Of a DNA stretch of 32,000 nt, positions 1 to 32,000 are shown in pieces. This DNA comes from Candidatus Korarchaeum cryptofilum OPF8 (GTDB taxonomy: Archaea > Korarchaeota > Korarchaeia > Korarchaeales > Korarchaeaceae), in contig NC_010482.1 of assembly GCF_000019605.1 (NCBI RefSeq), forward strand, positions 1,020,001 through 1,052,000, read 5' to 3'. The notes under the pieces were generated by a model. The model made no database searches. It was not told where the DNA came from and was given only the letters and a program-made list of their open reading frames with translations. Both the position numbers and the translations under genes were made by a program. The first letter of the stretch is position 1; each line of letters starts with the position of its first letter.

Positions 1-600
1 CTCCTCATACCTAGGCAGAAGTACCTCCTTTCGGGAGTGCACGTGGGGACTGGGATAAGGACTAAGGACATGGAGAAGTTCATATACAGGGTCAGGCCCG
101 ATGGCCTCTGCATAATAGATATAAGGAAGATAGATGAGAGGATAAGGACCGCTGGCAAGTTCCTAGCGAGATTCGATCCGGATAGGGTTCTAGCAGTTTC
201 CGCTAGGATATATGGGTTCAAGCCCGTCAGGAAGTTCGCGGAGTACACTGGTGCTATGTACATAACTGGGAGGATACTTCCTGGTACCTTGACGAACCCT
301 CAAGCTCCTCTCCACCTCGAGCCCGACGTAGTGCTCCTCTCAGATCCGAGGGTGGACAGGCAGATACACATAGAGTCCGTTAGGATGGGCATCCCCGTCG
401 TGGCTCTAGTGGATGCCGATAACATGCTCGAGAACATAGATCTAGCTATCCCAGTTAACAATAAGGGGAGGAGGTCGCTAGCTCTCGTCTACTGGCTCCT
501 GACGAGGGAAGTCCTCAGGAACAGGAAAGTGATACCGCCTGATGGAGACCTCCCTGAGGGCTATGAGGAGTTCGCCACTAGGATAATGGGAGTAAGATGA
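1..600 (+). CDS. rps2: 30S ribosomal protein uS2 (archaeal S2), 5'-truncated by the window edge
   Basis: The reading frame is open from base 1 ([18 protein letters not shown]...), so the true start lies upstream and the listed GTG at 37 is not the start. Archaeal S2 hallmarks are present: [38 protein letters not shown]. The stop overlaps the next start (ATGA at 597-600). Confidence 0.95.
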
Positions 601-1454
601 AGTTGGGGTTGAGGAAACCTGCCGTAGCTGGCTCCTTTTATCCATCGAGGAGCGATGATCTACTCAAGCTCCTCGACTCCCTCTTCAGGGGAGCGGGATC
701 CGGAGGGATACCATCACCTAACCCGGCTGGGGAGAGGAGAATAGCCTCCATGATGGTTCCTCACGCGGGCTACATTTACTCTGGAAAAACTGCTGCTTCA
801 GCATATTCAATATTAGCCCAAGATGGCATCCCAGAGACTTTCGTCATAATAGGACCCAATCACACAGGACTGGGGTCTGCTTTCTCAGCTACGAAATCCA
901 AGTTCTGGGAGACGCCCCTGGGGAGGGTGGAAGTGGATTTGGAGCTAGCTGAAGCTATCTCGAGATACTTCGGGGATCTTGATTTCGATGATCTAGCCCA
1001 TACATGGGAGCACTCCATCGAAGTTCAAGTTCCATTCCTCCAATCCATATACGGAGCTTCCCTCAAGATACTCCCGATAGTGATGGCGATACAGGAACCC
1101 GAGCCCTCAATAGATCTAGGAAAATCCATAGCGCTCGCCTCAGAGAAGCTGGGGAGGGATGTATTAGTCATAGCCTCCTCAGATATGTCCCACTACCTGC
1201 CCGAGGGAGAGGCCATCAGGAGGGATAGAGCTGCAATAGATGCGATTCTCAACATGGATGTGCACTCTCTCTTCAGGATAATTCAGGAGTTAGACGTGAG
1301 TATGTGCGGGCCGGGTCCAGTCTCAGTAGCTATATCTTTCGCGAAGCTCAAGGGTGTATCTAAAGGCGAGTTAGTGAGGTATTCCACGAGCGCTGAGACG
1401 AGCGGTGATAAGTCCTTCGTAGTGGGCTATGCCTCCGTGGTGTTCAGGTTATGA
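597..1454 (+). CDS. MEMO1-family protein (AmmeMemoRadiSam protein B-like, COG1355)
   Basis: 285-aa ORF with the family motifs AGSFYP near the N-terminus, [23 protein letters not shown] and SSDMSHY. There are ATGA start/stop overlaps with both neighbours (597-600 and 1451-1454). Confidence 0.9.
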
Positions 1455-2533
1455 GGGAGGATCTAACTAACAGGAGGAAGGTCGAGCATATAGAGATAGC
1501 GCTAAGCGATGATATTGATCTGAGCAATAATTGCAGGTGGTTCGATTTCGTGAGGCTGATACATAATGCACTGCCTGATTCCTCTTTCGAGGAGACCCAA
1601 CTCAACTGGAGCTTCTTGGGTTACGAGCTCGAGGCTCCCCTCCTGATAGAGGGGATGACGGGGGGGCACGAGGCATCTCTGAAGATAAATGAAGCACTGG
1701 CCAGAGCTGCTCAATCCGAGAGAGTAGCCATAGGGGTTGGGAGTCAGAGGGCAGCTTTGAAAGATTATTCCGTAGTCGGGACTTATAGGGTAGTGAGAGA
1801 AATAGCTCGGGATGTCCCTGTAATCGCCAACTTGGGCATCTCCCACATCTTAGGGGAGGAGGGTGTCGATAACGCCAAAGCAGCGGTCGACATGATAGAT
1901 GCGGATGCTATAGCCATACACCTCAACCCCCTCCAGGAACTCATACAACCGGAAGGGGATAGGAACTTCTCCGATTCCCTGATTTCCCTCAGGGATCTAG
2001 TGAGGGAACTTGATGTCCCCGTCTTAGTGAAGGAAGTTGGTAGTGGAATATCCTACGAGCTCTCACTGACCCTGAAGAGGATAGGGATTGAGTATGTAGA
2101 TGTCGCGGGTCAGGGAGGTACAAGCTGGGCTCTTATAGAGGGTAAGAGGGCGCCAAGCGATTCTATTGAGAGGGAAGCATCTATTAGATTCTCTGAATGG
2201 GGAATACCAACTCCTATCTCTATAATTGAGGCATCTAGCTCCGGCTTAACTGTTATCGGCTCCGGAGGAGTGAGATCTGGCTTAGATGCTGCTAAATGCA
2301 TAGCATTGGGGGCTGAAGCTGCTGGAGCTGCGAGGCCCTTCTTCAAAGCCGCTATCGAATCGGGAGCAGATGGGGTATCTAGGAAGATTAGAAGCTTTAA
2401 ATTTGAGATGAAGCTGGCTACATTCTTGACAGGATCCTCTACCCCGGATCAGCTGAGGCTGAGGAGAGCTTACATTCTCCTAGAGCCCCTGCTCTCAATG
2501 CTCAGGATCAGGGGAAGATTTTTATACATCTGA
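1451..2533 (+). CDS. fni: Type 2 (FMN-dependent) isopentenyl-diphosphate delta-isomerase
   Basis: 360 aa. N-terminal RKVEHIEIAL, GMTGG, VKEVGSGIS, AGQGGTSWA and GSGGVRSGLDAAKCIALGA match the IDI-2 TIM-barrel family. Confidence 0.93.
   Translation: MREDLTNRRKVEHIEIALSDDIDLSNNCRWFDFVRLIHNALPDSSFEETQLNWSFLGYELEAPLLIEGMTGGHEASLKINEALARAAQSERVAIGVGSQRAALKDYSVVGTYRVVREIARDVPVIANLGISHILGEEGVDNAKAAVDMIDADAIAIHLNPLQELIQPEGDRNFSDSLISLRDLVRELDVPVLVKEVGSGISYELSLTLKRIGIEYVDVAGQGGTSWALIEGKRAPSDSIEREASIRFSEWGIPTPISIIEASSSGLTVIGSGGVRSGLDAAKCIALGAEAAGAARPFFKAAIESGADGVSRKIRSFKFEMKLATFLTGSSTPDQLRLRRAYILLEPLLSMLRIRGRFLYI
2519..2526 (+). promoter_or_regulatory. Candidate TATA box for the rpl7ae-rps28e-rpl24e cluster, embedded in the 3' end of fni
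   Basis: TTTTTATA lies about 36 nt upstream of the rpl7ae ATG (2559), just before the fni stop (2531-2533). The spacing fits an archaeal promoter with a short leader. Confidence 0.4.
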
Positions 2534-2558
2534 GCCACACTGGCTGGGGGAATGAAGG

Positions 2559-2942
2559 ATGAGTAAGGACAAACCCTCCTACGTGAAGTTCGAGGTCCCC
2601 AAGGATCTCGTACCTAAGATACTTGAGCTCGTTCAGATGTCCAAGAGCACCGGCGGTAAGCTGAGGAAGGGAGTCAATGAGACGACCAAGGCCGTTGAGA
2701 GGGGAGAAGCTCAATTCGTCGTTATAGCGGAGGATGTCAACCCTCCTGAGATAGTCGCGCATCTCCCCCTCCTCTGTGAGGACAAGGGGATACCCTACGC
2801 CTACGTGCCATCCAAGGAGGAGTTGGGCAAAGCCTCCGGTCTCGAGGTATCGGCATCTTCCGTAGCTATAGTGGATGCGGGTCAAGCCAAGAGCTTATTA
2901 GAGGCCCTGAAGGAGAAGTTCAAGGAGATGAGGGGGGCTTAG
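2559..2942 (+). CDS. rpl7ae: 50S ribosomal protein L7Ae (K-turn binding; also an sRNP component)
   Basis: 127 aa. [57 protein letters not shown] is the canonical L7Ae/L30e core. Confidence 0.97.
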
Positions 2943-2988
2943 GGTACCTTTAAATCCTCCTGAATATTTTTGATTCAGGGTGAGCTCG

Positions 2989-3204
2989 ATGTCGCAAGAG
3001 GATAAGGGTTTCCCCGCTGAGGTCGTCGAGATAATAGGCAGGACGGGTGTCGCGGGGGAGGTCATCCAAGTTAGAGCTAAGATATTGGCTGGAAGGGACA
3101 AGGGAAGGGTTCTCACGAGAAATGTGAAGGGACCGGTCAGGGTTGGAGATATCCTGATATTGAGGGAGACGGAGATAGAGGCTAGGAAGCTGAAACCGAG
3201 GTGA
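2989..3204 (+). CDS. rps28e: 30S ribosomal protein S28e
   Basis: [60 protein letters not shown] is classic S28e. I prefer ATG 2989 because GGGTGA at 2978-2983 serves as its SD. The ORF-track start at GTG 2980 lies inside that SD. Confidence 0.93.
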
Positions 3205-3209
3205 GTTGG

Positions 3210-3389
3210 ATGGCAGTTCTCCTGAGGAAGTGTGCATTCTGCGGGAGGGATGTAGAGCCCGGCTTCGGGTGGATGTACGTCAAGGCGGATGGTACGATCA
3301 TTTACTTCTGCTCATCTAAGTGTAGGAAGAATTACATGATGGGGAGGAATCCCAAGAAATTGGGATGGATAAGAAAGGCTGAGAAGTAA
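3210..3389 (+). CDS. rpl24e: 50S ribosomal protein L24e
   Basis: CAFCGRDVEPGFGWMYVKADGTIIYFCSSKCRKNYMMGRNPKKLGW is the L24e zinc-ribbon core. ATG 3210 is preceded by GAGGTGA (3198-3204). The ORF-track GTG at 3201 lies within that SD and overlaps the rps28e stop. Confidence 0.93.
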   Translation: MAVLLRKCAFCGRDVEPGFGWMYVKADGTIIYFCSSKCRKNYMMGRNPKKLGWIRKAEK

Positions 3390-3399
3390 CGGTGATCCA

Positions 3400-5190
3400 T
3401 TGCCAGAGAAGAGGTACAGACAGCCCCTCGTCTCCGTCCTAGGGCATGTGGATTCGGGGAAGACGACCCTGCTGGATTACATAAGGAAGACTAGAGTAGC
3501 TAGTAAGGAGCCGGGCTCGATCACTCAACATGTCGGCGCATCGGAGATACCGGTTGATGTCATCTATGAGGTCTGCAGACCAGTTATGGAGGCTTTAAAC
3601 TTAAAATTTGAGGTCAAAACTGGGGGTCTCCTCTTCATAGATCTACCCGGACACGAAGCTTTCTCAAATCTCAGGAGGAGAGGTGGCTCGGTCGCTGACA
3701 TAGCTATACTAGTCATAGACATAAACGGAGGGGTTCAACCCCAAACTATCGAGTCCATAAACATACTTAGGGAGAGGAGGGTCCCCTTCGTCATCGCCCT
3801 CAATAAGATAGACACGATATACGGATGGAAATCCCAGGAAGGTAGGCCCTTCATAGTCTCAGAGAGGGAGCAGTCTCCCTCCGTCATAGCTGAGCTAGAG
3901 AGGAGGCTTTACAGAGTAGTGGATCAGTTGATGGAGCACGGGATAAATGCTGAAAGGTATGACAGGATAAAGGATTTCACGAAAACTTTCGCGATAGTCC
4001 CAACGAGCGCTGTGAGTGGTGAGGGAGTTCCTGACCTGCTGACGATACTCTTCGGGCTCGTCCAGAGGTATATGCTGGATAGGCTCGAGGTGACCAGTGA
4101 CGAGGGGAAGGGCACCGTGCTCGAGGTCAGGCAGCATCCGGGCCTCGGAACTGTCTTGACCGCGATAATCTATGATGGTACGATTAAGAAAGGAGATACG
4201 ATAGTAGTAGCTGGAAGCAAAGGGCCCATAGTGACTAAGGTGAGGAGCTTATTGGTCCCAGAGCCCCTCCAAGAGATGAGAATGACGAAGAAATTCAGGA
4301 ATATAGATGAGGTATCGGCGGCAGCTGGAGTCATGATATCAGCTCCGGATCTGGAGGATGTGCTAGCTGGCTCCCCTATATACGTGGTGAGGGATCCCTC
4401 GATGCTCGAGGAGATGAAGAGGGAAGTGCAGGAGGAAGTTGAGAGGATCGTGATAAAAACAGACAGGATAGGTGTGATAGTTAAGGCCGATGCATTAGGG
4501 ACTTTGGAAGCCCTGATATCTCAACTTGAGAGGGAGGGGATACCGATAAGGAGGGCCGATATAGGGGAGGTGACGAAAGCGGACGTATTCGAAGCTTCTG
4601 TCATCAGGGGGAGCGATGAGAGGTACTCAGCTATACTAGCCTTCAACGTGAAGGTGAGCGAGGAGATAAAGAGGGAGGCATTATCCAGGGGAGTCGCTAT
4701 CTTCGAGGACGTGATAATCTACACACTTATAGAGAAATTCAAGTCTTATTTGGAGGATTTGAGGAGAAAAGAGGAGGAAAGAGTACTTTCTCATGCTGTT
4801 TTTCCTGCTGAAATCTTAGTTTTGCCTAATTTCGTTTTCAGAAGGAGTGATCCGGCTATAGTAGGTGTTGAGGTTCTCTCGGGCTCAATAAGGCCTGGCT
4901 ATCCGCTCATAAGCGAGAGTGGGAGGAGAATTGGTATCATATTGGATATTCAACACGAGGGTAACAGGATACCGGAGGCGAAGAAGGGGCAGAGGGTCGC
5001 TGTATCGATAAGGGGCGGCGTTGTGGGGAGGAACGTTAAGGAAGGTAAGACCCTTTACACAGAGGTCAGTGAATTCGAGGATGAGAGATCAAGGGAAATA
5101 TACTTCGGTAAGATGAGTGATGAGGAGAAGGAGCTTTACAGGAAGATAATATGGATAAAGTATTCAGGAAGAGCTGATAAGGAGGATTAA
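3400..5190 (+). CDS. infB: Translation initiation factor aIF5B (IF2-type GTPase)
   Basis: 596 aa. G1 motif GHVDSGKTTLLD, DLPGHEAF and NKID are present, followed by the beta-barrel and C-terminal domains typical of aIF5B. TTG start with GGTGAT SD at 3391-3396. No intein-sized insertion. Confidence 0.95.
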   Translation: MPEKRYRQPLVSVLGHVDSGKTTLLDYIRKTRVASKEPGSITQHVGASEIPVDVIYEVCRPVMEALNLKFEVKTGGLLFIDLPGHEAFSNLRRRGGSVADIAILVIDINGGVQPQTIESINILRERRVPFVIALNKIDTIYGWKSQEGRPFIVSEREQSPSVIAELERRLYRVVDQLMEHGINAERYDRIKDFTKTFAIVPTSAVSGEGVPDLLTILFGLVQRYMLDRLEVTSDEGKGTVLEVRQHPGLGTVLTAIIYDGTIKKGDTIVVAGSKGPIVTKVRSLLVPEPLQEMRMTKKFRNIDEVSAAAGVMISAPDLEDVLAGSPIYVVRDPSMLEEMKREVQEEVERIVIKTDRIGVIVKADALGTLEALISQLEREGIPIRRADIGEVTKADVFEASVIRGSDERYSAILAFNVKVSEEIKREALSRGVAIFEDVIIYTLIEKFKSYLEDLRRKEEERVLSHAVFPAEILVLPNFVFRRSDPAIVGVEVLSGSIRPGYPLISESGRRIGIILDIQHEGNRIPEAKKGQRVAVSIRGGVVGRNVKEGKTLYTEVSEFEDERSREIYFGKMSDEEKELYRKIIWIKYSGRADKED

Positions 5191-5387
5191 TCGAATTTTC
5201 TTGAGATTCATGGATAAGATGTCTCTAAGGACTCAAAACAATATGAAGAGGGGATCTGAGTTTCAATTCACAGCTCATGCCAGGAGCTTTCTTGATGATG
5301 AGTGACCTCATCGACCCAGAGCTGCTATGAAGTTCTCGATGGCTGAAGCTTATATATTCTCCTCGGTTCTCACGATGGTGATCCAAT

Positions 5388-5807
5388 ATGTCCAGCAGGA
5401 GGAAGGGTGTCGTCGAGGAATTCTTAGTGCTCGATATAGGAGACCCAAGTACTGGAAAAACTTTTCACCTCAAATTGCCCAAGGAGAGCCTCAGATACTT
5501 CATAGGCAAGAGGATAGGCGAGGAGATCTCGGGCGATCCCTTCGGCTTACCGGGATATGCCTTCAGGATAACTGGAGGGACCGATAGGGATGGCTTCCCG
5601 ATGCATCCCTCCCTACCTACGATGGGGAAGAAGAGGCTCCTCCTATCCTCCCCACCAGGCTTCCATCCTAAGAGGGAAGGGGAGAGGAGGGCTAAGCTAG
5701 TTAGAGGAAGTGTTATTTCAGACGCCATGAGGCAGATAAACCTTAAAGTTATTAAGAAGGGGGATAAACCCCTCGAGGAGATCTTGGGGAAGAGCGAGGC
5801 TTCTTAA
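5388..5807 (+). CDS. rps6e: 30S ribosomal protein S6e
   Basis: 139 aa. ISGDPFGLPGYAFRITGGTDRDGFPM and GERRAKLVRG match S6e. A TTATATAT element at 5350-5357 is a plausible TATA box. Confidence 0.93.
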   Translation: MSSRRKGVVEEFLVLDIGDPSTGKTFHLKLPKESLRYFIGKRIGEEISGDPFGLPGYAFRITGGTDRDGFPMHPSLPTMGKKRLLLSSPPGFHPKREGERRAKLVRGSVISDAMRQINLKVIKKGDKPLEEILGKSEAS

Positions 5808-5816
5808 GGTGATTGA

Positions 5817-7058
5817 ATGAGGGAGATCCTCCAGCCGGAGATGAATGTAGGTACTGCTGGTCACGTCGACCATGGCAAGTCCACCCTAGTCCAAGCTCTG
5901 ACAGGGGTCTGGCCTGAGAGACACAGCGAGGAGTTGAGGAGAGGTATAACTATAAAGTTGGGCTATGCCAATGCCGACCTCAGGAAGTGTCCTTCATGCG
6001 ATGAGCCTAAGTGCTATACAACCTCTAAGAAATGCCCTATCGATGGTAGTGAGACGATATTGCTCAGGAAGATATCACTAGTGGACTGTCCGGGCCATGA
6101 TACATTGATGGCAACTATGCTAGCTGGCTCGACTTTGATGGATGCGGCTCTCTTCATAATAGCCTCTAATGAGCCCGTCCCCCAGCCCCAGACGAGGGAG
6201 CATCTGATGGCCCTGAAGATAATGGGGGTCAAGCAGATAATAGTAGTCCAGACGAAGATAGAGCTGGTGAGTGAAGAGGAGGCCATAAGAAATTATGAGC
6301 AGATTCTGAGATTTCTTGAGGCCAATTTGGATGAGATACCACCGATAATACCTGTATCCGCCCTTCATGGTGTTAATATAGACTTCTTGATAAGGGAGAT
6401 GGTGAGGAGATTCACTCCCCCGCAGAGGGATCCGACTAAAACTCCCAAGATGTACGTAGCAAGATCCTTCGACGTCAATAGACCCGGTACTAGGCCTGAG
6501 AAACTGGTAGGGGGCGTCTTGGGAGGGACCATCATCCAAGGCAGGTTCAGGTTGGGGGATGAGATAGAGATAAGGCCCGGAGCCTACAGGGGAGGTAAGT
6601 TCATCCCCTTAACTACTAAGATAGTGAGTCTGAAGAGCGAGGATACCCCGCTCGAGGAGGCCTATCCAGGTGGGCTGATAGGCGTGGGAACCCTCTTGGA
6701 TCCAGCTCTGACGAAAGCCGATAACATGGTGGGAAGTGTCGTTGGCTTGCCCAATGAGTTGCCACCAGTATGGTCGGAGCTCGACATAGAGGCGAAGTTC
6801 TTCGATAAGATAGTCGGAATGAAGGAGGAGATCTCCGTGACTAAACCTAAGAGCGGGGATTTCATCCAGTTGAATGTGGGTACTGCTACCGTTCCGGCCG
6901 TCCTTAAGGAGATGAGCCATGATCTTATGAGGCTTCTTGTGAGGATCCCCGCTGTAGCGGAGCTGGATCAAAGGGTAGCTATCTCGGCGAGGATAGGGAA
7001 TAGGTGGAGATTGATAGGCTTCGGCCATGTGAAAGGAGGAGTTGAGTACAGATATTAA
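5817..7058 (+). CDS. eif2g: Translation initiation factor aIF2 gamma subunit
   Basis: 413 aa. GHVDHGKSTLVQALTG, RGITIKLGYA, the Cys-rich knuckle CPSCDEPKCYTTSKKCP, DCPGH and QTKIE motifs are present. GGTGAT SD at 5808-5813. Confidence 0.95.
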   Translation: MREILQPEMNVGTAGHVDHGKSTLVQALTGVWPERHSEELRRGITIKLGYANADLRKCPSCDEPKCYTTSKKCPIDGSETILLRKISLVDCPGHDTLMATMLAGSTLMDAALFIIASNEPVPQPQTREHLMALKIMGVKQIIVVQTKIELVSEEEAIRNYEQILRFLEANLDEIPPIIPVSALHGVNIDFLIREMVRRFTPPQRDPTKTPKMYVARSFDVNRPGTRPEKLVGGVLGGTIIQGRFRLGDEIEIRPGAYRGGKFIPLTTKIVSLKSEDTPLEEAYPGGLIGVGTLLDPALTKADNMVGSVVGLPNELPPVWSELDIEAKFFDKIVGMKEEISVTKPKSGDFIQLNVGTATVPAVLKEMSHDLMRLLVRIPAVAELDQRVAISARIGNRWRLIGFGHVKGGVEYRY

Positions 7059-7729
7059 GGATCAGTTAGCCTCTCTAAGATCCCCCTATCATTCATTAGA
7101 TCTTCCAGGGAGCTATATTCGGGGCCTTTCTCATACCTGGGATCAGGAGCTTTTTCATATCTAGGGTTCCTGACGAGCCCATCCGATGTCACATAGTATG
7201 CCGCACCCCTCGTAATCTCATATGGCTCGTAATCGGGCATTACCCCTCTGTGGATCAAGTTGCTCATCACAAGCATATCTTCACCTGCGTTAACGCTCAC
7301 ATGCCCGTATCCTGGTGGCACCATAACATAACGCCCCGCTTCAGCCTCTATCACTATGAAGTCCTCTATCTCATATATGGAAGCCCCCCTCCTCTGCAGT
7401 AGGAAGATGGCTCTCCCAGAATGAACGTAATAAATCTCGGGGAGGGACTTCCCTTCCAGAGGGAGATGATAATGGCCCTTCGTTTTCGCGAGCTCGCCTC
7501 CCACGTTCCAAGGGGGTATCACTGTCACATCCAACCTGATGGGGCTGCCCCTCAGAGGGGGGAGGTCCCTGTACATCATATAGGCTATACCGTCTTTTTC
7601 CAAGGATTCGGGCATCATCAGGACAGATTTTAACTCATTAAGTCTTCTGATCTCAGGCTTTATTTCCTCACCGAGAGCTAATATCCTCAATTCATCCTTC
7701 AGGAATTCGATATCTCTCGCTATACGCAT
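7055..7729 (-). CDS. pgiA: Cupin-type glucose-6-phosphate isomerase (archaeal cPGI family)
   Basis: 224 aa. TKGHYH, PEIYYV and VPPGYGHVSVNAG, with C-terminal VRNPRY, parallel the Thermococcales cupin PGI motifs (TKGHFH, EVYV, VPPYWAHRTVN, VDNPRW). Confidence 0.8.
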   Translation of the reverse strand: MRIARDIEFLKDELRILALGEEIKPEIRRLNELKSVLMMPESLEKDGIAYMMYRDLPPLRGSPIRLDVTVIPPWNVGGELAKTKGHYHLPLEGKSLPEIYYVHSGRAIFLLQRRGASIYEIEDFIVIEAEAGRYVMVPPGYGHVSVNAGEDMLVMSNLIHRGVMPDYEPYEITRGAAYYVTSDGLVRNPRYEKAPDPRYEKGPEYSSLEDLMNDRGILERLTDP

Positions 7730-7751
7730 CGCTCAGAGGATCCCTTTCAAG

Positions 7752-7759
7752 TATATATA
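7752..7759. promoter_or_regulatory. Palindromic TATATATA box shared by divergent pgiA and the DUF2207-like operon
   Basis: TATATATA lies 22 nt from the pgiA start codon (7727-7729, minus strand) and 22 nt from ATG 7782 (plus strand). Its centre (7755.5) is the exact midpoint between the two start codons. The spacing implies leaderless or near-leaderless transcripts in both directions. Confidence 0.55.
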
Positions 7760-7781
7760 GTGAGGAGGAGTAGTAACCGCG

Positions 7782-9446
7782 ATGCGTTACCTATGCTTAG
7801 TGGTGTTGTTGCTTCTGATGATCGCTCCCATCATGGCATCGGCCCAGATAAGCTATGAAGTGGAAGATGAGTCGGTGATACTTGAGATAGATGAGTCTGG
7901 GGATGTATTCCTATCTTACAACTTGACGATTCACGTGACCTCCGGGACTATCGCTAGATACGTCGCCATAGGGATGCCTAATTCTAGATTCGACGTATTA
8001 AAGGCTCTAGAGATAAGGAATGGGGAAGCTAAGGAGGTGGAGTATGAGAAAGTCGTTGAGGAATCTTATTATGCTGTGAAAATGCATCCAACAGCTCCAA
8101 TAAATGCGGGGGAGTCTAGAACCTACCATTTGGAGGTAGTGCTCAAGGATTTCATCTACGAGGATTCAACAAATCCAGGGAACGTTGGGCTCAGGTTCAT
8201 ACCATCCTGGTTCGATGCCAGAGTGAGGGCCCTGAGGCTCTGGATAATCCTTCCCCCAGGGGTAGATAATAGTAATAAGGTCAAGAACCAACCGGATTAT
8301 GATAATTTGATAACGCTTGAAGATGGTAGACTGGCCCTTTACTGGGAGAGATACGATCTGCCACCTAGCTACGAGCTTGATGTAGGTGTCTCATTCCCTA
8401 AGGAATATGTAAAATCTTACGTTAAGGGATCTGAAGGTAATGATCTCCTCTCTGCTGTAGCCGGTCTCATATTCTTAGGGGTCCTTGTCTTCTCGATATC
8501 CTTCGTAGTGAGTATAGTGAAGTCCCTCATCGAGAAGTCCGTCTATAAGCCCCCTGAAGTCTCTGTTGAGAGCCTTGGAGTGAATAAGAACTTGAGGCCC
8601 CCTGAGGTCGCTTATCTGAAGAAGTTGGAGGGAAGAGAGATAAGTTACGGGAGGATATTGGCTACTATAGCTCTGGAATTATCGAATAAGGGGCTCATTA
8701 GGGTGAAGAGTGTAGAGCCATTGGATATTGAGAAGTTGAACAACTCCTCCTCACAACTTAGGGCCTACGAGAAGGTCTTCCTCGATTGCTTGAACGGAGG
8801 CACGCCCTCCGAAGATTGTTTAGTGAACGTGATTAAGAGCTTGCATAGTAGGGTCAATAGGGAGATATCAGGCTACTCCAGGCTCGGTACAATAGCTCAT
8901 TATGAGAAGCTCGTCAATTCCATTTGGAAGGAGATATCTCAAGCTCCAATGGAGAAGAGACTAGAGATCCTGAAGGAAAATCTTCCATGGTTACTCACGG
9001 ATGAGAACTTCGAGAGGAATCTGAAGAAGTACTTGAAGGAGGGCTTATCCCCTGATCAAATTTCCCGTCCCATAGGGGGTACCTGGCCATTGGAGGACAC
9101 TTGGATCTGGATCCCCAGGGGAGGCACTATCTACATACCTCTCCCAAGGGAGCCCGCTCGCCCCAGGGATGTCGGAGGACGACCCGAAGCTAGACCCGAA
9201 GTGGAGGCCCCTGTCATAAGTATAGAGAAAGCGGCCGATTCAATAGCCAGATCCATTGAGGGCTTCTCCTCCTCTATCGTGAGGAACATGGAGGATTTCT
9301 CCAACAAGATAGCGAGGACAATAACGCCTGAGAGACCAAGAGGGAGCAGCAAGAGGCATACTCTGTCCTGCGCATGTGTCAGTTGCGCTTGTGCATGCGC
9401 TTGCGTCAGCTGCGCTTGTGCTTGCGCTGGAGGTGGTGTGAGATGA
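7782..9446 (+). CDS. DUF2207-like single-pass membrane protein with a C-terminal Cys/Ala-repeat tail
   Basis: 554 aa. It has a signal-peptide-like N-terminus (MRYLCLVVLLLLMIAPIMASA) and a beta-rich ectodomain with a DUF2207-like pattern. One TM helix follows (aa 222-249, nt 8445-8528), then YKPPEV...RPPEVAYL...GRILATIALELSNKGLI as in DUF2207 proteins. The protein ends ...SCACVSCACACACVSCACACAGGGVR. Confidence 0.8.
   Translation: MRYLCLVVLLLLMIAPIMASAQISYEVEDESVILEIDESGDVFLSYNLTIHVTSGTIARYVAIGMPNSRFDVLKALEIRNGEAKEVEYEKVVEESYYAVKMHPTAPINAGESRTYHLEVVLKDFIYEDSTNPGNVGLRFIPSWFDARVRALRLWIILPPGVDNSNKVKNQPDYDNLITLEDGRLALYWERYDLPPSYELDVGVSFPKEYVKSYVKGSEGNDLLSAVAGLIFLGVLVFSISFVVSIVKSLIEKSVYKPPEVSVESLGVNKNLRPPEVAYLKKLEGREISYGRILATIALELSNKGLIRVKSVEPLDIEKLNNSSSQLRAYEKVFLDCLNGGTPSEDCLVNVIKSLHSRVNREISGYSRLGTIAHYEKLVNSIWKEISQAPMEKRLEILKENLPWLLTDENFERNLKKYLKEGLSPDQISRPIGGTWPLEDTWIWIPRGGTIYIPLPREPARPRDVGGRPEARPEVEAPVISIEKAADSIARSIEGFSSSIVRNMEDFSNKIARTITPERPRGSSKRHTLSCACVSCACACACVSCACACAGGGVR
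9369..9428 (+). repeat. 27-bp tandem repeat (2.2 copies) encoding CACVSCACA-CACVSCACA-CA
   Basis: Unit 1 (9369-9395) is tgcgcatgtgtcagttgcgcttgtgca. Unit 2 (9396-9422) is tgcgcttgcgtcagctgcgcttgtgct. A partial unit tgcgct follows. The units share 23/27 identical bases, and all 4 differences are synonymous third-codon positions. Confidence 0.9.
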
Positions 9447-10753
9447 GCGAGAGAGAGCTATTGATGTTCAATTACGGGGGCCATAAGATTCAGCTTAGGA
9501 TAGATCCTTATGGAATGGGCTCTCTCATTGTAGATGCAAGTAGAGTAGCTTATCTCAATCACACAGCAGCCATTATGATCAAGGCATTCCTCTCAGGAGG
9601 GGATTGGAAGCAAGCAGTTAAAGAACTCAAGAAATATTACAGAGGGATGAGGAAAAGTGAGGTGAGGAGACATTTCGATGAGATAACTGAGAAGATAAGG
9701 ATGTTCATAGATGGTTACGGAGACCCTGTCACGGATCTGGGATTCAAGTATCAGCTCCCCGATGTCACTGTAATGTCCGCTCCTCTCAGAGTAGATCTAA
9801 TCCTCACTTACAGGTGCAATAACGATTGTATCCACTGCTACTCATCGAGCCCCAGGGAAACGGAGGAGCTGAGCACTGAAGATTGGAAAAGAGTTTTGAA
9901 GATATTTCACGGGCTTGGGGTACCTCAAGTCACTTTCACAGGCGGGGAGCCCACCCTGAGGGAGGATCTCGTCGATCTAGTCTCTGAAGCCCAGAAGCTA
10001 GGTATGGTATCCGGGATCGTGACGAATGGGACTTTGCTGAGTGATGATCTCTCTAGGAGATTAGTGGAAGCTGGCTTGGATTACGCTCAAATAACTCTGG
10101 AGTCGAAGGATCCTGAAGTTCATGATTCCATCACCGGGGTTAGGGGGAGCTGGGAGAGGACAGTCAGGGGGATAAAGAACATGGTGAGTACCGGAGTTTA
10201 CGTGAGCGTCAACTCGACCCTCCTGAAGATGAACTCACCGACCATACTGGATACTATCAGATTCGTCGCGGAACTTGGGGTCCACGGCTACTCCCTCAAT
10301 AGAGTCATTTACAGCGGGAGAGCTACTCTCGATATGGAGCCGAGTTTCGAGGAGATGATCAACATAATAACCGAGGCTAAGGAGCTAGCTATAGAGCTAG
10401 ATCTCGATTTCACTTGGTACGGGGTTACGAGGTACTGCGAGATGGATCCAATAAGCATGGGGCTGGGGCTGAAGTTCTGCTCCGCTTGTAGCATCAATCT
10501 CGCTGTAGAACCGGATGGTACTGTTATACCTTGCCAGAGCCACTACTTGAAGCTCGGGAACATACTGAGGGATAGATGGATGGATATATGGTACTCGAAG
10601 GAATGCTTGAGCATAAGGGAGGCAGCTTATATAGGGGATGCCTGTAAGAGCTGCCCCCTGCTCTCTTTCTGCAGGGGAGGATGTCCCTTAGAGGCTGAGG
10701 TGAGGAGCTATCCATTCAAGCCCCCTGAGGTCGAGCCCCATGAACTCCCATGA
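9443..10753 (+). CDS. Radical SAM/SPASM-domain maturase with an N-terminal PqqD-like (RRE-like) domain
   Basis: CNNDCIHC (CX3CX2C, nt 9815-9838) and GGEPTL are present. The SPASM signature is C-SINLAVEPD-G-TVIP-C (CX9GX4C) plus CKSCPLLSFCRGGC (CX2CX5CX3C, nt 10643-10684). I prefer ATG 9443, which gives an ATGA overlap with the upstream stop and has GGAGGTGG at 9429-9436 as SD. The ORF-track start at 9374 lies inside the Cys repeat. Confidence 0.88.
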   Translation: MSERELLMFNYGGHKIQLRIDPYGMGSLIVDASRVAYLNHTAAIMIKAFLSGGDWKQAVKELKKYYRGMRKSEVRRHFDEITEKIRMFIDGYGDPVTDLGFKYQLPDVTVMSAPLRVDLILTYRCNNDCIHCYSSSPRETEELSTEDWKRVLKIFHGLGVPQVTFTGGEPTLREDLVDLVSEAQKLGMVSGIVTNGTLLSDDLSRRLVEAGLDYAQITLESKDPEVHDSITGVRGSWERTVRGIKNMVSTGVYVSVNSTLLKMNSPTILDTIRFVAELGVHGYSLNRVIYSGRATLDMEPSFEEMINIITEAKELAIELDLDFTWYGVTRYCEMDPISMGLGLKFCSACSINLAVEPDGTVIPCQSHYLKLGNILRDRWMDIWYSKECLSIREAAYIGDACKSCPLLSFCRGGCPLEAEVRSYPFKPPEVEPHELP

Positions 10754-11492
10754 GCTCAGATCGATAGCTGGGCTCATAAGGAGGAACTCAGGCAAAGTCG
10801 TAGCTTTCACGGGAGCTGGCATATCGGCCGAAGCTGGGATACCGACTTTCAGGGGGAAGGGAGGGCTCTGGGAGAAGTATGATCCGGAGGAGCTCGCGAC
10901 TCCCCAGGCTTTCTTCAGGGATCCCAAGCTAGTCTGGGATTGGTATTTATGGAGGATGTCCATAATCGCGAGAGCTCGACCGACTCCAGCTCATGAGATA
11001 CTCGCTCTCTGGGAAGATAAGGGCATATTGAAGGGCGTGATAACTCAGAATGTGGATGGCCTCCACCAGAGAGCTGGCTCTAAGAACTTAGTGGAACTTC
11101 ACGGTTCGATTTGGAGGATAAGATGTACTTCTTGCGATAATAAGGTCTACTTGGGCTTCGGGAACCTGCCGGAGAGGGTGCCACCTGAGTGCGATAGATG
11201 CGGCTCCATCATGAGGCCGGATGTAGTCTGGTTCTACGAGCCGCTCCCCAGGGATGAGTGGATGAGAGCTGAAGATATGATCAGATCGGCCAGTTTGTTG
11301 CTTATAATAGGGACCAGCGGGCTCGTGATGCCAGCAGCGACCCTGCCGATGATGGCCCTCCGGAACAACGCTACTTTAGTGGAGATAAATCCTGAGGAAA
11401 CCAATTTAAGTAGCCTCGCTAAGTTCAGGGTGAGGGAGGGGGCTAGCAGGATATTTGTTGACCTTAATGAGATGCTGGAGGGGATCGCTTGA
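10740..11492 (+). CDS. cobB: NAD-dependent protein deacylase, Sir2/CobB family
   Basis: 250 aa. GAGISAEAGIPTFRG, ITQNVDGLHQRAG, ELHGS (catalytic His) and the Zn ribbon CTSC...CDRC are present. The start overlaps the rSAM gene end by 14 nt. Confidence 0.93.
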   Translation: MNSHELRSIAGLIRRNSGKVVAFTGAGISAEAGIPTFRGKGGLWEKYDPEELATPQAFFRDPKLVWDWYLWRMSIIARARPTPAHEILALWEDKGILKGVITQNVDGLHQRAGSKNLVELHGSIWRIRCTSCDNKVYLGFGNLPERVPPECDRCGSIMRPDVVWFYEPLPRDEWMRAEDMIRSASLLLIIGTSGLVMPAATLPMMALRNNATLVEINPEETNLSSLAKFRVREGASRIFVDLNEMLEGIA

Positions 11493-12370
11493 GGATAGTT
11501 AAGTTCGATCGTAAGTTTCTGGAGGATGTTATCTCCATCCACTGCCCCAGGTGGAGGGAGATTCCGTTGAGCATGAGGATAAAGGATTGTGGTTACTGGG
11601 GGGACCCGGAAGTCTTCAGTTGGTATGTGGATGCCCTATTATCAGCGGATGGGAAAATATTGATAGCTCTGAAGGATGATACCTTGATAGGAGAAGCTGA
11701 GATAGTTCCCGAGAGGCTGAAGTGCCCCGTGGGGGATCACGTTTACCTGCAGATGGTCTGGGTTAAGGAGGGGGAGAGGGGTATAGGAGTTGGTAGGAAG
11801 CTAGTTGAGGAATGTAGTAAATTAGCGAGGGATATGGGATTCTATGCTCTCGATACAATACCATATGATGAGGCCATCCCCTTCTTCGAGGCCCTCGGAT
11901 TCTCGGAGATAGAGTCGCAAGTGCTCATGGAAGCGAAGCCCAGACCGGCCCCTGAGCAGCCTAAGATAGAGGAGATAGGAAAGAGGGAACTTCCAGTAGC
12001 TGTCCAGATGTTAGCAGGACAGACAAGACCATCGGCCCTCCTTTGGGAGCTCCTCTGGGGTAGAGAAGCTGTGGGCCTCCCACCCCCTAGGGTCTTCAAG
12101 GTCAGGGTCGGCCTTTGGGAGTTCGTCCTGGGGCTTTTCAGGCCGACAGCTGATGATAACTACCTATATGCTCTGATATGGGGGCCTGAGAGGGCAAATT
12201 TGGGTCAGATTTTCGATTCAGCTGAGATGGCCCTATCGATAGCATACGATATGGGAGCAACTAAAGTGAGGACCCAGACATGGTGCAAATACAGAGGGGC
12301 TTTCGAAGCGGCCGGTTTTGAGGCGATAAAACGCATCAAATGGATGAGGATGAAAATAAAGGAGGATTAG
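11489..12370 (+). CDS. GNAT-family N-acetyltransferase with an extra GNAT-like C-terminal half
   Basis: 293 aa. The acetyl-CoA loop is VWVKEGERGIGVGRKLVEE (R-x-x-G-x-G). The second half (aa ~165-293) ends in a GNAT-like AFEAAGFE segment but has no Q/RxxGxG loop. TTG start overlaps the cobB stop (TTGA at 11489-11492), with SD GGAGGGGA 9 nt upstream. Confidence 0.8.
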   Translation: MRIVKFDRKFLEDVISIHCPRWREIPLSMRIKDCGYWGDPEVFSWYVDALLSADGKILIALKDDTLIGEAEIVPERLKCPVGDHVYLQMVWVKEGERGIGVGRKLVEECSKLARDMGFYALDTIPYDEAIPFFEALGFSEIESQVLMEAKPRPAPEQPKIEEIGKRELPVAVQMLAGQTRPSALLWELLWGREAVGLPPPRVFKVRVGLWEFVLGLFRPTADDNYLYALIWGPERANLGQIFDSAEMALSIAYDMGATKVRTQTWCKYRGAFEAAGFEAIKRIKWMRMKIKED

Positions 12371-13659
12371 CCCCCGAGTTCGGGGCCCACGATATTGCTA
12401 ACCCACCATTGCATCGACCAGAGTTCATCGTGCCCTATCCTCTGACCCGGCAGTACTCTCAGCTTACCCTTGTTATCATATATGGGCCCTGTGAACGGGT
12501 CGAAGGTCTCATCATTCACGTATTTCCATCCATTCCCCGTCCAGATAGCACCCATCTGAGCTAACCTAGCGAAGACCAATGTGTAAACATCGGGATCCTT
12601 CAGCACAGTACCATTAGGCAACTGAACGTCTCCCTTTATCCTCACCGATCTCAGCTCATCGATGAACTTCGGATTCACGGGCTCATTATAAGCACAGCCG
12701 AGCTCAACGGATCCTTCCTTCAGTTTCCACCAGTAATCAACGTTCTCTAAGTTCTCACTAGTGTAGGAGCCCGCATATATCTTCGAGAGTATATCATCAT
12801 ATATGACTTCCCAGTGAGCGATCTGTCCGCTGACGCATACATCCTTCCCGTATTCCTTCATCGGGCTGTAGTGACCAAATGCGAGGACCCTCTCACCTCT
12901 CATGAAGTGCTCCTCTGCCACTTGCACGACCGTAGGAGTATCCTCTGTGAAAGCTAGTACATCTACTCCCTCCGATATCAAGGCCTCTGCAGCCTGCCTC
13001 GCTTTCGTAGGATCTACCCAAGCTCCTATTTCCCTTACATAGACCTTGCAGTCCGGGCATACCTCATTCACTCCTATAGCGAAAGCGTTTATGTGCCTGA
13101 CGACCTCCGGTATGAGGTGAGCAGCTACATACCCTATCTTCTTCGTCTTAGTAAGAGCGCCTGCCATGAGTCCATTCAGATAGTAGGCTTGATAGAACTC
13201 CGTGAAATAAGTTCCCATGTTAGCACTCCTCTTATAACCTGAGCAGTGCCAGAATATGATATCTGGGTGTTTCTTAGCCTCCTCAAGCGTCGGATCCATG
13301 AAATCGAAACTCGTCGTGAATATAACATTATATCCCTGGGATATGAGCTGCTCCATTACACCTGCTGATGCTGCAGGGGTTACGGATTCCACTTGTGTTG
13401 TCTCAAGCCAGTCGTACTTCTTATCTATCATTTCCTTGGCCTGATGATGAGCATGGGACCAGCCGTAATCCCCTATTGGCCCTATGTATATGAATGCCGC
13501 CTTCACCTTTTTCTCCTGGGTGAGAGTCGAGGTCTCCTTCACCGTCTGCGTCACAGTCCGTGTGACCGTTTGCGTGGTCCCCTTGGGGGCTAGGGAGTAT
13601 CCCCCTACGACACCCAGTAACAGGAGGATAAGAGAGATCGCGAGCCACTTATACGACAT
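12367..13659 (-). CDS. BMP-family (PnrA/Med-like) ABC transporter substrate-binding protein, probably nucleoside/purine binding
   Basis: 430 aa. N-terminal anchor helix, then a Thr/Gln-rich linker (TTQTVTRTVTQTVKETSTLTQ), then AAFIYIGPIGDYGWSHAHH typical of COG1744 BMP proteins. It has its own SD (GAGGTGAT) and an AT-rich promoter-like stretch (TTTTTATAAA on the minus strand, 13701-13710). Confidence 0.88.
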   Translation of the reverse strand: MSYKWLAISLILLLLGVVGGYSLAPKGTTQTVTRTVTQTVKETSTLTQEKKVKAAFIYIGPIGDYGWSHAHHQAKEMIDKKYDWLETTQVESVTPAASAGVMEQLISQGYNVIFTTSFDFMDPTLEEAKKHPDIIFWHCSGYKRSANMGTYFTEFYQAYYLNGLMAGALTKTKKIGYVAAHLIPEVVRHINAFAIGVNEVCPDCKVYVREIGAWVDPTKARQAAEALISEGVDVLAFTEDTPTVVQVAEEHFMRGERVLAFGHYSPMKEYGKDVCVSGQIAHWEVIYDDILSKIYAGSYTSENLENVDYWWKLKEGSVELGCAYNEPVNPKFIDELRSVRIKGDVQLPNGTVLKDPDVYTLVFARLAQMGAIWTGNGWKYVNDETFDPFTGPIYDNKGKLRVLPGQRIGHDELWSMQWWVSNIVGPELGG

Positions 13660-13772
13660 AAGATCACCTCATGGGGGGCTAGGCCATGTTACAACATCAT
13701 TTTATAAAAATTTCCCTATGCTTTCAGCTGGGGGCAACGAAAAATTTTTAAGGGTGAAATTCTAAGTTAGCG

Positions 13773-13838
13773 GGCCGCCGTGGGCGGCGGCCTGGGGAGG
13801 CCGGGCTTTTCAAGCCTCATGGGGGGTTGGCCTCCCCA
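13773..13838 (-). terminator. GC-rich double stem-loop directly after the permease stop codon, followed by a T5 run on the transcribed strand
   Basis: Stem A is ggccgccg (13773-13780) paired with cggcggcc (13785-13792), with a 4-nt loop. Stem B is tggggaggcc (13793-13802) paired with ggcctcccca (13829-13838). It encloses a small hairpin, ggctt (13804-13808) with aagcc (13812-13816). The minus-strand T5 corresponds to 13740-13744. A role as terminator, insulator or 3'-end stabiliser is inferred. Confidence 0.45.
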
Positions 13839-13840
13839 TC

Positions 13841-14767
13841 TCACTCCCTCTCATACGGGACCCCGAGGTAGCGGGGTGCCCCCATTCTCCTCCTGAACTT
13901 ACTGGAGGACCCTATCATCAGTATTATGATCGTCAGGAGATAGGGTAAAGCACTCAGGAGCCATTGACTATAGCCAAAGGCTTGCAGAGTGTAGCTGGAT
14001 GCCTCTATTGACCCGAATAAGAAGGATGTCAGTAGAGCTTTAGCCGGATCCCAGAGGGAGAATATGACTAGAGCTATGGCTATCCACCCTCTACCCGCCG
14101 TTATGTTCTCTATCCAGACTGGATTGTAAGATATAGAGAGATAAGCTCCAGCGAGTCCGGATAATGCACCCCCCAGTATAGTTGAAGCGTATCTTACCTT
14201 GGCCACCGATATGCCGGCAGCATCCACAGCTGCCGGATTTCCTCCAGCCGATCTCACTATTATGCCATACCTCGTGCGGAAGAGTATGAACCAGAGGATC
14301 GCTGTGAGGAGGAGGCTCATATAAAACATCGGGTCCTGATCGAATACCGGTTTGCCGATTAGAGGGATCTTATGGAGTGGATCCAGGGGCCTGGGAAGTA
14401 GCCTAACTTCAGGCGGTAGCTGGGCTCCGACGTATTTTCTCCCGATGATGCTGCTTACTCCGAGACCTAGCATCGAGAGAGCGAGTCCTGAAACTACTTG
14501 GTTGGACTTCAGGGTTATGCTGATAAAACAGTGTATTAGAGCGAGTAGTACAGCCGCTAAGAGGCCTGATAGCACGCCTAACCATGGGCTCCCAGTTTGA
14601 ATCGCGACTATGAAAGAGGAAGCTGCTCCTAGGGCCATCATCCCCTCCACGCCCAAGTTAAGTACCCCGGATCTCTCGGCATATATTTCTCCAAGAGCCG
14701 CTAGAAGAAGAGGAACTGCTGACCTGAATCCTATCCAGAGGATGTTCTCCACCATTAATAGCTCCAT
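13841..14767 (-). CDS. ABC transporter permease (BMP/nucleoside-type, COG1079-like)
   Basis: 308-aa polytopic membrane protein adjacent to the second permease and a duplicated ATPase. This matches the composition of BMP-type uptake systems. Confidence 0.88.
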   Translation of the reverse strand: MELLMVENILWIGFRSAVPLLLAALGEIYAERSGVLNLGVEGMMALGAASSFIVAIQTGSPWLGVLSGLLAAVLLALIHCFISITLKSNQVVSGLALSMLGLGVSSIIGRKYVGAQLPPEVRLLPRPLDPLHKIPLIGKPVFDQDPMFYMSLLLTAILWFILFRTRYGIIVRSAGGNPAAVDAAGISVAKVRYASTILGGALSGLAGAYLSISYNPVWIENITAGRGWIAIALVIFSLWDPAKALLTSFLFGSIEASSYTLQAFGYSQWLLSALPYLLTIIILMIGSSSKFRRRMGAPRYLGVPYERE

Positions 14768-14768
14768 T

Positions 14769-15833
14769 TCAATCCCTCCTCAGCTCGTATCTTACCATGA
14801 AATCGCCGGCCAGGACGGATAGTAGTATAGCCCCGTTGAATAGGTTTATGAATCCTATGGGGAGCTTGTAAGATATCATGGCATAATTTCCGCCTACTAG
14901 AAGTCCTCCATAAAGGAAGTTAGCTATTATCAAGCTGATGGGGTTCGTCCCACTCAACCAAGCGGTTATTATTGCGGAGAAGCCGTAACCCGAAAGGAAT
15001 TCTGGTGTGAACCTCTTCTGAATCCCGCAAAGCTCTCCTATTCCCGCTATTCCAGAGAGACCTCCGCTTATTACTGCGACTATCAGTAAGACCTTAGTAC
15101 TGCTTATCCCAGCAGCCCTGCTGGCATCGGGATTATCTCCTACGGCCCTTATCTCGAAGCCCCAGGTCGTCCGCCTGAGGAGGAAGTAAACTAGGAAAGC
15201 TGATGCCAGTGCTATGAGAAGAGTAGGCCAATGTATTCTGGTCCCCTCTATCACAGGCAGTTGGGAGTTAGCCGGTATAACGCTCGTATGGGCGAATCCT
15301 CCATAAGTGAGCCCACCCACTGTCTCTACGGCCTTCCACGGACCGTGTATCATATGCTGAAAGATCCAGTAGATCACGTAGTAAAGCATGAGGGTAGATA
15401 TCACATCATTCATATTGAGCCTAGCTTTCAATAAGGCTGGGATTATTCCCCAAGCTGCCCCAGCGAGGAAACCTGATATGAAGAGCAAGGGGATTTGAAT
15501 GGGGCCGGGAAGATCAAGACTGGAAGCTAATAGATAGCCGAGCATAGCTCCAGCTAACAGCTGTCCCTCAGCCCCTATGTTCCAGAAACCCGCCTTGAAT
15601 GAGAGCGATAATCCCGAGCTTATGAGGAGTAGGGGTATCATCCTCACTATGGATTCCGTCAGGCCGACGTTGGTACCGAAGACATTCAATAGGAGACCCG
15701 AGAAGAAGTCGTATGGATTTATCTCCTGCGTTAGGAGGAGTATTGATGATACTATTAAGGCCAGAGCTATAGATCCTATCCTTACAGCTATTAAAAGCCT
15801 CTTAGGAACCTCAACCCTTTTGACCAACTTCAA
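14769..15833 (-). CDS. ABC transporter permease (BMP/nucleoside-type, COG4603-like)
   Basis: 354-aa polytopic membrane protein. It lies 1 nt from the downstream permease and overlaps the ATPase gene by 23 nt. Confidence 0.88.
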   Translation of the reverse strand: MKLVKRVEVPKRLLIAVRIGSIALALIVSSILLLTQEINPYDFFSGLLLNVFGTNVGLTESIVRMIPLLLISSGLSLSFKAGFWNIGAEGQLLAGAMLGYLLASSLDLPGPIQIPLLFISGFLAGAAWGIIPALLKARLNMNDVISTLMLYYVIYWIFQHMIHGPWKAVETVGGLTYGGFAHTSVIPANSQLPVIEGTRIHWPTLLIALASAFLVYFLLRRTTWGFEIRAVGDNPDASRAAGISSTKVLLIVAVISGGLSGIAGIGELCGIQKRFTPEFLSGYGFSAIITAWLSGTNPISLIIANFLYGGLLVGGNYAMISYKLPIGFINLFNGAILLSVLAGDFMVRYELRRD

Positions 15834-17313
15834 GGGACACTCCTCCCGACATCATAAGACCCAGTTCCTCTGATGAGACCTCCCCCGGCTTGAAGATTCC
15901 TGAGAACCTTCCCTCGAACATTATAGCCACTCTATCGCTCAGTTCGAGGAGCTCCTCCAGGTCTGTAGATACGAGCAATATAGCTGAACCATTATCCCTG
16001 TGAGCGATGAGGAGGTTCCTTATATATTCGGTAGCAGATATGTCGAGGCCATGCGTTGGATTCGAAGCTACTATTAGTTTAGGATTCCCGGAAAGTTCTC
16101 TCCCGGCCACGAGCCTCTGTACATTACCCCCCGAGAGGTTTTTAGCCGGTGTATGGACTGAAGGTGCCACTATGCCGAATTCCTCCATTAAATTCTCAGC
16201 GAATTCCACTATCCTCTCATATCTCAGGATCTTCCTAGAGCTGAAGGGCTCCTTATGATATCTCTTGAGCACAGCATTCTCCGCTATACTCATGTTCTGA
16301 ACTATCCCGAACTTCATCCTGTCCTCCGGTATATAGGCCACTCCAAGCTCGGAGATCTCTCTGGGGGGCTTATTCGTGATATCCTTCCCCATAAATGTTA
16401 TCCTACCTTTCCTGACTTTCCTCAGGCCAACTATAGACTCCACTAGCTCGCTCTGACCGTTCCCGGAGACTCCCCCTATTCCGAATATCTCCCCGCCCCT
16501 AACACCGAACGACACTCCTTTAACGCTCTCCCTTCCCCTATCACCGATGACTGAAAGTTCCTTTACTTCGAGCACGAGATCTCCCTTAACGGCTTCAGAT
16601 CTCTGAGATTCGAATGTTAACTCCCTTCCTATCATCATTTTGGCGAGTTCCTCCTTAGTTGCTCTCTCTATCGGTAAAGTAGCGATCACACTACCGTTCC
16701 TCATTACGGTAACTCTATCAGCTATGGAGAAGACTTCATTGAGCTTATGGGTTATGAAGATAATGCCTTTACCATCCGATCTCATCATTTTCAAGCATTC
16801 GAATAGCTCACTCACTTCTTTTGGTGTGAGAACGGATGTAGGCTCATCCAATATTATTATATCAGCTCCTGAGAGCAATATTTTAGCTATTTCGACCCTC
16901 TGCTGCTCCCCCAGTGAGAGCTGCCATATATATGATCCCAGATCTAACTTTATCCCGTATCTCTCTATGTACTTCAGTCCCTCCTCCAGATCCCTCAACG
17001 GATTGATGAAACTTCTAGAGCAACTAAGCGCCAGATTCTCGGCGACAGTCTGGTCCTCAACGAAGAGAAAATGTTGATGAACCATACCTATTCCCAGTCT
17101 TATTGCATCCCTCGGGCTTCTTATATTGACTTTCTTACCCCTCACGTAAATTTCGCCCTCATCGGGGCGGTATAATCCGTAGAGTATGTTCATTAAAGTT
17201 GTCTTACCGGCTCCGTTTTCTCCTAACAAAGCATGTATTTCTCCTCCCTTTAAATCGAAATGAACTTTATTATTTGCCACCACATTGTGAAATCTCTTCG
17301 TTATATTTACCAT
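15811..17313 (-). CDS. ABC transporter ATP-binding protein with two fused ABC cassettes (COG3845-like)
   Basis: 500 aa. Walker A GENGAGKTTLMN, signature LSLGEQQR and Walker B IIILDEPT are in cassette 1. A second cassette has GVSGNGQSEL, LSGGNVQR and a Walker B position reading LIVASNPT. Confidence 0.93.
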   Translation of the reverse strand: MVNITKRFHNVVANNKVHFDLKGGEIHALLGENGAGKTTLMNILYGLYRPDEGEIYVRGKKVNIRSPRDAIRLGIGMVHQHFLFVEDQTVAENLALSCSRSFINPLRDLEEGLKYIERYGIKLDLGSYIWQLSLGEQQRVEIAKILLSGADIIILDEPTSVLTPKEVSELFECLKMMRSDGKGIIFITHKLNEVFSIADRVTVMRNGSVIATLPIERATKEELAKMMIGRELTFESQRSEAVKGDLVLEVKELSVIGDRGRESVKGVSFGVRGGEIFGIGGVSGNGQSELVESIVGLRKVRKGRITFMGKDITNKPPREISELGVAYIPEDRMKFGIVQNMSIAENAVLKRYHKEPFSSRKILRYERIVEFAENLMEEFGIVAPSVHTPAKNLSGGNVQRLVAGRELSGNPKLIVASNPTHGLDISATEYIRNLLIAHRDNGSAILLVSTDLEELLELSDRVAIMFEGRFSGIFKPGEVSSEELGLMMSGGVSLEVGQKG

Positions 17314-17574
17314 CTCAACTAGTCTATCGACTATGGCAATCCCCCGAGATAACTTAGGGGATTTTTAAGATATGCTACCTCCCGCTTCCCCTCTATTATT
17401 CTCAATAATTATATTGTCAGTCATTTCTCACTATAATAAATTTTCAATAAATGTTTTTATAATAAATTTATTAAACAAATAGGGCCCTTTGCATTGTACG
17501 TCTCATTTACCCTTTGATTCTTTTTATGAACGAAATCTTTTTAAATTGCTAACTCGATGATTAGCGGTGAGATC

Positions 17575-18234
17575 ATGGAGGAGGGAAGGATCCCGCTGTT
17601 AGGGGAGAAGTTCCCCGAGATCGAGGTCAAGACCACGCATGGAGTCTTCAAGCTGCCAGACCACTACAAGGGCAAGTGGTTCATCTTGTTCAGCCATCCA
17701 GCCGATTTCACACCGGTATGCACTACTGAGTTCGTTGCCTTCCAGAAGAGGTATGATGAGTTCAGGAAGCTCAATGCCGAGCTCATAGGGCTCAGCATAG
17801 ATCAGGTATTCAGCCATATAAAATGGATTGAATGGATAGAGGAGAAGCTAGGGGTTAAGATAGAGTTCCCAGTGATCGCGGACGACCTTGGCAGAGTTGC
17901 GGGAAAGCTGGGATTGATACATCCAAATAAGGGGACTAATACCGTGAGAGCTGTCTTCATAGTGGATCCCCACGGGTTCATAAGGCTGATACTCTACTAC
18001 CCGCAGGAGATAGGGAGGAACATAGATGAGATCTTGAGGGCCTTGAAGGCTCTGCAGACATCCGATAAGTACGAAGTCGCCACACCTGCGAACTGGCCGA
18101 ACAATGAGTTAATAGGTGATAAAGTGATAGTAAGACCTGCAAGCGATGTTGAGACGGCGAAGCAGAGACTAGAGCTCGCTAAGGCGAAAGAGATAGAGTG
18201 CTACGATTGGTGGTTCTGCTATAAGAAGGTCTGA
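17575..18234 (+). CDS. Peroxiredoxin (archaeal Prx6-like thiol peroxidase)
   Basis: [15 protein letters not shown] is the peroxidatic-Cys motif, with [11 protein letters not shown] and C-terminal [11 protein letters not shown] also present. I prefer ATG 17575 ([18 protein letters not shown]) because it resembles archaeal Prx N-termini and GGTGA lies 4 nt upstream. The ORF-track start at 17557 remains possible. Confidence 0.92.
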
Positions 18235-18404
18235 ACCCCCTTCCTTTTTCATTAGCGAAAAGTTTATATTTGCAAAATGAATCTATTTTTCTGGGGAATA
18301 TTACCCCTTATAATAATTTATTGTAGCATAATTGCCCCATAATATTAAGATACTTTAACGCAATATCCTCTCTCAAGAAAAATTTCGTGGCGGGGGGATG
18401 GTAA

Positions 18405-19472
18405 ATGACTATGGAGAACCTGCGCTTCCTAGCCATGACATTCTCACTCGATCTCGCCTGGGGCCTGAGTTATATTTACCTGATGCTGGGGATCTACGAT
18501 CTACATGGTATTAATGGCTATTTCCTCGCTATAAGCTTAGGCGCAATAGTTAATTTCCTCGGAACTCTGATCTTCAGCCTTATCAAATATAGGAGACTCA
18601 TTTCAATATCGATAGCACTTTCTTCATCTCTCCTACTGTATTTCGCCCTCAATAACACTAATTACTTCATCATGAGCACCCTCCTCAGCCTCCTATCCTG
18701 CTACGAGCCGCTGATCCTTGAATCCCTGTTCGGGGAGATGGAGGAGGGCGAGGCATCTGGAACTTATTACACGATCTCAGGGCTGGGGAGTATAATAGGC
18801 CTCCTGATAGGCGGATTCCTCGTTGATAGCATAGGTATTAAGAATTTACTATTGATATCCTCTTTAGTATGCTTATTGTCCTCGATAATCGTCCCTGATG
18901 GGATAAATAGTGAGAAGGCAGATTGGGAGATGAATTCGAGTACCATAAGCCTCCTCATGCCTATCCTGATCCTAGAGGGCTTCGTAACTCCTCTCGCATA
19001 CAATTTACTAGAAATAAAACTTTATGAATTTTTCGGAAGATCTAGCTCATTAATTGGATTATTATTTTCTTTATCTATGTTATTAGATATAATATTCGGA
19101 CCATTAATAGGAAAGTTGGTCGACAGGGCTGGGGGAATGATATCCTTCCTCTCCTCAAGCTCCCTTCTCCTAGCACACTTAATCCTATGCGCACTCCTTG
19201 AAGATGGAATCATCCTTATATCACTTCTCCTCATCCCAATCCAACCCTTCTACTACTCCTCCAGGAACAAGTTCGCTATCGAACTCACAGGAAGGCCTGA
19301 AGGTATGTCTATATCCCTTCCGATAGCGACGAGCTCCCTATCACACGCAATATTCTATGGGATATACCCGTCCCTCATGAACTTCCTCAACTACGCGATC
19401 CCCCTACTCTCCGTCCTCTATTTCATCGCACTAATTCCCTTAAAGCTCAAACCTCCTGATATGAGCTTTTAA
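18405..19472 (+). CDS. MFS-type transporter (substrate unknown)
   Basis: 355 aa with about 10-12 hydrophobic helices. GPLIGKLVDRAGG resembles MFS motif A (GxLxDRxGr). The protein is short for a 12-TM MFS. Confidence 0.65.
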   Translation: MTMENLRFLAMTFSLDLAWGLSYIYLMLGIYDLHGINGYFLAISLGAIVNFLGTLIFSLIKYRRLISISIALSSSLLLYFALNNTNYFIMSTLLSLLSCYEPLILESLFGEMEEGEASGTYYTISGLGSIIGLLIGGFLVDSIGIKNLLLISSLVCLLSSIIVPDGINSEKADWEMNSSTISLLMPILILEGFVTPLAYNLLEIKLYEFFGRSSSLIGLLFSLSMLLDIIFGPLIGKLVDRAGGMISFLSSSSLLLAHLILCALLEDGIILISLLLIPIQPFYYSSRNKFAIELTGRPEGMSISLPIATSSLSHAIFYGIYPSLMNFLNYAIPLLSVLYFIALIPLKLKPPDMSF

Positions 19473-19549
19473 CTCCAGAAGCGCCCAGTTCATGAGTTAG
19501 CGAAAATTGGGGAAGCTTCTATTCACTTAACCGGGCTATGATATTCTCT

Positions 19550-20197
19550 TTAGGCTCTCGCATTTCTCAACAAGCTCTTGGCAACCTCGACAGCCTCTAT
19601 CGCATTTTTAGCCCATCCATCAGCACCTATTGACTTCGCGAACTCTGGTGAGGTGGAAAGACCTCCTATAAGCACTTTCACCCTCTCCCTAAGTCCCTCC
19701 TCCTCCAGCCTCCTTATAACAACGCTCATATAATCCCGGGTCGTCGTCAGGAGGGAACTCATCGCCAATATGTCAGCTCTATATTCCTTAACAGCCCTTA
19801 TGAATGTATCTGCATCCACATCGACTCCAAGATCGATTACCTTAAAGCCCGAGGCCTTAAGCATAGTCGCCACTAGACTCTTCCCTATATCGTGAACATC
19901 CCCCTTAACCGTTCCTATGACAACGGTCCCTAAGTTACCGCCTCCCTCAGCCCCTATCCCCAGCTTATCGAGGGCCTTCTTGAATATTGATGCAGCTTTC
20001 AGCATCTCTGCTATGAAGTACTCGCCTTCCTCGAATAATTTCCCTATCTCCTCCATCGCCTCACTCATCGGGCCGAGTATTATCTTCCATGGATCCTCCC
20101 CTGAGGAGATGAGCTCCTCGAGGTACTTCATGAAGCTTTCCTCGTCCAGATTAACCAAAGAATCCTTTAATAGAATCTCCTTTTCCCTAAGACTCAA
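19550..20197 (-). CDS. Stand-alone cobalamin (B12)-binding protein with helical cap plus Rossmann domain (corrinoid-protein/CarH-like architecture)
   Basis: 215 aa. DVHDIGK (DxHxxG, nt 19883-19900), SSLL (SxL) and LIGG motifs are present. The N-terminal ~80-aa helical cap (EDPWKIILGPMSEAMEEIGKLFEEGEYFIAEML) resembles MtaC/MetH-cap proteins. TTG start. Its SD GAGGTGAT overlaps the upstream gene's TGA stop. Confidence 0.88.
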   Translation of the reverse strand: MSLREKEILLKDSLVNLDEESFMKYLEELISSGEDPWKIILGPMSEAMEEIGKLFEEGEYFIAEMLKAASIFKKALDKLGIGAEGGGNLGTVVIGTVKGDVHDIGKSLVATMLKASGFKVIDLGVDVDADTFIRAVKEYRADILAMSSLLTTTRDYMSVVIRRLEEEGLRERVKVLIGGLSTSPEFAKSIGADGWAKNAIEAVEVAKSLLRNARA

Positions 20198-20210
20198 TTA
20201 TATCACCTCA

Positions 20211-21326
20211 TCAGAGCCTATTAGCTGATGTCCTTAGCCTGTAAACTCTCTTCATCCTCCTCTTATATAGCTTCCTCTCCGAGGAGATTAGGCCCATTCT
20301 CGAGAGCTTGAGGAGGGCTTTATAGACACCTTGCAGGGTCGCTCCTTCCACTAGTCTCCATATTTGGTATGCGGTCATCTCCTTCCCATCCCTCATGACC
20401 TCCAGGATCCTCCTCTGAAGCTCCGTGAGGGGGGCGAATGAACCGACCCTCCATCTCCTCATACTGGATCCCGTCAGTAGGGCCACGTATTCACTCCCGA
20501 GTCTAGAGGCGGCTGAGTAGGCCATAGCTGAGATCGGCTTCACGTATATGCCCATCTTCGCTAACTTTATGAAGGACTCCATCGTATCCTTAGTATCCAA
20601 GCTCATCGTCCTAGCCCCTAGGGACTTCAGAAATTCGATGAATTCCCCTCCAATACCGCTATAGTGGACTAAGTATATCCGGGGCATCTCCATCAGACCC
20701 ATCTCCTCCAGTTCCCTGAATCCCTTGATTATCCCGTATGCCAGGATACCGGATTCCGAGGGTATAACTACTCCATCGAATTTGCCCTTGAACTCGTAGA
20801 GCTCATAAGCTATTGTCTTGAATCCCTCTATCATGAAGGGGTTCTCGTACGAGGCTCTCGTTTCCCTGACGCTGAAGGATATCGGTATCTTGAGCTGTGA
20901 GAGGTAGAGAAGCTCGCTGACATCGACTTCTTCGGGATTGACGATGACCCTCACTTCCTTCCCAGAAGCGATCAAATAGGATGCCAGGGAGATAGTGACA
21001 TCCCGCAGGAACTCGAGCTCCCCAATGGCCATGTTCGAGGAACTGACCATAACAGAGGATCCCCTATCTACGTAGGATCCAGTGGGATTCCTGGTCTCAT
21101 CCTTAACGAGGACCCCATCCACTCTCCTCAAGTCAGTTAAGCCTTCCCCCAAGCTGACTATCCTTTCGGCATGAGGTAAAAGACTTTTATACCTCCAAAT
21201 CGAGGGCTCCCTCTCATCAACAGACCAAATTAGCTTTTCTGGTACTATTTCCATCGGGAAGCCGCATTTACAGACCCAATCACTGCTAGATGTGGCGCCG
21301 CACCTGGGGCACTTAAAAAGAGTCAA
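20211..21326 (-). CDS. Threonine-synthase-like (fold-type II PLP) protein lacking the PLP lysine, with an N-terminal Zn ribbon and a C-terminal winged-helix domain
   Basis: 371 aa. The Zn ribbon CPRCG...CKCG and IWRYKSLLP...VSLGEGLTDL align with ThrC N-termini. The motif reads NPTGSYVDRG, whereas ThrC/fold-II enzymes have NPTGSFKDRG (Lys replaced by Val, aa 86). The Gly-rich phosphate loop is degenerate (IPSESGILAYG). The C-terminus (aa 300-363), LTELQRRILEVMRDGKEMTAYQIWRLVEG...VYKALLKLSRMGLISSE, is MarR/PadR-like wHTH. TTG start; the start position is uncertain. Confidence 0.8.
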   Translation of the reverse strand: MTLFKCPRCGATSSSDWVCKCGFPMEIVPEKLIWSVDEREPSIWRYKSLLPHAERIVSLGEGLTDLRRVDGVLVKDETRNPTGSYVDRGSSVMVSSSNMAIGELEFLRDVTISLASYLIASGKEVRVIVNPEEVDVSELLYLSQLKIPISFSVRETRASYENPFMIEGFKTIAYELYEFKGKFDGVVIPSESGILAYGIIKGFRELEEMGLMEMPRIYLVHYSGIGGEFIEFLKSLGARTMSLDTKDTMESFIKLAKMGIYVKPISAMAYSAASRLGSEYVALLTGSSMRRWRVGSFAPLTELQRRILEVMRDGKEMTAYQIWRLVEGATLQGVYKALLKLSRMGLISSERKLYKRRMKRVYRLRTSANRL

Positions 21327-21347
21327 GGTGGGAACCCTTAAAAAGGA

Positions 21348-22565
21348 TCATTTCTGCTTATACGGCAGGTGCTCAGATCCGAAGAGGAACCTCGCCAGTA
21401 TGAGCCTCATTATGTTTTGTCCTCCCTCGGCACCGACGTAATAGCTAAGGACTCCTCTCATAGCCATCTCCAGCGGCGTATCCTTCGTATAACCGTAAGC
21501 TCCAGTAGCTTTCATGAATTCCTTTATAGCATCAACAGCGATCTCAGGTGCGAGTAACTTCGCCATCGCAGCCCAGAAGCCCACATCCCTCAGAGTAGCA
21601 TTGCCCTGATCGTACTGATCCACCATCCAGGCTGCTTTATACATAACGAGTCTGGCCGCCTCTATCTTAGAGTAGTAATCGACTAGTGGGAACTGGATGC
21701 CCTCGAATGATGCTAGGGTCCTCCCGAAGAGTACCCTGTTCTTGACGTAATCCCTAGTGTAATCGAACATAGCCATAGCTGAACCAGTGCATCCCGCTGA
21801 GACGAATACTCTAGCTCTGTTGAAACCTTCCATAGCTATCTCGAATCCCTCATTGACCCTCCCTATAAGATGATCCTCAGTTAGCTTAACGTTATTCAGC
21901 CTGATCCAGCCCGTGCTTATGCCGCACCTCCCCATGTCATCGAAGAGGCCCGTCTCTATGCCCTGAGCATTTATCGGTAGGTAGAAGAGGCTTATCCCCT
22001 TGGATCCAGCCTCGGGCTTCGTCTTCACGAGGGTCACATAGCCACCATCCACTTCCTTAGCCTCAACTATACCGCTTATATAGGTCTTCTCACCATTGAG
22101 GACCCAGTGATCTCCCTCCTTCTTTGCTATCGTCCTGAACCCAGCTACATCACTCCCGCCCTGGGGCTCTGTTGAGCAGATGCCCACGAACCCCTCCCCC
22201 TTGGCTGCCCTGCTGAGGACCTCCTTAGCAAGCTCGGGTTTCGCGTACCTCTCCACTATCTTCCCCCAGGAGGCCTCGACCAGGTGGAAAACAGCGGTAG
22301 CTACGCTGGGATCTGCTCTAGCTATCTCCTCAGTAGCTATCGTACCCATGACCCAGCTGGCCCCCTGCCCCCCGTATTCCGGCTTCACTGTCAGAAGCAG
22401 AATGCCGCTCTCAGCGAGCGCGCTTATCACTTCCCTCGGTATCCTGCAGTTCCTATCTATCTCCCTAGCCCTGGGGGCCAGGACCTCGGATAACAGCTCC
22501 CTCAGGGTTTTCCTGAAGACCTCTTCCTCCTCGGTGAATGAGAAATCCACCAAACGATCACCCAC
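21348..22565 (-). CDS. Acyl-CoA dehydrogenase
   Basis: 405 aa with the typical ACAD layout: FTEEEEVFRKTLRE N-terminus, CSTEPQGGSDVAG and a C-terminal helical domain. The listed start is GTG 22565. An in-frame GTG at 22550 (MDFSFTEEEE) with GGTGAT 6 nt upstream may be the real start. Confidence 0.92.
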   Translation of the reverse strand: MGDRLVDFSFTEEEEVFRKTLRELLSEVLAPRAREIDRNCRIPREVISALAESGILLLTVKPEYGGQGASWVMGTIATEEIARADPSVATAVFHLVEASWGKIVERYAKPELAKEVLSRAAKGEGFVGICSTEPQGGSDVAGFRTIAKKEGDHWVLNGEKTYISGIVEAKEVDGGYVTLVKTKPEAGSKGISLFYLPINAQGIETGLFDDMGRCGISTGWIRLNNVKLTEDHLIGRVNEGFEIAMEGFNRARVFVSAGCTGSAMAMFDYTRDYVKNRVLFGRTLASFEGIQFPLVDYYSKIEAARLVMYKAAWMVDQYDQGNATLRDVGFWAAMAKLLAPEIAVDAIKEFMKATGAYGYTKDTPLEMAMRGVLSYYVGAEGGQNIMRLILARFLFGSEHLPYKQK

Positions 22566-22585
22566 GAACTGCGCACCTAAAAATT

Positions 22586-22663
22586 AAAAAGTTTAGCTCT
22601 AAGGCGCCCGGGCTATTCCGGGGGACCCTAGCGGGGGTCCGGCTAATTGAGGTCAAACTTTTT
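22586..22663. promoter_or_regulatory. Mirror-symmetric divergent promoter region: inverted 9-mers AAAAAGTTT / AAACTTTTT flanking a GC-rich double hairpin
   Basis: aaaaagttt (22586-22594) and aaacttttt (22655-22663) are exact reverse complements. Between them lie hairpin cccgg(22607-11)/ccggg(22618-22) and hairpin ggaccc(22623-28)/gggtcc(22635-40). The element sits between the ACAD (-) and etfB (+) starts. Confidence 0.5.
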
Positions 22664-22695
22664 CTTAAACAACTGCATCGAATTGAGGTGTCCCT

Positions 22696-23475
22696 ATGGA
22701 TATAGCCGTACTCGTCAAACAGTCCCTAGACGTTCAGCAACTGGCTATCGATAGTAGGACCGGGAAGATATATTTAGATGAAGCCCCAACGAAAGCGGGC
22801 GACATAGAGCTCAATGCCGCTGAGGAGGCCGTCAGGATAAAGGAGAAAGTTGGGGGCAAAGCTGTTGCAATAATGCTCTCATACTTCGGCTCCTCTGGAA
22901 GGAGGTTGAAGGAAGCGAGAGAAGCTTTAACGAGGCTTCTGGCGATGGGGATTGATGAAGCATTGCTCCTCCTCAGCAATCAGTACATGGACACTTACTC
23001 AGCTGCTAAATTGCTTTCGGAGGAGATAAGGGGGAAATATCAGTTAGTGCTAGCTGGCGAGGGTAGCGAGGATAACTTCTCAGGAGTCCTGCCAGCTAGA
23101 GTAGCTGCGGAGCTCGGTTGGCCCTACCTCTCCTATGCTACAAGTATAGAGGTCAACGGGGATGAAATAAAAGTCACGAGGAGCTTGGAGGATTATGATG
23201 AAGTCGTATCCCTGAAGCTGCCTGCCGTGATATCTGTGACTCAGGAGATAAATCAACCCAGGATACCCACTGTCCTCCACATAATGAAGGCATCGAAGAA
23301 ACCGATAGTGCAGAAGGAGGTTCAGGCGACTGTGGAGCCCAAGGTCAAGGTTAAGGAGATCAAGGCCCTGAGAGTTGAGAGGAAGAGGATTATCATTGAG
23401 GGAGAGCTTGAGGAAGCTATAGAGAAGCTTATCGATGCTTTAAGGAGCGAGGGACTCCTAGAGGTGAGAGGATGA
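22696..23475 (+). CDS. etfB: Electron transfer flavoprotein beta subunit
   Basis: 259 aa with MDIAVLVKQ... N-terminus, LLLLS..., LAGEGSEDNFSGVLPARVAELGWP and a C-terminal arm. SD GAGGTG at 22685-22690. ATGA overlap with etfA. Confidence 0.92.
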   Translation: MDIAVLVKQSLDVQQLAIDSRTGKIYLDEAPTKAGDIELNAAEEAVRIKEKVGGKAVAIMLSYFGSSGRRLKEAREALTRLLAMGIDEALLLLSNQYMDTYSAAKLLSEEIRGKYQLVLAGEGSEDNFSGVLPARVAAELGWPYLSYATSIEVNGDEIKVTRSLEDYDEVVSLKLPAVISVTQEINQPRIPTVLHIMKASKKPIVQKEVQATVEPKVKVKEIKALRVERKRIIIEGELEEAIEKLIDALRSEGLLEVRG

Positions 23476-24377
23476 ACGTCCTAGTGTTCAGTCACTATTT
23501 CGAGTTAGCTAAGGAGCTGATATCTGCAGGGAGCAGGGTTGGTGATGTCTCCCTCCTCCTGAGTTCGGATCAGAGGGATAGGGAGGGGGAGGTCAAGGGA
23601 GCTAGGAGAGTTATAATATGCGATGTGAGCTCCGATGATCAGTCGGGACTCCTCAACGCTATAATATCCCTAGCTAAGGATTATGATCTGCTCATATTTT
23701 CGAGCGATAAGAGGGGTAGGGAGCTAATAGGACAGGTAGCGCAGAAGCTGGAGAGAGCTGTCGCCACAGAAGTCTCATCCCTGAGCTTGAGCAATGGTAA
23801 GCTCATAATAGAGAGGATGACTTACGGTGGAAAAGCGATTTCTGTGGAGGAGCTTTCCCTACCTGCCGCCATCAGCATTCAGAAGGGCAAATTCAAGCCT
23901 CTAGATGCTGATTCAACGCATGAGACCTTGCATTGCAAGTTCGAGGCCGCGAGGTCTTACGAAGTAGTGGAGAGGAGGCCTAAGCCGAAGCTAGGGATAC
24001 CTCTAGATAAGGCTGATGTGGTGGTTGCTGCAGGAAGGGGCTTCAAGAGGAAGGAGGACTTGAAGCTCGCTCAGGAGCTAGCTGAACTTTTCAACGGCGT
24101 AGTAGGGTCCACGAGGCCCCTAGCAGCTGACCTCAAGTGGGTGCCCGAGGAATCTTGGATAGGGATAAGCGGGGTCAGGATAGCTCCGAAGCTCCTCTTC
24201 GTCGTAGGAGCATCGGGACAGCAGCAGTTTTCAGCGGGTATAATTGATTCTAAAGTGATAGTTGCCATAAATAATGATCCTGGAGCCCCAATATTCGAAA
24301 ACTCTGATTATGGTATAGTGAAGGATCTTTATGAGTTTCTCCCAGCTCTAATAAAGAGGCTAAGGGAACTCAGGTGA
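23472..24377 (+). CDS. etfA: Electron transfer flavoprotein alpha subunit
   Basis: 301 aa. The FAD-binding C-terminal half is VVAAGRGFKRKEDL...GSTRPLAADLKWVPEESWIGISGVRIAPKLLFVVGASGQQQFSAGI...IVAINNDPGAPIF. Confidence 0.93.
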   Translation: MNVLVFSHYFELAKELISAGSRVGDVSLLLSSDQRDREGEVKGARRVIICDVSSDDQSGLLNAIISLAKDYDLLIFSSDKRGRELIGQVAQKLERAVATEVSSLSLSNGKLIIERMTYGGKAISVEELSLPAAISIQKGKFKPLDADSTHETLHCKFEAARSYEVVERRPKPKLGIPLDKADVVVAAGRGFKRKEDLKLAQELAELFNGVVGSTRPLAADLKWVPEESWIGISGVRIAPKLLFVVGASGQQQFSAGIIDSKVIVAINNDPGAPIFENSDYGIVKDLYEFLPALIKRLRELR

Positions 24378-24381
24378 TAGT

Positions 24382-25557
24382 ATGTTAGGCGATGTATTCA
24401 TCGTTAGCTTCGCTAGGACACCCATAGGGAAGTTCGGAGGTGCCCTATCTAAGATGACCGCTCCTCAGCTAGGTGCCGCAGCTATAGAGGCTGCTGTCAG
24501 GAGGAGCGGATTGGAGCCCAGCGATGTGGATGAGGTGATAATGGGGAACGTTTTGCAAGCGATGGTAGGCCAGAATCCAGCTAGGCAAGCAGCTATAATA
24601 GCTGGTATTCCCAAAGATGTCCCCGGATTCACCGTGAATAAGGTATGCGCCTCCGGAATGAAAGCGATAGCGCTAGCTGCCCAGAGCATAGCTCTCGGGG
24701 AGAACAGGGTAGTAGTAGCCGGGGGGATGGAGAGCATGAGCAACGCTCCCTACGCTCTACCTCCGCAGTGGAGATGGGGGGTGAAGTTCTCCTTCGCTGG
24801 GGAGAAGTTGATAGATTTAATGGTCTACGATGGCCTCACGGATCCCCATACAGGCCTTCTGATGGGGGAGGAAGCTGAAGAAACTGCGAGGAAATGGGGA
24901 ATATCTAGAGAGGAGTGCGATGAGTTCGCGGTCTCCAGCCATATGAAGGCTAAGGAGGCGACTGAGAGAGGGTACTTCGCTAGGGAGATGGAGAGGGTGA
25001 GGGATGCCCCTATAGAGAGCGACGAAGGTATAAGGCCCGATACTAGCATAGAGAAGGTAGCTAAACTTAAGCCAGCTTTCAGACCAGATGGAGTTATAAC
25101 AGCCGCTAACGCATCTCAGATAAGCGATGGGGCAGCTGCTCTAGTCCTAGCCCATAGGGAGATAGTGGAGGAGAGGGGTTTGGAACCAATAGCCAGGATA
25201 ATAGGATTCTCCTCAGCCTCCTTAGAGCCAAAGGATTTCATAGAGGCCCCCATAATCTCAACTAAGAAGTTGCTGGATAGAATAGGGATGGGAATAGATG
25301 AGTTCGATATAATAGAGCATAATGAGGCCTTCGCCCTAGCCACTCTGGTAGTTGCTAAGGGGCTGGAAATACCTCTAGAGAAGCTGAATCCATTTGGAGG
25401 TGCTGTAGCCCTGGGCCATCCTTTAGGAGCGAGCGGAGCTAGAATAGTGGTAACTCTGCTTAACGCTTTGAGGATAAGGGGGAAGAGGAGGGGCTTAGCT
25501 ACGATATGCCACGGGGGAGGGGGAGCCCAGAGCATGGCTATTGAACTGGTGAGATGA
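24382..25557 (+). CDS. Acetyl-CoA C-acetyltransferase (thiolase II type)
   Basis: 391 aa. The active-site Cys context is VNKVCASGMKAI, with NEAFA and C-terminal GLATICHGGGGAQSMAIE. SD AGGTGAT overlaps the etfA stop. Confidence 0.93.
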   Translation: MLGDVFIVSFARTPIGKFGGALSKMTAPQLGAAAIEAAVRRSGLEPSDVDEVIMGNVLQAMVGQNPARQAAIIAGIPKDVPGFTVNKVCASGMKAIALAAQSIALGENRVVVAGGMESMSNAPYALPPQWRWGVKFSFAGEKLIDLMVYDGLTDPHTGLLMGEEAEETARKWGISREECDEFAVSSHMKAKEATERGYFAREMERVRDAPIESDEGIRPDTSIEKVAKLKPAFRPDGVITAANASQISDGAAALVLAHREIVEERGLEPIARIIGFSSASLEPKDFIEAPIISTKKLLDRIGMGIDEFDIIEHNEAFALATLVVAKGLEIPLEKLNPFGGAVALGHPLGASGARIVVTLLNALRIRGKRRGLATICHGGGGAQSMAIELVR

Positions 25558-26175
25558 ATGGTCCTAGTAAAGGTTTATGGGAGGCTTTCAGATCTTTTAG
25601 GATTCAGAGAAAAGAAATTGGAATTTGATGGAAGCCTAAAGGAGCTATTAGAGAGATTAGGAATAAAAGAGATCGAAGGGATAAATGTAGCTGTGAATCA
25701 TGAGCTTAAGAGAGATCTCTCCACCGAGGTCCGCGGGGAGGATCTCGTAGCCATATTCCCGAGCTTTGCGGGAGGAAGCACGGGGGTAGTAAGGGAGAGG
25801 ATATCTCCCGAACCTTTCCTCGAAGCCGGATATGGGGATGTAGGAGCTGTGGTCGCATTCCTCGGGATTGTGAGGAGGGAATCTGAGGAGGGTCAGGTCG
25901 ATAAGATATTCTACGATTGTTACCCGGAGATCGCTGAAAGGGAGCTTATTAGGATCAGGGAAGAAGCTATAAGGAGGTTCGGATTGAGGGATGCCCTTAT
26001 ACTCCATAGAGTGGGCGAAGTGCCGGCGGGCGATATCTCACTCTTCGTCCTGACCAAGTCCGCACACAGGAAAGAAGCTTTTGAAGCCGCGGGATGGATA
26101 GTAGATGAAGTCAAGAGGAGCGTTGCCATATGGAAGAAGGAGATCTTCTCAGATGGAAGGGAGAGGTGGGTTTAA
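25558..26175 (+). CDS. moaDE: Fused molybdopterin synthase: MoaD-like (aa 1-73, ending FAGG) joined to MoaE (aa ~74-205)
   Basis: The N-terminal ThiS/MoaD beta-grasp ends VAIFPSFAGG (GG = nt 25771-25776). It continues without a stop into MoaE motifs: GAVVAFLGIVRRES, ILHRVGEVPAGD, SAHRKEAFEA, IWKKE. Confidence 0.85.
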   Translation: MVLVKVYGRLSDLLGFREKKLEFDGSLKELLERLGIKEIEGINVAVNHELKRDLSTEVRGEDLVAIFPSFAGGSTGVVRERISPEPFLEAGYGDVGAVVAFLGIVRRESEEGQVDKIFYDCYPEIAERELIRIREEAIRRFGLRDALILHRVGEVPAGDISLFVLTKSAHRKEAFEAAGWIVDEVKRSVAIWKKEIFSDGRERWV

Positions 26176-26199
26176 TTACCAGAGCCGGAGGGGGGCTCG

Positions 26200-26637
26200 A
26201 TGATAGATATAACGGACAAGCCTCCCGCATATAGGGAAGCGATAGCTAAGGGAAGGATAAGGCTCAGGAAGGAGACTATAGAGAAGATAAGGGCTGGAGA
26301 AGTGAAGAAAGGAGATGTTCTGACTGTAGCTAGAGTTGCAGCTGTCCAATCCGTCAAGGAAACCCCTAAGATCATAATGCTGTGCCACCCGATACAAGTA
26401 ACTTCAACGGATGTCGACTTCAGGCTGGGTGAGGATTACATCGAAGTCAGCGTGAGGGTGAAAGCCATAGCTCAGACCGGGGTGGAGATGGAAGCCCTCG
26501 CTGCCGTCTCCTCGGCCCTCCTCAATATATGGGATATGGTCAAGTATCTGGAGAAGGATGAGAGCGGGAACTACCCTCATACTAAGATAGAGGAGATATT
26601 CGTGGAGAGGAAGGTGAAATCCGTTGTTGATAGATAG
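26200..26637 (+). CDS. moaC: Cyclic pyranopterin monophosphate synthase accessory protein MoaC
   Basis: 145 aa. KGDVLTVARVAAVQSVKETPKIIMLCHP and TGVEMEALAAVSSALLNIWDMVK are canonical MoaC. Confidence 0.93.
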   Translation: MIDITDKPPAYREAIAKGRIRLRKETIEKIRAGEVKKGDVLTVARVAAVQSVKETPKIIMLCHPIQVTSTDVDFRLGEDYIEVSVRVKAIAQTGVEMEALAAVSSALLNIWDMVKYLEKDESGNYPHTKIEEIFVERKVKSVVDR

Positions 26638-27556
26638 GTGGGGAAGGCCCGTCACTGATCTGAGGATATCTGTCACGAATTCTTGCAATTACAATTGCTT
26701 CTTCTGTCACAGGGAGGGGCATTACGTTAGGGGAGAGGAGATGAGACCAGAGGAGATAGGAAGATTGATGAGGGTTCTCTCGAAGCACGGTGTTAAGAGG
26801 GTCAAATTGACTGGAGGAGAGCCCCTCATGAGGAGGGATCTGGAGGAAATAGTGAGTGAGCTCAAGTCCTCTGGAGCGGAGGAAGTGAGCTTAGTCACGA
26901 ACGGTTACTTCCTAGTCGAGAGAGCCAGGGGCTTGAGGGAAGCGGGGCTCGATAGGATAAATGTGAGCCTTCATTCCCTAAAGAGAGATGTATATGAGAG
27001 GATAACTGGCGTGGATGGTCTGGAGAGAGTGCTTAAGGGCATAGATGAGGCCCTTCTATGGGGATTGAATCCTATCAAACTGAACTTCACCGCTCTCAAG
27101 GGGATAAATGAGGGGGAGCTTTGGGATATAGTGAATTTTGGGAGGAGGAAGGGGCTGAAGGTCCAGCTGATAGAACTTCTCGATCCCACTAGTGAGTACT
27201 ACTTTCCCCTCGAAGATTTCGAGAGGGAGCTTGATGGAGTCGCCCTGAGGAAGGAGGTCAGGGATTTCCAAAATAGGCCTATCTTCGAGCTCGATGGAGT
27301 TACTGTGGAGATAGTTAAGGGTAGCGGAAATCCATTACTCTGCATGGGATGCACCAGACTCAGGGTGACAGCGGAAGGATTTTTCAAAACATGCATATCT
27401 AGGGAGGATTCCCTAATTGACTTCATAAGCGTTATGAGGAATGGAGGAAGCGATGAGGAGATTTTTGAGGCATTCAAAAAATCCGTCAGATTGAGGGAAC
27501 CTTTTCACAAGCTTCCCGGATCCTCTCCCAAATACGATGATGTCCTTGAAGTCTAG
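26624..27556 (+). CDS. moaA: GTP 3',8-cyclase MoaA (radical SAM)
   Basis: 310 aa. DLRISVTNSCNYNCFFCH (CX3CX2C), LTGGEPLMR and the C-terminal cluster CMGCTRLRVTAEG are present. TTG start overlaps moaC by 14 nt. Confidence 0.92.
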   Translation: MLIDRWGRPVTDLRISVTNSCNYNCFFCHREGHYVRGEEMRPEEIGRLMRVLSKHGVKRVKLTGGEPLMRRDLEEIVSELKSSGAEEVSLVTNGYFLVERARGLREAGLDRINVSLHSLKRDVYERITGVDGLERVLKGIDEALLWGLNPIKLNFTALKGINEGELWDIVNFGRRKGLKVQLIELLDPTSEYYFPLEDFERELDGVALRKEVRDFQNRPIFELDGVTVEIVKGSGNPLLCMGCTRLRVTAEGFFKTCISREDSLIDFISVMRNGGSDEEIFEAFKKSVRLREPFHKLPGSSPKYDDVLEV

Positions 27557-28110
27557 AGATCCTCCATAACCAACCCTAGCTCCTTAGCTAGCTTCATCGA
27601 TTCTAGCTGAGAGCTCTTCAGTATATCATCCACATCGTAACCCAGCTGCTTGTAGTATATAGCCATCCTCCACGTGGCCATGAGGTCAGCTAACCTCGCG
27701 ATCTTAGCTTCATCCGATTTCATGAGCGAATATTCCTTCAAAATCATCTTAATCTCCTCGGGAAGACTCATATTTGAGATAGCTTCCTCCTCAAGCACCC
27801 TCTTGTTTATCCTCTCGCTGGCCCACTTCGGCAGATCCCCGCAGAGTCCCTCATGTATGTCATGGACAACTATCATCTTAAGTACCTTAGCTTCATTAAA
27901 AGCCTTCCCAGATGCTCTCATTTTTGGAAATAAATCTAAAGCTATAAGGGAAGCTATGAAAGTATGCTGAGCCACGGTCTCAGATATAGCTGCGGGTATG
28001 CCCGACTGCATCCAGCCGGTCCTAGCCAGCCATAGGACCCTCATCCCCTCGTCCACGAGCACCTTCGACACCCGATTCGAGTGGCGAGCGTGTTCATTAA
28101 AAACTTTCAA
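27553..28110 (-). CDS. HD-domain phosphohydrolase (YfbR-like 5'-nucleotidase family, COG1896)
   Basis: 185 aa. RTGW...ETVAQHTF (His) and VVHDIHEGLCGDLP (HD...D) fit the YfbR-type HD motif set. Confidence 0.8.
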   Translation of the reverse strand: MKVFNEHARHSNRVSKVLVDEGMRVLWLARTGWMQSGIPAAISETVAQHTFIASLIALDLFPKMRASGKAFNEAKVLKMIVVHDIHEGLCGDLPKWASERINKRVLEEEAISNMSLPEEIKMILKEYSLMKSDEAKIARLADLMATWRMAIYYKQLGYDVDDILKSSQLESMKLAKELGLVMEDL

Positions 28111-28276
28111 TGGAGTGGCGTGTTGTTTATTTTATTCATTCCGATATAATATTTATGATTTTAATACGAATATCGATATTAGCTAGCTTCATTGCGACGA
28201 GGGGCTACCGAATAATTTTTAAGTAGAGGGGTAGCTTGACAGTATCGTACTCTCATGATGCCAAGGAGGAGACCGC

Positions 28277-29179
28277 ATGACAGTACTGAATGAATCCGTC
28301 GGATCCCTCAGGCAGAGGGAGAATGAGCTCAGGCAAATGCTCTCTAAGCTCAAGGAGGAGAGAAGGTCGTTAATTGAGGAGTTAAAACAGCTCAGAGCGA
28401 AGAGGTTCGAGCTAATAGACAAGGTGAGGAAGGAGAGGGAGAGCTTCAGAGAGGCCGTTGAGAGAAAGAGGAAAATGCAGGACGATCTTGAGAGAATAAG
28501 GAATGAGAGAAGGGAAGCCCTTGAAAGATTCAAAGAAGTGAGGGATGAAGTGATCAAGCTCAAGGAGGAGTATAAGTACCTCGTGAGTTCCGTTGGCATT
28601 CCAGAGAAGGTCCTGAGGAGAAGGATAGCGAGATTGGAGAGGAGGATAGAGACATCTCCGCTTAACAGGGATCAAGAGAGGGATATAGTGATGCAGATTA
28701 GCCAGTATGAGGCGATGTTGCAGAATCTAAACAGAGCGAAATCCCTGAAGAGGAAGATACTTGAACTAATGACGGAGATGGAGAAATGGAGGTTCTTCGT
28801 CAGGGACGCTGGGGAAAGGATTGGGAAGATAAAAGAGGAGCTAAATAAAGTATATGATGAAATAACTAGCAGGAAGGAAGCTCTAGAGAAGATGAATAAA
28901 GAGATAGATGAACTTACTGAGGAGATAAAGAAGAGAAGTGAAAGAGTGGATAAACTGAGCGAGGAAATTGAGAAAATAAGAGCAGATATGATGGGGATCC
29001 AGGAGGAGATAAAGAAGAGATTTGAAGCAACTTTGGCTAGCAGCAAAGAAGCCGAGAAGAAGATAAAAGAGAAGCTTGCTGAGGAGGCATTGGAGAAATA
29101 CAGAGGGGGAGAGAAGCTCTCTATAGAGGAACTCAAGCTTCTCATAGAGATGGGTCTCCTCGAGAAACCTCCCAGCTGA
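28277..29179 (+). CDS. Archaeal coiled-coil protein of unknown function (COG1340-like)
   Basis: 300 aa, almost entirely E/K/R/L heptad-like sequence. GGAGGA SD 7 nt upstream. The antisense ORFs over it are Ser/Leu-rich mirror artefacts. Confidence 0.8.
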   Translation: MTVLNESVGSLRQRENELRQMLSKLKEERRSLIEELKQLRAKRFELIDKVRKERESFREAVERKRKMQDDLERIRNERREALERFKEVRDEVIKLKEEYKYLVSSVGIPEKVLRRRIARLERRIETSPLNRDQERDIVMQISQYEAMLQNLNRAKSLKRKILELMTEMEKWRFFVRDAGERIGKIKEELNKVYDEITSRKEALEKMNKEIDELTEEIKKRSERVDKLSEEIEKIRADMMGIQEEIKKRFEATLASSKEAEKKIKEKLAEEALEKYRGGEKLSIEELKLLIEMGLLEKPPS

Positions 29180-29211
29180 TCTTTTTATTTTTGAGGGTGA
29201 TATAAAAACTG

Positions 29212-30294
29212 ATGGAAGAGGAAAGAGTGCTTATAGTCTGCGTGGATAGGGATAATGATCTAGGGGTTAAGACAGGGATAAAGGGTCCAGTGATCGGAAG
29301 GGAGGCCAATCTTGAAGCGGCATCAAAACTAGCTCTCGCTGATCCTACGGAAGCTGATGCAAATGCCATTTTCGGGGCTATAAAGGTATATGATGAAGCT
29401 AGAGCCATATTTCCGGGATCCACTCGGGTCGAGATCGTCACGATAACTGGAGATGAGGGGAAGGAACTTCAAGCCGATGAGGAGATAAATAGGCAGATGG
29501 ATGAAGTTGCGAGGATATTTAAGCCAACAAGTATAGTCTTAGTCTCTGATGGAGCTGATGATGAGCTCGTGATCCCTATCCTAATGAAGTATGCCCCTAT
29601 AAGGAGCGTTAGGAGAGTGATAGTCCAGCAGAGCAGGGAGATAGAGCACACTTACATATTGATAAAGAGATACTTTGAGAAACTCATGAGATCCCCTTCC
29701 TCCAGATCCATAGTTCTCGGTTTACCTGGCGCTATTCTCATTTTATACGGCCTCTTCTCACTCATAGAATTCCAGAAGTACTTGTACATAGGGATATCAA
29801 TATTAGCAGGTCTCTTCTTCCTCGAGAAAGGGTTCTCGCTGAAGGAAGCGATAATGAGGGGGATAAGCTACTTCGGCAGGCATGTAGGCTTCTCCTCTCT
29901 CATAATCGGACTGATAGGCCTCTTCCTCACGATATCCTTATCTTACACTAGAGCGCTGTCCCTGGCCTCTCAAGGCTATCCGATGGAGCTGATAATAGCC
30001 AGATTGCTCCAGGAAACGAGTAGCTTTCTAGCCCTATCCCTAGCTATTATGTTCTCGGGTAGCTCCATTGAGAGGGCCGCGGAGAGGAGGATAGACTCAC
30101 TGGAGAGGCTCATGGTCACGGGCATCATAATATCGTTCTGGATAGCATTTTACTCAATAGGTCAGTATTTGGAGGGAATAATAGGGCTCTTGGGCTTAAT
30201 GATAGATCTTTTAGGCGCTTTAATCGTCGCCATCTCTTCCTTCATCCTCACCCTCAGGCTCAGCGAGGTCCTCAGGGGAAGAGGATGGAAGTAA
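29212..30294 (+). CDS. DUF373-family membrane protein (COG2237-like)
   Basis: 360 aa. The soluble N-terminal domain is VLIVCVDRDNDLGVKTGIKGPVIGREANLEAASKLALADPTEADANAIFGAIKVYDE. It is followed by about 6 TM helices. Confidence 0.82.
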   Translation: MEEERVLIVCVDRDNDLGVKTGIKGPVIGREANLEAASKLALADPTEADANAIFGAIKVYDEARAIFPGSTRVEIVTITGDEGKELQADEEINRQMDEVARIFKPTSIVLVSDGADDELVIPILMKYAPIRSVRRVIVQQSREIEHTYILIKRYFEKLMRSPSSRSIVLGLPGAILILYGLFSLIEFQKYLYIGISILAGLFFLEKGFSLKEAIMRGISYFGRHVGFSSLIIGLIGLFLTISLSYTRALSLASQGYPMELIIARLLQETSSFLALSLAIMFSGSSIERAAERRIDSLERLMVTGIIISFWIAFYSIGQYLEGIIGLLGLMIDLLGALIVAISSFILTLRLSEVLRGRGWK

Positions 30295-30747
30295 GATGTA
30301 CTGATCGCAAGCTTTCTTCAATGCGACACTGAAACCGGGCTCTGCTCCTATTATCATCACCTCCTTCCCAGATTCCTTCGCCTTATGTATTAGGGGCATG
30401 TAGGCGGCGCTCCTAGCGGCCATAATGATCATATCTATTTTCTCATCATTTATAGCTTCCATGCAAACTATGGAGAAATCAACCTCAACTTTCCCCGTGG
30501 AGATCAATGGTTTGAAGCCGGCGTTCGTTACAGCTTCAACTAATTTCTCAGGAGCCTTCCTATCTAGCACGACGACAGCTAATCTTATCCTCCCTTCCCT
30601 CTCAGCTAATTTCCTGATTTCTTCCAAATCTGTGCCCAATTCCTTCCTCAGCATATTTGGCCCATCTACTATTACTGCTAGCTGCTTTGTCTTTTTCCTT
30701 TTGACTCCCTTCAGTACCTTCATTTTCTCTGGTGTGAGGGGATGCAT
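30220..30747 (-). CDS. NYN/LabA-like PIN-fold protein (COG1432-like), predicted RNase-type domain
   Basis: 175 aa. LAVIVDGPNM (first acidic motif), VDFSIVCMEAI and IIMAARSAAYMPLIHKAKESGKEVMIIG match the LabA/NYN layout. An acidic 22-aa tail overlaps the DUF373 3' end. Confidence 0.8.
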   Translation of the reverse strand: MHPLTPEKMKVLKGVKRKKTKQLAVIVDGPNMLRKELGTDLEEIRKLAEREGRIRLAVVVLDRKAPEKLVEAVTNAGFKPLISTGKVEVDFSIVCMEAINDEKIDMIIMAARSAAYMPLIHKAKESGKEVMIIGAEPGFSVALKKACDQYILLPSSSPEDLAEPEGEDEGRDGDD

Positions 30748-30786
30748 TTACTTAAATAGGCTACGTTCAGGGAGAGGGGGGTCTGT

Positions 30787-31113
30787 ATGTTCTGCCCTAA
30801 ATGCGGAACCCTCTTGAGACCTAAGAAGGCCGGAAAGAGGTTAATATATTACTGTCCGAGCTGTGGATACGAGAGTGAGAGCCCTCCGAAGGGAAATTCG
30901 CAAGTCATCACGAAGGTGACATCGGAGAGCGGTGATGTTATAATAGAGGAGGAATCTGAGAAAATATCTGCGCCTGTTGTTGAAGCGAGATGTCCTAAAT
31001 GTGGTAATGATAAAGCTTACTTCCAAATAGTGCAAACAAGAGCGGCAGATGAGCCCCCTACTAGAATATACAAGTGTACGAAATGCGGTTACTCCTGGAG
31101 GGAGTACAGTTAA
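30787..31113 (+). CDS. tfs: Transcription elongation/cleavage factor TFS (RpoM/TFIIS-like)
   Basis: 108 aa. The N-terminal Zn ribbon is CPKCG...CPSCG. The C-terminal ribbon is CPKCGNDKAYFQIVQTRAADEPPTRIYKCTKCG, with the catalytic acidic DE loop intact. Confidence 0.93.
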   Translation: MFCPKCGTLLRPKKAGKRLIYYCPSCGYESESPPKGNSQVITKVTSESGDVIIEEESEKISAPVVEARCPKCGNDKAYFQIVQTRAADEPPTRIYKCTKCGYSWREYS

Positions 31114-32000
31114 AGATTATATCTTACATCGATGCCAAGCTTCATTGAATCCTCCAGAAAGCTCGGATAGGAGTCAGCGACGGAGTCCTCACCCTCTATG
31201 ATGCATCCTTCCCTCGTGGCAGCAGCTAGAGCTAGAAGGGCCATGAAAATCCTGTGATCTCCATGAGAATCTAACTTCACACCTCCCTTCGGGCTCCCTC
31301 CCCTTATAACAAGCCCATCGTAGAGTTCTTTCACCTCAACACCCACCTTTTTAAGCTCGGAGGCCATATTAGCTACTCTATCGCTCTCCTTCACTCTAGC
31401 GTGAGCTACTCCCCTTATCTCCGAGATCTCGCTCACGAAGGATGCCAGAACGCATGCTATCGGGAATATATCGGGGGAATCCTTTAGGTTCAATTTAGAC
31501 CCGCGTTTAGGCCTTCCTTCAACAATAACTCTACTTCCGACCTCTTGAACTTCGACACCGAAGCTCCTGAGCACATCTATCGCAGCATAATCAGCTTGAG
31601 GCACGGTACTATCCAAATCCTCCACGATCACCTTCCCTCCGGTGACGGAGGCCGTCAGCATGTGAAAAGCGGCGAGACCATAATCTCCTGGGATTTTGAA
31701 TTCTAGTCCCTTAGGCGGCACTGGCTCCACTTTTATCTCCTCATTCAATTCAACGTGGGATCCGCTCCTCCTCAGGACCTCCTTCGTCATCTCTAAATAG
31801 GGCCTCGAGACCAGCTCCCCAATCGGCTTTATCTTCAAGCCCCTCTCGAAGCGCGTGGATGCTATCATCAACCCCGAGAAGAATTGAGAACTTATGCTTC
31901 CATCTATCTCAACCTCACCGCCCTTGAGACCTCCTCCCCTCACTATGAGGGGTGGGAGACCGTTCATCCTGGAGCTAATAGCCCATCCCCCCAGTTTGTT
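31110..32000 (-). CDS. aroA: 3-phosphoshikimate 1-carboxyvinyltransferase (EPSP synthase), N-terminus beyond the window
   Basis: The frame stays open to base 32000 (..NQTGGWAISSRMNGLPPL..), so the listed Met at 31967 is internal. LIVRGGGLKGGEVEIDGSISSQFFSGLMIA, ESDRVANM and DHRIFMALLALA are EPSPS motifs. Confidence 0.92.
   Translation of the reverse strand, partial: NKLGGWAISSRMNGLPPLIVRGGGLKGGEVEIDGSISSQFFSGLMIASTRFERGLKIKPIGELVSRPYLEMTKEVLRRSGSHVELNEEIKVEPVPPKGLEFKIPGDYGLAAFHMLTASVTGGKVIVEDLDSTVPQADYAAIDVLRSFGVEVQEVGSRVIVEGRPKRGSKLNLKDSPDIFPIACVLASFVSEISEIRGVAHARVKESDRVANMASELKKVGVEVKELYDGLVIRGGSPKGGVKLDSHGDHRIFMALLALAAATREGCIIEGEDSVADSYPSFLEDSMKLGIDVRYNL

Follow-up and report, generated by a model that had tools for sequence, protein, structure and literature searches.

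The window analysed here, a stretch of 32,000 nucleotides from Candidatus Korarchaeum cryptofilum OPF8 (NC_010482.1:1020001-1052000), carries two overlapping genes, c1, encoding a membrane protein with a cysteine-rich tail, and c0, encoding a radical SAM enzyme (Table 1). Translation places both reading frames, together with their ATGA overlap, where the initial annotation had put them. To judge from its sequence, this overlap is a translational coupling of the two genes, and the GGAGGTG motif formed by the glycine codons of the tail would serve as the ribosome-binding signal of c0. The start at position 9374 given for c0 in a mechanical list of open reading frames was rejected, since it runs in an alternative frame across the Cys-tail codons and the homologue alignment favours the ATG at 9443.

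Table 1. Features of the c1-c0 locus, with positions counted from the first nucleotide of the window.
Feature	Position	Strand	Evidence
c1 gene, 554-aa Cys-tail membrane protein, type I bitopic	7782..9446	+	ORF and translation
c1 signal peptide, aa 1-21 (...IMASA/Q)	7782..7844	+	Kyte-Doolittle peak aa 3-21; AF2 helix 2-17
c1 extracytoplasmic all-beta domain, aa 24-206, ribophorin I / DUF2207-N-like fold	7851..8399	+	AF2 pLDDT >90; Foldseek
c1 single TM helix, aa 221-252	8442..8537	+	AF2 helix 221-252; Kyte-Doolittle peak aa 228-246
c1 cytoplasmic winged-helix-like unit and helical bundle, aa 255-419	8544..9038	+	AF2 secondary structure
c1 Pro/Arg-rich disordered linker, aa 423-479	9048..9218	+	pLDDT <50; conservation 0.21-0.32, the minimum of the protein
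c1 two amphipathic helices, aa 481-513 (...ADSIARSIEGFSSSIVRNMEDFSNKIA...)	9222..9320	+	AF2 helices 481-499 and 503-513, pLDDT 66-83
c1 Cys/Ala core and tail end SCACVSCACACACVSCACACAGGGVR, aa 529-554	9366..9443	+	Translation, conservation
GGAGGTG Shine-Dalgarno-like motif, made by tail Gly codons	9429..9435	+	Sequence; 7 nt upstream of ATG 9443
ATGA stop/start overlap, c1 TGA 9444-9446 and c0 ATG 9443-9445	9443..9446	+	Sequence
c0 gene, 436-aa RRE-radical SAM-SPASM enzyme	9443..10753	+	Pfam Radical_SAM (PF04055) 9e-31, SPASM (PF13186) 6e-10
c0 N-terminal RRE / PqqD-like domain, aa 5-89	9455..9709	+	AF2 topology; homologue PF05402 matches
c0 CX3CX2C radical SAM cluster motif, C125/C129/C132	9815..9838	+	Invariant in homologue alignment
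c0 GGE SAM-binding motif, aa 167-169 (FTGGEPT)	9941..9949	+	Invariant in homologue alignment
c0 SPASM region, Cys 332, 346, 349, 364, 388, 401, 404, 410, 414 (two auxiliary Fe-S clusters)	10436..10684	+	Columns invariant or nearly so; Pfam SPASM

The topology initially proposed for c1, comprising a signal peptide (with cleavage probably falling after ...IMASA and before Q), one transmembrane helix and a C-terminal part of about 300 residues in the cytoplasm, agrees with the Kyte-Doolittle profile, with the AF2 model and with the distribution of charge in 64 homologues, in which K+R average 0.8 N-terminal of the transmembrane helix against 3.9 on its C-terminal side, an excess that assigns the last 300 or so residues to the cytoplasm. 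The first cytoplasmic unit contains, in the AF2 model, helices 273-282 and 289-302, strands 306-310 and 315-318 and a series of helices from 328 to 419, as well as a Y-x-P-P...E-x-x-G...R-G-L-T-A-V-E-A-A block whose conservation (0.69) is second only to that of the tail in the family. Tethered by the disordered linker of ~55 residues, a C-terminal cassette closes the protein: two amphipathic helices lead through a short basic, Ser- and Gly-containing spacer to a Cys-Ala(/Val/Ser) core, and the chain finishes in GGG(R/VG). A485, E493 and a pattern of F/V residues are conserved in the paired helices, which may act like a leader on which the RRE docks. The tail is cytoplasmic, carried on a disordered linker and preceded by conserved helices, a geometry like that of a substrate.

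The initial description of the ectodomain as DUF2207-like stands only as remote homology, with c1 a remote relative at best. The window protein itself matches no Pfam or NCBIfam model even at E<=10, and among 25 homologues weak Pfam matches comprise PF09972 in four (best 8e-5), DUF2207_C (PF20990) in one and Ribophorin_I (PF04597) in three. By fold the similarity is to ribophorin I, of which chains 8b6l_O, 8pn9_E and 6s7t_E are the best Foldseek matches of the c1 model (E 8e-11 to 2e-9), ahead of M1 aminopeptidase N-domains; the TM-score of only about 0.27 that accompanies an E of 8e-11 reflects domain placement. The profile of the family, which numbers 1585 clusters at 50% identity (E<=1e-3), found nothing significant among PDB sequences, human ribophorin I appearing at E 0.16. 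With the DUF2207 proteins and ribophorin I (OST1), c1 shares a signal peptide, a beta ectodomain, a transmembrane helix and a cytoplasmic helical domain, but it has one extracytoplasmic domain where ribophorin I has two luminal ones, and the Cys tail and the radical SAM partner are features unknown in either family. Neither STT3 nor another OST gene was noted in the conserved surroundings of c1 and the enzyme across 80 loci. In Asgard OST1, according to PMC11417166, ribosomes are bound by the cytosolic domain; for c1 we know of nothing comparable.

The pairing on which the initial annotation had built its argument recurs widely. In 77 of 80 loci collected through the enzyme alone, a protein of ~530-680 residues with a (CA)n...CACACAGGG tail is encoded directly upstream on the same strand, its end lying, with a single exception, at most about 200 nt from the detected match to the enzyme, and three loci are without a nearby c1. 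In the reverse direction, the enzyme follows c1 in 8 of the 10 informative metagenome loci, and independent gene calls concur with the pairing. The paired genomes include Korarchaeota, Bathyarchaeia, Heimdallarchaeota, Methanomassiliicoccales, Chloroflexota and Acidobacteriota; the pair is carried by many anaerobic archaea and bacteria. Pairwise identities of c1, with the tail removed, follow those of the adjacent enzyme (Pearson 0.92), and this c1 subfamily thus co-evolves with the enzyme. The tail is the hallmark of the subfamily, being present in 129 of 144 further representatives of the c1 family, the remainder of which are mostly fragments. Given this restriction to one subfamily and the correlation of the two partners, the earlier alternative, in which tails of this kind would belong to DUF2207 proteins at large and the adjacency would be incidental, was rejected.

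Nine of the twelve cysteines of c1 lie within its last 30 residues, so that the C-terminal tryptic peptide, HTLSCACVSCACACACVSCACACAGGGVR, would present nine Cys thiols if unmodified; aromatic, Lys, Asp and Glu residues are absent from the tail. With a mean column identity of 0.84, where the body averages about 0.45, it is the best conserved block of the family, whereas outside it homologues descend to about 18-30% identity. The segment CACACAGGG is invariant in amino acid sequence in 70 of 78 tails, the other eight differing at the first Gly only (G to H/S), and its codons vary freely among synonyms, TGC and TGT being used about equally (50:50) and all four codons of both Ala and Gly occurring. 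Selection on the tail thus acts at the level of the protein. It is true that the TACK-type tail is hydrophobic (Kyte-Doolittle 2.1 over 19 residues) and that (TGYGCN)n is a simple DNA-level repeat, as one would expect if the Cys/Ala run were a C-terminal membrane anchor or a repeat in the DNA. We consider such an origin, or an accidental position beside the enzyme, extremely improbable, because the synteny spans two domains of life, the codons show no repetition at the DNA level, and the tails of bacteria, Heimdall archaea and Methanomassiliicoccales have just 13-17 hydrophobic residues between Gly runs, too few for a transmembrane helix. The conservation and pairing of the Cys tail are far beyond chance.

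The identification of c0 as a radical SAM enzyme with CX3CX2C, GGE and a full SPASM signature is confirmed by alignment, by the Pfam matches and by its fold. The SPASM cysteines are spaced as C349-X9-G359-X4-C364 and C401-X2-C404-X5-C410-X3-C414, and CX3CX2C as well as CX2CX5CX3C are kept in 76 of 78 first-position homologues. Of the PqqD-like domain claimed for its N-terminus, a direct match of the window enzyme to the Pfam PqqD model was not obtained, while the domain itself was confirmed: PF05402 finds a match in 17 out of 24 full-length homologues (best 9e-8), and in the AF2 model (pLDDT 84) the N-terminal ~90 residues form four strands (5-11, 14-20, 25-30, 34-39) and then three helices (40-50, 55-62, 71-89), the arrangement of a winged-helix RRE. 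The model has the fold of a RiPP maturase, and the solved structures closest to it are the RRE-containing maturases SkfB (2e-17) and SuiB (5e-17), both aligning end to end, SuiB over its full length in 450-474 columns with the RREs included; PqqE and anSME also match (anSME E ~3e-13). Among PDB sequences SkfB is the best match (1e-34) and PqqE the second-best; PqqE also ranks second among the NCBIfam models.

None of the best 25 of the 79 NCBIfam models matched by c0 reaches its cutoff, the top one being NirJ2 (141 against 500), and the same is true of the best 25 of 60 matched by the Levilinea enzyme; the SPASM families at issue are SkfB, AlbA, StsB, MftC, ScmE/F, GeoRSP, WgkB, ACGX, HxsC4, PqqE, NirJ and AhbC/D. 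Comparison with the anti-phage defence models of PADLOC brought no specific match, just generic radical SAM similarity to viperins, and nothing for c1 and c3. Since no characterised subfamily is reached above cutoff, the chemistry of c0 is not readable from homology. The conserved SPASM cysteines apparently suffice for both auxiliary clusters, so that no free coordination position of the sort that receives the substrate thiolate in CteB is apparent. This inventory, which fits two fully ligated clusters as in anSME and SuiB, the good structural match to anSME and the absence of a fitting named subfamily would all be compatible with another radical reaction on the tail, be it epimerisation, C-C cross-linking or, in the manner of anSME, the oxidation of Cys to a thioaldehyde or formylglycine. 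Nevertheless, we regard this as improbable: the anSME motif C/S-x-P/A-x-R is missing from the tail, anSME lacks an RRE, SkfB, which comes closest in sequence among the solved enzymes, is a thioether synthase, and the tail offers none of the aromatic, Lys, Asp or Glu partners used by known C-C or ranthionine cross-links.

Three further genes accompany the pair in other lineages. A catalytically dead paralogue is kept in 36 Chloroflexota loci, 45 loci link c1 to a SAM methyltransferase that finds its best PDB match in the RiPP methyltransferase LahSB, and a small zinc-ribbon protein has two transmembrane helices. In the natural fusion P0332 an RRE-bearing dead paralogue is joined to the N-terminus of c1, which speaks, if indirectly, for a physical association of the two. 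In one clade, comprising L085, L086 and L092, c1 is flanked solely by a homologue without CX3CX2C and by the methyltransferase, and no active enzyme occurs within the 3.5-6 kb available around c1; the L092 homologue retains the CX2CX5CX3C cluster motif. Persistence of the invariant tail therefore does not require an active radical SAM enzyme beside it.

These lineages bear on the main rival to tail maturation, raised already in the initial annotation, in which the tail would bind metal through thiolates or carry Fe-S, like a membrane-tethered metallothionein or cluster carrier that is not covalently modified, and the active or dead enzyme would be its binding partner or a cluster donor or acceptor, or would act on some other small-molecule substrate. 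This alternative gains some weight because some lineages have just a catalytically dead paralogue beside the tail protein, while the retention of that paralogue in Chloroflexota indicates that non-catalytic binding by the fold is evidently useful. CxC repeats are typical ligands of metallothioneins, and folding of the tail as a beta-hairpin about its central VS/AG could put all cysteines on one face. We nonetheless hold it to be unlikely, given that all catalytic motifs are kept in 76/78 adjacent enzymes, that an RRE fused to an active radical SAM/SPASM core is the signature of peptide modification, that Ala and the GGG end are also invariant, exceeding the needs of metal ligation, and that the methyltransferase is co-conserved.

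As to established systems, RRE-bearing radical SAM/SPASM enzymes modify peptides encoded nearby, often at Cys-rich C-terminal cores, as in the sactipeptides and the SCIFF/ranthipeptides. With maturases of this kind that have a fused RRE (SkfB/SkfA, AlbA/SboA, CteB/SCIFF) the present pair has in common the RRE, radical SAM and SPASM/twitch architecture, the substrate-like gene immediately upstream and a Cys-rich core near the C-terminus. Their precursors, however, are leader-core peptides of 40-60 residues, whereas here the core is the tail of a 554-residue membrane protein; this core keeps strictly to a Cys-Ala repeat; c0 scores far under the cutoffs of SkfB, AlbA, StsB and the other listed maturase models; and the distribution, in archaea and Chloroflexota, looks housekeeping-like. 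Nor is c1 a short, proteolytically released and exported precursor. One might imagine it as an oversized one, from which the modified C-terminal cassette, resembling leader plus core on a disordered linker, would be cut off and set free as a small RiPP rich in Cys. This is very improbable, in that no protease and no exporter or transporter is conserved across the 80 neighbourhoods, the cassette is cytoplasmic, and the ~480-residue body is conserved, structured and co-evolving with the enzyme, which is unexpected for a disposable carrier.

SPASM enzymes can also modify whole proteins, and QhpD/QhpC and anSME provide precedents for radical SAM/SPASM modification of Cys within real proteins, QhpD installing several Cys thioethers and anSME oxidising Cys or Ser. 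Yet the substrates of QhpD and anSME are soluble enzyme subunits and these enzymes have no fused RRE; the Cys of QhpC are joined to Asp/Glu, residues lacking here, and c0, which has an RRE and stands beside a tail without CxPxR, is not an anSME. PqqE/PqqD and MftC/MftB share the combination of a PqqD-type recognition domain with a SPASM enzyme, but act on small peptides turned into diffusible cofactors without Cys chemistry, and c0 attains 138 bits against a PqqE cutoff of 381 and 118 against 265 for MftC. The ACGX-repeat system (TIGR04340/TIGR04341) and the other 'rSAM + target peptide' pairs of Haft embody the same concept of a SPASM enzyme beside a neighbour with short Cys repeats, differing in repeat and carrier protein (c0 scores 90 bits for TIGR04340, cutoff 400). 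Dense CxC motifs also occur in metallothioneins, which are soluble and unmodified, and in bufferin-type Cys RiPPs. Bufferins are exported small peptides modified by MNIO rather than radical SAM enzymes, and according to one paper they are copper-chelating Cys-containing RiPPs (PMC12452194).

Taken together, these observations support the initial interpretation in terms of tail maturation, which withstood both checks that could be made by computation, on conserved synteny and on a winged-helix RRE. We think it probable that the locus represents a conserved module whose full-size membrane protein bears a RiPP-like substrate as part of itself, matured by the coupled c0. Mechanistically, the N-terminal RRE of c0 would dock on the tethered c1 segment upstream of the core, the radical SAM site would abstract hydrogen from residues of the Cys/Ala core, and the SPASM auxiliary clusters would assist in forming covalent links. 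The links deemed most plausible are several intramolecular Cys-S-to-carbon thioethers of the sactionine/ranthionine type onto Ala, Val or Ser. In lineages with the additional genes, the dead RRE-bearing paralogue would likely be a chaperone or scaffold, the class I SAM methyltransferase would likely perform a further tailoring step and the zinc-ribbon protein with its two transmembrane helices would likely be a partner in the complex. With such thioethers in place, the otherwise floppy tail would become a rigid structure, rich in sulfur, on the inner side of the membrane. No description of such a system is present among the Pfam and NCBIfam models or in the searchable literature, and the pairing thus points to an undescribed system, in which a full-size protein would have its tail chemically matured.

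The genes of the Cys-tailed membrane protein c1 and of the RRE-radical SAM-SPASM enzyme (c0) directly downstream are inherited and diverge as a unit, since over 2075 pairs the pairwise identities of tail-less c1 track those of its neighbouring enzyme (Pearson 0.92, Spearman 0.76). A scan of one genome per species, with the enzyme alignment as sole query, returned 80 full-length relatives (38-68% identity) from Korarchaeota/Thermoproteota, Bathyarchaeia, Heimdallarchaeota, Methanomassiliicoccales, Chloroflexota, Acidobacteriota and Aminicenantes; two of the Chloroflexota hits come from Levilinea saccharolytica, which is in culture, and from a MAG of Anaerolinea thermophila. The adjacency from which the initial annotation had proposed an enzyme and its substrate recurs from both sides: in 77 of the 80 loci a tail-bearing ORF of ~530-680 aa, oriented like the enzyme, ends 0-205 nt upstream of the enzyme match (at one locus, 730 nt), and the enzyme lies downstream of c1 in 8 of 10 informative metagenome loci, this reverse estimate resting on few loci because the search pattern was the low-complexity tail and only 11 of its 600 matches were true relatives. 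Likewise, on a 687-kb contig with independent gene calls, c1 is followed directly by a Radical_SAM+SPASM gene. The three remaining enzyme loci, two Promethearchaeota-like and one from Anaerolineales, have no c1 within 5-8 kb. At the Promethearchaeota-like pair (L026:5157-7284 and L039:7941-10050), where no c1 occurs within 5-8 kb upstream, the enzyme ends in ...CCHHNVGG or ...CCPQNVGG and is followed by a methyltransferase, fragmented in L039 by N-masked stretches. An apparent c1-enzyme fusion of 1011 aa (L031:6228-9263) was rejected, the tail being in another frame (a 38-aa ORF) and an assembly frameshift more likely; split c1 ORFs of this kind occur in several other loci.

In the Korarchaeal window itself the translational coupling of the two genes through an ATGA overlap, as initially annotated, stands (see table). 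Nine of the twelve cysteines of translated c1 fall within the last 30 residues, and its C-terminal tryptic peptide is HTLSCACVSCACACACVSCACACAGGGVR. Alignment with 23 homologues places the enzyme start at 9443 and disfavours position 9374, given in a mechanical ORF list, which was rejected as an alternative frame across the Cys-tail codons; this stretch (9374-9442, +2 frame) reads MCQLRLCMRLRQLRLCLRWRWCEM and lengthens the enzyme ORF spuriously, and comparable 'LCLCLC' phantom ORFs occupy the corresponding position in loci L013, L029 and L060. A TATATATA box at 7752-7759, ~23-30 nt 5' of the c1 ATG and inside a 52-nt divergent intergenic region, is consistent with a putative archaeal promoter whose transcript has little or no leader; a scan for sigma-70 promoters and terminators, uninformative for an archaeon, stayed at background level. 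The surrounding genes encode aIF5B, S6e, aIF2-gamma, a cupin-type glucose-6-phosphate isomerase, a Sir2 deacetylase, a GNAT acetyltransferase and a Bmp-type ABC transporter. The Sir2 and GNAT arrangement is found only in close Korarchaeal relatives, is lineage-specific and lies outside the conserved module. The nearest homologues of the pair belong to named Korarchaeota, which agrees with a korarchaeon as host.

Coordinates of the features of the gene pair, its products and the accessory genes (window positions unless a residue range or a locus is named)
Feature	Location	Strand	Remarks
c1 ORF	7782-9446	+	554 aa, C-terminal end SCACVSCACACACVSCACACAGGGVR
c1 stop TGA / enzyme ATG	9444-9446 / 9443-9445	+	overlapping
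Shine-Dalgarno-like GGAGGTG	9429-9435	+	made of tail Gly codons, 7 nt 5' of enzyme ATG
Sir2 deacetylase	10740-11492		overlaps enzyme stop by 14 nt; same operon
GNAT acetyltransferase	11489-12370		4-nt overlap; same operon
c1 all-beta ectodomain	aa 24-206		AlphaFold2, confident (pLDDT >90)
c1 TM helix	aa 221-252		AlphaFold2
c1 cytoplasmic helix-helix-strand-strand unit, then helical bundle	to aa 419		AlphaFold2
c1 Pro/Arg-rich linker	aa 423-479		AlphaFold2, disordered
c1 helix pair	aa 481-513		AlphaFold2; disordered tail beyond
Enzyme CX3CX2C	C125, C129, C132		invariant in homologue alignment
Enzyme GGE	aa 167-169		homologue alignment
Enzyme conserved Cys	332, 346, 349, 364, 388, 401, 404, 410, 414		homologue alignment
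c3	L069:5758-6183; L020:5924-6295		L069 is Levilinea
Second enzyme paralogue	L069:9292-10452		Levilinea
c2	L069:10428-11216; L030:9259-10026; L085:2259-3086; L092:7788-8534

The 436-aa enzyme is clearly of the peptide-maturase kind and of no named subfamily. Its assignment as a radical SAM/SPASM protein is borne out by Pfam (Radical_SAM 9e-31, SPASM 6e-10) and by the conservation of its motifs. In the AlphaFold2 model (mean pLDDT 84, pTM 0.84) residues 5-89 form four strands and then three helices, the topology of PqqD and other RREs, and the top structural matches in the PDB, SkfB (E 2e-17, 394 columns) and SuiB (E 5e-17, 450-474 columns, TM 0.69), align with it over their full length, own RREs included, with PqqE and anSME next (Foldseek). 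The N-terminal domain initially called PqqD-like is therefore upheld as a fold and by the Pfam PqqD matches of 17 of 24 homologues (best 9e-8), although that model finds no match in the window enzyme itself. By sequence, the PDB leaders are SkfB (1e-34), a thioether-forming sactisynthase, and PqqE (4e-28). Since none of the best 25 of 79 matched NCBIfam models comes near its curated cutoff (NirJ2 141/500, PqqE 138/381, SkfB 104/300, ACGX system 90/400), the chemistry is not assignable by homology; for the Levilinea orthologue, likewise, none of the best 25 of 60 models reaches cutoff.

By hydropathy, c1 begins with a signal sequence and contains a single strong TM segment, and because Lys and Arg together average 0.8 in the 15 residues before this segment and 3.9 after it (64 homologues), the C-terminal ~300 residues are predicted to be cytoplasmic. 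The AlphaFold2 model (25-sequence alignment, mean pLDDT 78) lies nearest, by Foldseek, to ribophorin I (OST1) from the oligosaccharyltransferase of eukaryotes (several chains, E 8e-11 to 2e-9), M1 aminopeptidase N-domains being the next matches. The likeness to ribophorin I concerns the ectodomain and TM helix, encoded at 7851-8537. PMC11417166 describes OST1-like proteins as present in TACK and Asgard archaea. In five representatives of the c1 family (P0226, P0235, P0240, P0244 and P0248; 766-838 aa) the N-terminal beta ectodomain is duplicated, reminiscent of ribophorin I with its pair of luminal domains. The ectodomain had initially been described as DUF2207-like; this expresses a remote relationship rather than membership, since scans of the window protein against Pfam and NCBIfam stay empty up to E<=10, the 25 family members examined yield weak Pfam matches in few cases (DUF2207-N in four, DUF2207_C in one, Ribophorin_I in three), and a PDB search with the family profile gives no significant match.

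Among 1.84 billion representative proteins searched by profile, c1 relatives make up 1585 clusters (50% identity) at E<=1e-3, 363 of them at E<=1e-30. Contrary to the alternative raised initially, that such tails are a generic DUF2207 trait and the adjacency incidental, the Cys tail is the distinguishing mark of the c1 family: it is carried by 129 of 144 new top representatives, the remainder being mostly truncated fragments, and homologues only 30% identical over the body still terminate in C[AV]CAC..CAC[AV]CACVSCACACA[GS]GG[VA]G. It comes in two dialects, ...CACACACVSCACACAGGG(VG/AG/AR) in TACK archaea, and a poly-Gly/Ser spacer followed by CACACACAGCACACAGGGR or CACACACACACAGGGR in Chloroflexota, Acidobacteriota, Heimdallarchaeota and Methanomassiliicoccales. 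No other block of c1 is as well conserved as the tail (mean column identity 0.84 vs ~0.45 elsewhere). Across 78 tails the terminal CACACAGGG is invariant in amino acids, except for one position where G gives way to H/S in 8, TGC and TGT occur in about equal numbers, and every Ala or Gly position shows all four of its codons; invariant residues with varied codons show strong purifying selection on the peptide, Ala and Gly included besides Cys. The same free synonymous variation rules out an origin as a DNA repeat artefact, and a role as TM anchor was rejected, the bacterial variants being too short. In P0233 (659 aa) and P0262 (675 aa) the Cys-Ala run is internal (...GGGFCFRLRKGMK...), with ~90 further residues after it, either as read-through artefacts or as real variants.

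Clustering the neighbours of all loci revealed three accessory genes in other lineages. Directly upstream of c1 in 41 of 80 loci, its stop commonly overlapping the c1 start, is c3, whose ~120 aa comprise two TM helices and, at the C-terminus, a zinc ribbon (CxxC...CxxC) that ends in EEPKW. A second enzyme paralogue follows the enzyme directly in 36 loci, mainly of Chloroflexota; it keeps an RRE-like N-terminus and GGEP, and, since CX3CX2C and all SPASM cysteines are lost in 36/36 (median 2 Cys), is by its motifs a catalytically dead 'pseudo-rSAM', the first-position enzyme keeping both sets of motifs in 76 of 78 cases. The class I SAM methyltransferase c2 (PF08241, 1e-20; conserved motif EPDYGG) is linked to c1 in 45 loci, also where there is no active enzyme nearby, and its best PDB relative is LahSB (1.8e-10), a lanthipeptide C-terminal methyltransferase. 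None of the five Levilinea module genes scores above an NCBIfam cutoff. For c3 and c2, tblastn gave chance matches only in the Korarchaeal window, so the two-gene pair is the core of the system. One clade departs from this pattern. In its loci L085 and L086 two tandem c1 genes precede the methyltransferase, with no enzyme within the available 3.5 kb downstream; these paralogues (L085:1-2319, L086:25-2371) each bear a CACACAGCACACACAGGGR tail of their own as well as additional TM segments. In L092 the neighbours of c1 are the methyltransferase and, upstream, an enzyme-family homologue (L092:4682-6001; hhalign 99.9%) that keeps CX2CX5CX3C and is devoid of CX3CX2C and GGE. This free-standing protein is 36% identical to P0332 (948 aa), in which a dead RRE-bearing paralogue is fused to the N-terminus of c1, a fusion that thus offers a Rosetta-stone hint that proteins of the enzyme fold may bind c1 physically.

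We consider it rather probable that the c1 tail is the substrate of the enzyme. As in the RiPP systems SkfA/SkfB, SCIFF/CteB and SuiA/SuiB, an RRE is fused to an intact radical SAM/SPASM core, the most conserved feature of the neighbouring gene is a Cys-rich C-terminal peptide, placed in the cytoplasm on a flexible tether with conserved helices just upstream, the genes co-evolve and a tailoring methyltransferase is co-conserved; unlike in those systems, the part of the 'precursor' falls to the tail of a membrane protein of 550 aa that is itself structured and conserved. Since the clustered neighbourhoods contain no conserved protease or exporter near the module, the product most likely stays on c1. 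The main rival is that the tail serves, unmodified, as a set of metal or Fe-S ligands, a role that CxC repeats suit and with which it agrees that a clade with only the dead paralogue beside c1 keeps the invariant tail without an adjacent active enzyme; a modified tail could also bind metal, such that the two explanations are not mutually exclusive. Should the tail be modified, thioether formation would be the favoured chemistry, which we infer from three features: the core has no reactive side chain other than Cys, alpha-/beta-hydrogens of Ala, Val and Ser lie beside every Cys, and SkfB, the closest enzyme that has been characterised, makes thioethers. Another radical reaction, or oxidation as by anSME, is possible.

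More tentatively, and with somewhat less confidence than in the substrate assignment, we propose an ancient and widespread system in which, on the cytoplasmic tail of a membrane protein resembling ribophorin I, the enzyme would build a new protein-bound, sulfur-rich prosthetic structure, which might be a poly-thioether ladder or a templated metal-sulfur site. The pathway would be of RiPP type, acting 'in cis' on a full-size membrane protein and having its own dead-enzyme chaperone, methyltransferase and zinc-ribbon partner, with a role in the core cell-envelope physiology of anaerobes rather than in secondary metabolism. The system spans at least 1,500 clusters at 50% identity in Korarchaeota, Bathyarchaeia, Heimdallarchaeota, Methanomassiliicoccales, Chloroflexota and Acidobacteriota. 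PADLOC found no defence-system membership.

Pfam (2025) and NCBIfam (June 2026) contain no model describing c1, c3 or the enzyme subfamily. Full-text literature searches, with most subscription journals outside their coverage, found nothing on DUF2207 with radical SAM or on the tail strings, and unrelated work only on SPASM/cysteine-rich/membrane combinations and on genome mining for RREs in archaea. The system would not be categorically new, since anSME and QhpD are radical SAM/SPASM enzymes that already set a precedent by acting on whole proteins, and it is well established that RREs guide the modification of Cys-rich cores; RiPP-type radical SAM chemistry has been studied almost always on small, exported peptides. 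What is striking is an exceptionally conserved application of RiPP logic to a ribophorin-I-like membrane protein family, widespread in both prokaryotic domains, many of the hosts being uncultivated and a few cultivated anaerobes, and there is strong comparative evidence that RiPP-type machinery acts here on a tail tethered to a conserved membrane protein. The system is directly testable, as a two-gene module with a tail that forms a convenient tryptic C-terminal peptide and with cultured hosts, namely Levilinea saccharolytica and probably also Anaerolinea and Methanomassiliicoccus, where the module was seen in MAGs. If true, it would constitute a new class of protein post-translational modification, probably with a new Cys-Ala-derived structure, and a natural example of leader-guided modification in cis, useful for engineering, and it would provide the first functional handle on the large DUF2207/ribophorin-I-like family.

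Follow-up and report, generated by a model that had tools for sequence, protein, structure and literature searches.

The locus examined here lies in a 32,000-nt stretch of the Candidatus Korarchaeum cryptofilum OPF8 genome (the window), where genes for an acyl-CoA dehydrogenase (ACAD), a 371-aa threonine synthase-like (ThrC-like) protein and a 215-aa corrinoid protein follow one another (Table 1). The spacer between the last two, TGAGGTGATATAA, places the Shine-Dalgarno sequence GGTGAT 5 nt ahead of the TTG of the corrinoid gene. An earlier sequence-only reading of this DNA gave the 13-nt gap correctly and took the upstream stop codon to be part of that Shine-Dalgarno sequence. The ThrC-like gene in fact ends in a tandem of in-frame codons, TGA TGA, in which the first is the true stop and the TGA within TGAGGTGAT is the second. 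This short spacer, with its second TGA and its Shine-Dalgarno sequence, indicates operonic coupling of the two genes, and the junction is equally tight or overlapping in korarchaeal relatives. On the other side of the ThrC-like gene, the TATA-like CTTTTTAAG lies merely 11–19 nt ahead of the start codon, and judged from this spacing in comparison with the ACAD promoter, the gene is likely co-transcribed with ACAD. The BRE/TATA-like blocks between ACAD and the divergent etfB are AAAAAGTTTGAC (22652–22663) and, on the other strand, AAAAAGTTTAGC (22583–22594).

Table 1 Genes and features at the locus, with positions counted within the window.
Feature	Position	Strand	Basis
Corrinoid protein, 215 aa, stand-alone; helical cap aa 10–79, Rossmann B12 domain aa 91–203	19550..20197	-	ORF, TTG start; Pfam, NCBIfam, PDB
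DVHDIG (DxHxxG motif), aa 100–105, predicted to supply the lower axial His ligand	19883..19900	-	Sequence
Spacer of 13 nt; second in-frame TGA and GGTGAT Shine-Dalgarno of the corrinoid gene	20198..20210	-	Sequence
ThrC-like predicted pseudoenzyme, 371 aa, with C-terminal wHTH	20211..21326	-	ORF, TTG start; PALP match; AF2; Foldseek
PadR-like wHTH, aa 300–365; recognition helix TLQGVYKAL, wing KRRMKRVY	20232..20429	-	AF2; weak HTH_27/PadR matches
ThrC-fold (PLP fold type II) putative sensor domain, aa 40–291, catalytic motifs replaced	20454..21209	-	Profile alignment to solved ThrC structures
NPTGSYVDR motif, aa 80–88	21063..21089	-	Val where ThrC NPTGSFKDR has the Schiff-base Lys
N-terminal four-Cys Zn-ribbon, aa 1–25 (C6, C9, C19, C21)	21252..21326	-	Family alignments
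Spacer of 21 nt, ACAD stop to ThrC-like start; contains the TATA-like element	21327..21347	-	Sequence
ACAD, co-oriented, immediately upstream of the ThrC-like gene	21348..22565	-	Pfam/NCBIfam
Divergent ACAD/etfB promoter region	22566..22695	.	Two inverted BRE/TATA-like blocks

The 371-aa product is 100% identical to K. cryptofilum ACB07781.1 (B1L5Q2), which is annotated as 'threonine synthase'. Pfam PALP matches it at 6e-20, and its AF2 model (mean pLDDT 89) retrieved the threonine synthases 6nmx, 2zsj and 1uim as the top Foldseek matches (E 2e-15 to 3e-14), by which a fold-type-II PLP fold is present. The threonine synthase models themselves scored far under their cut-offs (PRK05638, 141.9 vs 421 bits; TIGR00260, 21.7 vs 167.1). 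Degenerate catalytic motifs had already been noticed in the sequence-only reading, and the family alignment bears this out: the column of the PLP lysine, Val86 in the K. cryptofilum protein, reads A36/V22/S9/M8/I4/T2 across 83 family members and holds K in none of them. Profile alignment to ThrC structures further showed that the SxGN loop (STGNTS to seDFtlS), the Gly-rich PLP-phosphate loop (PVGNAGN to PsESGIL) and the Arg of NPYRLEG (to NPFMIEG) are replaced. We take the roles of SxGN, the phosphate loop and the substrate-phosphate Arg to be those in the T. thermophilus ThrC structure. The 371-aa protein and its family of ~370-aa proteins also share three deletions when compared with ThrC. 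The remaining pocket segments are kept across the family, in korarchaeal and pdx-linked members alike. Since the former phosphate loop carries the mostly acidic position E191 (E in 52 of the 83 members) and D109 is nearly invariant, canonical binding of the PLP phosphate is uncertain.

True ThrC shares with this family the fold and the N-terminal Zn-ribbon, but keeps the lysine, SxGN and the Gly-rich loop. In the long ThrC-PadR proteins (440–470 aa; Thermococcales, Bathyarchaeota), which likewise end in a PadR domain, most motifs are retained, with K or K>R at the lysine position, whereas the 370-aa family has lost the motifs and carries the three deletions. The Zn-ribbon cysteines are invariant or nearly so in the family alignments; they are also found in true archaeal ThrC homologues. 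The gene context of the Pyrococcus ThrC-PadR protein was uninformative. Taking the database annotation at face value, the locus would encode a functional threonine synthase and a methionine synthase fragment, in line with the best fold and sequence matches, namely threonine synthases for the one and the MetH B12 domain for the other. This is almost certainly incorrect, given the absent PLP lysine and SxGN, the degenerate phosphate loop, the deletions and ThrC scores no higher than about one third of the curated cut-offs; the 215-aa protein, for its part, corresponds to MetH in its cap and B12 modules alone.

At the C-terminus, the AF2 model places helices at residues 302–310, 319–325 and 331–343 and strands at 347–354 and 357–364, with a pLDDT of 85–94 over the block. 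Three helices followed by a beta-hairpin wing are the layout of a winged helix (wHTH), which the sequence-only reading had proposed for this segment and which structure prediction thus recovered. The Pfam matches here were sub-threshold (HTH_27, E 0.009, 16.7 vs 22.2 bits; PadR, E 0.022, 15.2 vs 27 bits), and relatives of the protein have precomputed Pfam matches to PadR, HTH_20, HTH_27 or TrmB. Judged from sequence and model, the ThrC-like protein derives from an enzyme, is no longer catalytic and ends in a genuine wHTH. It is very probably a ligand-sensing transcription factor, for which we put it forward as a candidate.

The wider family points to vitamin B6. Outside Korarchaeota, the order pdxS>pdxT>ThrC-like occurs in 31 loci, which come from Sulfolobales, Desulfurococcales, Pyrodictiaceae, Methanomethylicales, Nitrososphaeria-labelled MAGs and Hyperthermus. 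In these pdx-linked loci the palindrome TTGAACGTTCAA abuts the pdxS promoter; 16 exact copies of this 12-mer were found in 1.08 Mb (0.065 expected), and TTGAA-NN-TTCAA with at most 2 mismatches lies upstream of pdxS in 31/31. The same palindrome also precedes MFS>ThrC-like operons in three loci (L057, L058, L078), an ECF transporter adjoining a ThrC-like gene (L081), a CitMHS permease (L037) and a ThrC-like gene itself (L042), and the MFS, ECF and CitMHS transporters so marked are candidate B6-vitamer transporters. An MFS transporter is also encoded in our window (18405–19472), unrelated to the palindrome-linked MFS of L058 (E 0.18). The palindrome centre is other than CG in five loci (TTGAAGCTTCAA in three, TTGAAGCTTCAG and TTGTAGTTTCAG in one each), and these are exactly the five in which Y-[TSA]-[TS] replaces Y-[KR] in the recognition helix. 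Because of the pdxS-pdxT synteny, the promoter palindrome, the transporter sites and this co-variation of helix and site, comparative sequence analysis makes the ThrC-like wHTH family a candidate archaeal vitamin B6 regulator. No recurrent informative neighbours were seen around the ThrC-like genes of Thermoproteus, Vulcanisaeta, Caldivirga and L017.

The same co-variation bears on a different proposal, in which the pair handles cofactors without binding DNA: the ThrC-like protein would buffer or deliver PLP, the corrinoid protein would store or deliver B12, and the winged helix would serve protein contacts, all in a cofactor scavenger. K. cryptofilum reportedly lacks several cofactor syntheses, which would suit the proposal, as would the presence of two cofactor-binding folds with no catalytic partner nearby. 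We regard it as very improbable, since a recognition helix that co-varies with a promoter palindrome elsewhere in the family is evidence, if indirect, for DNA reading, and since K. cryptofilum retains the basic wing KRRMKRVY.

We know of no mechanism by which archaea control vitamin B6 synthesis, and our literature search found no paper on ThrC-like wHTH regulators or on an archaeal pdxST regulator. MocR/PdxR regulators have been stated to be absent from Archaea (PMC5320631). The archaeal family resembles them in several respects: in both cases a winged helix is joined to an enzyme-derived domain of PLP fold that acts as sensor (a putative one in the archaeal family), pdxS-pdxT are neighbours of the gene, a repeat-type operator (again predicted in the archaeal family) is found at the pdxST promoter, and candidate B6 transporters belong to the regulon, which is likewise a prediction for the archaea. 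However, MocR proteins combine an N-terminal GntR wHTH with a fold-type-I aminotransferase domain that has the PLP lysine, whereas the archaeal proteins have a type II ThrC fold that has lost the lysine, a C-terminal PadR-like wHTH and an N-terminal Zn-ribbon. The family is therefore an analogue of PdxR and not a member of its family. Because of the predicted operator at pdxST and the transporter genes, it may be the archaeal functional counterpart of bacterial PdxR.

Archaea are known to derive vitamin regulators from enzymes, as in ThiR, in which a ThiN domain is joined to a DNA-binding domain. RbkR, a riboflavin kinase with a wHTH, is of the same kind (PMC5397151). The ThrC-like family shares with both the reuse of a biosynthetic-enzyme fold as a vitamin sensor (putative here) that controls synthesis and uptake genes, and palindromic operators predicted by comparative genomics. 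It differs from them in fold and vitamin, and from RbkR, which is catalytically active, in having a dead enzyme domain. If the assignment holds, a fold-type-II PLP pseudoenzyme would join the few vitamin sensors that archaea have derived from enzymes. With a concrete candidate operator, a predicted regulon (pdxST and the MFS, ECF and CitMHS transporters) and a protein-DNA co-variation pair, proteins labelled throughout as "threonine synthase" or "PLP-dependent enzyme" now provide a candidate, open to direct testing, for the B6 regulator that archaea have seemed to lack.

The 215-aa protein corresponds to ACB07780.1 (B1L5Q1; about 99–100% identity to the K. cryptofilum protein), annotated as 'methionine synthase' or 'corrinoid protein', and for the K. 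cryptofilum reference genome the present analysis corrects two misleading annotations. The B12-binding architecture that the sequence-only reading had recognised was confirmed by Pfam (B12-binding_2, 2e-18; B12-binding, 7e-28) and by the location of SxL (147–149) and GG (178–179) downstream of DxHxxG. The cap, Rossmann domain and these motifs are common to MtbC, MttC, MtgC, MtaC, the Moorella protein 1y80 and the MetH modules. By far the best-scoring NCBIfam families were MtgC, MtbC and pyl_corrinoid at ~165 bits, although the curated cut-offs were missed (TIGR02370, 165.8 vs 215.3; MtbC, 163.7 vs 350; MtgC, 169.1 vs 370), and the PDB matches were led by Moorella 1y80 (2e-43), MttC (3e-38) and MetH (4e-30), with CarH at 4e-6. 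Like the korarchaeal pair, CarH/LitR associates a B12-binding module with a DNA-binding function. However, CarH unites a MerR-type DNA-binding domain and the B12 module in one chain and has the cap motif Wx9EH for AdoCbl, whereas the 215-aa protein reached only 35.3 bits with the CarH family model NF052513 (cut-off 400) and lacks both Wx9EH and a MerR-type domain, the predicted DNA-binding protein at this locus being a separate one of unrelated fold. Going by these similarities, it is of methyltransferase type and looks like an ordinary methyl carrier rather than a B12 or light sensor.

Its closest non-korarchaeal relatives (50–57% identity) were sampled at five loci. A RACo gene lies directly 3' of the corrinoid gene in all five and MtrH is present in four; a ~320-aa gene, core-MetE-like in 3/3 tested, adjoins the corrinoid gene in four and lies 3 kb upstream in the fifth. 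Methyl-transfer partners are thus associated with such proteins elsewhere, which the sequence-only reading had named in advance as a sign of an ordinary methyl-transfer corrinoid protein. The korarchaeal corrinoid gene, unlike its MtbC-type relatives, adjoins the ThrC-like regulator and has no methyltransferase or activator beside it. As had been noted from the sequence, there is no methyltransferase or mutase gene nearby, nor is there one anywhere in the 32-kb window, and tblastn with core-MetE, RACo and MtrH, run on the window and on every korarchaeal locus, gave no match.

The sequence-only reading had joined the two proteins into a split sensor-regulator, in which the corrinoid protein senses B12 availability, the state or methylation of its cobalt, or light, docks on the wHTH protein and alters its DNA binding, with effects on ACAD/etf or other genes. 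The regulator half of this model stood well, with an enzyme-derived wHTH protein and a pdxST palindrome that co-varies with the recognition helix; the B12 protein as its sensor half did not. Within Korarchaeota the two genes are adjacent, tight or overlapping, and occur together in about 11 distinct loci at 53–92% ThrC-like identity; since the pairing is kept down to 53%, it is not due to chance there, and the corrinoid protein is unusually well conserved (72–100%). These facts, together with the lack of methyltransferase, RACo and MtrH in the window and korarchaeal loci, speak for this model. However, across the family the regulator is linked to vitamin B6 genes, the synteny survey found a B12 gene beside it in 0/66 non-korarchaeal loci, and in the korarchaeal lineage L014 the regulator gene stands without a B12 partner. 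In addition, no ThrC-like/B12 fusion occurs among the 120 homologues listed, the scores are of the methyltransferase-cognate type, Wx9EH is missing, and the closest corrinoid relatives all sit in RACo-containing methyl-transfer clusters, mostly with MtrH and core-MetE-like genes. We consider the split sensor unlikely. It is quite unlikely, too, that Korarchaeota use a two-protein switch in which a B6-sensing regulator binds DNA according to how far the corrinoid protein is loaded with cobalamin or methylated. Such a switch would let promoters such as ACAD/etf integrate two signals, from cofactors or one-carbon units, and would be a split B12-dependent regulator in which a dead threonine synthase has recruited a methyl carrier.

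The predicted DNA-reading head of the korarchaeal copies is unlike that of the pdx-linked members (LRGxYK in the recognition helix, RGxRKxK in the wing), and in the K. cryptofilum helix R has become Q. Searches of the window and of the korarchaeal loci recovered neither a pdx-type palindrome nor any other conserved operator: TTGAACGTTCAA with at most 3 mismatches gave 3 matches in the window (6.3 expected), none of them intergenic, and ACGT-centred 12-nt palindromes did not occur in the window or in korarchaeal intergenic regions. The inverted repeats in 22560–22700, 21320–21350 and 19400–19560 are short, unremarkable and not conserved. A general palindrome enumeration over 12 korarchaeal loci returned only AGGGT-GCA-ACCCT, which overlaps a Shine-Dalgarno sequence, and ATCAA-AAAG-TTGAT, which lies in the etfB/fer4-ACAD promoter region of the deep clade alone and overlaps BRE/TATA-like sequence; we accepted neither as an operator. 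A scan for sigma-70 promoters and intrinsic terminators is uninformative for an archaeon.

A regulator with new targets is the substance of a further explanation, in which the ligand of the korarchaeal sensor would be an amino acid or a PLP-amino-acid adduct and its targets the ACAD, ETF and thiolase genes of peptide fermentation, with the corrinoid gene as a passenger. ACAD lies immediately upstream, beside divergent etfBA-thiolase genes, wherever the upstream side of a korarchaeal locus can be seen, L014 excepted, and only 21 nt from the regulator gene in K. cryptofilum; the diverged head would be consistent with a new regulon, and ATCAA-AAAG-TTGAT in the deep-branching loci could be its site. 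K. cryptofilum-type loci, however, lack that site, and conservation between ACAD and etfB is confined to the two core promoters, the GC-rich centre of this region not being conserved. The pocket residues are the same as in pdx-linked members, which argues against a switch of ligand. We find this explanation rather doubtful.

The account that we hold, with modest confidence, is a B6-regulator function at the level of the family, with the korarchaeal copy rewired beside a methyl-carrier cargo gene. The family, found in Korarchaeota and many other TACK-type lineages, would consist of dead ThrC-fold proteins fused to a PadR-like winged helix that work as dimers and regulate transcription in response to a small molecule. 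The gene would in most lineages be the third of the pdxS-pdxT (PLP synthase) operon, and its product is predicted to bind TTGAACGTTCAA immediately upstream of the BRE/TATA of this operon and of the candidate B6-vitamer transporter genes, regulating them with whatever sign. The ThrC pocket, minus its Schiff-base lysine, would most likely be a site of reversible binding for PLP or another B6 vitamer. The K. cryptofilum copy would have kept this pocket while its head diverged in recognition helix and wing, and would have moved into the ACAD/ThrC-like/corrinoid transcription unit, whatever its targets there may be. Its 215-aa partner, presumably a His-on methyltransferase-type methyl carrier whose kin elsewhere work with MtrH, a core-MetE-like methyltransferase and the RACo activator, would be co-transcribed and possibly regulated cargo, not the sensor of the regulator. 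Such korarchaeal rewiring beside a corrinoid protein would be an unusual case. Against this account, the ThrC-like/corrinoid coupling, maintained down to 53% and 72% identity, respectively, is tighter than a casual operon mate would predict.

The most interesting result lay outside the frame of the sequence-only reading, which had proposed a split cobalamin or light sensor-regulator for the ThrC-like protein and the adjacent B12 protein: the ThrC-like proteins probably form a new archaeal family of vitamin B6 regulators that derives from a dead threonine synthase and to which the K. cryptofilum gene would belong as a rewired member.

ORF calling returned both genes as previously described, with a 13-nt spacer, TGAGGTGATATAA, between them. 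The upstream TGA had been read as part of the Shine-Dalgarno sequence of the corrinoid gene; of two tandem TGA codons the first is the true stop, and GGTGAT precedes the TTG start as a Shine-Dalgarno sequence. Databases name the products "threonine synthase / PLP-dependent enzyme" (371 aa) and "methionine synthase / corrinoid protein" (215 aa). The acyl-CoA dehydrogenase (ACAD) gene lies upstream, and etfB-etfA-thiolase diverges from it across a 130-nt region. The remaining ORFs of the window encode, according to Pfam, ribosomal and translation proteins, a nucleoside-type ABC transporter, a peroxiredoxin, an MFS transporter and molybdopterin proteins, and a few others have no Pfam match. As noted earlier from the sequence, no methyltransferase or mutase was found among the Pfam-annotated ORFs of the 32 kb, nor was a corrinoid activator.

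Features of the window and of the comparison loci (L-numbers, fetched from other archaeal genomes and MAGs)
Feature	Position	Strand	Basis or remark
ThrC-like gene, 371 aa	window 20211-21326	-	ORF; in 90% cluster of ACB07781.1/B1L5Q2
Corrinoid gene, 215 aa	window 19550-20197	-	ORF; 100% identity to ACB07780.1/B1L5Q1
ACAD gene	window 21348-22565	-	ORF and Pfam; 21 nt upstream of ThrC-like gene
TATA-like CTTTTTAAG	window 21327-21347		just 11-19 nt ahead of ThrC-like TTG start
Zn-ribbon segment of ThrC-like gene	window 21252-21326	-	
103-aa ORF	window 19917-20228	+	antisense to ThrC-like/corrinoid junction
554-aa ORF	window 7782-9446		no Pfam match
Radical-SAM/SPASM gene	window 9374-10753		start overlapped by 554-aa ORF
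Sir2 deacetylase and GNAT acetyltransferase genes	window 10740-12370		after radical-SAM/SPASM gene
Fused ThiS/MoaD-MoaE gene	window 25558-26175		directly downstream of thiolase gene
Palindrome tATTGAACGTTCAATAa upstream of pdxS-pdxT-ThrC-like operons	L001 4295; L038 258; L045 6296; L059 4834; L066 6282; L072 6257; L080 1849; about 25 other loci		many Thermoproteota
Palindrome ATCAA-AAAG-TTGAT	L002 3985; L008 5974; L009 5993; L012 2022; L016 4935		
DUF1805 gene, 96 aa	L002 5703-5993; equivalent positions in L008-L016, L022		directly upstream of ThrC-like gene
DUF1805 and ThrC-like genes	L014 1035-3379		no corrinoid gene
~320-aa/corrinoid/RACo cluster	L084 5922-10315; L085 5962-10142; L086 2923-11176; L091 3959-8279; L092 4027-7574		
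Bathyarchaeota ThrC-PadR and ECF S-component genes	L089/L090 6001-8219		
Perfect palindrome AGTTGCAACT, 10 nt	L089/L090 about 7437-7446		ThrC-PadR/ECF spacer

The 371-aa protein matches Pfam PALP (6e-20) and falls far under the cut-off of all curated threonine-synthase models (e.g. PRK05638, 141.9 vs 421 bits). Alignments with true ThrC and solved ThrC structures bore out the degeneracy of its catalytic motifs: NPTGSFKDR has become NPTGSYVDR and STGNTS has become seDFtlS, the phosphate loop PVGNAGN reads PsESGIL, the Arg of NPYRLEG is absent, and there are three deletions. Across the family alignment the PLP-lysine column holds A, V, S, M, I or T and never K (0/83), while N80, P81, D87, R88, D109, S113, P189, G193, L195 and T285 are near-invariant in the same 83 members; because of this combination the pocket is remodelled yet under selection, as expected for a ligand sensor rather than decay. 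The predicted C-terminal winged helix also held up: in an AlphaFold2 model (mean pLDDT 89, from 26 homologues), three helices and a beta-hairpin follow a low-confidence linker at 292-297. The best solved Foldseek matches are threonine synthases, and the C-terminal pattern TAYxIW...TLxGVYKAL..L...GL....(basic wing)...Y is PadR-like. Winged-helix Pfam matches are sub-threshold in the protein itself, and relatives are assigned PadR, HTH_20, HTH_27 or TrmB.

A one-genome-per-species scan gave 394 relatives, and we fetched the best 80 loci, which a tblastn survey and an untargeted clustering of neighbours both divided into three groups. In 30 of these 80, and in Hyperthermus butylicus, the PLP synthase genes and the ThrC-like gene are tightly spaced on one strand as pdxS>pdxT>ThrC-like. 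In L054 they run ThrC-like>pdxS>pdxT. This group comes from Sulfolobales, Desulfurococcales, Pyrodictiaceae, Methanomethylicales and Nitrososphaeria-labelled MAGs. Another 14 are of korarchaeal type, ordered thiolase<etfA<etfB <> (fer4) ACAD (DUF1805) ThrC-like and then the B12 protein. For the rest (Thermoproteus, Vulcanisaeta, Caldivirga, Acidilobus, Caldisphaera and others), neighbour clustering found no recurrent neighbour.

A palindrome, TTGAA-NN-TTCAA, was present with at most two mismatches in 31/31 pdxS upstream regions, 49-87 nt ahead of the pdxS alignment start; a TATA-like box follows within a few bases, which places the candidate operator just upstream of BRE/TATA. Exact TTGAACGTTCAA occurs 16 times in 1.08 Mb of loci, against 0.065 expected. 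The palindrome also precedes MFS-transporter>ThrC-like operons (L057, L058, L078), an ECF transporter just downstream of the ThrC-like gene (L081; S component PF07155, fused ATPase, T component), a CitMHS permease (L037) and the ThrC-like gene itself (L042). Its central CG/GC bases co-vary with a K/T position in the recognition helix of the ThrC-like protein: the five loci with a centre other than CG (TTGAAGCTTCAA in three, TTGAAGCTTCAG and TTGTAGTTTCAG) are exactly those with the helix LRGVY[TSA][TS], the others having LRGxY[KR]. Since protein and DNA co-vary, and since the palindrome tracks the gene into operons without pdxST, the ThrC-like winged-helix protein is most likely its binder, and the palindrome is a candidate archaeal B6 operator. 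The predicted regulon comprises PLP synthase and candidate vitamer transporters, so that in function the family would correspond to bacterial PdxR; the ligand would be a B6 vitamer, bound reversibly since the lysine is lost. The family stands outside PdxR, since it differs in fold, in domain order and in its DNA-binding domain. Archaea have been reported to lack MocR regulators (PMC5320631), and we found no published description of the ThrC-like winged-helix family. A longer, 467-aa Bathyarchaeota ThrC-PadR protein, with Lys replaced by Arg and an ECF S-component gene (PF07155) next downstream, may represent a second, related vitamin-regulator family.

Korarchaeal members share the pocket segments of the pdx-linked ones, with a consistently different recognition helix (LQGVYKAL vs LRGxYK) and a different wing (KRRxxRxY vs RGxRKxKxY). 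The window and the korarchaeal intergenic regions contained no copy of the pdx palindrome and no ACGT-centred palindrome. What is conserved between ACAD and etfB is a pair of inverted AAAAAGTTTRRC copies, whose spacing to the start codons marks them as the two BRE/TATA core promoters, for ACAD and etfB. In K. cryptofilum, ACAD probably shares a transcript with the regulator and corrinoid genes; in relatives at 65% and 55% identity, ThrC-like or DUF1805-ThrC-like has a separate TATA-like box ahead of it. Many JGI gene calls start the protein at Met25 (347 aa), which would remove the Zn-ribbon, and a shorter isoform may arise from an internal transcription start. The DUF1805 gene belongs to the deeper korarchaeal clade and is missing in K. 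cryptofilum; we found the domain mentioned in just two publications. Deep-branching korarchaeal loci carry ATCAA-AAAG-TTGAT in the divergent etfB / fer4-ACAD promoter; it resembles everted pdx half-sites but overlaps a BRE/TATA-like sequence, and K. cryptofilum lacks it.

The 215-aa protein has the B12 architecture ascribed to it, with cap and Rossmann modules and DxHxxG (100-105), SxL and GG. By homology it comes closest to methyltransferase-cognate corrinoid proteins: NCBIfam MtgC/MtbC/TIGR02370 scored ~165 bits against 35 for CarH, the B12 photoregulator, and among PDB entries 1y80 (2e-43), MttC (3e-38), the MetH B12 module (4e-30), MtmC (1.9e-27) and MtaC (5.6e-21) exceeded CarH (4e-6). 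A motif check of its sequence found no Wx9EH. Korarchaeal orthologues share 72-100% identity; the next relatives (50-57%) occur in Desulfurococcales and related Thermoprotei. In five sampled loci of the latter (L084, L085, L086, L091, L092), the corrinoid activator RACo follows the corrinoid gene in all five and MtrH is adjacent in four. A ~320-aa gene adjoins in 4/5; in L086 a gene for an FmrO-type protein takes that place, with the ~320-aa gene 3 kb upstream. All three ~320-aa genes tested (L084, L085, L086) match Pfam Meth_synt_2, the core-MetE domain. Judged from gene content, the cluster is a methyl-transfer module of the classical kind and plausibly works as a corrinoid-dependent methionine synthase; a 2021 survey recorded split MetE and no other methionine synthase in Thermoprotei (PMC7857596). 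Methyltransferase partners beside the closest non-korarchaeal relatives speak against the B12 protein as a sensor, and the sequence-only reading had itself counted such a finding as a refutation. Of the sensor-regulator proposal the regulator survives, on pdx synteny and palindrome co-variation, and cobalamin or light sensing does not.

The pairing is not general in archaea: in korarchaeal loci extending past the regulator (about 11 distinct contigs) the corrinoid gene follows immediately, with small or negative gaps, except in L014, where an EamA-type transporter gene follows after 370 nt, and among the best 80 of 394 loci the tblastn survey never found the pair outside Korarchaeota. A lineage-specific operon would explain this most simply, one in which a B6-type transcription factor would be co-expressed with a methyl-carrier gene and possibly regulate it; a physical partnership of the two proteins is improbable. 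In the deep korarchaeal clade, too, the cassette is followed by EamA-type genes, and in L017 such genes abut the ThrC-like gene.

The low-complexity antisense ORF at the gene junction is most likely a shadow ORF. Beyond the thiolase gene, the molybdopterin synthase small and large subunits form a single chain, followed by MoaC and then MoaA.
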